A DNA stretch of 64,000 nt, from the NCBI GenBank assembly GCA_011524525.1, contig WTKE01000112.1, positions 4,020-68,019 on the forward strand. Direction: 5' to 3'. This stretch comes from Bacillus sp. (in: firmicutes) (GTDB lineage: Bacteria > Bacillota > Bacilli > Bacillales > Cytobacillaceae). The position numbers and the translations under genes are program-made. The notes beneath the pieces are model-generated. The model made no database searches and was not told where the DNA came from. It saw only the letters and a program-made list of their open reading frames with translations. Shown here in pieces: positions 1-64,000 of this stretch (its first letter is position 1; each line of letters starts with the position of its first letter).

Positions 1-209
1 ACTGCCGCTGCAATTAATGCTCTAGGCAATCGAACCGTCTCAATCACTAAATGCTCGTTTGATCCATTATTGTTTTGAAATGCTTCCCATGCCATTTTCC
101 ATGACGTATCGGTATATCCATATACAATGCTTGCACCTATTAAAGTAAGAAATAATAAAACAACAAAAGTGAGTCCAGCGGTTCTTTGAGAATTATTTTT
201 TAAAAGCAT
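1..209 (-). CDS. Iron-siderophore ABC permease (FecCD family, YfiZ-like), N-terminal part; runs off the window
   Basis: Manual translation from ATG 209: MLLKNNSQRTAGLTFVVLLFLTLIGASIVYG...HLVIETVRLPRALIAAAV, with the RLPR motif of FecCD permeases; divergent from the siderophore-binding protein. Confidence 0.85.
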   Translation of the reverse strand, partial: MLLKNNSQRTAGLTFVVLLFLTLIGASIVYGYTDTSWKMAWEAFQNNNGSNEHLVIETVRLPRALIAAA

Positions 210-286
210 CCTTCTTATCCTTTTCTACATATTGTTACGCTTACAAGATTCAGTCTATTGGATGCCATACGCACTGTCAATGATTT

Positions 287-301
287 TGAGAATCATTTTC
301 A
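287..301. promoter_or_regulatory. Fur box
   Basis: TGAGAATCATTTTCA resembles the Bacillus 7-1-7 Fur consensus TGATAATnATTATCA; lies between divergent iron-uptake genes. Confidence 0.75.
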
Positions 302-343
302 GTAGGATTTATTATCTAAATGAAAATAAATCTCAATTACCTA

Positions 344-399
344 TTGACACCCCTTACAAATCATTTTATGATAATATCCGTAAGTGAAAATGATTATCA
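344..399 (+). promoter_or_regulatory. SigA promoter with downstream Fur box
   Basis: TTGACA (344-349), 17 nt, TATGAT (367-372); TGAAAATGATTATCA at 385-399. Confidence 0.8.
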
Positions 400-434
400 T
401 TAACAATTACATACATCCATTGTAGGAGGAACTT

Positions 435-1412
435 ATGAAACTTATTAAATTTTCTTTCACTATGTTAACCATTTTAATTCTTAGTCTTCTAGCAGCATGC
501 GGAAGCAACGAAGAAGCATCCACAAATAGCAATAAAGAGGATGCGAAGACAGAAAACACAAGCTATACCGTTGAGCACGCAATGGGGACAACTACTGTTC
601 CTGATACACCTAAAAAGGTTGTTATTTTAACAAATGAAGGAACAGAAGCCTTATTAGCATTAGGGGTTACACCTGTTGGAGCGGTTCAATCTTGGACTGC
701 TAATGGAGATCCTTGGTATGAACATATTGCTGAAGACATGAAGGATGTTCAAGTGGTTGGGTTTGAAACGGATACGCAAGTAAATCTTGAAGCCATAGCT
801 GCTTTACAACCTGATTTAATTATTGGTAACAAAATGCGTCAAGAATCCATTTACGATCAATTAAGTGCGATTGCTCCTACTGTATTCTCTGAAACATTAC
901 GTGGAGACTGGAAAGAAAACTTTGAGCTTTACGCAAAAGCGTTAAATAAGGTTGATGAAGGAAACAAAGTAATTTCTGATTATGATACGCGTGTTGCTGA
1001 CTTGAAAACAGAGCTTGGTGACCAGCTTCAAAAGAAAGTATCAATCGTTCGTTTCTTAGCGGCTGATGTTCGTATTTATCAAAAGGATTCATTTTCTGGT
1101 GTGGTATTAGATCAATTAGGTTTTGCTCGTCCTGAAAGTCAAGATGTGAATGAATTCGCGATCAAAGGTGCAACAAAAGAACAGATTCCATTGATGGACG
1201 GAGACATTCTATTCTATTTCACTTATGAAACAGGTGACGGAGTAGCAACTCAAGTAGAGAAGGAATGGATTGAAGATCCACTATTTAATAACCTTGAGGT
1301 TGCCAAGCAAGGAAATGTTTATAAAATCGATGATGCGATCTGGAATACTGCTGGTGGAGTTGTCGCAGCGAACCTGATGCTGAATGACATCGAAAAGTAT
1401 TTCTTACAATAA
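435..1412 (+). CDS. Iron-siderophore ABC substrate-binding lipoprotein (YfiY-like)
   Basis: Lipobox LAAC; HAMG, NLEAIAALQPDLII and APTV motifs of the FhuD/FecB family; Fur boxes upstream. Confidence 0.92.
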   Translation: MKLIKFSFTMLTILILSLLAACGSNEEASTNSNKEDAKTENTSYTVEHAMGTTTVPDTPKKVVILTNEGTEALLALGVTPVGAVQSWTANGDPWYEHIAEDMKDVQVVGFETDTQVNLEAIAALQPDLIIGNKMRQESIYDQLSAIAPTVFSETLRGDWKENFELYAKALNKVDEGNKVISDYDTRVADLKTELGDQLQKKVSIVRFLAADVRIYQKDSFSGVVLDQLGFARPESQDVNEFAIKGATKEQIPLMDGDILFYFTYETGDGVATQVEKEWIEDPLFNNLEVAKQGNVYKIDDAIWNTAGGVVAANLMLNDIEKYFLQ

Positions 1413-1489
1413 GTTAACTTCTTAAATTTGATATATAAGACTAGCTCTGATTTCTTACCCCCCTCAACGGAAATCGAGCACTCCCCTAC

Positions 1490-1520
1490 AAAAACCCTCG
1501 CCGCTATGGCGAGGGTTTTT
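1490..1520. terminator. Bidirectional intrinsic terminator
   Basis: AAAAACCCTCGCC-gcta-TGGCGAGGGTTTTT between convergent genes. Confidence 0.85.
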
Positions 1521-2691
1521 AATCGTCACTTGAAAACATATACTTTTTATGATGATATCGAATCGAGAAGATTAAGCTGATTGCTAGAAAATTCCCCATT
1601 ATTGAACTTCCCCCATAACTAATGAATGGAAGCGGAATTCCCGTGATTGGTAGAAGTCCAATCGTCATTCCGATATTTTGAAACACGTGGAAAGTAATCA
1701 TGCTGATGATACCAACACAAATATACGTGTAAAATTCATTTTTTGTTTCCATACCAACCTTTGTTATATGGTAAATCAATAAGAAAAACAAACTAATAAT
1801 AACGCTAGCTCCGACAAAACCAAATTCTTCTCCCACAATACTAAAGATAAAATCCGTATGACTTTCTGGTAAGTAAACTTCTCTCGTACCGTAGCCCTTC
1901 CCTGTCGTCTCTCCTGAACCAATAGCAAGCAAGGAACGGGTTAGCTGGAACCCGGTAGAACTTTGATAATTGTAAGGGTCAATCCAAGAATAAATTCTCC
2001 CAAACTGATACTCCTTAACTCCGAGATACTTTTCTAGTATTTCAGGTTTCCATAATACTAAATAGAAAATGACTCCGATCAAAGTGATTCCTGACGAAAA
2101 GATCGGCAGAAGAATCTTCCATGATACGCCCGAAATAAAGATCATCCCGATCATAATCGCTATCATCACAAGAGATGTCCCTAAATCCGGTTGCTGCATG
2201 ACGAGCAGTAACGGCACCATCGTAATAAGAACGATTTTTCCTAATAAAATAAAATCCGTTTGAATGGTTTTGATTCGGTACTTCTCATGATGATCTCCTA
2301 TTGCCCTTGCAAGTGCGAGGATAATAAAGACCTTCGTGAGTTCAGCTGGCTGAAGTGACCCCATAAATGGCACCTTATACCAACTCTTGGCCCCATTAAT
2401 AACAGGTGCAATACTAGATGGTGCAATGATGAGGAAGGCCAATAGAAATACTCCAAATCCGTACGCATACCATGAGAGCTTTTTAAGCTGGTCCGAGTCA
2501 AGTGTTATGACTGCCACAATAATCCCTATTCCAATTCCATACCAAATGATCTGTTTTAATAAAAAGTTTGAATCATATTGCCCTGTCGATTGCGCGCTGT
2601 AAATCGCAGTACAGCTCGATAAAAACAGAAGCATTAAGATAAATATTAAATGAAAGTCTATTTTAGACGAAGGCTGTTGATTTGAAGACAT
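1519..2691 (-). CDS. rodA: SEDS family peptidoglycan glycosyltransferase (RodA/FtsW/SpoVE)
   Basis: NGAKSW, LQPAE, QPDLGT, PESHTDFIF and PFISYGGSS motifs; start moved to ATG 2691 (GGGAG SD). Confidence 0.88.
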   Translation of the reverse strand: MSSNQQPSSKIDFHLIFILMLLFLSSCTAIYSAQSTGQYDSNFLLKQIIWYGIGIGIIVAVITLDSDQLKKLSWYAYGFGVFLLAFLIIAPSSIAPVINGAKSWYKVPFMGSLQPAELTKVFIILALARAIGDHHEKYRIKTIQTDFILLGKIVLITMVPLLLVMQQPDLGTSLVMIAIMIGMIFISGVSWKILLPIFSSGITLIGVIFYLVLWKPEILEKYLGVKEYQFGRIYSWIDPYNYQSSTGFQLTRSLLAIGSGETTGKGYGTREVYLPESHTDFIFSIVGEEFGFVGASVIISLFFLLIYHITKVGMETKNEFYTYICVGIISMITFHVFQNIGMTIGLLPITGIPLPFISYGGSSIMGNFLAISLIFSIRYHHKKYMFSSDD

Positions 2692-2949
2692 AGTAATACT
2701 CCCATCTGAAAACACGGTATTCAATACTCCATTATATTTTTAATTCTAGTAAAGCACAACTCTTCTGTAATAGTTGGGAATGATTACATACCGCTACTGT
2801 TACCAATGTACCAAACAAATGTGAAAAAAGTGAGAAATGAATGTTTCTGAGGATGTAAATCAGCATTTCTCCCTTCCACTAGATGGTTGTTTCGTTTTTC
2901 TCTTCTGAAAAAGTGGATAGGCTCATATAGTAGCTATGGAGGTGTTGAC

Positions 2950-4074
2950 ATGAAGTCTTCAAAGCTATCATTATGGACCTTTTTACAAGGCTGGTTGGCT
3001 ATCATGCTAGCTACGTTCTTACTTGCAGGAATCGCAACAACCTACACAAATGCCTTTACTTCTGAAACCGTTAAAAAGTGGATTTCGAATATAGACACAC
3101 ATGAATGGCTTGTTTATTTTGTAAAATCGGAGAATCACCATATATATAACGAAAAAGCGAGCATTACTGTTTCATCGTTATCAAAACTCGCTCTAAAACT
3201 GGCAACAAATATTCAACCGGAGGATACAAGAACATTTCTAGGCAGAGAACTCCCTGGTTTTTCTGTATTTGATACAAATATCATCGTTGCCGGTAGCGGT
3301 ACGAATTTCACAAACCTTCCGATCGAATCCGCTCCACCAGTAGAAATTTTATTACAAGAAAGAGAAATTGCAAAGGAAATGCTTAAAGAGACTGAAGATG
3401 GCAACACCCCAGTCGTGGCAGGGAAAAAAAGCGTATTTATCTACCATACACATAGCTGGGAGTCGTTTTTACCATTATTGAAAAATGCTAAAGAACCGGA
3501 AGAGGCGACGAGTAACAATGAATCAGTAAACATTATTGCGGTCGGAAAAAAGCTTACAGAAGAATTAAATACAAATGGCATTAGTGTTCTTCACGACACA
3601 ACAAGCATGCCTAGCCTATTAAAAGAAAATAATCTAACAACCGATCATTCCTACGATCTTTCCCGTAAACTTGTTCAAGAAGCGCTTGGAGGAAATGATG
3701 CTATTGATTACGTCATCGATATTCACCGTGATGCGCTTCGAAAAGAAAAAACAACTCAAGTCATTAATGGAAAATCTTACGCAAGACTATTCTTTGTTGT
3801 CGGAAAGGCAAATAAAAATTACGAACAGAATTTAAAAGTGGCAACTGAATTAAATGAAATGATTGATGAAAAGTATCCGAACCTGAGTCGTGGTGTTCTA
3901 GCAAAAGGACTTACGGAAGGAAACGGAGTCTACAATCAAGATTTATCAACAGGGTCGATTCTCGTAGAGTTTGGCGGAGTGGATAATGACTTAACCGAGC
4001 TGTACAACACGATTGAGGCCTTTGCGGAGATCTTTAGTGAATATTATTGGAAGGCGGAGAAGGTAAATGGATAA
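2950..4074 (+). CDS. spoIIP: Stage II sporulation protein P family cell-wall hydrolase
   Basis: IYHTHSWESF, IDIHRD, YNQDLS and LVEFGG motifs; GGAGGTG SD before ATG 2950. Confidence 0.88.
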   Translation: MKSSKLSLWTFLQGWLAIMLATFLLAGIATTYTNAFTSETVKKWISNIDTHEWLVYFVKSENHHIYNEKASITVSSLSKLALKLATNIQPEDTRTFLGRELPGFSVFDTNIIVAGSGTNFTNLPIESAPPVEILLQEREIAKEMLKETEDGNTPVVAGKKSVFIYHTHSWESFLPLLKNAKEPEEATSNNESVNIIAVGKKLTEELNTNGISVLHDTTSMPSLLKENNLTTDHSYDLSRKLVQEALGGNDAIDYVIDIHRDALRKEKTTQVINGKSYARLFFVVGKANKNYEQNLKVATELNEMIDEKYPNLSRGVLAKGLTEGNGVYNQDLSTGSILVEFGGVDNDLTELYNTIEAFAEIFSEYYWKAEKVNG

Positions 4075-4255
4075 ATTACAGATTCTCCCTCACCACTATT
4101 TATTTTTCACTTTTATTTCATCCTTTTTATTTTATCTCATTTTAGGCTACCACCTAATCACGATTGCTTGGCTTGCGGCAGGCATTTTTACGTCGATTTA
4201 CATTTTGGTTGAGGATCAGCTACTCAAATTTCAGCAATCGGAAAAAGACTTATGA
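4067..4255 (+). CDS. Small membrane protein, translationally coupled to spoIIP
   Basis: Overlaps the spoIIP stop; two hydrophobic segments. Confidence 0.55.
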   Translation: MDKLQILPHHYLFFTFISSFLFYLILGYHLITIAWLAAGIFTSIYILVEDQLLKFQQSEKDL

Positions 4256-4314
4256 TTCGATGATTTTTTATCTCTTATGGTAAAATATCTCATATAATGA
4301 GAGGACGTGTTGGA

Positions 4315-5064
4315 ATGAAGTATGCAGTTGTTACCGGAGCTTCCAAAGGACTTGGTGCCTCTATTGCCGAAAGAGTTATACAGGAACAATTTGGGCTCGT
4401 TTCTATTTCTAGGAATGAAAATTCTGCACTAAAACAGCTTGCTGAGGAAAATGGATTATTTTATATGCATATCACATGTGATATGACGAACAGTAGTGAT
4501 ACCGAACAAGCCCTTTCTACAGCTGCCGAGATCATTTTTTCTAATAAAGAAAATGAAGTTTTACTCGTGAATAACGCAGGTGTGGTTGAACCGATTGATC
4601 GGGTGGGGAGTTTAGATCATAAGGCAATTGAAATGTCCCTTCAACTCAATATTGCTGCTCCGATGATCGCGACAAACCTTTTCTTACAAAAGGCAAACGG
4701 AACGAAGCTAACCATTGTTAATGTTACATCAGGTGCTGCCGAAAGACCGGTCCATGGGTGGAGTGTGTATGGTAGTACAAAGGCAGCATTAAATATGTTT
4801 ACCAGAACCGGAGCAGTAGAACAAAACCATTCAGGCCATGCAACGATTATTGGTTATAGTCCAGGAATTATGGATACCGATATGCAAGGTGTCATTCGCT
4901 CCTCAAACGAACATGCCTTCCAAGAGGTGAATAAATTTATTGCTTATAAAGAAAATGGGATGCTCAGAAGCACGAAAGTGGTTGCCGATGCACTCATTGA
5001 CTTGCTTCTTACTGAAGAAATTGAAAACGGAAAAATTTATAGCGTGAACAACTTATTAAAGTAG
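4315..5064 (+). CDS. SDR oxidoreductase, benzil reductase (YueD)-like
   Basis: TGASKGLG, NNAG, YGSTK and PGIMDTDMQ motifs. Confidence 0.85.
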   Translation: MKYAVVTGASKGLGASIAERVIQEQFGLVSISRNENSALKQLAEENGLFYMHITCDMTNSSDTEQALSTAAEIIFSNKENEVLLVNNAGVVEPIDRVGSLDHKAIEMSLQLNIAAPMIATNLFLQKANGTKLTIVNVTSGAAERPVHGWSVYGSTKAALNMFTRTGAVEQNHSGHATIIGYSPGIMDTDMQGVIRSSNEHAFQEVNKFIAYKENGMLRSTKVVADALIDLLLTEEIENGKIYSVNNLLK

Positions 5065-5089
5065 CTTCCATTTCCTGAAGCTACTCTTT

Positions 5090-5950
5090 TTATGCTTGAC
5101 TTGTAACTGGATGCTTAAAATAACGGGGCAACTCAATAGGCGAAGTGGTTTTTACAAACAAGACATCATCGGTCGAATCGATTGGGTGAACTCTATAATC
5201 ATCAGGTTGATCAGGTGTAAAGTGAAGATACACGTTTTCCCCTAACATTGATAATGCTTGAATTGGCTCGTCTAAGGCTACTTCCCTTTTACTAATACAA
5301 TCGAATAAATGAATATTGCTGTCAATGACTTTAAAGATAAGAATCGATTCACTTGAATCATCATAATAAAGGTCGTTTGAAAACACATGAAGAAAATGAA
5401 AAAAGTTTATTCCCTCTGTATGTAAACTTGAAAATGTTTGTGATTGTTGCTTCCTATTGGTACAGTAGTCCTCGAGTAAATGGATGTCTTTTTCTAGATT
5501 TATCTTTCTTAGCATTTTGTCAGGTTGTTCTGTTGGAAGTTTTTTGCTGAAAAGATGTTCTTTTCTTCGACTAAATCCGAATCTTGTATAAAAGTCCAGA
5601 ACAGTATGGTTCGCAAATAAATAATAGAGGTCTACCTGTTTGTCATAATCCTCAAACACTTTTTCTAATAGAGCTCTTGATAACCCCTTGTTTCGATATT
5701 GGTGGTCAGTCATAACCGTTCCAATTTGTACAGCTTTTTTCAATTTCCCATTTATAAGGAGAGTTAGTTCATTCACGGACACATTGGCAATTACCTTGTT
5801 TTTTACGATAAACGAATACGGAATATACCGCTCATTCCAGAAGCCTCTTTTATACCATTCTTCAAACTGAATCCCAAAGGTCGAAGATGCTAGGTCATTA
5901 AAACTGTGCCGGAGCGTCATTTGGTCTTTATAATTCTTTATGTATTCCAT
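5090..5950 (-). CDS. GNAT family N-acetyltransferase
   Basis: VMTDHQYRNKGLS acetyl-CoA binding motif; FYTRFGF. Confidence 0.85.
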   Translation of the reverse strand: MEYIKNYKDQMTLRHSFNDLASSTFGIQFEEWYKRGFWNERYIPYSFIVKNKVIANVSVNELTLLINGKLKKAVQIGTVMTDHQYRNKGLSRALLEKVFEDYDKQVDLYYLFANHTVLDFYTRFGFSRRKEHLFSKKLPTEQPDKMLRKINLEKDIHLLEDYCTNRKQQSQTFSSLHTEGINFFHFLHVFSNDLYYDDSSESILIFKVIDSNIHLFDCISKREVALDEPIQALSMLGENVYLHFTPDQPDDYRVHPIDSTDDVLFVKTTSPIELPRYFKHPVTSQA

Positions 5951-6140
5951 ATACTATCTCCAATAATTTTTTCCTTTACATGTATAAAATGGTAACACAT
6001 TGGTGATGATAATAGTACAAGTGTAATTCCCCCTTTTTCTTTGACCTCCCAGTAGTGGAGGTCTTTTTCTTTTTCATGGTTGAAGGAACCCGTTGTGAGC
6101 CAAACTATTATCGAAGGTAATTTTGAAAGGAGCTCATAAC

Positions 6141-6278
6141 ATGACGAAAAAGTATAATAAAGGCAGTAAAAACCAAAATTCTCCTAAAGACCATGGTGTC
6201 TTGCATGGAAGTGGAGACAATAGCAAAGGAAACAAGCGTAATAATAAGGATCAAAACGATAAGACCGATCTTGATTAA
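6141..6278 (+). CDS. 45-aa hydrophilic K/N-rich small protein (possibly SspP-like spore protein)
   Basis: GAAAGGAG SD; MTKKYNKGSKNQNSPKDHGVLHGSGDNSKGNKRNNKDQNDKTDLD*; terminator directly after; below the ORF-track cutoff. Confidence 0.65.
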   Translation: MTKKYNKGSKNQNSPKDHGVLHGSGDNSKGNKRNNKDQNDKTDLD

Positions 6279-6284
6279 TGAATT

Positions 6285-6315
6285 AAAAAAGGTGCTGAAG
6301 ATTACTTCAGCACCT
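6285..6315. terminator. Intrinsic terminator between convergent small genes
   Basis: AAAAAAGGTGCTGAAG-atta-CTTCAGCACCT. Confidence 0.75.
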
Positions 6316-6538
6316 ATCTTTTTGGGTTAATCTTAATGGCCGGTGTATTGTACATGACATATGTGGGAAGAGGATCTGCCGTTTGATCTTGAGAAAAAGC
6401 CTTATCAATTTCCAAATTGGCTTTCGTTGCTTCCGTGTCACCAGGACTTGAAGAGTGAACATCGCTATCCTCAAGTCTTTCGGTTAGCTCAATATTTGCA
6501 TCATTAATGGCTGCAACTTCGTTTTCTTTATTTTGCAA
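6314..6538 (-). CDS. Small acidic hypothetical protein
   Basis: ORF 6314..6586; the better start is TTG 6538 with a GAGGTG SD. Confidence 0.55.
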   Translation of the reverse strand: MQNKENEVAAINDANIELTERLEDSDVHSSSPGDTEATKANLEIDKAFSQDQTADPLPTYVMYNTPAIKINPKR

Positions 6539-6597
6539 TTCACTCACCTCTTGTATAGTATCTTTCCACTCCTTTTTCTTATCCATTGTTTTTTCAT

Positions 6598-6652
6598 TTG
6601 ATTAGCACACTAACTAGTTTTATAATCATTATATAGTTAGTGTGCTAACTAT
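6598..6652 (+). promoter_or_regulatory. SigA promoter bracketed by two MarR-type operators
   Basis: TTGATT, 17 nt, TATAAT (6621-6626); TTAGCACACTAACTA (6602-6616) and its perfect inverse TAGTTAGTGTGCTAA (6634-6648); palindrome ATAGTTAG-tgtg-CTAACTAT. Confidence 0.8.
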
Positions 6653-6677
6653 TTTTCAAAGGAGGATATTTTAGACT

Positions 6678-7130
6678 ATGAATAATCGTACAAATCTCGG
6701 GTATTTACTTAACTTATCTGCAAAATTGATGAAATATCATTTAATGAAACAATTGGACAAAGAAAATTTTACAGTTCAGCAATGGGCAGTCATTAAAGAC
6801 TTGCAACTTCTAGAAGAATTGGGTGGTGCTGAAAATCATTTTATAGCCGTTTCGATTGCTAAGCGACTTGATATGGATAAACCTACAATTTCAGGAATTA
6901 TCAAGCGTTTGTTAGAAAAAGGTTATATTGAAAAACATCCTCATTCTACGGACAAACGGGCATCTATATTAAAATTATCCGATCAAACCAAACAAATCCT
7001 CCCACGGTTAGATGAGCTAAGTGATAAGACGATTTCAGCTGCAGTTGCTGATTTCACAGAGGGAGAAATTTCACAGCTTACCGATTTATTATTTCGCATG
7101 ACCAAAAACTTAAAGGAAGAAGAGGAATGA
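6678..7130 (+). CDS. MarR family transcriptional regulator
   Basis: wHTH DKPTISGIIKRL...DKR motif. Confidence 0.9.
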   Translation: MNNRTNLGYLLNLSAKLMKYHLMKQLDKENFTVQQWAVIKDLQLLEELGGAENHFIAVSIAKRLDMDKPTISGIIKRLLEKGYIEKHPHSTDKRASILKLSDQTKQILPRLDELSDKTISAAVADFTEGEISQLTDLLFRMTKNLKEEEE

Positions 7131-7134
7131 GTGT

Positions 7135-7986
7135 ATGGGGAAAATACTAGTGACAGGTGCAAATGGAAATATTGGCTCCTATGTTGTTGATGAGTTAGTA
7201 CGGCGGGGGAAATTCGTTAAAGCTGGCGTTTACTCTGTTCAGAAGGCAATGTTTCATGACCCCCAAGTGGAGATCGTACCATTTAACTTTATGGATGAAA
7301 AGACATTTGATGAGGCATTACGTGACGTGGATAGAGTATTTCTCGTACGCCCCCCACAACTAGCAAATCCAAAAAGAGACATGAAGCCATTTTTAACAGC
7401 AACAAAAGTTCATGGAGTAAGTCAAATTGTATTTGTTTCTTTAATGGGTGTAGAGAAAAACCCATTAGTTCCACATCGAAAAATCGAGAAAATGATTAAG
7501 GAGCTTAACATTCCTTATACGTTTCTTCGTGCTAGCTTTTTTATGCAAAACTTAAATACCGCCCACCTCAATGACATTAAACTCCGGGATGAACTATATA
7601 TGCCTGTTGGAAAAGCAAAAACAAGTTTCATTGATACAAGAGATATAGCAACAGCTGCAGCGATATGCTTGTGCGAAGACTCTCATATTGGGAAAGCGTA
7701 CACTCTGACATGTAGCGAGGCACTTGATTATTATGAGGTTGAAAGGATATTATCTGTTGAACTTGGAAGAAAGATAGAGTATAAAAACCCAGGTACCTTT
7801 GAGTTTAGACGAACATTAATTGCTCGCGGGACGGAACCAACATTTGCGAATGTCATGATGATGCTTTATGTAGCTACAAAGCTTGGAACAGCTTCTAAAA
7901 TAACAAGTGACACGGAAGAATTGATTGGCAGAAAGCCGATTACCATGAAACAGTATGCCGAGGATTATCGGGAATTGTGGATTTAA
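7135..7986 (+). CDS. NmrA-like NAD(P)H-binding atypical SDR
   Basis: ILVTGANGNIG, FFMQN and IDTRDIA motifs. Confidence 0.88.
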   Translation: MGKILVTGANGNIGSYVVDELVRRGKFVKAGVYSVQKAMFHDPQVEIVPFNFMDEKTFDEALRDVDRVFLVRPPQLANPKRDMKPFLTATKVHGVSQIVFVSLMGVEKNPLVPHRKIEKMIKELNIPYTFLRASFFMQNLNTAHLNDIKLRDELYMPVGKAKTSFIDTRDIATAAAICLCEDSHIGKAYTLTCSEALDYYEVERILSVELGRKIEYKNPGTFEFRRTLIARGTEPTFANVMMMLYVATKLGTASKITSDTEELIGRKPITMKQYAEDYRELWI

Positions 7987-8053
7987 AATAGTATTTCGCT
8001 CTCCACCACGATGAAAAACCCCGCCTACCATGGCGGGGTTCCCACAACCTAAT

Positions 8054-11000
8054 TTATTTTTCTCGTAAAAACGGCCACCAGTTGGCTTTCCCAAAGGTTC
8101 TTACCATGACTGGTATAAATAACGGGAGTATTACAAGAGCATATAAGAATAATCCCACTAATACGATTGATGCAATCTGTAGTAAGGAAAGCATTCCTGA
8201 AGGCATCATCGCAGCAAAGGTTCCACCTAAGATGACTGCCGCTGAAATGATAACTGTTCCCATTTTTTTCATTGATTCAAGCATGGCTTCACGAATGGAT
8301 AGGTCCTTATATTCATTAAAACGATCCATTAAGAAGATACTATAGTCCACTCCGAGTGCGATTAAGATCACAAAGCCAAAGAATGGTACGGCCCAGCTAA
8401 TCCCTGTATAGCCTAACAGGTTAACAAATATCGCTTCATTAATACCCATAGACGTGTAGAACGTTAGTATCAACGATGCAATGATATAGGCTGGCATGAT
8501 CATTGATCGGAATAGAATAACTAAGATGATGGTTATTCCCACTAACATCAAAACAACCGTTCGAGAGTAATCTTCTCCTGAAATCGCATCAAGGTCGGCA
8601 TTTGTTCTTGTCACTCCACCAACGGCAACCACGGCATTTTCAAGCTTTGTATTTGCGGTAGCACTCTTTACCGCTTCATTTAGTTTATCCACTTGATTGA
8701 TGGCCTCATTGGAGTAAGGATTTGCTTCAAGAATAACATCAATCGTCATTACCTTACGATCTTCAGACATATAGGTGTCTAACACCTGTACAAAATCTTC
8801 ACTTTCAAGAACCTCAGGTGGTAGATAGAAGGCACCATTCTCATTTTCAGAAAGACCTTTAATATAGTCTTGAGCTGAGCCTAATCCATCTGAAATTTGA
8901 TTCAATCCATCCACACTTTGGTTCAAGCCATCTGTCAATTGACCTAATTGACCGCCTAATTCACCAAAGCCATCTGCCAGTTGCTGTTGACCATCACGAA
9001 TTCCGGCTAAACCAGAAGTTAGCTTTGGCATATTATCAACAATTTGCCCTTGACCGTTTGCAAGCTGATTAAGACCGGCAAGCTGTTTGTCAATTCCAAC
9101 GATAAACTGCTCTAAACCAGAAACAATTTTCTGCTGGTTATCATTAATTACTGCAAATCCAGCATTAGCCTCAGCCATGCCACTAGCTACTCCAGCTAAC
9201 TGTGGCTGAACCGTTTGAACTGTTCCCTTTAATCTTTGATAAGATTCATCCATCTGTAACGCAGGATAACTCGTTTCTAAAGCGGCAAAATATTGTTCCG
9301 TAGATGCAAGAGCGGCAGATAGTTCGTTTAAGCCAGCTCCCATTTGTCCATAAGCGCCAGCAAGCTTTTTGTACTCCGCTAACAGCTGCTCAGCACCAGA
9401 CTTCATGTTTCCAAGCTCAGTCTTGATTTGAGCAGAACCTGCTGCTCCTTGACGAATACCATCTTCAATCTTTGCTAAGTTTGTTTGAATTTCTGTTAAT
9501 CCCGACTGAACCTGCGATGTTCCAGTTACGAGCTCCCCGATCCCAGCAGTTGCCTGCTCAAGCTGTGGAGCGGAACTCTCAAGTCCTTCACTTGCTTCCT
9601 TTAGACCTGAGCTAATTTGATCAAGACCTTCTTTTCCTTCTCCAAGTCCTTCTTGTAAAGTGTCAGCTTGCTTCGCAATTAAAAAGTCTTCAATCGGTTC
9701 ACCCGTTGGTCGTGTCACCGAACGAACGGTATCTACTAGTGGTACCCGTGCTAACTGCTTACTAATTTCTTCCACTAAATTAATATATTCCATCGAGTCC
9801 ATTGCTTCGTCATTTTTTAGAACGATTTGAGTTGGCATCGATTCACCTGGCCCAAAGCTATCAGCAATGGCATTAAAGGCACGAATAGAATGGACATCTC
9901 CACTGATTTCTTCCAGAGAGTTATAAGAAAGTTTACCATCGTATGTGACCAAGAACGGTACACAAACGGCTGCTACAATTAGAAGGGCAATAAAAGGGCG
10001 TTTGAGAGAAAATTGACCAACTACACCCCAGAATTTGCTTTCACCATGCTCTGCCGTACTCTTTGATGGCCAGAAGATTTTTCCGCCAAGTACAGCCATA
10101 AAAAAAGGAACAATCGTAAATAAGGCAATTAACAAAAGTCCTACTCCAACCGCAACAGCTGCTGCTGATTGATACAGCACAAATTTGGAAAACCCGATTG
10201 CAGCAAAACCAATCATTACGGCCAATCCACTGAAAAATACCGTGCGGCCTGCATTACGATACGTCGCAACGATCGCATCTGCACGATTTTCGTAATGTGT
10301 AAGTTCTTCTTTATAACGGCTTAGTAACAGGATACAATAGTCCGTTCCAATCCCAAACAATATCGCTACAAGGAAGATTTGCGTATAACTCGAAACGGGA
10401 AAATCCAATTTATCTACTAAAATCGAAACAATCGATTGAGCAGCTAAGTAAGAGAATCCAACCGTTAACAATGGGATGACCGGTGCTACTACTGATCGGA
10501 ATACGAGTAACAATACTACTAAGATGAAAACAACGGTGATTCCTTCTGTCTTTTTCAATCCTTCTTGAGAGCTTGTCATCAAGTCTTCATTAATTAACCA
10601 GTTACTCGTGTAATCATGGTCGACCTTCACGTCCTCGATTGTTTCATAAAGGGCTTCACTTAGTTCTTTGGGTTCACGATCCTTCCACTCAATGGTTAGC
10701 GATGCAAGAATCGCTTTTCCATCCTTTGAGACCAGCTGTTCTTCTAGAACCTCCTCATTAAAATGAGTAAGAATGTCTGTAATCCCAAGCTCTTCTTTCT
10801 TATTTTCAAGTGCCCGAATCGCTTTTTCAGCTTCTTGTATTTCTTTATCCGTTAATTTTTCCTCACTATGAAAAACAAGGGCAACCTGCGTATCATCGCC
10901 TCCGCCTTCCTGTTCTTGGACGTTCTCCATAATGTCAGACGCTAGTGAAGAGGAATATCCTTCCGGAACATTAATTTGCCCCTTCTCACGAACAAGGTCG

Positions 11001-11089
11001 GCCATGTTGGGAGCAAGCATAAACAGTCCAACAATGAGAGCAATCCATGCCACTAACACTAACCACTTATTTTTTATAATCGCATACAT
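8054..11089 (-). CDS. MMPL/RND family transporter with a long heptad-repeat coiled-coil loop (YdgH-like)
   Basis: GIGTDY and LGVDY motifs in two membrane halves; LxxG heptads in between. Confidence 0.9.
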   Translation of the reverse strand: MYAIIKNKWLVLVAWIALIVGLFMLAPNMADLVREKGQINVPEGYSSSLASDIMENVQEQEGGGDDTQVALVFHSEEKLTDKEIQEAEKAIRALENKKEELGITDILTHFNEEVLEEQLVSKDGKAILASLTIEWKDREPKELSEALYETIEDVKVDHDYTSNWLINEDLMTSSQEGLKKTEGITVVFILVVLLLVFRSVVAPVIPLLTVGFSYLAAQSIVSILVDKLDFPVSSYTQIFLVAILFGIGTDYCILLLSRYKEELTHYENRADAIVATYRNAGRTVFFSGLAVMIGFAAIGFSKFVLYQSAAAVAVGVGLLLIALFTIVPFFMAVLGGKIFWPSKSTAEHGESKFWGVVGQFSLKRPFIALLIVAAVCVPFLVTYDGKLSYNSLEEISGDVHSIRAFNAIADSFGPGESMPTQIVLKNDEAMDSMEYINLVEEISKQLARVPLVDTVRSVTRPTGEPIEDFLIAKQADTLQEGLGEGKEGLDQISSGLKEASEGLESSAPQLEQATAGIGELVTGTSQVQSGLTEIQTNLAKIEDGIRQGAAGSAQIKTELGNMKSGAEQLLAEYKKLAGAYGQMGAGLNELSAALASTEQYFAALETSYPALQMDESYQRLKGTVQTVQPQLAGVASGMAEANAGFAVINDNQQKIVSGLEQFIVGIDKQLAGLNQLANGQGQIVDNMPKLTSGLAGIRDGQQQLADGFGELGGQLGQLTDGLNQSVDGLNQISDGLGSAQDYIKGLSENENGAFYLPPEVLESEDFVQVLDTYMSEDRKVMTIDVILEANPYSNEAINQVDKLNEAVKSATANTKLENAVVAVGGVTRTNADLDAISGEDYSRTVVLMLVGITIILVILFRSMIMPAYIIASLILTFYTSMGINEAIFVNLLGYTGISWAVPFFGFVILIALGVDYSIFLMDRFNEYKDLSIREAMLESMKKMGTVIISAAVILGGTFAAMMPSGMLSLLQIASIVLVGLFLYALVILPLFIPVMVRTFGKANWWPFLREK

Positions 11090-11092
11090 GGG

Positions 11093-11554
11093 CTAATCCT
11101 CCAGTTGATTCTTCTTTGTTTCTAAAAGTACGTCATGCAATTTCTCGTAGGACTGGATAAACATTTCTATTTCATTTTGGTCAAACTTCGTGATAATGGA
11201 CTCCACCAGTTTATGGATTCTAGCTTCCGTCTCTAAATAAAGCTCATTGCCTTTATCCGTTAACGTTAAGTACACCACTCGACGATCATTTTCATCTCTC
11301 GTTCTTTGAATAAAGCCCTTCGTCCATAATCGAGTAATGATGGCTGTAATCGCACTTTTTTTTACAGAAAAAACGTCGGCAAGCTCTGATGATGTACAAG
11401 TATTGTTTTGATAGATGTAGCGCAACATATAATGCTGCTCACTTGTTAGATCACAATCTAACTGCTCCTTAACAAGTGCTTCCCCAATCTTATTAACGGA
11501 AAAAGATAGAGAAATATATTTATTCACCACTCCCTTAATACGCTGATCTGGCAC
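11093..11554 (-). CDS. MarR family regulator of the MMPL gene
   Basis: KSAITAIITRL...DRRVVYLTLT; start GTG 11554 with GGAGGTG SD. Confidence 0.88.
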   Translation of the reverse strand: MPDQRIKGVVNKYISLSFSVNKIGEALVKEQLDCDLTSEQHYMLRYIYQNNTCTSSELADVFSVKKSAITAIITRLWTKGFIQRTRDENDRRVVYLTLTDKGNELYLETEARIHKLVESIITKFDQNEIEMFIQSYEKLHDVLLETKKNQLED

Positions 11555-11678
11555 GGTATCACCTCCAAAAAATAGTTTCATCATTTAATTGTTCAACTGT
11601 TTAACTATCTACTCGATTATCATAATGGAGTCCTATTTTACTGTCAATCAAAAAAAACGAACCAATAAAATTGGCTCG

Positions 11679-12455
11679 TTACTTTTGTAAGCTATGATGA
11701 ATAACTTCTAGTGTTCGTTTAAGATCCGTTACCTCTACTTGTCCTGGTGCTGATGCTTTCTTTAACGCTCCGAATGTAACACTGGATCCAAACACTTCAC
11801 CTGATAGGCGACTAATAGCGCCTTGCCCTGCCATAGACATGGTGATAACCGGAGTATCTGGATGCTTTTCTTGCATCTCAACAGTTGCTTCCAACAATGC
11901 TAGCACATCTCTAGCAGAGGTCGGCATCACTGCTATTTTGGGAATATCGCCGCCTAGCTTCTTACCACGTTCCAGAATTTCCACCATTTTATCCTTAGAA
12001 GGTGTAAAGGCAAAATTATGGCTAGAAAGGATCCCTAATCGACCGTTCTCATGAAGGATAGAGAGAATCTGACTAATATCTTCATCTCGATGACGGAGCT
12101 CAATGTCTACTAAATCTACCATACCTGACTTTGCTGCCGCTTCATTCAAGTCGAAATAATTAGAAGGGTGAATTTCCTTCTCCCCACCCTCTTCAAGGCT
12201 TCGAAACGTAAAAACAAGAGGAAGTTCTTTCAAACGCTGATGGATAGATGAAAGTGCAGTCATCACCTTACTAAGGTCTTCACTATCATTGAAAAAGTCT
12301 ACCCTCCATTCAACCATATCGACAAAATCCTTATTTAATTGAATAAGCTCTGCCTCCGCTAAAAGGTCTGCCGCTGTTCTCCCTGTCATAGGTACACAAA
12401 TTTTCGGTGTTCCTACTCCAATACGAATATTTTTTACCGTAATGAAATTCGCCAA
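11679..12455 (-). CDS. aroD: Type I 3-dehydroquinate dehydratase
   Basis: EWRVD, FTFRSLEEGG, SHNF, PKIAVMP and SAPGQ motifs. Confidence 0.93.
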   Translation of the reverse strand: MANFITVKNIRIGVGTPKICVPMTGRTAADLLAEAELIQLNKDFVDMVEWRVDFFNDSEDLSKVMTALSSIHQRLKELPLVFTFRSLEEGGEKEIHPSNYFDLNEAAAKSGMVDLVDIELRHRDEDISQILSILHENGRLGILSSHNFAFTPSKDKMVEILERGKKLGGDIPKIAVMPTSARDVLALLEATVEMQEKHPDTPVITMSMAGQGAISRLSGEVFGSSVTFGALKKASAPGQVEVTDLKRTLEVIHHSLQK

Positions 12456-12570
12456 GCTACGATCCCTCCATTCTTATCCTCTACTTTATCCTACAACTGC
12501 TCTTTATGACCACAAAAAAATAGGATACTCTACAAAAAAGAGTACCCTTTTTTCTGCGATGCTGTTTTCC

Positions 12571-13353
12571 CTACGCCATTACCTTAGCTAGAGCTTCATC
12601 GTAATTTTCTTCAAACCAATGGATTTTTTCTCTCATTTGAACAACCTCACCCACTAGAATGATAGAAGGGTGTGAAATTTGGTGCCTACTCACAATCTCT
12701 TCAATTGTTTCCAATGTACCTGTCACGGTTCTTTGAACAGAGGTTGTCCCCCAATGAATGACTGCTACCGGTGTTGTTGCCTTTTTCCCATGAGACATAA
12801 GGTTCTTACAAATATTTGATAAATTGTTTACACCCATATAAAAGGCAATCGTATCAATCCCTTTAGCAAGAGCCTCCCAATTTAAAAATTCACTTCCCTT
12901 TTCCACACGTCCATGTCCCGTTACCATCGCAAAAGAGGTGGCATAATCTCGATGTGTGACAGGAATACCCGCATAAGCTGAAGCAGCAATTCCTGCTGTT
13001 ACTCCAGGTACCACTTCAAAAGGAATCCCATGTCTTGCTAAAAACTCAGCTTCCTCCCCTCCTCGACCAAATACAAACGGATCTCCACCCTTCAACCTAG
13101 TTACAATTTTCCCTTTCATCGCCTGATCCACAAGCAGTTGGTTGATTTCATCTTGAATCAAATGGTGTTTCCCCGGTCTTTTTCCACTATAAATCAGTTT
13201 ACAGCCTTCTTTTGCATGTTTCAGTAATTCTTTATTCACTAACCGATCATAAGAAATAACATCCGCTTTTTGAATGCACTCCAACCCATACAACGTTAAT
13301 AATTTCGGGTCACCAGGACCTGCACCAACGAGATACACCTTCCCTTTTTTCAT
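12571..13353 (-). CDS. cobA: Uroporphyrinogen-III C-methyltransferase
   Basis: VYLVGAGPGDP and RLKGGDPFVFGRGGEE motifs. Confidence 0.93.
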   Translation of the reverse strand: MKKGKVYLVGAGPGDPKLLTLYGLECIQKADVISYDRLVNKELLKHAKEGCKLIYSGKRPGKHHLIQDEINQLLVDQAMKGKIVTRLKGGDPFVFGRGGEEAEFLARHGIPFEVVPGVTAGIAASAYAGIPVTHRDYATSFAMVTGHGRVEKGSEFLNWEALAKGIDTIAFYMGVNNLSNICKNLMSHGKKATTPVAVIHWGTTSVQRTVTGTLETIEEIVSRHQISHPSIILVGEVVQMREKIHWFEENYDEALAKVMA

Positions 13354-14888
13354 CCAGTTCCCTCCATCGCAGTTTGAATTTCTATCTTCTTTTCGTAATA
13401 CTCACGCATCTTTTCTTCTATAAATGGAAGATTGATATGTTCTTTTACATGAGCAGCCAGCTGGTCATATGCTTCCTCACGTTGGGAGCGAAAAGATGGT
13501 CGGTCATATTTTTCTTCCAACCCTTTAACTTTTCGAATCTGATTAATAATGGCTGCACGATACGAGTCATTATCAAAGATTCCATGAAAGTACGTTCCTA
13601 TAATTTGTTGATTTTCACTTATGACTCCATCCGTATTGGTACCATGTGTGATTAATGGTGTACATGGCTTTAGAAACGTCGTAACTCCCATATGAATTTC
13701 GTATCCTTCCACATCATGAGTTTGCCCATTTATTTGAATGGTCCCTTCTGATAGGGTGGTCGTTTTCTCAGATGTGATGGTTGTATAGATTGGCAATAGT
13801 TTTAAGCCATCTTCAATCATAACCTGGGATTCAATACCCTCTGGATCCTCGACGGTTGCTCCAAGCATTTGGTAGCCACCACATATGCCATACAGCTTCG
13901 TTTTTCCATTTACCGTAAGCTTCTGAATTTCTTCATACAATCCGGTTTGCTTCAGAAATATCAAATCCTCAATGGTATTTTTACTGCCAGGCAAGATCAG
14001 CAGATCAGGATCTTGAAGCTGTTCCTTGCTGCTGACAAGGCGCACATGGCAGTCTGCTTCTGATAAAAACGGGTCAATATCTGTGAAATTGGATATTTTA
14101 GGAAATTGAATAACTGCGATATCTATTTCTTTCTCTGAATCTCTTTCTATGCTGTAATTCTTTAAGGCAACGGAGTCCTCTGCATCCACCTTCACATTCG
14201 TATATGGAACGACACCTAGAACAGGCACCCCCGTATACTCCATAAACCAATCAAGACCTGGTTCGAGTAAGCTTACATCTCCCCTGAACTTATTGATAAT
14301 CACCCCTATCACTCGGGCTCGATCACTTTCTTCAATTAACTGAAGCGTACCTACTAAGCTTGCAAACACACCACCACGTTCAATGTCACCTACTAGGATG
14401 ACAGGTGATTCCGTCATGTTCGCGACCCTCATATTTACTAATTCACGATCATTTAGATTGATTTCGGCTGGACTTCCCGCCCCCTCGATGACAATGCGCT
14501 CAAACTGTTGATCGAGTCGCTCGTACGCTTCTTTAATTAAGGTTAGTCCTTGTTGGAAAAAATCTTGCCGATAAGCTCCTGCTTGCATATTTTTATACGG
14601 CTTTCCATGAACAACGATCTGTGCCTCATAGTCCCTCGACGGTTTGATTAAAATCGGATTCATATCCGTAGTTGCTATGGTTCGTGCGGCTTCAGCTTGA
14701 ACTCCTTGAGCTCTCCCAATCTCCTTACCATCCAATGTTATATAAGAATTTAATGCCATATTTTGAGATTTAAATGGTGCTGTTTTATAGCCCATATCTG
14801 AAAAAATTCGACAAAGCGCTGTTGATATCACGCTTTTCCCTGCATCTGAATGTGTTCCTTGAATCATAATGGATTGTGCTCTACGCAT
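13350..14888 (-). CDS. cobQ: Cobyric acid synthase (CbiP/CobQ)
   Basis: GTHSDAGKS, PFKSQNMALNS, EGAGSPAEIN, GICGGYQMLG and GYEIH motifs. Confidence 0.95.
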   Translation of the reverse strand: MRRAQSIMIQGTHSDAGKSVISTALCRIFSDMGYKTAPFKSQNMALNSYITLDGKEIGRAQGVQAEAARTIATTDMNPILIKPSRDYEAQIVVHGKPYKNMQAGAYRQDFFQQGLTLIKEAYERLDQQFERIVIEGAGSPAEINLNDRELVNMRVANMTESPVILVGDIERGGVFASLVGTLQLIEESDRARVIGVIINKFRGDVSLLEPGLDWFMEYTGVPVLGVVPYTNVKVDAEDSVALKNYSIERDSEKEIDIAVIQFPKISNFTDIDPFLSEADCHVRLVSSKEQLQDPDLLILPGSKNTIEDLIFLKQTGLYEEIQKLTVNGKTKLYGICGGYQMLGATVEDPEGIESQVMIEDGLKLLPIYTTITSEKTTTLSEGTIQINGQTHDVEGYEIHMGVTTFLKPCTPLITHGTNTDGVISENQQIIGTYFHGIFDNDSYRAAIINQIRKVKGLEEKYDRPSFRSQREEAYDQLAAHVKEHINLPFIEEKMREYYEKKIEIQTAMEGTG

Positions 14889-15103
14889 GATGTTCCCCCT
14901 ACACCGTGAAATAATAAGTATTCTATAAATGAAGAACAGCTCCTAAGAACTTGTATCACCCATGAACTTCCCATTTTTATAACCTTCAAATGTGGTTCCT
15001 ATTAAGAATTTCGCTTATAACGTTTAACCCATTCTTCCATTTTCCTTTAATTGAGTACAGCAAGTTGTAAGAATATCTTCCATATTCCATTCACTCGTCT
15101 ATA

Positions 15104-15143
15104 AAAACGGCACCAGGATTCCCTTATTAAAAATCCTGGTGCC
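15104..15143 (-). terminator. Intrinsic terminator ending the riboswitch-led cob operon
   Basis: GGCACCAGGATT...AATCCTGGTGCC hairpin with a T-run on the minus strand. Confidence 0.75.
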
Positions 15144-15165
15144 TACACAAATAATTTATAAGTGA

Positions 15166-15795
15166 TTAATACACGGATACTAGTGAGAGATGTTCTACAC
15201 TTGCCTCAACCAGGAGCTTTCTTTCCCCTTTATCCAACCGTATCAAGGTTAAACTTGTTCCCTCACTGATGGGAGCAGACCAGAATTTATTTAGAGAATG
15301 CTTTTTCACGATAGATAAAAATGCCATAATGGTCACTCCATGAGTGACCATTAGCACTCTCCCGTCATCGTCCATTCTTTCTATTTCTTGAAGAAAGTCT
15401 TCCACTCTTGCCATCAAATCTGTAAAGGTTTCTCCTCCATCGTTGTCATATCGCTCTGGAGCATTCCAATAATAATCATACTCAGATGGAAACTCACGAT
15501 AAATTTCGTCCTCCGTTTTTCCCTGCCATTTTCCTAGATGAATTTCCATTAAACGTGGATCAGTTATTATGTTTGTTTCATTTGGTCGGATCAGCTTCGC
15601 AGTGGTATAAGCCCTTCCACTGGGAGAAGAGATCACCTCATCAAAATGGGTATCAGCTAAGTAGTCTCTTAATCGTTTAGCATCCTCCACTCCCTTTTTT
15701 GTAAGGGAGGAATCCAGTCTGCCTTGCATTCGCTTTTGTACATTCCATGTGGTTTGTCCATGCCTAACAATATATAAATCAATCATCATGGTCAC
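15166..15795 (-). CDS. Histidine phosphatase (CobC-like by context)
   Basis: RHGQT, SSP and VTHG motifs; located in the cobamide cluster. Confidence 0.8.
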   Translation of the reverse strand: MTMMIDLYIVRHGQTTWNVQKRMQGRLDSSLTKKGVEDAKRLRDYLADTHFDEVISSPSGRAYTTAKLIRPNETNIITDPRLMEIHLGKWQGKTEDEIYREFPSEYDYYWNAPERYDNDGGETFTDLMARVEDFLQEIERMDDDGRVLMVTHGVTIMAFLSIVKKHSLNKFWSAPISEGTSLTLIRLDKGERKLLVEASVEHLSLVSVY

Positions 15796-15807
15796 TCCCT
15801 TTACGAT

Positions 15808-16518
15808 TTAAAAAGTTAATTCATGATAGTAATAACCACAGAGTTCCTTCACCTTATACTCTTTATCAACTGGAAATGCGATCAGGAAGCAAGTCGATGG
15901 ACCAGACGTTTTTTCTAGGTTGATCACTGAGTTTATCTCACTTTTTAAAAACGTTCGGTTTAAAAAGAGACGATTCAATTCATAAAGGATCCCTTTTGAC
16001 CCCACAGGCAATAAGACAGTGTCATCTAGTTGTGAGAGTTCCTTCACTAATCGTAATGGAGCTACTTCTGATTCCTGTTCTATCACTTCATTTCCAACAA
16101 GAGGAAGACCAATAACCGCCACTTTCGTATCCTCTAGTAAGGGACTTGCACTCAAGGGAGCATCACTTGTTCTTTTTCCTAATACCGTTAATCCAACGGC
16201 AGATTGAACAAGTGAAAAGTTACTTTCGGTGCTTCCATTGATCGGAATCTCTGGCACATCAAGCTCAGATAGACCTCTCGTAATTCCGTTTACGAGTCCT
16301 TCCCACGCTTCCTCTCCACAGAAGTTCTGAAGAATCACTGCTTCGGGAATAGCTCCCGCCGAATAGCATTCCATCGCTGCCACGCGAAAGGTATAATAAC
16401 CAACGATATCGTATGGAACCTGTACCGCATCGAGCTTTTTTAATCCGATCCCCCCGCTATTATCAGAAGCGACCACGAGGGTTTCTTTTCCTATTTTAAG
16501 TAATTGAACATCTCTCAT
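15808..16518 (-). CDS. AIR-synthase-like ATP-binding protein, CblS-like alpha-ribazole kinase
   Basis: ASDNSGGIG, GSTESNF and PVGSKGI motifs; coupled to a CblT-like S component. Confidence 0.7.
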   Translation of the reverse strand: MRDVQLLKIGKETLVVASDNSGGIGLKKLDAVQVPYDIVGYYTFRVAAMECYSAGAIPEAVILQNFCGEEAWEGLVNGITRGLSELDVPEIPINGSTESNFSLVQSAVGLTVLGKRTSDAPLSASPLLEDTKVAVIGLPLVGNEVIEQESEVAPLRLVKELSQLDDTVLLPVGSKGILYELNRLFLNRTFLKSEINSVINLEKTSGPSTCFLIAFPVDKEYKVKELCGYYYHELTF

Positions 16519-17006
16519 TTTTGAAATTTCCCTGCTACTGCTGGTCTCATTATGCTAGCTAATCGAGGAGCAACGATCACAGCTAAAAGGGTATTAAGGA
16601 CAGATGCAATCAGTAAAGATGGAACCATACTAATATAAAATGCTTTTGAAATTAAAAAGATAAATGGCAGTGGAGCTGCAAAGGTATTACCTAGGACGAA
16701 TAAAATAGATGCTGTCCACTTGCTGCCTCTTTGATAAAAATAAGCAAATATCCATATAAGAATGGCCATTTCGATAGCAATTAAGACATGCATAGGTCCA
16801 AGAGGCATTCCTCCAATTAATGCAGATACCATATGTCCTAATCCACCGACGATCGCACCAGGAATTCCTCCTAAAAGCGCGGCAGCAACGATTGCCGGAA
16901 ACGAATCGAGAGCGACACTTCCAATGAATGCTGGAATTTTAATCCCACCACCTATAACTGTTAAAGCTATAAATAGGCCCATCCAAGTTACTTTTTCTAC
17001 CTTCAT
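16515..17006 (-). CDS. ECF transporter S component, CblT-like (alpha-ribazole)
   Basis: IKIP...SVALDSFPA and GHMVSA...PLG motifs; hydrophobic; cob context. Confidence 0.75.
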   Translation of the reverse strand: MKVEKVTWMGLFIALTVIGGGIKIPAFIGSVALDSFPAIVAAALLGGIPGAIVGGLGHMVSALIGGMPLGPMHVLIAIEMAILIWIFAYFYQRGSKWTASILFVLGNTFAAPLPFIFLISKAFYISMVPSLLIASVLNTLLAVIVAPRLASIMRPAVAGKFQK

Positions 17007-17031
17007 TTGTCTTCCTCCTTTTGGATTGTAA

Positions 17032-17478
17032 TTACTTCATGCGTTGACCAATTCCGTACCAAATATGATCCACTCGATCACAAAGTTGGACCGTATCCTG
17101 AAACGTCCAACCTGCATCATCACGCCATTTCCGATCTATTTTTTCAACAGGTACAATTCCTCTTGTAATATCTGACCCAATGATCACGACTTTTCTCTTC
17201 CTGTCTTTCTTTTCCCAATGATTCCAATTCAGAAGTGTCTCTTTCCACATCTTTCTTACTGTATCGGATTCATGTTGAAGCGATAGCTCCCTAATCCAGT
17301 ACTCGATTCCTTCGATCACCACTAAGGGGTCAGTAGAATCTTCGCTAAGATAGTCATAATACGAGCATTCATAAGCCTTTATCCAACTTTTTCGTGGATA
17401 CTGACACATGTCGACATGGTTACGTACCCACTCGGCTTTTCCGTTACATGCTCCTCCCATCACGAAATGCAACGCCAT
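17032..17478 (-). CDS. Short CobU/CobP-like protein
   Basis: HFVMGGACNGKAEW P-loop variant; DITRGIVP...RKWRD; AAGGAGG SD. Confidence 0.75.
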   Translation of the reverse strand: MALHFVMGGACNGKAEWVRNHVDMCQYPRKSWIKAYECSYYDYLSEDSTDPLVVIEGIEYWIRELSLQHESDTVRKMWKETLLNWNHWEKKDRKRKVVIIGSDITRGIVPVEKIDRKWRDDAGWTFQDTVQLCDRVDHIWYGIGQRMK

Positions 17479-18052
17479 CACCCTCCTTTTTCATACAAAT
17501 CGGAACTCCTGTTTCCACGAGATACGCTTCCTTTGCCATTGCAACGACCTGTTGGTTTAGCCTGCCAAGGAGCTTGGCATACACAAGAACAAGGTCACTA
17601 GAGTGAATCGGTTCATTCAAAATTTCATTACTAACGACGATGAGGGTATGACAATTTTTCTGTATCGAAAAGATCCCTTCTATGATCGATTTCTTGATTT
17701 CCTCATGAAAAAACGGGTCCAGCAGCCTCTCCTCGGTTTGAAACAAAAGGTTGTTTAATAAATTGGTTAGGCAATCAAAGAGCACAATATCATTCGGTTG
17801 AAAAACCATTGAGAGGTTATCTAAAAAATAAGGCTCCTCCCACGTTTCCCACTGTTGCTCACCTTCATTTCTTTGCTGTTGATGCCTTTTAATTCGGTCC
17901 TTCATTTCCGTATCAAAAGCAACTCCAGAGGCAATGTAATGAAGTTTTCCTTGAGTTATCTTTGTTAGCTCCATGGCTGTTTTCTCAGCAAAACTGCTTT
18001 TACCACTTCTAACTCCACCACTGATAAAAATCAGCTTTCCACCTTCCGCCAT
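17444..18052 (-). CDS. cobU: Adenosylcobinamide kinase/adenosylcobinamide-phosphate guanylyltransferase
   Basis: GGVRSGKSSFAE, RIKRHQQQR, DCLT and VSNE motifs. Confidence 0.9.
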   Translation of the reverse strand: MAEGGKLIFISGGVRSGKSSFAEKTAMELTKITQGKLHYIASGVAFDTEMKDRIKRHQQQRNEGEQQWETWEEPYFLDNLSMVFQPNDIVLFDCLTNLLNNLLFQTEERLLDPFFHEEIKKSIIEGIFSIQKNCHTLIVVSNEILNEPIHSSDLVLVYAKLLGRLNQQVVAMAKEAYLVETGVPICMKKEGDGVAFRDGRSM

Positions 18053-19113
18053 TCACTCATCACCTCTAATAACCTTTCATGCTCGGTTGGTCCTTTTATC
18101 GCCAGTCGTAGCCACTTTCCGTTAAGTCCCGGAAAATTCATCGTATGTCTTGGAATCATCCCCTTTTCCATCAAAAAACGAAAAAGCGGAAATTGATCGG
18201 ACACTTTCTTATCTTTTAGCAAATAAAAGTTTACAGTTGAGGGGGAATATGAGAATTCCTGTTCACGATAAAATGACTGTAAGCTCTCCCACTCCTGTTT
18301 TACCAATTGAATGGTTTGTTCTACATAGTCACTTTCTGACACACACCATTCCCCCACCTTCATAGCGATCGCATTCACACTCCAATGCGGTTTACTTTCC
18401 CTAATTTTTGCTAGCAGGGCTTCATTTGCGATTAAGTAACCCAGGCGGATTCCTGGAATGCTGAACATTTTTGTCATGGAACGAAGAATGATCATATTTC
18501 CGCCATGTTGGAGACAGGAGACGGTTGATTCGTACCCTTCTACAAAGTCGTAAAAGGCTTCGTCAATAATGAGTATGGTTCCATATTTGGCACATTCACT
18601 GGCAAGAAAGTCGATGGTTGGTTTCGAATAAAACATTCCTGTTGGATTGTTTGGATTGCAAAGAAATACAGCATCTACTTCACGTAAATTCACTAGTAAT
18701 TCATTTAAACGTAGATCCCAGCTGTCTACATCCATCAAGTGATAGCGTACCTCACATTGATTCACTCGGCATGCTTCTTCGTATTCGGAAAAGGCTGGTT
18801 GTACGATGAGCGCTTTCTTCCCAGAGAGCAGTCGTCCGACCAAAGAAATAAGCTCCGCCCCTCCGTTACCTACTAAGATTTGCTCTTTTCTCACGCCTTC
18901 TTTCTTTGCAAGCAAACCTGTGAGTCTTTCTGCCGTTGGATCCGGATAATCAGATACCAGCGAGTACAACTCATTCCATCTATCTTTTACTATGGATGGT
19001 GGACCAAGCGGGTTAATATTCGCACTAAAATCAATCACTGATTCAGGCATGTCAAGTTGAAGTGCTTCATATAAAAATTGAGGATTAGATCCGTGCGTAG
19101 GCCACTTCAACAA
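18031..19113 (-). CDS. cobD: L-threonine-O-3-phosphate decarboxylase (PLP-dependent)
   Basis: HG, DFSANINPLG, GNGGAELI, NPNNPTG and SMTKMFSIPGIRLGY motifs. Confidence 0.9.
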   Translation of the reverse strand: MLKWPTHGSNPQFLYEALQLDMPESVIDFSANINPLGPPSIVKDRWNELYSLVSDYPDPTAERLTGLLAKKEGVRKEQILVGNGGAELISLVGRLLSGKKALIVQPAFSEYEEACRVNQCEVRYHLMDVDSWDLRLNELLVNLREVDAVFLCNPNNPTGMFYSKPTIDFLASECAKYGTILIIDEAFYDFVEGYESTVSCLQHGGNMIILRSMTKMFSIPGIRLGYLIANEALLAKIRESKPHWSVNAIAMKVGEWCVSESDYVEQTIQLVKQEWESLQSFYREQEFSYSPSTVNFYLLKDKKVSDQFPLFRFLMEKGMIPRHTMNFPGLNGKWLRLAIKGPTEHERLLEVMSEWRKVES

Positions 19114-20050
19114 TCATCCCTCCAATCCATAATAAAAGTAAAAATGTGAGTACCGTTCGAGTTAAAATGCTGTTGGTTTGTAAAATATGCTCTTGAGTAA
19201 CAGGAAAATGGGGTTCTCCCATTTTGGCTCGATCGGAGCGAATGCCTCTGTAATAGTTGATTCCTCCGAGCTGAATACCAAGTAAGGCAGCCACAGCAGC
19301 TTCTCCCCATCCACTGTTTGGGCTCGGATGTTTCTTGGCATCACGAAAAACGATTTTCGCTGACTCTTTTACCGTTGAGCTTACAGGCTTATTGCTAAAG
19401 AGCATACAGATGGAAGTCAAGCGACTTGGTATCAAATTTAACCAATCATCAAGCTTCGCCGACGCCCAGCCAAACTCTATGTATTTTTCATTTTTATAAC
19501 CCACCATCGAATCGCAAGTATTGACCGCACGATACAGCATTGCGAGAGGTGCACCACCGAGCAACGCCCAAAATAAGGGAGCAGTTACTCCGTCACTTGT
19601 ATTTTCTGCGACCGTTTCAATTGTCGCGCGAACCACACCCTGTTCATCCAGTTGCTCCGTGTCACGGCCAACGATATACGATAGCTTGTGACGAGCTTCC
19701 ACGATATCTCCATTTTTTAACGGAGCATACACCGTCATCGCTGCTTCCTTTAAGCTTTTTTGAGCAATCGTCGTCCATATGATGACCGCTTCAACCACAA
19801 TGCCGACCATGAGATGCACATGATAAGCTAGCATCGTAATCAAGAGCGTAATTCCCACAACGATCAGGAGAAGCGTAACTACCATAGCCACTCCCTTCCA
19901 TTTTTTCCGCATCCCTTTATTCCACTTTTTCTCGAGCTTATCAATCATTGTCCCTATCCACTTCACCGGATGTGGCCAATCGATAGGATCACCGAGAAGT
20001 AAATCAATAAAATAAGCAATTGTCATTGCCAATAAATGTTGAAGAAACAT
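19085..20050 (-). CDS. cbiB: Adenosylcobinamide-phosphate synthase
   Basis: GDP..WPHPV, VGRDT, ENTSDG, DSMVGY and HPSPNSGW motifs; true start ATG 20050. Confidence 0.93.
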   Translation of the reverse strand: MFLQHLLAMTIAYFIDLLLGDPIDWPHPVKWIGTMIDKLEKKWNKGMRKKWKGVAMVVTLLLIVVGITLLITMLAYHVHLMVGIVVEAVIIWTTIAQKSLKEAAMTVYAPLKNGDIVEARHKLSYIVGRDTEQLDEQGVVRATIETVAENTSDGVTAPLFWALLGGAPLAMLYRAVNTCDSMVGYKNEKYIEFGWASAKLDDWLNLIPSRLTSICMLFSNKPVSSTVKESAKIVFRDAKKHPSPNSGWGEAAVAALLGIQLGGINYYRGIRSDRAKMGEPHFPVTQEHILQTNSILTRTVLTFLLLLWIGGMIVEVAYARI

Positions 20051-20065
20051 CGTTCCCCCCCTAAC

Positions 20066-20102
20066 AAAATAAAAACATCTCCACATTGAAATGGAGATGT
20101 TG
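20066..20102 (-). terminator. Riboswitch expression-platform terminator
   Basis: Minus strand AACATCTCCA-tttcaatg-TGGAGATGTT-TTTATTTT just upstream of the cbiB SD. Confidence 0.8.
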
Positions 20103-20173
20103 GAATAAGCTTCTTCCTTCTGTAAGAAACCGACCACACCACCTATCCTCGTAGGTACACGGTGTCAAGATAT

Positions 20174-20335
20174 AGTCAGGTTTCCTGGCTCATGGTCATT
20201 GCTTTCTGTACCTTCCCATGCGATCAATATTGCACAGTGGTTCTTTACAGTAAGCTCCCATATACAGTGGCGGGACCGCGTTGGACTTTCACCAACTTCC
20301 CTAGACTTCCAAAAGGAAGTACGCCTATTCTTGCT
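20174..20335 (-). ncRNA. Cobalamin (AdoCbl) riboswitch
   Basis: Minus strand AGGGAAGTTGGTGAAAGTCCAACGCGGTCCCGCCACTGT...GGGAAGG...GAGCCAGGAAACCTG (B12 box) upstream of cbiB. Confidence 0.95.
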
Positions 20336-20417
20336 CATATTTACTTTTCATATATTAATACTAATCTTGTAAAAAGGGAATGACAAGGCAATCTCTGACA
20401 ATATTTTTTCAAATAAT

Positions 20418-20464
20418 AAAAAGTCAGTATATGTTAATTCTACATCTAACATATACTGACTTTT
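20418..20464 (-). terminator. Terminator after the sortase gene
   Basis: AAAAGTCAGTATATGTTA...TAACATATACTGACTTTT long inverted repeat. Confidence 0.8.
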
Positions 20465-21031
20465 CTATCCCTTCTGCTTCGCCACAACAACTAACCGCTG
20501 TTTACTTGAATACCTTGGATGACAAGTAATTAACGTGACAAGTGACTCTTCTGGTATTGCCGAAAGTACACTAACGTCCGTTGGATCAATAATCTTTTGC
20601 TCAATTACTTCATACTCAAACTCAGACGAGGAGGACGTAATGGTAAACGTATCTCCCTCTTGAAGTTTGTCGAGCTCACTAAAGAACTGTCCAGTTACAA
20701 ACGAGCGATGTCCAAGAATTACACTGTTCTCCCCTACTACTCCCACTCGACCTGTACCTTCGAGATGAGTGACAGCCACACGCAGATTATCCTCTGTTGC
20801 TCCCTGTAAAACAGGTACATCTAAAGAAAGTTTTGGAATAACAAGTCTCATATCTTTTGCCACACCTTTTTGAACAGTATCAACACCTGGAGGCAGAAGT
20901 GCCTCCGCTGTGTCGACTGTATCGGAGAGAATTTTTTTCTCCAGATAGAACTTATATCCGTGTTGAAATACTACATAAAGGAACACAAGTAACCCGGTTG
21001 ATATGAGGAAATTACTTACCCATTTTCTCAC
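20465..21031 (-). CDS. Sortase (class D-like)
   Basis: N-terminal TM; catalytic residues in GHRS, TLITCHP and R; abuts the LPKTG substrate gene. Confidence 0.9.
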   Translation of the reverse strand: MRKWVSNFLISTGLLVFLYVVFQHGYKFYLEKKILSDTVDTAEALLPPGVDTVQKGVAKDMRLVIPKLSLDVPVLQGATEDNLRVAVTHLEGTGRVGVVGENSVILGHRSFVTGQFFSELDKLQEGDTFTITSSSSEFEYEVIEQKIIDPTDVSVLSAIPEESLVTLITCHPRYSSKQRLVVVAKQKG

Positions 21032-24000
21032 TTATGATGCCTTCCTTCTGCCCCTAAGAACTAGGCCAAGAACAACCAGTACAGTTCCAAGCATTAAAAG
21101 CGTCCAAGTTGTAAAGAATGAACCAGTTTTTGGTAACTCCTTTAATGGAATGCTACTACTAACTGGAATTGTTTGTTCACTTTCTGGCAATTCGGATTGA
21201 ACAGGTGATGAAGCTACAGGTTTGCTTCCCTCTTCTTTAGTATTATCCACTATCGGATCACTTTCGTCTGTTGAAGGTTTCTCTTCTACTGGAAGTTGTT
21301 CAACAACCGGCGGTGTTTCTTCGACTGGATTAGTCAGTTTGGAGAACATATTCATATTGTACTCAACAATTGTTTGTCCCACGTGAATGATTCCGTTGGT
21401 GATATAACTGTCTTCGCCTGGAAGTGCTTCAACGGTTCTGCCTTCGATTCGGCTATCATATACCGGATAACCATCCTTTTTAGCAATGATATAGTAATCA
21501 CCATCCGCAAATACCATCCACGCATATTCCCCGTCACTTGTTGTAAATTGATTGTTACGGTTCTGATTCGGTGCAAAATCCTCTAATATCGGGAGGTCAA
21601 CAAGAGTATGTGGCACTCGTCCATATTTTCTATTTGTTTCCGTATCAGCCCAGTATAACTGCATGTCGACACCTTCAATCGGCTCTAGCGTATCTGGATC
21701 ACGAACGATTCCGTATGGATCGATTAAAGTCGACTCAATGGATGCCACCCCATCTTCAGGAATGGTTACAGTCATTTTTTGACCCGCAAGAATCACATCA
21801 TTTCCATCCTTGTCTTTTACAATTACAGTAACTGCAAAAGTGTATGAGTTTCCTTTTTCTCCACCTGTAATGATGTACTGTCCAGAAGGAGTAATGTCTA
21901 CATTTACACCCTCAACTGATTGTACTGTAAATCTTGCACCCGGCACCATCGAAGTAATACTTTCTGGTTTACCAGTCTCTTTATTTTCCATAAAGAGCTG
22001 CCCGATAACAGTGTGATCTGATTTAAGTTGTTCCCCTGTACCAGAGGTTTCTCCTACTTTTGCATCCTGAGTAAATGTAACAGGAACTTCAACTCCTTCA
22101 ACCGTCATTGTTGTAGTAATTTGTAGCTTGTAGTTCCAGTTACCTTTTGGTACGACAATATCGTACTCACCGTTTGCGTTCGTTTTCACCAATGTTTCAA
22201 AGTCAATCACACCGTCATTATTAAAATCTTCCTTGATCGTAATCGTTGCATTCGGCACTGGTTTTTTTGTAACAGAATCAACGACTTGCCCTGATACTCT
22301 TGCTGGAACAAAAGTAATATTCACAGACTTTGAGTCTACTAACCCTCTATCAGGATTATTGACTGTTGCGGTTACCTTTTTCACAATTGATTGCAGGTTT
22401 CCACTTAAATCTGGGGCAACCAGAATGACGGTTGCTTCCCCTTTATTGTTGGTTGTTGCTACTGATGACTTTAACGTGCCAAGCTCAGTATCAAAGACAA
22501 CATTCTCATTTACGATTGGTTCACCAAGACTATTTTTAATCACTGCTTTTAGCGTAACTTCTGTTTTTCCATCTCCTACAATCGAGCTTGGTGTTGCCGT
22601 TAGTTCGATTTGTAGTGGAAGGTTCGCGATTGTTACCACTTGATTGTCTTTTGTTGTTTCGTTGTAGAAAGAATCCGATAAAGTAGCTTCTACCTGGTAA
22701 TCTCCTGGTGAAAGCACCTTCGCTACTTGATAGGACCACTTGCCATTCACTATGTTCACGGGAGCCGTTTCGACCAGTTGCCCGTTTGAATCGCGAACAA
22801 AGATTGTTGCTTTTCCTTCTACTGTTTCCTTCGCTTCACCGGTTAACAGTGGGGTTCGGTCTATAAAGGTTTGTTTTTCTCCACCGTCAATCGTGATAGC
22901 CAGATTGGGTTTCACCACATGTACCACGACTGTCAATTCTACGTCTGAATGATATCCGTCGTTTACTAATACAGTAAATGAATCATCTCCCACATAATCT
23001 TGAGTTGGTTGATACGTCCACGTTCCTGAAGTGGTTACTGTTGCTTGACCGTGTTTTGCGCCCGTTCCTAGTTTGTATGTTAAGGCATCATTTTCCTTGT
23101 CAGTTACCGCAACTGAACGTGTTACTTCTGTATTTTTAAGGGTAGTAACTTCATCATCTGTTACAACCGGCGCTTTATTTGGGATGAACTCTAGATTAAT
23201 AGATTCATTATCCACAAGTCCTTTGTCTGGATTGTGGACAGATACGGTGATGTTGTTATTGATTGTTACTGTTTCCCCTGTCAAGTCTGGGGCAACCAGT
23301 ATAACTATCGCTTCACCTTTGTCATTGGTAATTGCTTCAGTTGACTTTAAGGTACCGAGTTCAGTTTCAAAGACAACCTTCTCGTTTGCGATTGGTTCAC
23401 CAAAACTATCCCTAATCACTGCTTTAAGGGTGACTTCGGTTTTACCGTCTCCGATAATTGAACCTGGTGTTGCAATAAGTTCGATTTGTAAAGGGATGTA
23501 CGCGATTGTTAACGTTTGTTTATCTATTACTGTCTCATTGTAGAAAGAATCCGTTAGATTAGCTTCTACCTGGTACTCTTTTGGTGAAAGCTCCTTTTTG
23601 ACTTGGTATGACCACTTTCCATTTATTACAGAGACCGTTGCCTTTTCAACTTCTTGACCAACCTTGTCTACAATAGAAACTTCCACTGTTCCGTCAACCA
23701 TTTCTTTTACATTACCTGTTAAAAGCGGTGTTCTGTCTACAGTGGTTTGTTTTTCTCCACCGTCAATTGTGATCGCGAGATTTGGTTTTACTACATGTAC
23801 AATGACTTCTAACTCTACGTCTTCATGATTTCCGTCGTTTACTACAATAGTAAAAGAATCATCTCCCACAAAATCTTGAGTTGGTTTGTACGTCCAAGTA
23901 CCAGATGATGTTACGGTCGCTTGGCCGTGTTGCGCGTTTGTTCCTACCTTATACGTCAAGGTATCATTTTCTTTATCTAATACGTTAGATGATGAAGTTA

Positions 24001-27000
24001 CTTCCGTATTTTTAAGGGTAGTAACTTCATCATCTGTTACAACCGGCGCTTTATTTGGGATGAACTCTAGATTAATAGATTCATTATCCACAAGTCCTTT
24101 GTCTGGATTGTGGACAGATACGGTGATGTTGTTATTGATTGTTACTGTTTCCCCTGTCAAGTCTGGGGCAACCAGTATAACTATCACTTCACCTTTGTCA
24201 TTGGTAATTACTTCAGTTGACTTTAAGGTACCTAGTTCAGTACCGAAGGCAACATTCTCATTTGCGATTGGTTCACCAAACGCATTTTTAATTACCGCTT
24301 TTAGCGTAACTTCTGTTTTTCCATCTCCTACAATCGAGCTTGGAGTTGCTGTTAGTTCGATTTGTAGTGGAAGGTTCGCGATTGTTACCACTTGATTGTC
24401 TTTCGATGTTTCGTTGTAGAAAGAATCCGTTAAAGTAGCTTCTACCTGGTAATCTCCTGGTGAAAGCACCTTCGCTACTTGATAGGACCACTTGCCATTC
24501 ACTATGTTCACGGGAGCCGTTTCGACCAGTTGCCCGTTTGAATCGCGAACAAAGATTGTTGCTTTTCCTTCTACTGTTTCCTTCGCTTCACCGGTTAACA
24601 GTGGGGTTCGGTCTATAAAGGTTTGTTTTTCTCCACCGTCAATCGTGATAGCCAGATTGGGTTTCACCACATGTACCACGACTGTCAATTCTACGTCTGA
24701 ATGATATCCGTCGTTTACTAATACAGTAAATGAATCATCTCCCACATAATCTTGAGTTGGTTGATACGTCCACGTTCCTGAAGTGGTTACTGTTGCTTGA
24801 CCGTGTTTTGCGCCCGTTCCTAGTTTGTATGTTAAGGCATCATTTTCCTTGTCAGTTACCGCAACTGAACGTGTTACTTCTGTATTTTTAAGGGTAGTAA
24901 CTTCATCATCTGTTACAACCGGCGCTTTATTTGGGATGAACTCTAGATTAATAGATTCATTATCCACAAGTCCTTTGTCTGGATTGTGGACAGATACGGT
25001 GATGTTGTTATTGATTGTTACTGTTTCCCCTGTCAAGTCTGGGGCAACCAGTATAACTATCGCTTCACCTTTCTCATTTGTTACTAGTTCAGTTGACTTC
25101 AGTGTTCCTAATTCCGTTTTAAAGGTTACTTTCTCGTTTGCAATTGGTTCACCTGATTGATCTGTGATGACAGCTTTTAGAGTAACTTCTGTTTTTCCAT
25201 CTGCCAAAACGGATTGTGGCGTGGCTGTTAAGTTAATTGTCAATGGAACTTGTACAATGGTGAGAACTTGCTCAGCCTTCGTTTGCTCCTTGTAAAAACT
25301 ATCCTTAAGAATTACTTCCACTAGATACTCGTTAGGATTTAGCTCAGTTTTCAGTTGGTATGTCCATTTTTCACTTTCAACAGGAACATTGGCTGCCTCT
25401 AGTGTGTTACCAGCTTTGTCCTTAATAACAACATTTACTTCACCCTGAAGCATTCCAAATGCTTCTCCTTTTAATAGAGGTGTTCGATCCACCGTACGAT
25501 CTGCCGTTTCACCATCAATGGTAATAATGAGGTTTGGCTTCACTACATGGACAATAACTGTTAAAGGTACAGGTTGATTATGATCATCATTCACAAGGAT
25601 CGTGAAAGTATCGTCACCAACGAAGTCTAGATTCGGTTCATATGTCCAAGCACCATCAGCAGTAAGAGTCACTTTTCCATTTTGTCCATCTGTACCTAGG
25701 GTGTAGGATAATGGGTCCTGCTCTGCATCATTAGCTTGTGCGATTCCTTCAACCTTTGTATGTTTGAGTGTAGTTACTTCGTCATTTGTTACAACAGGAG
25801 CTTCATTTTTACTTTCTGGCTCCTTCACAGGAAGTGGTTCCATTTTAAAATCATAGTTTACGATCGAATACCCAACACGAATAATCCCATCTTCCACAAA
25901 GCTATCTTCGCCTTCCAAGGCTTGTGTATCTCTTCCTTCTTCTAAACTACTGTAGCTATAGTAGCCCTCTTTTTTCGAGACGATATAATAGTCTCCCTCA
26001 GGGAAAACCATCCAAGCATAAGAACCTATAGTGGAGGTGAACTGAGAGTTTTGATTATTGTTTGGGTCGAAACCTTCGAGCAGAGGTAATTCTACTTTTG
26101 TGTGTGCTACTCTTCCGGCTAGTCTGTTTCTTTCCGTATCAGCCCAGTATAGAGTAACTTCTGCACCTTCAATCACTTCATTTGTCTTTGCATCCGTTAC
26201 GGTACCATATGGATCAATTAAAATTGGTAAAATCGCAGCCTGTCCGTCTTCAGGAATTTTAATTTCTACTTTCTTTCCAGCAAAAATGTCACTGTTATGT
26301 TGAATAGTAAAGCGAACATGATATGTTTTGCCAATTTCCCCACCTGTCACCTTGTATTGACCGGAGACGGTTGGAGTTATTTGTATATTACCAGTAGGGT
26401 TTTCGATTTCTGGAACGATAGTTACGTTGCCAAGTGCTTTGGTTATATCTTGGATAACACCGGTTGCTCCATTTACCACTAAGAATTGTCCTGATACGGT
26501 TCGTTCCGCATTTCTTTGAATTTCAGTGTTCTGTAATAATTCAACCTGCGCACTTTGTGTGAAAGTGATCGGCACTTGAATTCCATCAACCACTGTTATC
26601 GCACTAATTTCCACATCGTATGTTGTATTTCCACGGTTTACTGGGAAAATATAATTCCCAAAAGCATCTGTAGTACCTTGATACGAAAATACTTCACCAT
26701 CTTCATATGTTTTATTCACAGTAATCGCCGCATCAGGGATAGGATCTCCCGTAATCGCATCTAGCACTTTACCTTTAACGAAAGCTGGTACAAAAGTAAG
26801 AAAGTAAGGAGCTTCCGCGTCTATATTCTTCTCCACGTTAGTAACTGATGCCGTAGCTTTAACGATTCGACTCATGGATTGACCAAAATAATTTGGAGTA
26901 ATCAATTCAACGGTTGCTGATCCATACGCATCGGTCAAAGCTTCTGTTTGGACAAGTTGTCCCTGCTCTGAACTAAATACTACTCTTTCATTTGCTACAG

Positions 27001-29728
27001 GGTTCATATCTTGATCTGTCACTACCGCTTTTAACGTGACACGTGATTTCCCATCTGCTATCACCTTTTCAGGCGTTGCTAACAGAGTGATGTTGTAGGA
27101 AGGATCGTAAACTGTAAAACTCTTACTGTCCTCTACAACTGTTCCTAGTTCAGTATCTCTAATAACCGCTTTTAACGTATATTTACCTGCGTTAAGAAGA
27201 GTCGGTGTATGGAACTGCCAACCACCGTCTTCAGTCATTGAAACTTCTTGTGTAGTTATTGTTGTCCCATCTTCTTTTAACAACTGAACTGTTAATAAAC
27301 TGTTTTTCGTTTTCTTTGCTGTTCCTGTAAAGGTTGGTTGATGGTCATCGGTACGTATATCCGGTAGCCCATTGATATTCACATCTAGTTCTACAATCTG
27401 TATTCTAACCGTTGCTTCCGTTTTATTACCTAGATGGTTTGTCACCTCTACAATAAACTGGTCCTCACCTAATTGCTCAGGATTAGGGTGATACGTCCAG
27501 TTTCCTGTTGAATCAATCGTTGCTATCCCTTTTTCACCATTAGATTTTAAGGTGTATTGAAGGGATTCGATGTTTTGATCAGTAACAGCAAGTTTGCCAC
27601 TCTTCGTTTGATTTTTTATCGTATACGTATTTTCATCCTGTGCAGTTGGCTTAGTTGGATCCACGATGATAAATTCGTGTGTCGTCTTAGCTTCAGTTCC
27701 ATTTGGCTGATTAATGTTGCCCAGCTCATCCATACCTGAAACAGTAATGGTGTGGTTTCCATAAGCTAATTCACCTGTTTGGTAACTCCAATTTATTTCT
27801 TCACCAAGATTGATGATTTCTTTAGGACCGCTATCAACTTGTACAACCACAACACCTCTTGCTTCTCCCGTACCAATAAACGTATTGTCGGTCTTTGTGA
27901 ACTCAGCAGGAGGTGTTAGCGTCACAGTTGTTGTTAAGTCTAAAAGTAAGGTTTGGGTATCTGATGCAGAAACCAAGCTTCCCTCTTTAGCTGTTGCAAC
28001 AACGGTATGAGTTCCTTCTGACAAAGCAGTTGCTAACGGAAGTCTCCATTTTCCATTTGTAACGTTAGCTGTAAGTGGATTTCCTCCATCAATCGTTACT
28101 TCTACTTTTCCGTTATTGGAGACAGATGTTTTTCCATAGATGGTTGGTGTTGAATCGTTTGATACTGTTGAATCTCCGTTTGCGATACTCACGGTGATGT
28201 TACTAGTTTGATAGGTAACTACAGAAGACTCACCTACTGCAAGATAATCGTCATATGCTTTCGCTTGAAAAGTATGTGACCCTACTGATAACTGTAAGTC
28301 AATAGTAGTCCTCCATTGCCCTGTAGTCTCATCTGCTTGCACACTTTTGTATAGTATGCCATCTACCCAAAGCTCAACCGTTTCCCCTTTTTCTCCTGTT
28401 CCCTGAACAATGAGCTTTCCATCTTCTAAGAAAGGAACATTGATAGTTGGAGGGGGGATAACAAAAATAGTTTTATAAGCAATAGCAGGAACAGTAGTAT
28501 TATTATTCCCTGTTACTTTTTCTGTTGCCTCTAATCGGTACTCTCCTTGGTTTGTAATAGTCGTGGTTACCTTCCATAATTTACTACTAGGTGTAACCGT
28601 TTGGTTGATTAGATTTGTACTAGTTATACCGTCAAATTTGTTAACTCTAACATATACTTGTTTATTCCCTCCGCTAGAGTTAATGAACTTCCCACTAATT
28701 TCAGCAGGGAATTTATACAATTTTTCAACCGCAGGACCATCAATAGATATCTCTTTACCTATTTGAATCGTGCTTTTAGCTGTCGCCTTATTTTCTTCTT
28801 CGTTCATTACGGTAACCGTTGCATCAAAGGTTCCAATTGGTAAATCCGTTGGGATACTCCATTTTCCATCTAATACTGTTCCTGGATAGGTTTTATTATT
28901 TGCGATAAGAGTAACCGTACTGCCATTTGCAGCGTTGGTCGTTATACCACTTATAGCTGGATTTGGATTGTCAAACGTCATAATTGGATCAAATTGAATC
29001 ATAGGTTTATAGATTCCAAACGGTGCAAGCTTCACACTTGCGCCCTTATCAGCCGATTCTAACCCGTCCTTATTAATAACTCGTAGATTAGCAGATTTAG
29101 AGGTACTAAAACCAAATGATACGTTCGGTTTACTCATATCTAAATCAGGGATGATTTCTTTGATTTTTGAAATCGGGATCTTAAAATCCAAGAAATAATG
29201 CCCATTTTCTGCATCCGAAATGCTAGTTCCCGGAACAGCAGAACCCGTTGTGTCTGTTGTTGATACCTTCAATACCTTTTCCTTGTCGGGACTAGCCACA
29301 AATAGATAGTCCTCATGTGGGCTTTTCCCATCAATCCCAACGGTTGCCCGGTGCGTCTCATCTACTAGAATATCCACATTCCAGACCGAGGATAAAAAGC
29401 CACCCTTGCGATCAAAAGGATCCCCTAACAATCTCATGCGAAAATAAAGATTTGCTGAGTCTCCATACACATAAAAGCTTGGCTTGTCTCCTACTTCATT
29501 TCGCCCATTGCTCCCGCTAGTAAAATCTACTTCATCCGGAGAAATACCTGGCTCATTTGTAGGATCAAAGATGATTTGTCCCTCACTGTTTTCATAAGGG
29601 ATAAATTGGGTGGTAATGGGGGTTCCAGTATCCGTACTTACCGCTGATACAACATTACTAAATGGAGCAAGTAGTAAGGTACATACAACTAAGATATTAC
29701 TAACTTTCATAAACCATTTCTTTCTCAT
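21032..29728 (-). CDS. Giant LPXTG-anchored surface protein with Ig-like (Big_1, Big_9, Big_13-type) and carboxypeptidase-regulatory-like repeats
   Basis: Signal peptide from ATG 29728; repeated APVVTDDEVTT, DRTPLL and GDGKTEVTLKA modules; C-terminal LPKTG, TM and RRK. Confidence 0.88.
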   Translation of the reverse strand: MRKKWFMKVSNILVVCTLLLAPFSNVVSAVSTDTGTPITTQFIPYENSEGQIIFDPTNEPGISPDEVDFTSGSNGRNEVGDKPSFYVYGDSANLYFRMRLLGDPFDRKGGFLSSVWNVDILVDETHRATVGIDGKSPHEDYLFVASPDKEKVLKVSTTDTTGSAVPGTSISDAENGHYFLDFKIPISKIKEIIPDLDMSKPNVSFGFSTSKSANLRVINKDGLESADKGASVKLAPFGIYKPMIQFDPIMTFDNPNPAISGITTNAANGSTVTLIANNKTYPGTVLDGKWSIPTDLPIGTFDATVTVMNEEENKATAKSTIQIGKEISIDGPAVEKLYKFPAEISGKFINSSGGNKQVYVRVNKFDGITSTNLINQTVTPSSKLWKVTTTITNQGEYRLEATEKVTGNNNTTVPAIAYKTIFVIPPPTINVPFLEDGKLIVQGTGEKGETVELWVDGILYKSVQADETTGQWRTTIDLQLSVGSHTFQAKAYDDYLAVGESSVVTYQTSNITVSIANGDSTVSNDSTPTIYGKTSVSNNGKVEVTIDGGNPLTANVTNGKWRLPLATALSEGTHTVVATAKEGSLVSASDTQTLLLDLTTTVTLTPPAEFTKTDNTFIGTGEARGVVVVQVDSGPKEIINLGEEINWSYQTGELAYGNHTITVSGMDELGNINQPNGTEAKTTHEFIIVDPTKPTAQDENTYTIKNQTKSGKLAVTDQNIESLQYTLKSNGEKGIATIDSTGNWTYHPNPEQLGEDQFIVEVTNHLGNKTEATVRIQIVELDVNINGLPDIRTDDHQPTFTGTAKKTKNSLLTVQLLKEDGTTITTQEVSMTEDGGWQFHTPTLLNAGKYTLKAVIRDTELGTVVEDSKSFTVYDPSYNITLLATPEKVIADGKSRVTLKAVVTDQDMNPVANERVVFSSEQGQLVQTEALTDAYGSATVELITPNYFGQSMSRIVKATASVTNVEKNIDAEAPYFLTFVPAFVKGKVLDAITGDPIPDAAITVNKTYEDGEVFSYQGTTDAFGNYIFPVNRGNTTYDVEISAITVVDGIQVPITFTQSAQVELLQNTEIQRNAERTVSGQFLVVNGATGVIQDITKALGNVTIVPEIENPTGNIQITPTVSGQYKVTGGEIGKTYHVRFTIQHNSDIFAGKKVEIKIPEDGQAAILPILIDPYGTVTDAKTNEVIEGAEVTLYWADTERNRLAGRVAHTKVELPLLEGFDPNNNQNSQFTSTIGSYAWMVFPEGDYYIVSKKEGYYSYSSLEEGRDTQALEGEDSFVEDGIIRVGYSIVNYDFKMEPLPVKEPESKNEAPVVTNDEVTTLKHTKVEGIAQANDAEQDPLSYTLGTDGQNGKVTLTADGAWTYEPNLDFVGDDTFTILVNDDHNQPVPLTVIVHVVKPNLIITIDGETADRTVDRTPLLKGEAFGMLQGEVNVVIKDKAGNTLEAANVPVESEKWTYQLKTELNPNEYLVEVILKDSFYKEQTKAEQVLTIVQVPLTINLTATPQSVLADGKTEVTLKAVITDQSGEPIANEKVTFKTELGTLKSTELVTNEKGEAIVILVAPDLTGETVTINNNITVSVHNPDKGLVDNESINLEFIPNKAPVVTDDEVTTLKNTEVTRSVAVTDKENDALTYKLGTGAKHGQATVTTSGTWTYQPTQDYVGDDSFTVLVNDGYHSDVELTVVVHVVKPNLAITIDGGEKQTFIDRTPLLTGEAKETVEGKATIFVRDSNGQLVETAPVNIVNGKWSYQVAKVLSPGDYQVEATLTDSFYNETSKDNQVVTIANLPLQIELTATPSSIVGDGKTEVTLKAVIKNAFGEPIANENVAFGTELGTLKSTEVITNDKGEVIVILVAPDLTGETVTINNNITVSVHNPDKGLVDNESINLEFIPNKAPVVTDDEVTTLKNTEVTSSSNVLDKENDTLTYKVGTNAQHGQATVTSSGTWTYKPTQDFVGDDSFTIVVNDGNHEDVELEVIVHVVKPNLAITIDGGEKQTTVDRTPLLTGNVKEMVDGTVEVSIVDKVGQEVEKATVSVINGKWSYQVKKELSPKEYQVEANLTDSFYNETVIDKQTLTIAYIPLQIELIATPGSIIGDGKTEVTLKAVIRDSFGEPIANEKVVFETELGTLKSTEAITNDKGEAIVILVAPDLTGETVTINNNITVSVHNPDKGLVDNESINLEFIPNKAPVVTDDEVTTLKNTEVTRSVAVTDKENDALTYKLGTGAKHGQATVTTSGTWTYQPTQDYVGDDSFTVLVNDGYHSDVELTVVVHVVKPNLAITIDGGEKQTFIDRTPLLTGEAKETVEGKATIFVRDSNGQLVETAPVNIVNGKWSYQVAKVLSPGDYQVEATLSDSFYNETTKDNQVVTIANLPLQIELTATPSSIVGDGKTEVTLKAVIKNSLGEPIVNENVVFDTELGTLKSSVATTNNKGEATVILVAPDLSGNLQSIVKKVTATVNNPDRGLVDSKSVNITFVPARVSGQVVDSVTKKPVPNATITIKEDFNNDGVIDFETLVKTNANGEYDIVVPKGNWNYKLQITTTMTVEGVEVPVTFTQDAKVGETSGTGEQLKSDHTVIGQLFMENKETGKPESITSMVPGARFTVQSVEGVNVDITPSGQYIITGGEKGNSYTFAVTVIVKDKDGNDVILAGQKMTVTIPEDGVASIESTLIDPYGIVRDPDTLEPIEGVDMQLYWADTETNRKYGRVPHTLVDLPILEDFAPNQNRNNQFTTSDGEYAWMVFADGDYYIIAKKDGYPVYDSRIEGRTVEALPGEDSYITNGIIHVGQTIVEYNMNMFSKLTNPVEETPPVVEQLPVEEKPSTDESDPIVDNTKEEGSKPVASSPVQSELPESEQTIPVSSSIPLKELPKTGSFFTTWTLLMLGTVLVVLGLVLRGRRKAS
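22310..25810 (-). repeat. Four intragenic 876-bp (292-aa) tandem modules
   Basis: Anchor TTACAAC recurs at 23161, 24037, 24913 and 25789; the modules 1752 bp apart are near-identical in DNA; outer boundaries approximate. Confidence 0.9.
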
Positions 29729-29971
29729 ACTCTGCCTCTTTTCGACATTCTTCAACTATAATAGACAAATAGTAACATAGGAAAAATGTACTATCAATAC
29801 GGTAGGAAGTGTGGAAAACGTATTTATTTTTTGGTAGATTTCTCTCTTCCCGAAATCTACCAAACGATAGTTTTGTCATCTTTCTTTACAATTCTCTTTC
29901 TATTTGTTAAAATTTTTTAATAATTTAAAACATTAACACCATTGGTTTTGATAGATTAGGAGGGAATTATT

Positions 29972-31645
29972 TTGGCAGAATTAAGAAGTAATATGATAAA
30001 AAAGGGATTTGATCGTGCACCACACCGAAGCCTTTTGCGTGCGGCTGGGGTAAAAGAAGAGGATTTTGGGAAGCCGTTTATCGCGGTAGTTAACTCCTAC
30101 ATCGATATCGTACCAGGACATGTGCATTTACAAGAATTTGGGAAAATTGTAAAAGATGCCATCCGTGAAGCAGGCGGTGTTCCATTTGAAATGAACACGA
30201 TCGGTGTAGATGACGGAATTGCTATGGGACATATCGGAATGCGCTACTCGCTTCCAAGCCGTGAAATCATTGCTGACTCAGTTGAAACAGTTGTGGCAGC
30301 ACACTGGTTTGATGGAATGGTTTGTATTCCAAACTGTGACAAAATCACACCAGGTATGTTGATGGCATCCCTTCGTTTAAATATCCCTACTGTTTTCGTA
30401 AGTGGTGGACCGATGAAGGCGGGAGTAACTAGCGATGGCAAAAAGATCTCACTTTCTTCTGTATTTGAAGGCGTAGGTGCATACCAAGCAGGAAAGCTCG
30501 ATGACAAGGGACTTTTAGAATTAGAACAGTTCGGTTGTCCAACATGTGGATCTTGTTCTGGTATGTTTACAGCTAACTCGATGAACTGTTTAGCTGAAGC
30601 TCTTGGATTGGCTCTTCCTGGTAATGGAACCATTTTAGCAGTAGCGCCTGAGCGTAGAGACTTTGTTAGAAAATCAGCGACTCAGTTAATGGAACTGATT
30701 GAAAAGGATATTAAGCCTCGTGATATCGTAACAGAAAAAGCGATTGACAATGCGTTCGCCCTTGATATGGCATTAGGCGGATCATCTAATACGGTTCTTC
30801 ACACATTAGCATTAGCTCATGAAGCAGAAATCGATTATCCAATCGGAAGAATCAACGAAGTAGCGGCACGTGTTCCTCACCTGTCTAAGCTTGCACCGGC
30901 TTCTGATGTATTTATTGAAGATTTGCATGAAGCGGGCGGAGTTTCTGCGGTTCTAAACGAACTGTCTAAGAAAGAAGGAGCCCTTCACTTAGATACATTA
31001 ACGGTTACAGGAAAAACACTTGGTGAAAATATTGCCGGCTGTGACGTTAAAAACTTTGATGTAATTCATTCGATTGATAACCCACATAGTGAAAAGGGTG
31101 GCCTAGCTGTATTGTTTGGTAACCTTGCTCCAGATGGTGCGATCATTAAAACAGGTGGAATTACTGGCGGAAATCGCCATGAAGGACCTGCGGTTGTATT
31201 TGATTCACAAGACGAAGCCCTTCACGGGATTGCAAATGGAAAAGTAAAAGAAGGCGACGTAGTTGTTATCCGTTACGAAGGACCTAAAGGTGGACCTGGT
31301 ATGCCTGAAATGCTAGCCCCTACATCTCAAATCATGGGTATGGGACTTGGCGCGAAGGTGGCTCTTGTAACAGATGGCCGCTTCTCTGGTGCTTCACGTG
31401 GATTGTCTATCGGTCACGCTTCACCAGAAGCTGCTGAAGGTGGACCACTTGCATTCATCCAAAATGGAGATAACATTGTGATCGATGTTGACGCTCGTTC
31501 AATTGACGTTGTTCTTTCTGATGAAGAATGGGCAGAGCGTAAAGCTAACTGGAAAGGCTTTGAACCAAAGGTGAAAAAGGGTTATCTTGCTCGTTATTCG
31601 AAGCTTGTAACATCTGCTAGCACCGGTGGAGTTATGAAAATCTAA
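29972..31645 (+). CDS. ilvD: Dihydroxy-acid dehydratase
   Basis: [34 protein letters not shown] and TDGRFSG motifs. Confidence 0.97.
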
Positions 31646-31655
31646 TACTATTTTC

Positions 31656-31689
31656 GACACCCATTCACGTTCTGCGAATGGGTGTTTTT
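31656..31689 (+). terminator. Intrinsic terminator of ilvD
   Basis: ACACCCATTC...GAATGGGTGT-TTTT. Confidence 0.8.
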
Positions 31690-31860
31690 GTATTTTCGTA
31701 TTTTTCGGTAAATGTACCCAATTGAAACTTTTTTATTCAATGTTCACAAAATGTTACCAACTATTATTATCAAATTTTAGTACCTAGTAATATATATCAC
31801 ATCATTCTCCCATGCTACATGCTAGAATCTAATGGAGATTAAAAGAAATGGGTGATAATC

Positions 31861-32823
31861 ATGAATTTTCCTCAGTTAAAAATCGGACATATGCTTCCGA
31901 AAGCTCCGATCATTCAAGGTGGCATGGGTGTTGGAATTTCCCTTAGCAAGCTTGCCTCTGCTGTTGCAAATGCAGGTGGAATTGGCATTATTTCGGGCAC
32001 AGGGATTTCCGTTGAAGAAATGAGAAACCATATTCGTCAAGCTAGAGCGCTTGTGAAGAAGGATGCAGGATATATTGGTGTAAATGTATTATTTGCAATG
32101 AATGACTTTGCAGAGAAGATGAAGGCGGCACTTGAAGAAAAGGTTGATTTTATTATTTCAGGTGCAGGGATTTCAAGGGATATGTATGCTTGGGGTAAGA
32201 AAGCAGGTATTCCCGTCCTCTCCATTGTTTCCTCAGCGAAGCTAGCGAAAATGTCAGAGCGCCTTGGTGCAGCGGCAGTTGTTGTTGAAGGAAATGAAGC
32301 AGGTGGACATCTTGGGACCGAACGTGCATTATTTGAAATTCTTCCTGAAGTGGTGGAGGCCGTATCAATCCCCGTTATCGCAGCAGGTGGAATCATGACA
32401 GGAGCAGACATTGCCAAAGCGTTCAGCATGGGAGCTTCTGGAGTACAAATGGGAACTAGGTTTGTTGCGAGTGAGGAATGTGACGCACCACTTTCCTTTA
32501 AGCAGAAATACGTCGAAGCGACGAAGGAAGATACTCTGCTCGTCAAAACGACAGTTGGTCTTCACGGTCGCGCGATTGCGAACCACTTTACAGACTTACT
32601 CACTACTTCTGAAAAGCTAAAAATTACGAAATGCAGAGATTGCTTGAAAAATTGCTCGTATCGCTTCTGTACCCTTGATTCCCTTTTAAAATCAATGGCG
32701 GGCGATGTTGAAAATGGACTTGTCTTTGCAGGAGCAAGAGTTCATGAGATTAAAGAAATTCTTCCTGTGAAAAAAATCTTTGAAAATCTAACAAACGAGT
32801 ATCGTCTAGCGATTAGCAAATAG
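31861..32823 (+). CDS. Nitronate monooxygenase/FabK-like flavin oxidoreductase
   Basis: PIIQGGMGVG, EAGGHLG, IAAGGI and GVQMGTRF motifs; C-terminal CxxCxxxC...C cluster. Confidence 0.85.
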   Translation: MNFPQLKIGHMLPKAPIIQGGMGVGISLSKLASAVANAGGIGIISGTGISVEEMRNHIRQARALVKKDAGYIGVNVLFAMNDFAEKMKAALEEKVDFIISGAGISRDMYAWGKKAGIPVLSIVSSAKLAKMSERLGAAAVVVEGNEAGGHLGTERALFEILPEVVEAVSIPVIAAGGIMTGADIAKAFSMGASGVQMGTRFVASEECDAPLSFKQKYVEATKEDTLLVKTTVGLHGRAIANHFTDLLTTSEKLKITKCRDCLKNCSYRFCTLDSLLKSMAGDVENGLVFAGARVHEIKEILPVKKIFENLTNEYRLAISK

Positions 32824-32824
32824 A

Positions 32825-32858
32825 AAACTCAGAGGGTTATAACCCTCTGAGTTTTTTT
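32825..32858 (+). terminator. Intrinsic terminator
   Basis: AAACTCAGAGGGTT-at-AACCCTCTGAGTTTTTT. Confidence 0.85.
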
Positions 32859-33047
32859 GCTGTATTTATCTGTCCACAGGGGTTGGTTTTTAGTGGATGG
32901 CTTTTGTTAATTAGCTTTGATAGGTGGGTTGGTTATCAATGGGACCTATTTTATTGGTTCGATGGAAACAACAGTCACATTGGTTACCCTTGGCTTGTGA
33001 TTTCTGCGTTCACGGGTATTAAACCTAGACTCCACTAATTATATTAT

Positions 33048-33577
33048 TTATGACAGATGCTCTTCCTTCTCCATCCCTTAGAGGTTATAACATTCACTTT
33101 ATAACTTCTACCCTTCCTTTTCCCTTGCCTCACACTTCATAACATTCACTTTATGACTTCTACCCTTCCTTTTCCCATCCCTTAGAGGTCATAACATTCA
33201 CTTTATGACTTCTACCCTTCCTTTTCCCTTGCCTCACACGTCATATCATTCGCTTTATGACTTCTACCCTTCCTTTTTCCATGACTCACACGTCATAACA
33301 TTCACTTTATGACGTCTACCCTTCCTTTTCCCTTGCCTCACACGTCATAACATTCGCTTTATGACTTCTACCCTTCCTTTTCCCTTGCCTCACACGTTAT
33401 AACATTCACTTTATGACGTCTACCCTTCCTTTTCCCTTGCCTCACACGTTATAACATTCGCTTTATGACTTCTACCCTTCCTTTTCCCTTGCCTCACACG
33501 TCATATCATTCACTTTATGACTTCTACCCTTCCTTTTTTCATGTGTTTCAGGTCATAAAAATCAAGTTATGACCTGA
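33048..33577. repeat. Tandem array of ~10 x 52-bp units, each with a GTCATAA-N8-TTATGAC palindrome
   Basis: CATTC(A/G)CT core at 33091, 33143, 33195, 33247, 33299, 33351, 33403, 33455 and 33507, plus a terminal variant at 33552. Confidence 0.95.
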
Positions 33578-33664
33578 GAACCTTCTTTTCTTTCCACAAG
33601 GTGCCATAAGTGCCAAACCAAATAAAAATGCCCCGACTGCTGTCGGAGCACACACTCTTTATTC

Positions 33665-36082
33665 TTAAAGCTTCACTCGCTGTAACCGTAATGCGTTTAA
33701 CACAACTGATACGGAGCTGAAGGCCATGGCTGCTCCCGCTAACCACGGAGCTAAGAAGCCAAGTGCGGCAATCGGAATGCCTAATGTGTTGTAGGCGAAT
33801 GCCCAGAATAGATTTTGCTTGATATTTGTGATCGTCTTTTTGCTCATAAAGATGGCGTCTGCAATGCTGTTTAAGTCCCCTCGGATAAGCGTAATGTCCG
33901 CTGCTTCCATGGCCACATCGGTACCTGTTCCAATCGCCATCCCGATATCAGCGATTGCCAATGCTGGAGCATCATTGATTCCATCGCCAACCATCGCCAC
34001 TTTCTTTCCAGCCGCCTGCAGTTTTTTCACTTCCTCGGCTTTTCCTTCTGGAAGCACTTCGGCAATGACGCGATCTACGCCTGCTTCTTTTGCAATTGCT
34101 TGAGCCGTTTGCTCATTGTCACCCGTAATCATGATGACTTCAAGTCCCATATCCTTCAAGCGTGCAATGGCAGATCGTGAGGTTTCTTTAATCGTATCAG
34201 CCACTGCAACAATACCAGCAAAAGCACCATCAACTGCTACTAGCATCGCTGTTTTCCCTTCTTTTTCAAAAGAAACCATATTTTCGAGAACGGATTCGGC
34301 CACATCAATTTCGTATTTCCTCATCAAACGACGAGTCCCGACTAACACATCTTTTCCAGCAACCAAAGCCTTAATTCCGAACCCAGGAATAGCTTCAAAC
34401 TGAGACACATCGACGAGCGCACTTCCCTTTTCCTTAATTCCTTCCACAATCGCTTGCGCAAGTGGATGCTCAGATTGCTTCTCAGCAGAACCGACCAACA
34501 TTAAGAATTCGTCTTCATTCATGGAAGTTACTACATCCGTTAATACCGGCTTTCCATTAGTGATCGTTCCCGTTTTATCAAGAATGACCGTTTGAATGCG
34601 GTGCGTCATTTCTAAGTGCTCTCCGCCTTTAAAAAGAATCCCGTATTCTGCTGCACGACCAGATCCTGCCATAATTGAAGTTGGAGTAGCGAGACCAAGC
34701 GCACAAGGACAAGCAATCACTAAAACGGCAATTAATTTTTCTAATGCTTCTGGGAAGTCCCCAGGTGCGACCCAGAAAATCCATACAAGGAATGTTACAA
34801 CGGCAATTCCGACTACGATCGGTACAAAAATACCTGAAATAGAATCCGCCAAGCGCTGAATCGGTGCCTTTGAACCTTGTGCTTCCTCTACGACCTTAAT
34901 GATTTGTGCAAGTGCTGTGTCCTTCCCGACTTTCGTTGCTTGCACCTTTAAAAATCCATTTTTATTCAGAGTGGCTCCAATGACCATATCACCAACTGTT
35001 TTATCAACTGGAACACTTTCACCTGTGAGCATGCTCTCATCAAGTGCGGACTGACCTTCTAAAATGACACCATCCACAGGAATCTTCTCCCCAGGCTTAA
35101 CCAGCAACACATCGCCAGCAATGACCTGCTCTAACGGAATTTCTACTTCCGCTCCATCACGAACAACAAGAGCTGTTTTTGCTTGAAGCCCCATGAGCTT
35201 TTTAATCGCCTCTGAAGATCGCCCTTTTGCTTTCACTTCGAACAATTTCCCTAATATGATTAACGTGATTAATACGGCACTTGTTTCAAAATACAATCCC
35301 ACTCCATGTGCGCTATGACCAATCGTACCAATGGCAATATACACACTGTAAAAATAAGCAGCTGAGGTACCCAGTGCAACAAGCACATCCATGTTGGCAC
35401 TTTTGTTTCGCAGTGCTTTATAGGCACCTACATAAAACTGCTTACCAATGAAAAATTGGACAGGTGTGGCTAAAGCCATTTGTACCCATGGATTCATGAA
35501 TGCTTCGGGAACATATAGAAAGGAGGTAAACGTAAAGTGCCCTGCCATTGCCCACAAAAGTGGGAGAGATAAGATCAAAGAGAAAATAAACTTTCTTTGC
35601 TGCTTCTCAATTTCCTTTAACCGATGATCGACTGTTTCCTTTTGATTTTCGTCGGATTTTACTGTTGCCCCATATCCAAGTTTTTCTACTTTTTGAACCA
35701 AATCCGTCACAGATACAGCCGCTGGATTGTATTCAACAGATGCTTTTTCTAGAGCAAGGTTCACGTTGGCACCGACCACACCATCAAGTTTGTTTAAGCC
35801 TTTCTCTATCCGTGTGGCACAAGCTGCACAGGTCATACCTGTCACGTTTAGCTCTGCTTTTTCAGAGATTACGTCATATCCAAGCGCACGAATTTTCTCT
35901 TGAATGTTAGCTGGTCCTGTTACAGCAGCATCAAACTTTACCGTCGCTTTTTCGAGAGCTAAATTTACATTTGCATCCGTGACTCCATCCATTTTTTTCA
36001 GACCTTTTTCAATGCGAGTAGAACACGCAGCACAAGTCATACCGGTAATTTGAAATTGGCTTTCTAGTACTTTTTCACTCAT
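33665..36082 (-). CDS. copA: Copper-exporting P1B-1 ATPase
   Basis: Two GMTCAAC HMA domains; TGES, CPC, DKTGT, SEHPL, YN and MAFSS motifs. Confidence 0.96.
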
Positions 36083-36096
36083 ATGAAAAACTCCTT

Positions 36097-36113
36097 ATAC
36101 CTATATAGGGTAT
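36097..36113. promoter_or_regulatory. CsoR operator before copA
   Basis: ATACCTATATAGGGTAT matches the TACC...GGTA CsoR-type inverted repeat. Confidence 0.75.
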
Positions 36114-36180
36114 ATTTTTTTGAAAAGAGAACGTGCTATTTCTAGCACGATATCTTTTTTGTCTAGCTCCGCTTTTCTAT

Positions 36181-36387
36181 TTACTTCACATCATAACCTT
36201 GGTCATCAATCGTTTCCTTAATTGAATCTAATGATACTTTGTCAGCATCAAACTCTACAGCAACGGACTTGTTTTCTAGGTCAACCTTAACAGTTGATAC
36301 TCCTGCTAATTCCCCAACGCTTCCTTCTACCGCTTTTACGCAGTGTCCGCATGACATACCTTCTACATGTAGTGTAACTTTTTCCAT
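36181..36387 (-). CDS. copZ: Copper chaperone
   Basis: GMSCGHC; ends DQGYDVK. Confidence 0.95.
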   Translation of the reverse strand: MEKVTLHVEGMSCGHCVKAVEGSVGELAGVSTVKVDLENKSVAVEFDADKVSLDSIKETIDDQGYDVK

Positions 36388-36399
36388 GATTAACACTCC

Positions 36400-36732
36400 T
36401 TATTTTTTCATTAATTTTTGTATGGTAACCAATACTTCATCTAGAACTTCCATGTCACCTTCTTGTAGTCGATCTACGACACAGCCCTTTAGATGGCCCT
36501 CAAGCAATATTTTCGCAACACTATTTAAAGCCGATTGGGTGGCAGAGATTTGTGTAATAACATCATCACAATAGGTGTCTTTTTCAATTAATCCCTTGAT
36601 TCCACGAATTTGGCCTTCAATGCGGTTTAGTCGTGTGACAAGATTGCTTTTCACTTTATCTGAATGGTGACTTTTCCGATCACTGCTATGGCAGTTTTCC
36701 TCTTCATGTAGCAAAGAATCATCTGGATTCAT
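36400..36732 (-). CDS. csoR: Copper-sensing repressor
   Basis: RLNRIEGQIRGI, YCDD and HLKGC (C-H-C ligands). Confidence 0.93.
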   Translation of the reverse strand: MNPDDSLLHEEENCHSSDRKSHHSDKVKSNLVTRLNRIEGQIRGIKGLIEKDTYCDDVITQISATQSALNSVAKILLEGHLKGCVVDRLQEGDMEVLDEVLVTIQKLMKK

Positions 36733-36763
36733 ATGACCCCCTCCTTTTATGTTTTTATAATAG

Positions 36764-36782
36764 CATACCCCTGTATAGTATG
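36764..36782. promoter_or_regulatory. CsoR operator upstream of csoR
   Basis: CATACCCCTGTATAGTATG, next to a minus-strand TATAAA/TATTAT -10 region. Confidence 0.7.
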
Positions 36783-36860
36783 TAAACCAAAATTTAAAGA
36801 AATTTATGGATAATTTTTGAACATATATTCTATATGAAAAAGGCTCCCCAAAAGGAAGCC

Positions 36861-38999
36861 CTATGATTCATCTTTCACTCGAAGTAATCGTAGGCTGTTC
36901 AGTGTCACAATTAATGTGGCTCCCATATCTGCAAAGATGGCAATCCATAATGTAAGCCAACCTGGAACGACTAATAATAGTGCCAACAGCTTTATACCAA
37001 GTGAAAAAGTGATATTTTGTTTAATAATATTTAATGCTTTTCTACTCAACTTTACAGTGTACGGAAGCTTTCTTAAATCATCAGCCATAAGCGCTATATC
37101 CGCTGTTTCAAGGGCAGTATCCGTTCCTGCTCCCCCCATCGCAATGCCAACGGTAGACGCTGCTAAGGCAGGTGCATCATTCACCCCATCACCGACCATA
37201 GCAACTCTCTGGTAAGTGGCGCGTAATTCTTTAATGTATGAAAGCTTTTCTTGCGGAAGAAGATTCGCTTTTACCTCGTTTACTCCTGCCTTCTGTCCAA
37301 TCGCCTTGGCCGTACCGTCATTGTCTCCTGTAAGCATAATGGTCTTTTGCAGTCCGAGTGAGTGAAGCTGTTTTACCACGTCTCTTGTTTCTTCTCGAAT
37401 CTCATCGGCCACTCCCACTAACGCAAGGAATTGTTGGGTCGAACAAACAGCCATCACGGTCTTTCCTTGTTCCTGAAGCCTATTAATTTTTTCACGATAG
37501 ACTGCTGCCAAGCCACCCTTAAGTTGTTCATGAATAAAACTTGGACTTCCCACATAATACTCCGTACCTTCAATTTTCCCAACAATCCCTTTTCCAGTTA
37601 CAGAGGTAAATTCCTCAATTTGTAAATGGTCGTAATTCAATTCCCATTGATCTGCCTTTTTTAAAATAGCAGAGGCAAGTGGATGCTGAGAGACCTTCTC
37701 TAGGGCGGATATAAGAGCAAATGTCTCGTTGGCAGGAATGGCCAGAGCGGTTTCATAGTCGGTGACTACCGGAATTCCCTTAGTTAATGTGCCGGTTTTA
37801 TCAAATGCAATCGCCTTAATGGCTCCCATTTCCTCTAAATGAATGCCACCTTTGATTAATACGCCTCTTTTCGCAGCATTTCCAATCGCTGTTACGATTG
37901 CAACAGGTGTGGAAATAACGAGAGCACATGGACAACCAACCACTAACACAGCCAAACCTTGATAGACCCACTCATTCCAATCAGCGCCGAACAATAACGG
38001 CGGGACAACTCCAACTCCAAGAGCGAATAGCATAATGAGTGGTGTGTAATACTTTGCAAAGCGGTCAACAAATGCCTGTGATGGTGCTCTTTCCGCTTGC
38101 GCTTCTTCAACCAAATGGATGATTTTCGCAATCGTCGTATCTTCCACATGCTTTGTCACCTTTACCTCAAGGAAGCCTTCTTCATTCAGAGTCCCGGCGT
38201 AAACTTCGTCGTTCACTCCCTTTGCAACAGGTACGGACTCTCCAGTAATGGCTGCCTGATTGATGGATGACATGCCTTTTACGATGATGCCATCCATCGC
38301 TAATTTTTGGCCAGGCTTTACAAGCAGAACATCATTAATTTGGATGTCTGCTACGTCAATGACCATCTCTTGAAACCCACGACGTATTATGGCTTCTTTC
38401 GGAGCGATATCCATAAGAGAGCGAATCGATTGGCGAGCTTTATCCATTGAATACGATTCAAGTACTTCACTAATCGCAAACAAGATCACAACGGTTGCCC
38501 CTTCGCCCCATTCACCGATTATCGCAGCTCCAATTACGGCTATGGTCATGAGTGTTTTCATATCAAACTCTAGGCGGAATAGATTTTTGAAGCCTGTCCG
38601 GAACAGGCGGTAACCTCCTAAAATCATGGAAGATGCATAAGCTACCATCGAAAAAAGTGATTCTTCTCCACGGATCTCACCAGTAATCCATCCTATAAGC
38701 AAAAGCACAAAGGAACCAAGAACCATTGCATACTTTTGAAAAAACGGCTCTTTCACTTCTTGAATTCGAGCCTTTTCGGGTTGAACCTTAATACCGTCAA
38801 ATGCACCGGCTTTTTCAATTTCTTCTAGCGTCGCTTCACCAAACACGGTCAGTTTAGCAGCACCAAAGTTTATATTTGCATCCAAAACACCATCCAGGTG
38901 CTTTACGTTCGTTTCGAACTTTTTGGCACAGCTGGCTCAAGAAAGCCCTTGAACGCGGTACACTTGCTTACTATTCATCATTGCAATTGACTTATCCAC
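36861..38999 (-). CDS. cadA: Cd/Zn/Pb-exporting P1B-2 ATPase with an in-frame TGA at codon 21 (recoded, or a nonsense allele)
   Basis: GTG 38999 with AAGGAGGTG SD, overlapping the cadC stop; [48 protein letters not shown] continues in frame into the 674-aa ORF with CPC, DKTGT, HP, K and DMG motifs. Confidence 0.9.
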
Positions 39000-39360
39000 G
39001 TAATGCCACCTCCTTTTGATGGGTAAAGGCGATGTTAACAAGTTGTTTCACATGCTCATCGTCTAAGGAATAGTAGACCAGTTTTCCTTCTTTTCGATAG
39101 GTGGCAAGACCAAGATTTCGAAGGAGACGAAGATGGTGCGAAGCAGTAGCAACCGTGCAGCCAACAATGTTAGCCACATCGCATACGCAAAGCTCCTCTT
39201 CTACACTTAACGAATAAGCTATTTTCACACGTGTGTCATCTGCTAAAGCTTTAAAAAGCTTCGACACCTCCATCGTATTTTGCATACTAAGCTCATTTTT
39301 TACTTTCGTAACCTTCTCCCCATCAAAACAGGTGACCTCACATACATCCTCTTTCACCAT
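38992..39360 (-). CDS. cadC: ArsR/SmtB family Cd-sensing repressor
   Basis: N-terminal CEVTC; ELCVCD; start ATG 39360. Confidence 0.92.
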   Translation of the reverse strand: MVKEDVCEVTCFDGEKVTKVKNELSMQNTMEVSKLFKALADDTRVKIAYSLSVEEELCVCDVANIVGCTVATASHHLRLLRNLGLATYRKEGKLVYYSLDDEHVKQLVNIAFTHQKEVALRG

Positions 39361-39376
39361 TGCACTTCCCCATTTC

Positions 39377-39396
39377 ATTCAAACATTCTTTTGAAT
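39377..39396. promoter_or_regulatory. CadC operator
   Basis: ATTCAAA-N6-TTTGAAT inverted repeat next to a minus-strand TATAAT. Confidence 0.8.
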
Positions 39397-39472
39397 ATTA
39401 TATCATATAGAATGAAATGATATTTGTGACAAAGATAGAAAAAAGAGGACAATTTTGTTGTCCCCTTGCCTA

Positions 39473-40792
39473 TTAATCCGTTGTAGGTTTTTTTCGAAAG
39501 AAGATTTCAGGCTCAAAACGATGTAGTGGATGTGTTCGATTCTGAGCTGGTTCTGCCGAAATCCTAGGAGCCACCTCTGGCCTGCGCGGATCCTGTGCCG
39601 CCCTTGTTAATGACTTGGTTAATGGGCCCCACTTTCTTAACATCATCACAAGAAAAAAGATAACAAGTCCGGTAATTGCAAAGACGAACGAAGGAGAGGC
39701 ATTGTTCACACCGCCTGCATCTAACAGGCGGCCACCTACTGTTTTTCCTCCCGCTTCCCCTAATCCATACACCACATTTGATAACGCAAAGAATAAACTG
39801 ATCAGCTCTGGTTTGGAAAGCTGAGAAATCGTGCTATCTACCGTGGGTAAAATCATCATTTCACCAACAACAAAGATAGCACCACTTACAATAAATAGGA
39901 AAAATCCGTTTGAGAAAAATAACGAAGATATTCCTACCGTAATAAATAATACGCCTACTCCCAGTGCCGAGATCGGATTCATTTTAGTAATAAACCGTTT
40001 GGTTATGAAGCCTTGCAGGGTGATAACGATAAAACTGTTGATCGTCCATATTAATGAGATATTTTTCGGGTTATCCAACACGACTGTTGCTCGCAGTGGC
40101 AGTGCAAGTGAAAACTGTGCATACAGTGCCCAGATCAGGACGGTTACCACACTAAAAATGATAAATGGTCGATGCTTTAATGCTTCCCCATATGCCCCTA
40201 ATGGCAGTGATGGACATGGGATGTCGCCGCAATTTTTCGGAAGTAAGAGCCAACTCACTAAAGCCAGGCCTACATAAATAGCAGCTGCAATAAAGAAGAT
40301 GGTTCTTGAGGCTTCAGCTAAAAGAAAAAAAATCACAAGGCCACTTATACCTGTCCCCACATTGGCCGCAATCCCACGAAGAGAAAAAGCAGTTGTTTGA
40401 TTTCCGCTTGAAGAAGCAAATGCCGCAATCGCTGCCTTCGTGGAGGGAGCATTCAATCCATTCCCAAGACCCATGATAGCCGCTGAAAACAGAAGAAACA
40501 GGTGATCGGTAAATATGCCAAAGCTCATTACTCCACCGGCCGTAATCAAAGCACCCAAGCCGATGATAAAACGTCGCCCTATTCGGTCCGCAAGTACCCC
40601 TCCTGTAATACTTCCGAATTGAAAAGCAATAGCTATCGTTGCTAAGATTGTCCCAATCTGTACCAAGGTTAATTCTGTTTCAGTTGTTAGTATGATAGGA
40701 AGCATCGGCATGACAAGATAGGACCCTAGATGAGCAAGCAATACTCCTAGCAGAAGAATTTGCAACGGACGATCAAGTTTTCGGTATTCCAT
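39473..40792 (-). CDS. MFS transporter
   Basis: GVLADRIGRR motif A; about 12 TM segments. Confidence 0.88.
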   Translation of the reverse strand: MEYRKLDRPLQILLLGVLLAHLGSYLVMPMLPIILTTETELTLVQIGTILATIAIAFQFGSITGGVLADRIGRRFIIGLGALITAGGVMSFGIFTDHLFLLFSAAIMGLGNGLNAPSTKAAIAAFASSSGNQTTAFSLRGIAANVGTGISGLVIFFLLAEASRTIFFIAAAIYVGLALVSWLLLPKNCGDIPCPSLPLGAYGEALKHRPFIIFSVVTVLIWALYAQFSLALPLRATVVLDNPKNISLIWTINSFIVITLQGFITKRFITKMNPISALGVGVLFITVGISSLFFSNGFFLFIVSGAIFVVGEMMILPTVDSTISQLSKPELISLFFALSNVVYGLGEAGGKTVGGRLLDAGGVNNASPSFVFAITGLVIFFLVMMLRKWGPLTKSLTRAAQDPRRPEVAPRISAEPAQNRTHPLHRFEPEIFFRKKPTTD

Positions 40793-40919
40793 TAATCCCA
40801 CTTTGAATACACCCTTCCAGTGTTCAACGTTTCTTTTTCTACTTTTCCCCAATACACCCGATTTATGAAAAAAGCCTGCTGTCCCGATCGTTAAGATGGG
40901 AACAACAGGCTTTCAAACA

Positions 40920-41079
40920 TTAACTTTTTAAGATCTCTTCAATTAGTTGTATTCTTCTGTGGCAAATTCCAAATGATTAAGTGCTGCAACGTTTTCCTCG
41001 ATTTGACTAACCTTACTCGCACCTATTAAAGCGGTGGAACGGTAACAAGTGCCCACTTACCTTTTAGTTTCATCTCCAT
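40920..41079 (-). pseudogene. Deletion scar fusing an SDR 5' end to an aldo/keto reductase 3' end
   Basis: AAAGGGGAG SD then MEMKLKGKWALVT; in a shifted frame STALIGASKVSQIEENVAALNHLEFATEE, then QLIEEILKS* after another shift. Confidence 0.7.
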
Positions 41080-41088
41080 TTCTCCCCT

Positions 41089-42252
41089 TTATAGTGATGC
41101 ACGATAAATTTCTACGATATCTTCTTTTGTTAAGTTTTTAAATACTCCTAGGGAACCTTTTGCAAATGCTTTGTCAGCCATAAGCTCAAGATTTTCATCA
41201 CCAATTCCATAGTCCGCCAGTCTCGAAGGAGCGCCAATTGAATTCCAGAATTGACGTAGAGCCTCAATCCCTTCTAATGCCACTTCTCGTTCGGATTTTC
41301 CATCTGGAACAATATCAAATACTCTAGTAGCAAATTGTACAAAGCGTCCTACATTTTCATCAAGCACATGCTTCATCCAGTTTGGGAATAAAATCGCTAG
41401 TCCCCCTCCATGCGGGATATCGTATACGGCGGAAACAGCATGCTCGATATCATGAGTTGACCATTCTCCTTGCGTTCCCATACCAAGCGATTTATTTAAA
41501 GCAATCGTACCCGTATATAAAATCGTTTCACGTAAATCATAGTCCTCTAAGTTCTCAATTAATTGAGGAGCTGTTTCGATTACCGTCTTTAACAATGATT
41601 CACAGAAGCGATCTTGTAAGGGTGTATTCTTCACATGATGGAAGTATTGCTCAAATACGTGAGACATGATGTCAACCATACCATAAACCGTTTGATCCTT
41701 TGGAACAGAGTATGTATAAACAGGATCTAAAATGGAAAATTCAGGATAGCTCACCGTACTACTCCAACCGATTTTTTCTTGCGTGTCCCAATTCGTAATA
41801 ACCGAGTTATTATTCATCTCCGAACCTGTTGCAGCTAATGTTAAGATTGCTCCAAACGGTAACGCTTCCACTGCTTTAACATTTCCTTTGATAATATCCC
41901 ATACATCTCCTTGGTAAGGAACCCCCACAGCAATTGCCTTTACACAATCAAGGACACTTCCACCTCCCACTGCAAGAATAAAATCTACAGAATTCTCCCT
42001 AGCCATATTGATACCTTTTTGAACTGAAGATAACCTTGGGTTCGGTTCTACTCCACTAAGTTCAAACACTTCGGCGGATAAAGAAGCTAGGATCGTCTGT
42101 ACTTCCTCATATAAACCATTTCGTTTAATACTTCCTCCCCCATATACAAGGAGCACCTTTGAACCATACTTAGGAAGCTCATTCCGTAATTCTTCGATTT
42201 GCCCTTTTCCAAAGATTAATTTCGTTGGATTTCGATAAGAAAAATTCTTCAT
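41089..42252 (-). CDS. Iron-containing alcohol/butanol dehydrogenase (YugJ/YugK-like)
   Basis: [19 protein letters not shown] and H..EH...HG motifs. Confidence 0.9.
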
Positions 42253-42387
42253 AAAGATCTCTCCCTTTTTATATTCTTTTTCCATTATAAAATAAATAAA
42301 TATATATGTTTACTTTTAAATGTATATACTTTTATTTTTTTTGTAAAAAATAAAGACTAGATAAACTAATCTCCATTTTATAGCTAC

Positions 42388-43281
42388 CTAATGTCTTTGA
42401 AGGAAGTGATACAATGCGCCAATTAAATTCGAATCATTTCCAAATTGACACTTTTCAACCTTGATTGACAAACGATGTACATCTGTTTTCATTTGACTTA
42501 GCTTTTCATTAATACGATTCACTAAATCTTCACGACTACTAATGGCACCACCGATTAATATTTTCTCCGGATCAATCGCATACTGTAAGTTAAGTATCCC
42601 GACGGCTAGACGCTTGATAAACTTTTCAATTTCATCATTAACTTCTTCATCGCCTTCGTCTGCTAATTCAAATACTTTTTTACCATTCAAAGTACTTGGA
42701 TCCATTCCTTTTCGTTTCGCCATTAGCCTCACTAAAGCACCGGTTGCTCCTAATGCACTCCAGCTCTCTCCTAATGGTTGATTAAGGTAATCCTCCATTA
42801 TCATAAAGCCAAATTCTCCACCGTGAAGATGATGGCCATGTCTAATTTTTTTATCTATTACAAGTGCACCACCAATGCCTGTTCCTATTACAATACAAAT
42901 ATAATCGCGAACATCCTTCGCTGCACCAATCCAGCCCTCAGCTAATCCGGCACAGTTCGCATCATTTTCAAGCTCGACGGTTAGTCCTGTTTGCTTCTCA
43001 AGAATTTCCTTTATATTTGGACCATGAATGAAAGGAATCGCACTAGCCCCTTCAATATGGCCCTTCTCAACATTGACAGCTCCCGGCATGCTAAGAGCTA
43101 TCCCCTTGATTTCTTGTTTTTGCTGAAATTCTTTTACGAGAGAATCAATAACACGAATAAACTCATCTAAACCCTCACATGGAGTAGGAACAGATGCTTT
43201 TTCTATAAATTCACCAACTTCATTCATTAGTGAATATTTTATTGCAGAGCCACCAACATCAAATACTGCAAAGTAGTTCAA
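42388..43281 (-). CDS. ROK family sugar kinase (beta-glucoside kinase-like)
   Basis: FDVGGS, ENDANCA, GTGIGG and GGEFG motifs; no HTH and no CxCGxxGC zinc motif. Confidence 0.85.
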   Translation of the reverse strand: MNYFAVFDVGGSAIKYSLMNEVGEFIEKASVPTPCEGLDEFIRVIDSLVKEFQQKQEIKGIALSMPGAVNVEKGHIEGASAIPFIHGPNIKEILEKQTGLTVELENDANCAGLAEGWIGAAKDVRDYICIVIGTGIGGALVIDKKIRHGHHLHGGEFGFMIMEDYLNQPLGESWSALGATGALVRLMAKRKGMDPSTLNGKKVFELADEGDEEVNDEIEKFIKRLAVGILNLQYAIDPEKILIGGAISSREDLVNRINEKLSQMKTDVHRLSIKVEKCQFGNDSNLIGALYHFLQRH

Positions 43282-43312
43282 ATCACATTCCCTCCATAAT
43301 CCCTTGAATCGA

Positions 43313-44329
43313 TCAGTCTTTTGTACCGCATGATTCTCTTATAATAAGCTCTGAGTCAATCAATACTGGCTTTAGTCCAGTTTTCCCGTTAATTAAATCA
43401 TTCAACATATAAGCTGATAATTTACCAAATTTCTCTTTATCCTGTTTTACAGTCGTGAGTTTGGGTTCGCTGTAGCGGCATGCAGCAATATCATCACAAC
43501 CAATAAGACGGATATCTTGTGGTACACGTAAACCTTCCTCTTTTATCGCTCTTAATGCCCCAAGCGCCATGAGGTCGGAGGCGGCAAAGATTGCTTCCGG
43601 ATAAGGCTTTTTTGCTAAAATTTCCTTCATCGCAAGATAACCGCTCTCCTCATGAAAATCCCCATATTGAATCCAGTCTTCCCTTACATCAAGTCCGAAT
43701 TGATTCATTGCATCGATAAACCCTTTTTTTCTAAGGTTTGAAATCATTGAGTCACGCATACCACCGATATATCCAATCTCTCTGACAGAGTGTAAATATA
43801 AGTGTTCAACCACTTTTCGTGACAAATTAACATTATCAGTCATTAAGTAACTGACCTTTGTACCACTTAGTTCTATATCAATACCCATACAAGGGATATC
43901 TGCTTTCGCAAGTTCGTGGACAGCCTCTTCTACTTCTTCCCCAGCGATGACTAAGCAGCCATCCAGATGGAAATGTTTGCACCTTGCAATATAGCTTCCA
44001 TTATCTTGGCGGAATTGTTCATTTGAAAACATCAGGATGTCGTAACCTAACAGACCAATATTCTTCTTAAATGAAGAAATAACTTCATTGAAGTAAGGAT
44101 GAGTCATATCAACATTTACTTTCCCTGCATAGATTAACCCGATTAAGTTTGATCGTTTCGTTGCAAGTGACCTAGCTGAGAAATTGGGTTCATACCCCTT
44201 TTCATTGATGATATCCATTACTTTTCTTTTTGTTTTCTCACTAATCCCACCATAATTATTGAGCACTTTAGAAACGGTACCGGATGAAACACCAGCTAAT
44301 TCTGCAATATCCTTTATTGTAAGACTCAT
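43313..44329 (-). CDS. LacI family transcriptional regulator
   Basis: TIKDIAELAGVSSGTVSKVLN HTH; YEPNFSARSL hinge. Confidence 0.93.
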   Translation of the reverse strand: MSLTIKDIAELAGVSSGTVSKVLNNYGGISEKTKRKVMDIINEKGYEPNFSARSLATKRSNLIGLIYAGKVNVDMTHPYFNEVISSFKKNIGLLGYDILMFSNEQFRQDNGSYIARCKHFHLDGCLVIAGEEVEEAVHELAKADIPCMGIDIELSGTKVSYLMTDNVNLSRKVVEHLYLHSVREIGYIGGMRDSMISNLRKKGFIDAMNQFGLDVREDWIQYGDFHEESGYLAMKEILAKKPYPEAIFAASDLMALGALRAIKEEGLRVPQDIRLIGCDDIAACRYSEPKLTTVKQDKEKFGKLSAYMLNDLINGKTGLKPVLIDSELIIRESCGTKD

Positions 44330-44421
44330 GTTTATCCCTTCTACTTCCATTTAATTATGTTTGTCTATGTTAGATTACTAGTAGTTAGGATACGAATCAA
44401 TATGAAGGAAATAAAAAAAGA

Positions 44422-45255
44422 TTATTTTACTGATCCTTCCGTAATACTTGAAATGAACAAACGATTAAATAGTAAGAAAATAATGAGAAGCGGTGCGGTT
44501 GCCCAGAATACCCCTGACATGATCATCCCAAAGTCAATATTATGTGTATTGCTCAAGTTAGCTAACGCTACTTGTATCGTATAGTTTTCTGGATCTCTTA
44601 GAACAGTGAACTGCCATAAGAATTCTCCCCATACAGCCGTAAACACGATGATTCCTAGAGTAGCGAATGCAGGGAGAATGATCGGTAATACAATACTTCG
44701 GTAAATTTTAAAATTTGAACAACCGTCAAGCTTTGCAGCCTCAATCAATTCGTCGGGAACAGCTTCACTTACATACTGTCTCATTAAGAAAATACCCAAC
44801 GGATTTAAGAAAAATAGGACCATTACTCCAGGCAGAGTATCTAATAGACCAGCCTTAGAAATTAGGAAGTATTGTGGAATTAAACCTAGTTGAGGCGGAA
44901 TAATCATCGTAACCAGTATTGCCACAAACAATGCATTTCTTCCTGGAAACTTAAACTTCGCAAAGGCAAATCCAGCAAGAGAACTAATTATTAGAACAAC
45001 AATCGTTACAATCGCACAGATAACGAATGAATTCCACATCGCATGGAAGAAATCAATTTGACTTAGAACTTTCTTAAAGTTATCCACTAGTAAATTTCCT
45101 GGTGTGATTGTCGGTGGAATGGAATTATATGCTGAGCTTGGCCTTGTAGCCATGACAAACATCCAATAGAAAGGAAACAAAGAAAGTAATGAAGCAACGG
45201 CTAAAAAGAGATACATAAAAAGTTTTCCTGTGAAGAATTTCTTTTTATTACTCAT
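44422..45255 (-). CDS. Carbohydrate ABC permease (MalG/CebG-like)
   Basis: EAAKLDG loop. Confidence 0.92.
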   Translation of the reverse strand: MSNKKKFFTGKLFMYLFLAVASLLSLFPFYWMFVMATRPSSAYNSIPPTITPGNLLVDNFKKVLSQIDFFHAMWNSFVICAIVTIVVLIISSLAGFAFAKFKFPGRNALFVAILVTMIIPPQLGLIPQYFLISKAGLLDTLPGVMVLFFLNPLGIFLMRQYVSEAVPDELIEAAKLDGCSNFKIYRSIVLPIILPAFATLGIIVFTAVWGEFLWQFTVLRDPENYTIQVALANLSNTHNIDFGMIMSGVFWATAPLLIIFLLFNRLFISSITEGSVK

Positions 45256-46208
45256 TTTGCAGCCCTCCTTTTTCCACGACCATATCCAGACGTTAATAAA
45301 GTATTAATAGTTGCAAAGGTTGCAATAATCACTAGTAAAATAACAGCAGTAGCAGATGCTGTGCCGAAAGATTGTAGCTTAAATGCATCACGGTAAAGGT
45401 ACATTACTACTGTCATGGCTTCATCTCTCGTAAAAGCAGACGTACCTAAGAAAACAGTTGGCTCAGAGAATAACTGTAAAGCCCCTACTGTAGAGAAAAA
45501 TACTGTGAGAAGAATGAAAGGCTTGAGCATTGGCATTGTTATATAACGGAGCTGTTGGAATTTGTTTGCCCCGTCAATTGTTGCCGCTTCGTACAGGTCA
45601 TTAGGAATACTTTGAATTCCTGCTAGATAGATAATGGTGTTATAACCAACCCACCTCCAGAAAACCATGATGGAAATAGCAATTTTCGTCCCCCATTCAG
45701 AAGTTCCCCAGTTTACAGGGTCAAACCCAAATAGCCCCAACACATAGTTTGCTAATGAAGTTTCATGGTTACTAAAAAGCACACTGAATATAAGAGCTAC
45801 AGCTACCATTGAAGTAATGTATGGCATGAAGATAGTGACTCTAAAGAAATTTTTAAAACGGAGGAAAGCCTGATTTAGTAAAAAGGCTAAAATAATCCCT
45901 ATTACCAATTGTGGGGCCGTTCCCATCAATCCCATGACAATTGTGTTATAAACAGACTTCCAAAACAGAGGATCATTTAACACTACTTTAAAGTTATCTA
46001 GACCAACAAATGTCGCTGGACTAAAACCATTCCATTTTTGAAAAGCTAACACGGTACTAAATAAGGCTGGGTAAAGCCCGATCACCGCAAAAATAACGAA
46101 GAAGGGTGCAATGTATAAATAGCCCGAAATCATATCCTTCTTAGCTTCTGAAAGATACTTTTTGTTCTTTTCCTTCTTCCCACTTTGTGTAATAGAATTC
46201 ATTTGCAC
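45252..46208 (-). CDS. Carbohydrate ABC permease (MalF/CebF-like)
   Basis: LYEAATIDGA loop. Confidence 0.92.
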   Translation of the reverse strand: MQMNSITQSGKKEKNKKYLSEAKKDMISGYLYIAPFFVIFAVIGLYPALFSTVLAFQKWNGFSPATFVGLDNFKVVLNDPLFWKSVYNTIVMGLMGTAPQLVIGIILAFLLNQAFLRFKNFFRVTIFMPYITSMVAVALIFSVLFSNHETSLANYVLGLFGFDPVNWGTSEWGTKIAISIMVFWRWVGYNTIIYLAGIQSIPNDLYEAATIDGANKFQQLRYITMPMLKPFILLTVFFSTVGALQLFSEPTVFLGTSAFTRDEAMTVVMYLYRDAFKLQSFGTASATAVILLVIIATFATINTLLTSGYGRGKRRAAK

Positions 46209-46284
46209 GCCTCTTTTCTATCGTAAAGTAGGATATGGTGCCAAACGGTCACCATATCCAAGGTAAGACTATGAAACTTTTACA

Positions 46285-47580
46285 TTATCTTGCTACTAAA
46301 TCCTTCGCACGTTTCACGGCTTCTTTCCACTCTTTCTCTGGATCAGCACCATCTTGAACGTTCTTAAGTCCATTGATTACCTCTTGGTGAACTGGGAAGT
46401 ACTTTTCACCTTTGTACACAGCACCTTGAATGTCTTGTGCTGCCTCAGCAAATACACTAGAAGTTACTTGACCACCAAAGAACTCATCTTCGTTTGCTTT
46501 GAATTCTTCCATATCATAAACAGATGGAGCAGATGGGAATAACCCTTTACTTTGGAATGATTTTAGTTGGTTCTCAGGAGATACTAACCATTCAACAAAA
46601 TCATACGCTTCTTCAGCATGTTTCGTTTCTTTAGGTATAGAAATGTATGATCCACCCCAGTTAGCGGCAAATTCAGTTGGTAACGTAGCAACTTTCCATT
46701 TTCCTACCGCATCAGGAGCATTTCCTTCCATCCATCCTTTTAACCAACCAGCACCGAGCTCAGCCGCGAATTCACCAGTGTTCACTGCATTGGACCACTC
46801 TGGAGTCCACATATCAAATTTACCAACAATTCCTAATTCATTCAGTTTTACCGCATAGTCAAAAGCTTTTTTCACAGCATTGCCTTCTTCTTCTAAGAGA
46901 AGTTCACCCTTTGGATTCAGGTACGTTTCTTCTGAAGCATCTAGGTATGCACGATAGGCCATTTCAATGCTATCTACAAATGGCTTTCCAGTCTTTTCCT
47001 TCACTTGTAAACCAGCCTTTTGGAATGCTTCTGGAGAATTAATCAAGGCAGCCACCTCAGCTGGGTCAGTTGGCAGACCAGCTGCTTCAAAAATATCTGT
47101 ACGATAGTACAAGCCTTTTGGACCAATATCTGTTGGAAGACCGAACAAGAAGTCACCTTCTGTATTTTCTCCACCCTGCCATTTCCAGTCTAAGTATTGA
47201 TCTTGGACATCTTTCGCCCCTAAATCATATAAATTATTGAAACGATCTTGTGCCACTTTGAAGCGGTCAAACTGATCTACTTCTAACATTGCGATGTCCG
47301 GCGCACCACTACCAGCAGATAGTGATGTAAATAATGCATCATGATGTTCAGCAGTTTCAGATGATTTTACTTTTATTTTTACGTTAGGATGTTCTTTTTC
47401 ATATTCTTTCGCAAGTTCCTCATAACCGGTTGCACCAAAAGCCCAGAAGCTTAATTCAACCTTTTTATCCCCGCTTTCTCCTGAAGAACTATCTTCACTT
47501 CCACTACAAGCAGCAAGAGAAAGTGCAAGAGCTGACGACATTCCCAAAGCAAATAATTTTTTCATACCTTTCCATTTCAT
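46285..47580 (-). CDS. Carbohydrate ABC substrate-binding lipoprotein (cello-oligosaccharide-like)
   Basis: Lipobox LAAC; PTDIGP and NWGGS motifs; divergent from the cellulase. Confidence 0.88.
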   Translation of the reverse strand: MKWKGMKKLFALGMSSALALSLAACSGSEDSSSGESGDKKVELSFWAFGATGYEELAKEYEKEHPNVKIKVKSSETAEHHDALFTSLSAGSGAPDIAMLEVDQFDRFKVAQDRFNNLYDLGAKDVQDQYLDWKWQGGENTEGDFLFGLPTDIGPKGLYYRTDIFEAAGLPTDPAEVAALINSPEAFQKAGLQVKEKTGKPFVDSIEMAYRAYLDASEETYLNPKGELLLEEEGNAVKKAFDYAVKLNELGIVGKFDMWTPEWSNAVNTGEFAAELGAGWLKGWMEGNAPDAVGKWKVATLPTEFAANWGGSYISIPKETKHAEEAYDFVEWLVSPENQLKSFQSKGLFPSAPSVYDMEEFKANEDEFFGGQVTSSVFAEAAQDIQGAVYKGEKYFPVHQEVINGLKNVQDGADPEKEWKEAVKRAKDLVAR

Positions 47581-47682
47581 GCAAAATTACCCCCATTGTT
47601 TTGGTTTATGAATCAATGAAACTGCTAAATGAAAGAAAATGTAGCTCCATCCCTCCTTATTGGTTTCAACATGCCACTCTAC

Positions 47683-47979
47683 GAAAACGGTTTCCTTAAT
47701 GGTGATAAAAAAAGACGTTTCACCAAATGGAAATCGCTTACAGTCGTTAGTATACGGTTTTAAAAACATAAAATCAACACATTTTTGTAAAACGGTTTCC
47801 TAAAATGTTAGAATATATTTTCTAATCAATTACTATTTACTTATTCCATTCCAGTAAATACATGTTATAATGCTTTTTGTAAGCGTTTTATAGTTAAAAT
47901 TTAGTAGAATTAGATACTAAGAGAGGAGGGAACCAGAGAATCCTGCTTTTGGATACTTTGTTTTCGGAAACCGTTTTCC
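47683..47979. promoter_or_regulatory. Divergent control region with three LacI-type operators and two cre-like sites
   Basis: GAAAACGGTTTCC (47683), TAAAACGGTTTCC (47788), GGAAACCGTTTTCC (47966); cre-like TGGAAATCGCTTACA (47728) and TGTAAGCGTTTTAT (47878); extended -10 TGtTATAAT (47863-47871). Confidence 0.75.
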
Positions 47980-48009
47980 TAACTATTAATAACATGAGGA
48001 GGAAGAACA

Positions 48010-50328
48010 TTGAGGAAAAAATTACGAAACCAACTTACAGTAATCTTAACGATAATCGCTTTATTAGCTTCATTTTTGCCTAGTTCTGTAGGTGCAGCAG
48101 AATCAGATTATGATAATCTAATTGTTGATCCTTCAAAAAAGCCTTCAGTGGCAGGAGCATTACAAGTTCTTGATATTAATGGTGTAAAAACACTATGTGA
48201 CTCACAAGGAAATCCCATTCAATTAAGAGGAATGAGTACTCACGGTTTACAATGGTTTCCTCAGATACTTAATAACAATGCCTTTGCAGCACTTTCAAAT
48301 GATTGGGGAGCGAACGTAGTACGATTAGCAATGTATGTTGGTGAAGAAGGATATGCAACAAATCCTGATGTCATTAAGCAACGTTTAATCGACGGCATCG
48401 AATACGCCATTGCTAATGATATGTACGTTATTGTCGATTGGCATGTACATATGCCTGGAGACCCAAATGCCGATGTATATAGTGGTGCAATGGAGTTCTT
48501 CAAAGAAATTTCTTCTTTATATCCAAACCATCCTAATATTATTTACGAAGTAGCGAATGAACCAAGCAGCAATGCTCCTGGAGTTACAAATGACGCAGCT
48601 GGGTGGCAGCAAGTAAAATCATATGCTGAGCCAATCATTCAAATGCTTCGTCAGAACGGAAATGAAAACATCGTCATTGTCGGAAGTCCTAACTGGAGCC
48701 AACGTCCAGACTTAGCAGCTGACAATCCAATTCAAGATCAAAACACCGTTTACACGGTTCACTTTTATACAGGAAGCCATGCCCCTGCTGCTGATAGCTC
48801 TGATAGACAAAATGTCATGAGCAATGCACGATATGCTCTAGAGAATGGTGTTGCAGTGTTTGCCTCTGAGTGGGGAACTAGTGAAGCCAATGGAAATAAC
48901 GGCCCTTACTTAAACGAAGCGGATCAGTGGATTAATTTCTTAAACTCTAACAATATCAGCTGGACAAATTGGTCTCTAACCAATAAAAATGAAACTTCCG
49001 CTGCCTTCCTCCCTTTTATTATGGGGAAACATGATGCAACGAGTCTCGACCCAGGTGAGGACCAGGTTTGGGCAGCAAACGAACTTTCAGTTTCTGGTGA
49101 GTATGTTCGTGCTCGTATTAAGGGCATTTCTTATCAACCAATTGATCGAACGGAAAGAGAAGAATTCACGACCAATGTGTGGGATTTTAACGATGGAACC
49201 ACTCAAGGGTTAGGAATTAATGGTGGAAGCCCGATACAAGATGTTACTGTGAACAATGTTAACAACGCTTTAGAGCTTGGGAATCTACAAGCTAGCACAG
49301 ATGTTTCTGAAGGTAACTATTGGGCAAATGTTCGTATTTCAGCAGACTCTTCAACTGCTCGTCCAGATATCTATGGAGCTGAGAAACTTACAATGGATGT
49401 GATTGTTGATCATCCAACAACAGTCTCTATCGCTGCTATTCCTCAAAGCGCAAGTGTTGGCTGGGCAAATCCTACCCGCGCTATCCAAGTAACAGAAGAT
49501 GACTTTGTTTTACAGCAAGACGGGAAATATAAATCCGTTCTATCGATCTCAAGAGCTGATTCTCCTACTCTCGAACAAATTGCTACTAGCTTAGAAGATA
49601 GTACATTAACAAATGTTATTTTATTTGTAGGATCAGCTAATGGTGGAGACGTTTCTCTAGACAATATTTCCGTGACCGGTAATCGTGCGGTTGTCGAACA
49701 ACCAGTTGTTCACGATCCTATTGGTACAGCAGTGCTACCTTCCGATTTTGAAGACCTAACTCGTCAAGGTTGGAAATGGGATGCAGGTTCAGGAGTAAAG
49801 ACAGCATTAACGATTCAAGAAGCTAATGGTTCAAAAGCTCTATCTTGGGACGTAGCCTATCCTGAAGTTAAACCAGTCGATGCTTGGGCTTCGGCACCTC
49901 GTCTTGTAATTGGAGATATCAATGCAACACGTGGGGAAAACAATTACTTTGTGTTTGATTTATACCTTGATCCCGTTCGTGCAAGCATGGGTTCACTATC
50001 TGTTAACTTAGCATTTGCACCACCTAGCCTAGGTTACTGGGCACAAGCTACTGAAACATTCGACATCGATTTAACCGCACTAGATTCAGCAACTAAAACA
50101 GCAGATGGATTGTATCACTATAAAGTTGTATTTGATATGAACCTGATTAGAGACGGTAAAGTAATTGCTCCAGATACGGTACTTCGCGATATTACAATCG
50201 TAGTCGCAGATCAAAAGAGTGACTTTGCTGGGAACATGTACGTAGATAATATTAATTTTTCAAATCAAGATCCAAGAATTGAGTATAAGAAAAACGGGAA
50301 ACCAGTGAAACCAAAGAAAGTAAAATAA
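48010..50328 (+). CDS. Secreted GH5 endoglucanase with tandem CBM17/CBM28-type modules (alkaline cellulase type)
   Basis: Signal peptide; [19 protein letters not shown] and SEWG catalytic motifs; WASAPRL and GYWAQ CBM motifs. Confidence 0.92.
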
Positions 50329-50333
50329 CCACA

Positions 50334-50370
50334 AGAAAAGGAACATGGGTCTATTCTCATGTTCCTTTTT
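50334..50370. terminator. Bidirectional terminator
   Basis: AAAAGGAACATG...CATGTTCCTTTT. Confidence 0.8.
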
Positions 50371-50379
50371 CTATCATCC

Positions 50380-51630
50380 TTATAAACTTGGAGCATTTGA
50401 CGGTGCAGGAGGATGAAGTTTCCTTTCCTTCCCATATAGAACCATAAAGAAACAAGCAAGCCCAGCAAATAGAGTATATACCGTAATCATATGATCGTAA
50501 TTAATGACCTCTGAAATAAGACCAAACAGTAGATAACCGACCGTTGATCCAATCTGTGTGGTATTCATATATAGCGTAGTTGCTGTTCCTGGAGCTTCCT
50601 GCATAAAGTCTTGGAAATAGGAAATGGCTATCCCAGAGGTTATCGAAACTTGCGCAGCACTCAAGATTTGTAATGGATATATTTGCCATGGTTCTGTAAC
50701 AAATCCAAATAAAAAGAAATAAGCAAAAGCGGTGACAAATCCCATTTTGACAAGCAGAGATACATCCATTCTTGTTGCAAGTAAGCCCAGACCAATCATC
50801 ATTGGAACCTCAAAAATAGGAGGAACACTGAATATCAAGCCAACATCCATTTCTGTTCCATTTAATACCTTCGTAACAAATTGTGGAACATTTAACATAT
50901 GAATAGAAGTAGTCGCTGAGAGTAATAAGGCCGCAGCTAAGTTTGCAAAAATATGTGGCTTTGAGATTGATTTTTTTACTGAAAGAGACTCCTGATTTAC
51001 TACCTTCTGTTTTGCCACATCTTTTAGGAGAAAGACACTTGTTAAAAAGGCTAGTAAATAGCCTGTTGCAACAAATAAAAATAAACCTTTAAAATCAATT
51101 AAAACCAGTAGCCATGCCCCTAGAGCAGGGCCTACTGTCCACGCTAGGGCAAAAAACATTCGGAAAATATTCATAATAAAAGGAGTATGCTCAGAAGGAA
51201 TAGCCGCCTCTTTTAGTGCATCTCTTGCATAAGCCCATAATTGAGGTACAGCAGCTGCCGAAGCCCCCAAGAGAAAGAAAGCAACCAGCGACAAAGCAAT
51301 ATAATTTCGTAAAAAAGCAAATAATGCATATCCTATGATACCAGCAAAAGTTGTTATTATTAGTAACTTTCTTCGACTCAACTTCGTATCGGAATACTTC
51401 GCAACTGAACTACTAATGGTTACCCCACCTAGTGCAAGGATCGTCATAAAGACACCAAACCCTGCATTGCTCATTCCTACCTCATCAATCCCAAAGAGCG
51501 ATGAAAAAGGAATAAAAAACGAGGTAGAAAATCCTAAGATGGTATTAATTAAAAACAAAACTGGAAACGATGGGATTTTCCAAATGAATACTACCTTTTC
51601 TTTAAACGCTGAAATAAAATTCTTTTTCAT
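50380..51630 (-). CDS. MFS sugar efflux transporter (SetA-like)
   Basis: SLFG..EVG, AWTVGP, FEVPMM and SYFQD..PGTATTLY motifs. Confidence 0.82.
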   Translation of the reverse strand: MKKNFISAFKEKVVFIWKIPSFPVLFLINTILGFSTSFFIPFSSLFGIDEVGMSNAGFGVFMTILALGGVTISSSVAKYSDTKLSRRKLLIITTFAGIIGYALFAFLRNYIALSLVAFFLLGASAAAVPQLWAYARDALKEAAIPSEHTPFIMNIFRMFFALAWTVGPALGAWLLVLIDFKGLFLFVATGYLLAFLTSVFLLKDVAKQKVVNQESLSVKKSISKPHIFANLAAALLLSATTSIHMLNVPQFVTKVLNGTEMDVGLIFSVPPIFEVPMMIGLGLLATRMDVSLLVKMGFVTAFAYFFLFGFVTEPWQIYPLQILSAAQVSITSGIAISYFQDFMQEAPGTATTLYMNTTQIGSTVGYLLFGLISEVINYDHMITVYTLFAGLACFFMVLYGKERKLHPPAPSNAPSL

Positions 51631-51729
51631 AACTTCATCAATCCTATCTTTTGATTCTAGAAATTGTAAAAGATAAACAAGGAAAGTGAAGATCAACAAT
51701 TAATGATCTCCACTTTCTTATCTTTACTG

Positions 51730-53103
<1,374 letters not shown>

Positions 53104-53169
53104 CTATTCCTCCTCAGAATCCCAGGCTGTGTGTAGTTTCTATAGATTTTATTATATGCCTTTTCACTT

Positions 53170-53200
53170 AATTGTCTATACTTTTAATTTATATAATATA
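53170..53200. promoter_or_regulatory. GntR (GmuR-like) operator
   Basis: AATTGTCTATAC matches the reverse complement of AAATGTATAGACATTT found upstream of the GntR gene. Confidence 0.65.
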
Positions 53201-53253
53201 TACAATTAATATATTATCATCCACAAAAAACCTGCCAATAGACAGGTTCAGCT

Positions 53254-54216
53254 CTAGACAACCACATGTTTTGGTGTCTGTTTGTTTAAAGCTAACAAAA
53301 GGTTTTCTACTGCTAGATTGGCCATTCTTAATCTTGTTTGAATACTAGCACTACCTATATGGGGAAGAGTAACGACATTCGGGAGGGTTAATAACGGATG
53401 ATCGAGTGGAACGGGTTCCTGCTCAAATACATCTAACCCCGCTCCCCAAATCTTACCTGCTAGTAATGCGTCGTACAAATCTACCTCATTAACAATTCCA
53501 CCACGTGCGGTGTTGATTAAGATAGCTGTATTTTTCATCCATGCTAACTCTTTTGCACTAATCATATTTTTTGTTTCCGGACTGTAGGGTGTCATAATAC
53601 ATACATAGTCAGATTCCTTTAATAACTGATCTAATTCTACATACTTCATTTGATATGTTTCCTCAAGCCCAGGTTTTCGAGAACGATTATAATAGAGAAT
53701 ATTCATATCAAAGCCTCTTGCTCTTTTAGCTAATGAAGCCCCAATTCTCCCCATCCCGATAATACCTATCGTGGCGCCATAAATATCCTGCCCGGTTAAC
53801 TGCATAGGAGACCATGTTTTCCAGTCTCCGCTCCTTAAATAGTTTGATGACTCTACTACTCTTCTAGCGGTGGCCATAAGTAAGGCAAATGTTAAATCCG
53901 CAGTTGTTTCTGTTAATACGCCTGGAGTATTTGTTACAGTAATCCCCTTAACTTTTGCAGCTTGAATATCAATATTATTGTAACCGACCGCCATATTACT
54001 AATTACCTTTAAGTGTTTAGCTCGTTCTAACAAGGCTTGGTCAATGGCATCTGTTAATAAACAAAACAGTCCATCAACTTCTTCAATTTCTTTTTCTAAA
54101 ACCACCCTAGGTATTGGAATATCTGTTTCATTCCATATCTTTATCTCACAAACTTCACTTATTCTCTCAATAATTTCAATAGGCATACTTCTCGTGATCA
54201 ACACTCTTGGTTTCAA
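53254..54216 (-). CDS. D-2-hydroxyacid dehydrogenase (glyoxylate/hydroxypyruvate reductase-like)
   Basis: GMGRIG, INTARG, LDVFEQEP and PHIGSA motifs. Confidence 0.92.
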   Translation of the reverse strand: MKPRVLITRSMPIEIIERISEVCEIKIWNETDIPIPRVVLEKEIEEVDGLFCLLTDAIDQALLERAKHLKVISNMAVGYNNIDIQAAKVKGITVTNTPGVLTETTADLTFALLMATARRVVESSNYLRSGDWKTWSPMQLTGQDIYGATIGIIGMGRIGASLAKRARGFDMNILYYNRSRKPGLEETYQMKYVELDQLLKESDYVCIMTPYSPETKNMISAKELAWMKNTAILINTARGGIVNEVDLYDALLAGKIWGAGLDVFEQEPVPLDHPLLTLPNVVTLPHIGSASIQTRLRMANLAVENLLLALNKQTPKHVVV

Positions 54217-54293
54217 GTGATCGCCTCCTAGTCTTAATAGGAATTCTCTATTTTAATAGAAAATCCTTCACAATACATGTGAAGGATCCCGTA

Positions 54294-55745
<1,452 letters not shown>

Positions 55746-55767
55746 TCAATACTAGTAAGTGAAATAA

Positions 55768-56502
55768 TTACCTTTTAATACTAACCGTTGAAAATTCAAA
55801 CTTATCATAACGATGTCTTGAAAACGAATATTCAAAAGGAACCCCGTTATTTAAATAAACAACCTGCTCTACTTCTAATACAGGATCATCCTTTTGACAT
55901 TGCAAATGCAATTGATCCATTTGATTTGACTTACACGCTCGTATCTGTTTATGAGTCCCCGCAACAGTAAGCTCTAGGGTCTCTATAATGTAGCTATATA
56001 CCGATGAATGCAATACTTTTTCATTGATTCCTGGAATTAGGGGAGTTGGCATATACGTATGCTCAATTACATACGGTTCGCCCTCCACTGTTCGCAGCCG
56101 AATAATGTCGTAAATAGGGGTATCAAGATTAATGGAGAGGTGTGAAGCAATTTCTTCGGTTGGAAACTTCACCTCAAATTGTAATACTTTGCTCGTAATC
56201 TCTTGGCCTTTTCCTTTTAATAAGTGAGATAAACCTTGAGAGTCATTGCCCACGACATTTACTTTGTTCGTTTGAATAGCAGATTTAACTATAAACGTTC
56301 CATGTCCACGCTTTCGGTAAAGATATCCTTCCATTACTAGAATATCTAGGGCTCGCTTCATCGTCATTCGACTGCACCCAAATTGATTAGATAATGTAAT
56401 TTCATCAGGAATCGGTTGATCGGTTGAATAAAATCCATCAATTAACCTTTTCCTTATTTCATCCGATATTTGTTGGTATTTAATCAATATGTTCACCACC
56501 AT
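55768..56502 (-). CDS. GntR/HutC family regulator (GmuR-like)
   Basis: SRMTMKRAL...GHGTF wHTH plus UTRA domain. Confidence 0.9.
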   Translation of the reverse strand: MVVNILIKYQQISDEIRKRLIDGFYSTDQPIPDEITLSNQFGCSRMTMKRALDILVMEGYLYRKRGHGTFIVKSAIQTNKVNVVGNDSQGLSHLLKGKGQEITSKVLQFEVKFPTEEIASHLSINLDTPIYDIIRLRTVEGEPYVIEHTYMPTPLIPGINEKVLHSSVYSYIIETLELTVAGTHKQIRACKSNQMDQLHLQCQKDDPVLEVEQVVYLNNGVPFEYSFSRHRYDKFEFSTVSIKR

Positions 56503-56587
56503 ATCTGTCTAACTTGATCTCTGTTAAAAAGATAGCCAAGCGACCATCTTTTTATTACTTATACTATAATTATAATCATTTATTTTT

Positions 56588-56603
56588 AAATGTATAGACA
56601 TTT
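56588..56603. promoter_or_regulatory. GntR operator
   Basis: Palindrome AAATGTATAGACATTT upstream of the GntR gene. Confidence 0.7.
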
Positions 56604-56727
56604 GTTACCAAACATCAAACTTAAAGAGCATAACCATTGGATAGTACCTTAATCACTCCTTCTCTCTATTTAAAACATAAGAAAACTCGCTTCACCATTA
56701 GGGGAGCGAGTTTTCTTATATCAATTA

Positions 56728-57927
56728 TTAAACCTTTTCAGGTGTGCCTATTTTCGGTTGTTTCGGTGAGCGTTTTACCCATAACATGGTAGTCATCAAT
56801 GTGAACAGTAATAATATTAACCCTAATACAAATGGATAAATAATATTCACATCATAAAGTAATCCAGCAAGCGTTGGTCCTAGAATATTTCCGATACTCA
56901 TATACGCGTTGTTCATCCCCATTGCAAAACCTTGTTCCTGACCAGCAAGCTTTGAGATCAGGGTGTTTAACACTGGGCGTAGAATAGACGTTGCTAAGAA
57001 GATGATTAAAGTAATACCAAAGAACAGAACATAGCTTGATGCAAAAATCGATAACAAAAATCCTACTGTGGCCACTCCTAAGAAAATATTCAGGACTTTC
57101 TCTTCCCCAAGGTTGACCACCAACCGATCAACCACAAACAATTGAACAATCGTACTGATGATTCCTGTCGCTGTTATCATCAAGGCAATTTCTTGAGGAG
57201 TCGCACCGAACTCATTATCAACGAACAACCCTAGTACTGATTCATACGCCATTAATCCAAAGCTCATTACAAGGGTAATCACTAACGGAATAAAATAAGG
57301 CATCTTTACTGATCGAACAAGCTTTTTCACCATTGATTCATCATCATAATGAATTCCTTCTGCTTGTTCCAGTTGGCTTTCTTTTAGAACAATAATAGAG
57401 AAAATAACGGCAACTAGCGAAACAATCGCTGAAATTAGGAACGGTACTTTTAACCCATAATCTGTTAAAAAGCCACCGATCCCTGGTCCAATCACAATTC
57501 CAAGCGACATAGCAGCTGAGATCAAACTGTTTCCTTTGGCGCGCTGCTCCATCGTTGTAATGTCTGCCACGTATGCAAATATGGCAGGTACAAGAAGGGC
57601 TGCCCCAATTCCACCAATTACTCGTGAAAAATATAACCACCAAATGGTATCAACGGCATAAAAAATAAACATCGATGCAGTTAATCCTACTAGTCCGTAT
57701 ATAATCATTTTTCTTCGACCGTATTGATCCGTCCATTTTCCGGCAATCGGTGAGAAAATAAGCTGTGCTCCAGCAAAAATCGCTATCATTAGACCGGCTG
57801 CTGTTCCTCCCTGTCCAATCGATTGCAAATATGCAGGTAAAATTGGGATAATAATACCGAAGCTCCCAATTGCAATAAACATATTAATCATAAGTACAAT
57901 TAACTTTTTCCTTTGTTCCGCGCTCAC
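56728..57927 (-). CDS. MFS DHA1 multidrug efflux pump (NorA/Bmr/Blt-like)
   Basis: GKWTDQYGRR and GIVIGPGIGG motifs. Confidence 0.9.
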   Translation of the reverse strand: MSAEQRKKLIVLMINMFIAIGSFGIIIPILPAYLQSIGQGGTAAGLMIAIFAGAQLIFSPIAGKWTDQYGRRKMIIYGLVGLTASMFIFYAVDTIWWLYFSRVIGGIGAALLVPAIFAYVADITTMEQRAKGNSLISAAMSLGIVIGPGIGGFLTDYGLKVPFLISAIVSLVAVIFSIIVLKESQLEQAEGIHYDDESMVKKLVRSVKMPYFIPLVITLVMSFGLMAYESVLGLFVDNEFGATPQEIALMITATGIISTIVQLFVVDRLVVNLGEEKVLNIFLGVATVGFLLSIFASSYVLFFGITLIIFLATSILRPVLNTLISKLAGQEQGFAMGMNNAYMSIGNILGPTLAGLLYDVNIIYPFVLGLILLLFTLMTTMLWVKRSPKQPKIGTPEKV

Positions 57928-58115
57928 GTGCGCACCTCCATCCCCCTACGAGAAATAGGTAGACCTTTTATCTCTCGCCTCAAATACACCTAAGTATACC
58001 ACCAAACATTCTTTAAAATGTACGATTAAGATTGACTTTACTAAAATTTAACCCAAAAAAACTGTAAACATTCGCTGTTTACAGTTTTTAAGGGAATTCA
58101 ATTTTAGGAATATGT

Positions 58116-58266
58116 TCTAATTGACCGCTAAAGACTATGTTCCTCTCCAACGGGCAGTTAGACACCTTCTATTTGACCGTTCAATCCTTGTACCCTTGCC
58201 AACAGGCAGATAGAGCCGGTCTAATTGACCGCTTAAAACTATTTTCCTCTCTAACGGTCAATTAGA
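58116..58266. repeat. Three 52-bp palindromic repeat units
   Basis: TCTA(A/T)TTGACCG at 58116, 58168 and 58220; units end in CGGTCAATTAGA or a degenerate version. Confidence 0.85.
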
Positions 58267-59715
58267 TTACTTGTTTTTACGAATTTTATCGACCTCATCG
58301 GCAACAAACTGTACTTGGGTTCCAACAATGACTTGGATACTGTTTTGCCCAACGATATTGATTCCTGGAATGCCTGTTGACTTGATTTTTGCTTGGTCAA
58401 CCGCTCCCATATCCTTTACCTCTACGCGAAGACGAGTAACACAATTGTCTACAGAGGTAACATTATCATCTCCACCTAAGCCCTCATAAATAACAGCGGC
58501 CATTTGTGCGAACTTGTCACTACCAGTCGAAACCGTTTCTCCTGTTTCCTCTGTTTCTTCTTCACGACCAGGAGTCATTAAATTGAACTTTGTGATTAAG
58601 AAGCGGAATAAGAAATAATAAATAGCTGCAAATACTAATCCTTGCACAAGAAGCATATATGGTTGGTTTGCGAGTGGCAATCTTGAGCTTAATACAAAGT
58701 CAACAAAACCAGCACTAAAGCCAAATCCAGCTGTCCAGTGGAAAAGGGATGCCACAGCTAAAGAAATTCCTGTTAACACCGCGTGAACGACATATAACAT
58801 TGGTGCAACGAACATAAATGCGAACTCTAATGGTTCTGTTACCCCAGTAAAGAAGGAAGCAAATCCTGCCGCAAGCATTAAGGACGCCACTTGTTTTTTA
58901 CGAGCCGTTTTCGCCGTATGATACATCGCAAGTGCTGCGGCTGGTAAACCAAACATCATCACAGGGAAGAAACCAGCTTGGTACATACCTGTTGTTCCTT
59001 TTGTTCCATTTCCAGACCAGAAGTTACCGATATCGTTAATGCCAGCCACATCAAACCAGAATACAGAGTTGAGTGCGTGGTGTAACCCTGTTGGAATTAA
59101 TAAACGGTTAAAGAATCCATACAATCCTGCTCCGATAAAATCAAGCTTACTGAACGCTGTACCGAAAGAAACCAACCCAGTGAATATAACTGGCCATGCA
59201 AAGAAAAGAACTAATGATACCACTAACATAGACACAGCAGTCATTATAGGTACGAGACGTTTTCCACTAAAGAAGGCAAGGGCGTCTGGCAGTTTTACGT
59301 GACTAAAGCGATTGTATGCAAACGCTGCGACTAACCCTGATAAAATACCAATAAATTGATTCCCGATTTTTCCAAACGCAGCATTTACCTCAGCTGGATC
59401 AATCCCTTGAAGCATTGCCACCGCGTTCGTTGAAAGCAAAGTGGTAACCACCAAATACGCCACGAGACCACTTAGGGCTGCAGATCCATCTTTATCCTTG
59501 GACATTCCTAGAGCCACCCCAACCGCAAAGAGGATGGCCATATTATCAATAATGGATCCTCCTGCTTTAATCAGGAATGCTGCAACTGGGCTACCTGCTC
59601 CCCACCCAGATGGGTCTATCCAATAACCAATTCCCATTAGAATGGCTGCAGCTGGTAAAACGGCCACAGGAAGCATAAGTGAACGACCAATTTTTTGTAA
59701 ATACTTCATCACCAT
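58267..59715 (-). CDS. nagP: PTS N-acetylglucosamine EIICB
   Basis: LQKIGRSLMLPVAVLP, GLHH, GVTEPLEF and EIIB NCVTRLR motifs. Confidence 0.92.
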   Translation of the reverse strand: MVMKYLQKIGRSLMLPVAVLPAAAILMGIGYWIDPSGWGAGSPVAAFLIKAGGSIIDNMAILFAVGVALGMSKDKDGSAALSGLVAYLVVTTLLSTNAVAMLQGIDPAEVNAAFGKIGNQFIGILSGLVAAFAYNRFSHVKLPDALAFFSGKRLVPIMTAVSMLVVSLVLFFAWPVIFTGLVSFGTAFSKLDFIGAGLYGFFNRLLIPTGLHHALNSVFWFDVAGINDIGNFWSGNGTKGTTGMYQAGFFPVMMFGLPAAALAMYHTAKTARKKQVASLMLAAGFASFFTGVTEPLEFAFMFVAPMLYVVHAVLTGISLAVASLFHWTAGFGFSAGFVDFVLSSRLPLANQPYMLLVQGLVFAAIYYFLFRFLITKFNLMTPGREEETEETGETVSTGSDKFAQMAAVIYEGLGGDDNVTSVDNCVTRLRVEVKDMGAVDQAKIKSTGIPGINIVGQNSIQVIVGTQVQFVADEVDKIRKNK

Positions 59716-59746
59716 TTTGTTTCCCTCCTCTTTCTCCTCAAAAAAG

Positions 59747-60496
59747 TTATTTATATAAATTTCTTACTAACATTGGGATTCTTTCTTTGTAATGATCAAT
59801 TAATTGTTGATTATGCGACCCAGCATCGTTGGCATTATTGCTTAGAAACACAGGTGGATCAATTCCTTTTTCAAGCATCAACTGAATCGTTTCGGCCATG
59901 ACCGCATTCACGATCATCATACCGATAATGGAAGAACCTGAGCTAAACCCACTTGCACTCTTTGGATGTTGCAGAAGGGTATCACCAATTTCTATGTGAT
60001 TATCAATGGTCAAATGAGCCATCTCAAACAAGTATTTTCCACTTTCGTGCCTAGAAGCTTGTGTGGCTGCATAACGAGGGGAAGTAATCGCAATGACATA
60101 CGCGCCCCTCTCTCTTGCAATTTCTGCTACTTCAATCGGAACGGGATTTCTACCAGAAGTAGAAGCCACGATAACGATATCACCTGCTAGAATATTGCTA
60201 GTAGAAAGATGATCTTTTGCTAGACCACTCTTTTTTTCAAGATTGGATGATTCTACGGCTCCTTTATGAAGCATCAAATCCTCTATGAGAATCGGGCTAA
60301 TCGGAGCGAGTCCACCTGCACGGTAAAAGAGTTCTTCCGCTAACATATGGGAGTGTCCAGAGCCAAACACATGAACGATGCCATCGCTTTGTATACATTG
60401 TGCAATCTGGTGAGCCGCATCCCTCATTTTGTCCTGTTCCTCATTTTCGACCTCGTCGAGTAAGTCTCTCAGTTTTTGAAAATACTCTTTCATCAT
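59747..60496 (-). CDS. SIS domain (sugar isomerase-like) protein
   Basis: FGSGHSH..AEE.FYRAGG and STSGRN motifs. Confidence 0.85.
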   Translation of the reverse strand: MMKEYFQKLRDLLDEVENEEQDKMRDAAHQIAQCIQSDGIVHVFGSGHSHMLAEELFYRAGGLAPISPILIEDLMLHKGAVESSNLEKKSGLAKDHLSTSNILAGDIVIVASTSGRNPVPIEVAEIARERGAYVIAITSPRYAATQASRHESGKYLFEMAHLTIDNHIEIGDTLLQHPKSASGFSSGSSIIGMMIVNAVMAETIQLMLEKGIDPPVFLSNNANDAGSHNQQLIDHYKERIPMLVRNLYK

Positions 60497-60514
60497 GTTC
60501 CTCCACCTCCCCTT

Positions 60515-61237
60515 CTATCTCTTCATGTCGATCATAAACTTGTAGCGATCAGCACGATAAGAGGACTTTACCACTTCAATAGGCGTTTCATCTTCAAGGT
60601 ATGTGTTTCTCTGAATCAGCATAATTGGTGCACCTTCTTTAATGCTTAAATACTCTGATTCAATTTGATTCGCCACCGATGATTCGATGATTTGTCTTGC
60701 ATGATCAATTCGAAATCCTAACGTACCCTCGATATACTCATACAAAGAACGATTCACAATCTCCTTTGTTAGGCCCTTCACTTTGTCAACGGATATATAA
60801 GTAGTTTCAAGCGCCATTGGCACCTGGTCAGCCAAACGGATTCGTTTGATTTCGTACACAGGACTACTTTCCTCAATTGCAAGATATTTAGCGATCCGAA
60901 CAGGTGCTAGAATGACTTCGAAATTTATCAGCTGACTACCTGGTTCCAAGCCCCTGGCTCTCATATCTTCGGTAAAGCTTGTTAGCCCTTGAAGACCTTG
61001 CTCGACCTTCCTTTCTGCTACAAAGGTCCCCTTCCCTTGGAGTCGATATAAGTACCCGTCATTTACTAGCTTTGTGAACGCTTGGCGAACGGTCATTCGA
61101 CTAATTTGGTAGGTTTCCGCATATTCCCGCTCCGGTGGAAGGGCATCTCCAGGCTTCAAATCCCCTTTTTCAATTTGATCCTTTATCAGCTCCTCCAGCT
61201 GATAATAGATGGGAATAGGCGAGTTTTTATTAATCAT
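60515..61237 (-). CDS. nagR: GntR family repressor of GlcNAc utilisation
   Basis: MINKNSPIPIYYQ and ISRMTVRQA; UTRA domain; follows nagAB. Confidence 0.9.
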   Translation of the reverse strand: MINKNSPIPIYYQLEELIKDQIEKGDLKPGDALPPEREYAETYQISRMTVRQAFTKLVNDGYLYRLQGKGTFVAERKVEQGLQGLTSFTEDMRARGLEPGSQLINFEVILAPVRIAKYLAIEESSPVYEIKRIRLADQVPMALETTYISVDKVKGLTKEIVNRSLYEYIEGTLGFRIDHARQIIESSVANQIESEYLSIKEGAPIMLIQRNTYLEDETPIEVVKSSYRADRYKFMIDMKR

Positions 61238-61982
61238 ACGTAACTTCCTTTTTCTTTAAATTTCCAATGGCAGCTTCATCCGCAATAATAGTGACCGAAG
61301 GATGTTGCTTTAAGATGGATGCTGGAAACTGCTCGGTCAACTCTCCCGTTAATAGATTGGCTAGCGCATCATGCTTATGCTCACCTGACACTAGTAAAAG
61401 AATTTCCTTGCTCTTCATGATTGAAGCAATTCCCATGGTAACGGCCTTTTTCGGCACATCCTCCATTTTCTCAAAATAGATGGAGTTTGCTTCTCTCGTT
61501 GACTCGGCCAACTCAACGACATGCGTATGCGAATGGAAAGAAGCACCCGGTTCATTAAAACCAATATGACCATTTGATCCGATCCCCAATAACTGAAGAT
61601 CGATTCCACCTTTAGCTAGAATATGCTCGTCGTAAGTTTGGCACTCTTGCTCAAAATCTTCCGCTGTTCCGTTTGGCACAAAGGTATTTTTCAGATCAAT
61701 ATCAATATGGTTAAAAAAATGATCATTCATATAGTACCGGTAGCTATTTGGATTCTGTCCTGTTAACCCAATATATTCGTCCAAGTTAAAGCTCACAACT
61801 TGTTTGTAAGATGTTTTTCCAGCCTGATAATCCTCGATTAGCTTTTGATATGTCCCTAAAGGCGTACCACCTGTTGCTAATCCTAGTGTCATATTTGGAT
61901 TTTCTCTTACTTTTTCACTGATATAACCTGCTGCAAGCTCACACATTTGCTCATAGTTTTTCGCTTCAATTAGTTTCATCAT
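61230..61982 (-). CDS. nagB: Glucosamine-6-phosphate deaminase
   Basis: LGLATGGTP, NLDEY and GIGSNGHIGFNEP motifs. Confidence 0.95.
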   Translation of the reverse strand: MMKLIEAKNYEQMCELAAGYISEKVRENPNMTLGLATGGTPLGTYQKLIEDYQAGKTSYKQVVSFNLDEYIGLTGQNPNSYRYYMNDHFFNHIDIDLKNTFVPNGTAEDFEQECQTYDEHILAKGGIDLQLLGIGSNGHIGFNEPGASFHSHTHVVELAESTREANSIYFEKMEDVPKKAVTMGIASIMKSKEILLLVSGEHKHDALANLLTGELTEQFPASILKQHPSVTIIADEAAIGNLKKKEVTYD

Positions 61983-63173
61983 TTATTCCTTTCTCTGAAA
62001 TGCAATCGATCCACGACAAACCGTCAATTCCACTTCCAGGTCTCCATCTAAAATAACGAAGTCTGCATCTTTTCCAACGGTAATGCTTCCTTTTCTGTCG
62101 TATACGTTTAATTGCTTTGCAGGATTAATCGATGCCATATGCACAACATCCTCAACTGTACAATTCGTGTATGTGATCATATTTTTCACGGCACGTTTCG
62201 TTTCTAGTATACTGCCTGCAAGTGTTCCATCTGAAAGCGTCGCCATTTCATTGTTCACATACACGTCTTGACCACCAAGTTCGTACACTCCATTTTTTAA
62301 GCATTTGGCTCTCATGGAGTCTGTGATTAAAATAAGTCCTTCCTTCTTCTTTTGCTGAAATGCAAAACGGACCATTTCTGGGTGAACATGAATACCATCC
62401 ACAATCAACTCGGCCTTTAACTCTTCTAATAAAAGTGCTGCTCCAACTACACCTGGCTCCCGATGATGCAACCCTCTCATTTGATTAAAAAGATGGGTAA
62501 CATGAGTGGAACCTACTTCTACTGCTTGCTTTACTTCTTCAAAGGTTGCATCTGAATGACCAATGGAGGCAATAATATGGTTGTCACTTAAATATTTGAT
62601 TAGGTCCAATCCACCAGGAAGCTCGGACGCCAGGGTAACAAGCTTTATCGTATCTTTTGAAAGAGCTTGCCATTTTTGAAACAGCTCTGTATTTGGATGC
62701 ATCATATGTTCCATTGGCTGCGCTCCCGCTTTATCAGGATTCACAAATGGCCCTTCAAGATGGATACCTAGAATCTCTGCTTGAGGTGTTGCTTGATTTT
62801 TTCTGATATATTCACCAGTGGCTTCTATGGCACTTTCAATTTTTTCTTGAGACTGTGTCATGGTTGTGGCCAAGAAGCTTGTTGTTCCTTCACGTGGAAG
62901 AGAAGTTGCCATCGTATATAAGGCGTCCTCGGTAGCATCCATCACATCTGCACCATTGGCTCCGTGAATATGCACATCGATAAAGCCAGGGAGAAGATTA
63001 AAGTGAGGAGGAAGTTCAATCACTTCGAATCCCCTTTCGTCAGGTAGCATTTCGAGTGATCCTACTTCTACTATTTTTTGATTACTGGTTTTAATATAAC
63101 CGCTTTCAATAATTCCCTGTTCTGAAAACACTCTCATCCCTTTTAATAAAAGGGGTGAATGAGAAGAAATCAT
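61983..63173 (-). CDS. nagA: N-acetylglucosamine-6-phosphate deacetylase
   Basis: PGFIDVHIHG, HLEGPF, THLFNQM and GTLAGS motifs. Confidence 0.95.
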   Translation of the reverse strand: MISSHSPLLLKGMRVFSEQGIIESGYIKTSNQKIVEVGSLEMLPDERGFEVIELPPHFNLLPGFIDVHIHGANGADVMDATEDALYTMATSLPREGTTSFLATTMTQSQEKIESAIEATGEYIRKNQATPQAEILGIHLEGPFVNPDKAGAQPMEHMMHPNTELFQKWQALSKDTIKLVTLASELPGGLDLIKYLSDNHIIASIGHSDATFEEVKQAVEVGSTHVTHLFNQMRGLHHREPGVVGAALLLEELKAELIVDGIHVHPEMVRFAFQQKKKEGLILITDSMRAKCLKNGVYELGGQDVYVNNEMATLSDGTLAGSILETKRAVKNMITYTNCTVEDVVHMASINPAKQLNVYDRKGSITVGKDADFVILDGDLEVELTVCRGSIAFQRKE

Positions 63174-63233
63174 CCCTCTACCTTCTTTCTTTTGTGACCT
63201 TTTGCATGATTATCATATCACTCTATACATATA

Positions 63234-63248
63234 GTTGTCTAGACCAAT
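63234..63248 (-). promoter_or_regulatory. NagR dre operator
   Basis: Minus strand ATTGGTCTAGACAAC upstream of nagA. Confidence 0.8.
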
Positions 63249-63320
63249 TTTTATGCCAAATTAAAACAGCTGCCGACATAAAAAAGGAGCCCTAACACAG
63301 TAGGTGCTCCTAGCAACGAT

Positions 63321-63923
63321 TTATATTTTTTCATAGATGAGAGTAGAATAGCGCGTACAAATTTGAATAAGTGGTCCAATCATCAACATAATGATCACAG
63401 TTCCTAAACCAATCGGTCCTCCAACAATCCACGCAAAAGCTAAGCCAATTCCCTCTAAAATGGTTCGAGATACATTTAACGTAATATGAAATCTCTCACT
63501 TATAATAAGCATCGTACCATCATACGGCATGGTTGGAAATTTAGAGGTTAAATAGATTCCGATACCAATACCCGTAAGAACGATTCCAGCTAGGAATGTA
63601 CCCCATTGCATTGTCCAGGCAGCCTCTGTGAGTTGTACATTCTTCAAGGTGACACCCATTTGAAAATCAATGATTATTCCCCATAGAAGTACAGTAATTA
63701 CTGATTCAAACTGAATTCGTTTCTTTGATAAGATGGAATTAAACACTAAATAAAACGCCTGGATGAGCATAACCCAAATTCCAACGGTAAGGCCTAATTT
63801 ATTAACAATGCCAACAAAAAATGCATCCCAAGGTCCTGCTCCTACACCGGACTTAATGATTAAGCCTACTCCTAAACACGCGATCACTAACCCAATAAAA
63901 AAGAAGGATGTTTTCTTTAACAT
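63321..63923 (-). CDS. YczE/YyaS/YitT family membrane protein
   Basis: GAGPWD, PYDG and GGPIGLGT motifs. Confidence 0.8.
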   Translation of the reverse strand: MLKKTSFFFIGLVIACLGVGLIIKSGVGAGPWDAFFVGIVNKLGLTVGIWVMLIQAFYLVFNSILSKKRIQFESVITVLLWGIIIDFQMGVTLKNVQLTEAAWTMQWGTFLAGIVLTGIGIGIYLTSKFPTMPYDGTMLIISERFHITLNVSRTILEGIGLAFAWIVGGPIGLGTVIIMLMIGPLIQICTRYSTLIYEKI

Positions 63924-64000
63924 CACTAAGTTCCTCCACAACCTCCTCTCATCCGTACTTCTCCGGTGTAGAAAGAGGTAAATTAATTTTTTCCATAGGA

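Follow-up and report, generated by a model that had tools for sequence, protein, structure and literature searches.

A Bacillaceae cadmium/zinc pump gene with a predicted selenocysteine codon at its first metal-binding cysteine

All features described here lie on the minus strand of the window, a 64,000-nt stretch of contig WTKE01000112.1 from a Bacillus sp. assembly. A cadC gene for an ArsR/SmtB metalloregulator occupies 38992..39378, with its mechanical start at ATG 39378 and its likely start at ATG 39360 (MVKEDVCEVTC...); its family assignment is supported by NF033788 (95.8 bits) and a PF01022 match. Directly downstream of a TATAAT, the sequence contains an operator-like inverted repeat, ATTCAAA-N6-TTTGAAT (7-6-7; 39377..39396), which we take to be a putative cad operator by analogy with the pI258-type one. 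The cadA gene follows cadC directly, as in a cadCA operon, and extends over 36861..38999, with 712 codons and a stop when read through a single TGA. The start at GTG 38999 given in the preliminary description of this DNA is well placed, with the Shine-Dalgarno sequence AAGGAGGTG (39007..39015) 7 nt upstream and an 8-nt overlap with the cadC stop TAA (38994-38992). The ORF list also confirms that the mechanical ORF of cadA begins at TTG 38885 (38883..38885), the gene-caller start of a truncated 674-aa ORF, which falls within the 3' arm of a hairpin (H2) considered below.

Profile searches with the full-length translation identified a P1B-2 Zn/Cd/Pb ATPase with an N-terminal HMA domain. Its scores of 597.5 bits for TIGR01525 (cut-off 346.25) and 523.4 bits for TIGR01512 (cut-off 313.5) place the product among the TIGR01525/COG2217 heavy-metal P-type ATPases, and it also matches NF008262 and NF033775, with scores under the equivalog cut-offs. 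HMA (Pfam match at residues 13-63), E1-E2 and hydrolase domains are present, together with all the P1B-2 motifs (DKTGT, TGES, the transmembrane CPC and GDGVNDAP). One copy of cadA was found in this assembly.

The sole TGA of cadA is codon 21 (38937..38939) and, as the preliminary description had it, stands at the first Cys of the HMA CxxC motif; sequence and orthologue alignment make it the putative Sec codon and first position of U-A-S-C, the second Cys of which is a TGT (38928..38930). In alignment with the solved metal-binding domain of Listeria CadA (2AJ0; E 9e-24 over 68 positions), the UGA codon falls on the first Cd-binding Cys, with the CxxC in register. The locus resembles Listeria monocytogenes CadA (2AJ0/2AJ1) and the S. 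aureus pI258-type cadCA in this domain, in operon layout, in the upstream CadC ArsR/SmtB repressor and in the operator-like repeat; however, those proteins have Cys at both CxxC positions, whereas here the first is UGA. Downstream of the TGA, 691 codons are open up to the stop at 36861, in line with the roughly 690 reported earlier.

Comparison with orthologues revealed that TGA is the majority state at this codon, well beyond this assembly. It occurs at the aligned position in 104 distinct orthologous sequences, with 21 Cys forms in the same column, and its carriers span at least 22 GTDB families of the order. Among relatives' loci, 13 of 17 have TGA, as do 60 of 79 loci from named Bacillaceae genomes (Neobacillus, Mesobacillus, Robertmurraya, Cytobacillus, Rossellomorea and Salinibacillus, for example); a further 42 loci, fetched as matches with one TGA, all have it at the same codon.

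The distribution of TGA-cadA follows that of the Sec machinery. In a set of 40 relatives, 21 of the 31 genomes with selA and selB have a TGA-cadA, compared to none of the nine without them. In a 200-genome sample of the order, the proportions are 43 of 99 selA-positive and 1 of 101 selA-negative genomes, so that 43 of the 44 carriers have selA; the Fisher p value of 6e-15 for this sample is overstated, since kin are not independent. The selD gene served as an internal control, with TGA in every selA-positive relative and Cys in selA-negative ones. The present genome itself has tRNA-Sec (64.6 bits, anticodon UCA), selA and a Sec-type selD. We did not find selB in this 67%-complete assembly, where the only matches to PF09107 and TIGR00475 were GTPase domains belonging to other translation factors and blastn with selB loci from three same-genus genomes gave no match; an assembly of this completeness cannot establish that the gene is missing, and selB is present in each of the nine same-genus genomes. 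The Sec-independent readthrough that had been kept as a fallback is not needed, because the lineage has Sec machinery. A genome-wide screen for UGA beside Cys, flanked by open frame on either side and accompanied by a G-loop hairpin, gave 15 candidates, of which only selD and cadA look real; the screen is crude, covers the assembled two thirds of the genome and overlooks Sec sites lacking an adjacent Cys. As a candidate Sec gene, formate dehydrogenase was rejected: of five TIGR01591 matches in the genome, none has an in-frame stop.

The sequence around the UGA is constrained in two different ways. In codons -9 to -1, variation amounts to 0.8-2 bits at third positions, in most cases more than 1, and is close to 0 at most first and second positions, a pattern indicating that the region upstream of the TGA is translated in the same frame. 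Downstream, at codons +6 to +10 and +13 to +16, the TGA forms have a third-position entropy as low as 0-0.3 bits, compared to 0.8-1.9 bits in the Cys forms, and synonymous sites from +16 to +52 are nearly frozen in the TGA forms only. Within the HLDGV segment, His-to-Arg changes are accompanied by GGU-to-GGC, which keeps the base pair and points to RNA constraint rather than protein constraint.

RNAalifold independently recovers two tandem hairpins in this region. H1, GUUC-GAAAC-GAAC (38907..38919), is located at +18..+30 from the UGA with its loop starting 21 nt after it; it has a pair probability of about 1.0 and compensatory GC/AU and CG/UA changes. H2 (38883..38905; here 9 bp) has the core GCACC-UGGAU-GGUGU (38901-38887) at +36..+50, with its loop starting 40 nt after the UGA and compensatory changes AU/GC at columns 41:51 and AU/CG at 37:55. 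Compensatory changes affect four to six pairs overall, and 88% are paired compared to 32-50% in slid-partner controls. The tandem pair GUUC-GAAAM-GAAC, then CACC-UGGAU-GGUG, is found in 96 of the 104 distinct TGA forms; in place of H2 the other eight have a GUU-loop hairpin (class II), a single hairpin with its loop at +17. Among the 21 Cys forms, H2 is kept in three, all close kin of Sec forms, and H1 in ten. A scan of 38700-39500 with Rfam gave nothing near any gathering score.

The covariation check thus bears out a conserved RNA structure downstream of the UGA, and only in part the hairpin originally drawn there. That longer hairpin does fold (-12.8 kcal/mol), and its GAAAC loop 21 nt after the UGA and its inner GUUC/GAAC stem-loop, our H1, are conserved. 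Its outer CCAG/CUGG and GUGC/GCAC stems are unsupported: they have no two-sided changes and, at two positions, are unpaired in 43/65 and 45/65 sequences. The second hairpin, CACC-UGGAU-GGUG, had been missed; it competes with these outer stems, and in the present sequence the two folds have nearly equal predicted energies (-12.9 kcal/mol for H1 plus H2).

Taken together, the orthologue TGA, its co-occurrence with the Sec machinery and the conserved downstream RNA structure support the seleno-CadA with UxxC that had been proposed. Very probably, cadA encodes a full-length Zn/Cd/Pb-exporting P1B-2 ATPase with Sec replacing the first metal-binding Cys (U-A-S-C) of its HMA domain. Translation, coupled to cadC, would start at GTG 38999 or at ATGs six or seven codons further on, and UGA codon 21 would be decoded by SelB carrying Sec-tRNA(Sec) and recruited by a coding-region SECIS made up of H1 and H2. 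The resulting selenolate/thiolate pair would bind Cd, Zn or Pb within the pump's regulatory domain. With selenium absent, the ribosome would be expected to stop after 20 residues.

The consensus bacterial SECIS, as shown in Fig. 2 of PMC13188914 after Zhang and Gladyshev 2005, has a loop of 3-9 nt, a stem of 4-16 bp, a G in the first two loop positions, a spacing of 16-37 nt and an MFE of -7.5 kcal/mol or lower. [quoted passage not shown] It differs in having two tandem hairpins instead of one, with an in-window hairpin of only 4 bp and a G[G/U] loop 40 nt from the UGA, 3 nt past the window. Neither hairpin fits this model by itself: H1 has a suitable spacing (21 nt) but not the energy (-2.7 kcal/mol alone), and its loop begins with GA; H2 agrees in loop, stem and energy (-10.2 kcal/mol) but not in spacing (40 nt against 16-37 nt). 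The Sec-type selD of this genome and its relatives offers a parallel: an in-frame UGA takes the place of its catalytic Cys codon, two hairpins lie in tandem after it (GGUCC-UGA-GGACY, then GCGCAA-GUU-UUGCGY), and this form of the gene occurs only in selA-positive genomes. However, the selD hairpins are closer to the UGA than those of cadA, with loops at +17 and +33, and the GUU loop is that of the minority class II cadA hairpin, not of the majority form.

Which hairpin binds SelB is a question within the Sec reading. We favour H2 over H1 with moderate confidence, because it has a loop, UGGAU, that obeys the G[G/U] rule, shows almost no variation and decays fast once TGA has become TGY; on this view H1 would serve as a folded spacer. 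The alternative is that the hairpin of the preliminary description is the functional one; SelB would then bind at the GAAAC apex of H1, and H2 would be an accessory or would alternate with the outer stems. H1 does have the canonical spacing (within 16-37 nt) and a G-initiated loop, and its stem pairs in almost every Sec form, with its compensatory changes; moreover, the eight divergent Sec-cadA genes that lack H2 place their GUU-loop hairpin over the same stretch, and for two same-genus sequences the long fold comes out as the MFE prediction. However, the weakly folding H1 stem is largely forced by the F-E-x-N codons and persists in nearly half of the Cys forms, its loop does not begin with G[G/U], the outer stems show the deficits described above, and the alternative does not account for the invariant H2 3' arm (GGU GU). 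We therefore regard H1 as the SelB-binding apex as possible but unlikely. If H2 is indeed that hairpin, the majority Bacillaceae cadA SECIS might, as a tentative proposal, form a distinct bipartite class, in which a small spacer hairpin is followed by a SelB-binding UGGAU hairpin 40 nt from the UGA, and which would make synthesis from the only cadA found in this assembly selenium-dependent.

A different reading dispenses with Sec altogether: the UGA would be a regulatory stop ending translation after 20 residues, an HMA-less pump would arise by reinitiation or from an independent downstream start (TTG 38885), or near-cognate Trp or Cys would be inserted by readthrough, and the hairpins would tune termination or reinitiation. 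P1B ATPases are known to be functional without their N-terminal domain, and gene callers do find downstream starts, with products of 661-680 aa. The single selA-negative carrier in the 200-genome sample (G209) has an intact TGA-cadA with both hairpins in a genome with neither selA nor tRNA-Sec. However, this copy shares its contig of 8.7 kb with copCD, dsbAB and an ISL3 transposase, a setting that fits recent transfer; all other carriers in that sample have selA, and no selA-negative relative in the 40-relative set has the TGA. The position of TTG 38885 ('codon 18') is TCT, GTT, TTT or ATC in orthologues, so the start is not conserved, and the protein-level constraint on the codons upstream of the UGA and on the HMA domain downstream also argues against this reading, which we consider improbable. 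A pseudogene or artefact, in which a TGY codon has recently mutated to the nonsense codon TGA or a mistake arose in sequencing or assembly, is suggested by the single base separating TGA from TGC/TGT and by the incomplete MAG, but is highly improbable given the identical TGA in over 100 distinct orthologues, the intact remainder of cadA, the SECIS-type constraint specific to TGA forms and the presence of the TGA in contigs of four public runs (two of them possibly the source, with word depths of 28 and 21). The in-frame TGA is not damage; one low-depth strain variant (n=1) has a synonymous TCT>TCC in the codon immediately before it.

The Sec reading connects this gene to a family that is already listed, since UxxC heavy-metal P-type ATPases (TIGR01525) are a predicted selenoprotein family (PMC13188914, PMC9312934, PMC1976440, PMC5029168). 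They ranked among the top 20 bacterial selenoprotein families in 2016, with 32 proteins in 25 organisms (PMC5029168, the supplement of which counts selenoproteins per organism and not by family). Reviews call the family predicted, and according to a 2026 review the roles of transporter selenoproteins are still to be investigated. The present protein shares with it a P1B ATPase scoring above the TIGR01525 cut-off, the putative Sec at the first HMA CxxC Cys, a downstream coding-region hairpin and Cys homologues; it differs as a CadA of a Bacillaceae cadCA operon with a tandem two-hairpin SECIS and a G[G/U] loop at 40 nt. Literature searches found no relevant paper linking CadA, cadmium, UGA and selenocysteine, and none with both 'selenoprotein' and 'Neobacillus'. 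A protein database search, in which U was read as C, returned no full-length Sec-annotated CadA, only Cys forms and truncated calls, and TGA-cadA entries in public protein sets are truncations of 661-680 residues that lack the HMA domain. The position of the UGGAU hairpin outside the 16-37 nt window of SECIS search programs could explain this truncation by gene callers and databases.

From these comparisons, cadA should be annotated as a predicted selenoprotein of 712 residues, and neither as a 674-residue HMA-less pump nor as a pseudogene, a correction that a sizeable fraction of Bacillaceae cadA genes also needs (44 of the 200 genomes sampled from the order). To our knowledge, no Cd/Zn/Pb pump with a selenolate ligand in its regulatory metal site has yet been characterised, and the natural Sec/Cys pairs within single genera are ready-made material for comparing both ligands. 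The two SECIS solutions of cadA, a tandem pair with its loop at +40 and a single GUU-loop hairpin with its loop at +17, bear on how strict the bacterial spacing rule is. If the bipartite SECIS reading is true, Cd/Zn resistance would be linked to selenium status.

On the minus strand, cadA starts at a GTG at 38999, preceded at a 7-nt spacing by the Shine-Dalgarno sequence AAGGAGGTG, and overlaps by 8 nt the gene for CadC, assigned to the ArsR/SmtB family by family and domain matches, whose TAA stop lies at 38994-38992. Translation from this GTG gives 712 codons with a single internal stop, the TGA of codon 21 (38939-38937). The read-through product scores over the cut-offs of both the heavy-metal P-type ATPase model TIGR01525 (597.5 bits) and the cadmium family TIGR01512 (523.4 bits), contains HMA, E1-E2 and hydrolase domains, and carries the motifs ITGES, CPC, DKTGT and GDGVNDAP. 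The TGA falls within the HMA match, and alignment with the solved metal-binding domain of Listeria CadA (2AJ0, E 9e-24) places it at the first position of the Cd-binding CxxC, where the Listeria protein has a Cys. The preliminary description of the gene, including the TTG at 38885 where the ORF track begins, which agrees with the mechanical ORF list, is borne out in all details. The TGA is also kept in contigs of four public metagenome runs, two of which are possibly the source (word depths 28 and 21). A contig of low depth (3.5x), belonging to a different sample of the same study, carries TCC for TCT (synonymous) in the codon before the TGA (38940) and retains the TGA itself.

Directly downstream of cadA lies a copper-resistance operon on the minus strand (33665-36732), composed of csoR (PF02583, 36400-36732), copZ (HMA, 36181-36396) and copA (33665-36082, 805 aa with two HMA domains), and an MFS transporter gene (39473-40852) is located upstream of cadC. 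Together with cadCA, these genes form a metal-resistance cluster.

Searching 40 related genomes with the first 140 residues, stops read through, revealed exactly one TGA in many orthologues from the same genus, other genera and other families; 13 of the 17 loci fetched share the codon position. In a pattern scan restricted to one genome per species, 80 loci were returned and the motif could be located in 79, with TGA in 60 and TGY in 19 (TGT in 16, TGC in 3). The TGA occurs in, among others, Neobacillus, Mesobacillus, Robertmurraya, Cytobacillus, Rossellomorea, Fredinandcohnia, Bacillus infantis and Salinibacillus; 'Bacillus coreaensis' (89%) and Robertmurraya korlensis (83%) are the nearest carriers. 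Among 200 genomes drawn evenly from the order, 44 have a cadA with one TGA, spanning 22 GTDB families, and all 42 fetched hits carry it at this very codon. Since so many orthologues across genera and families share the codon, a TGY>TGA nonsense mutation or a sequencing error, initially considered possible, is excluded.

The genome encodes a tRNA-Sec (64.6 bits; anticodon UCA by ARAGORN) and selA, adjoined by a selD with its own in-frame TGA at the catalytic position. No selB was found in the assembly (2.9 Mb, 113 contigs, 67% complete); as selB is present in all nine same-genus genomes, lying 55 kb from selA in a complete one, its absence here probably reflects the third of the genome that the assembly lacks. 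Of the 31 relatives with both selA and selB, 21 have a TGA-cadA; the nine relatives lacking these genes have none. The order sample shows the same link, with TGA-cadA in 43 of 99 selA-positive genomes versus 1 of 101 selA-negative ones (Fisher p 6e-15, a value overstated because kin are not independent). As a built-in control, selD has TGA in every selA-positive relative and Cys in selA-negative relatives. The sole exception, G209, also lacks tRNA-Sec; its TGA-cadCA is intact with both hairpins described below, on an 8.7-kb contig alongside copC/copD, dsbA/dsbB-like genes and an ISL3 transposase, which fits a metal-resistance island recently acquired by a host unable to decode UGA as Sec. G209 holds two more cadA copies, both Cys-type.

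RNAalifold folding of 65 TGA sequences predicted two tandem hairpins 3' of the UGA, H1 (GUUC-GAAAM-GAAC, 38919-38907, minus strand) and H2 ((A/G)CACC-UGGAU-GGUGU, core 38901-38887, extended here to 9 bp at 38905-38883). H1 shows GC/AU and CG/UA replacements. H2 shows AU/CG/GC replacements at its base, and its central pair changes between AU and GC, with GU as an intermediate. A His-to-Arg codon change there (CAC to CGY) is accompanied by GGU to GGC, which argues for a constraint on the RNA rather than the protein. When the partners are shifted by 1-3 columns, the paired fraction drops from 88% to 32-50%. The long hairpin proposed initially consists of H1 plus outer stems; its inner stem-loop is conserved with covariation, but the outer stems (CCAG/CUGG and GUGC/GCAC), which compete with H2, show no two-sided changes, and two of their positions are unpaired in 43 and 45 of the 65 sequences, respectively. 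That proposal was reasonable, as the two folds are nearly equal in energy here (-12.8 versus -12.9 kcal/mol for H1+H2), yet the comparative data favour H1+H2 as the predicted fold.

Entropy by codon position was compared between 68 distinct TGA sequences and 21 Cys forms. In the nine codons 5' of the TGA, third positions reach 0.8-2 bits (mostly >1) with first and second positions mostly near 0, a coding-type pattern indicating that translation of this stretch is in frame with the remainder of cadA. On the 3' side, TGA forms have a third-position entropy of just 0-0.3 bits over codons +6 to +10 and +13 to +16, against 0.8-1.9 bits in the Cys forms, which marks an RNA element at about +16 to +52 specific to TGA forms.

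[quoted passage not shown] It is quickly lost once TGA becomes TGY, being kept in just 3 of 21 Cys sequences, all close relatives of Sec forms. We consider H2 the probable SelB-binding hairpin, with H1 as a folded spacer. The reverse assignment, with SelB binding H1, has the 21-nt spacing in its favor but is less likely, as H1 is a weak 4-bp stem (-2.7 kcal/mol) with a loop beginning GA, is in part imposed by the F-E-x-N codons, and is still present in 10 of the 21 Cys forms.

Of 104 distinct TGA sequences, 96 have H2 and the remaining eight, divergent Sec-cadA genes (L156, L157, L173, L187, L188, L200, L201 and L202), have a single 7-bp hairpin instead, CUGCUCR-GUU-YGAGCRG, whose triloop lies 17 nt after the UGA (+18 to +20). 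This hairpin is 100% paired with AU/GC compensation in the eight sequences, and is a predicted second SECIS class inside the cadA family. The protein motif of these genes is AA[QR]FE[QR]N. The selD of this genome (contig C53:20306-21232, context STKAG-U-GCK), itself a selenoprotein gene, resembles cadA in having two tandem hairpins after the UGA (GGUCC-UGA-GGACU and GCGCA-AGUUU-UGCGU); every Sec-type selD of the relatives keeps the second of these, which has a GUU loop, and no Cys-type selD has it. Among the relatives G015, G018, G022 and G017, three carry an extra, more divergent selD-like gene with one in-frame TGA, and the G017 match lies inside a 694-codon open frame that may be a fusion.

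On a FastTree phylogeny of about 570 columns, leaving out the N-terminal 60, ten Sec/Cys changes are needed, at least four forced by well-supported branches. The clade of this cadA (six rows, support 100) has two Cys forms nested among four Sec forms, one retaining the H2 core and the other lacking one H2 pair, which indicates a recent Sec-to-Cys replacement.

In public protein sets, Sec-type cadA products are 661-680 residues long and miss the HMA domain (P0006, P0011, P0016 and similar), and no Sec-annotated entry was present among the proteins matched; the call for this very gene is 674 aa, from a TTG inside H2. Taken together, TGA conservation, co-occurrence with selA (43 of 44 carriers) and TGA-specific hairpins support the initial suggestion of a seleno-CadA, and the TGA is a genuine, conserved recoding site, very probably for selenocysteine. 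UxxC heavy-metal ATPases had a place in the 2016 top 20 of bacterial selenoprotein families (25 organisms, 32 proteins; PMC5029168). The supplement of that paper includes Bacillus species that use Sec and have as many as six selenoproteins, such as B. massiliosenegalensis JC6, where we find the cadA TGA. This cadA is therefore another member of a known predicted selenoprotein family, not a discovery. Points that keep some interest are the tandem-hairpin SECIS with a G[G/U] loop past the canonical spacing window, the second SECIS class in the same gene family, and how frequent the Sec form is in Bacillaceae.
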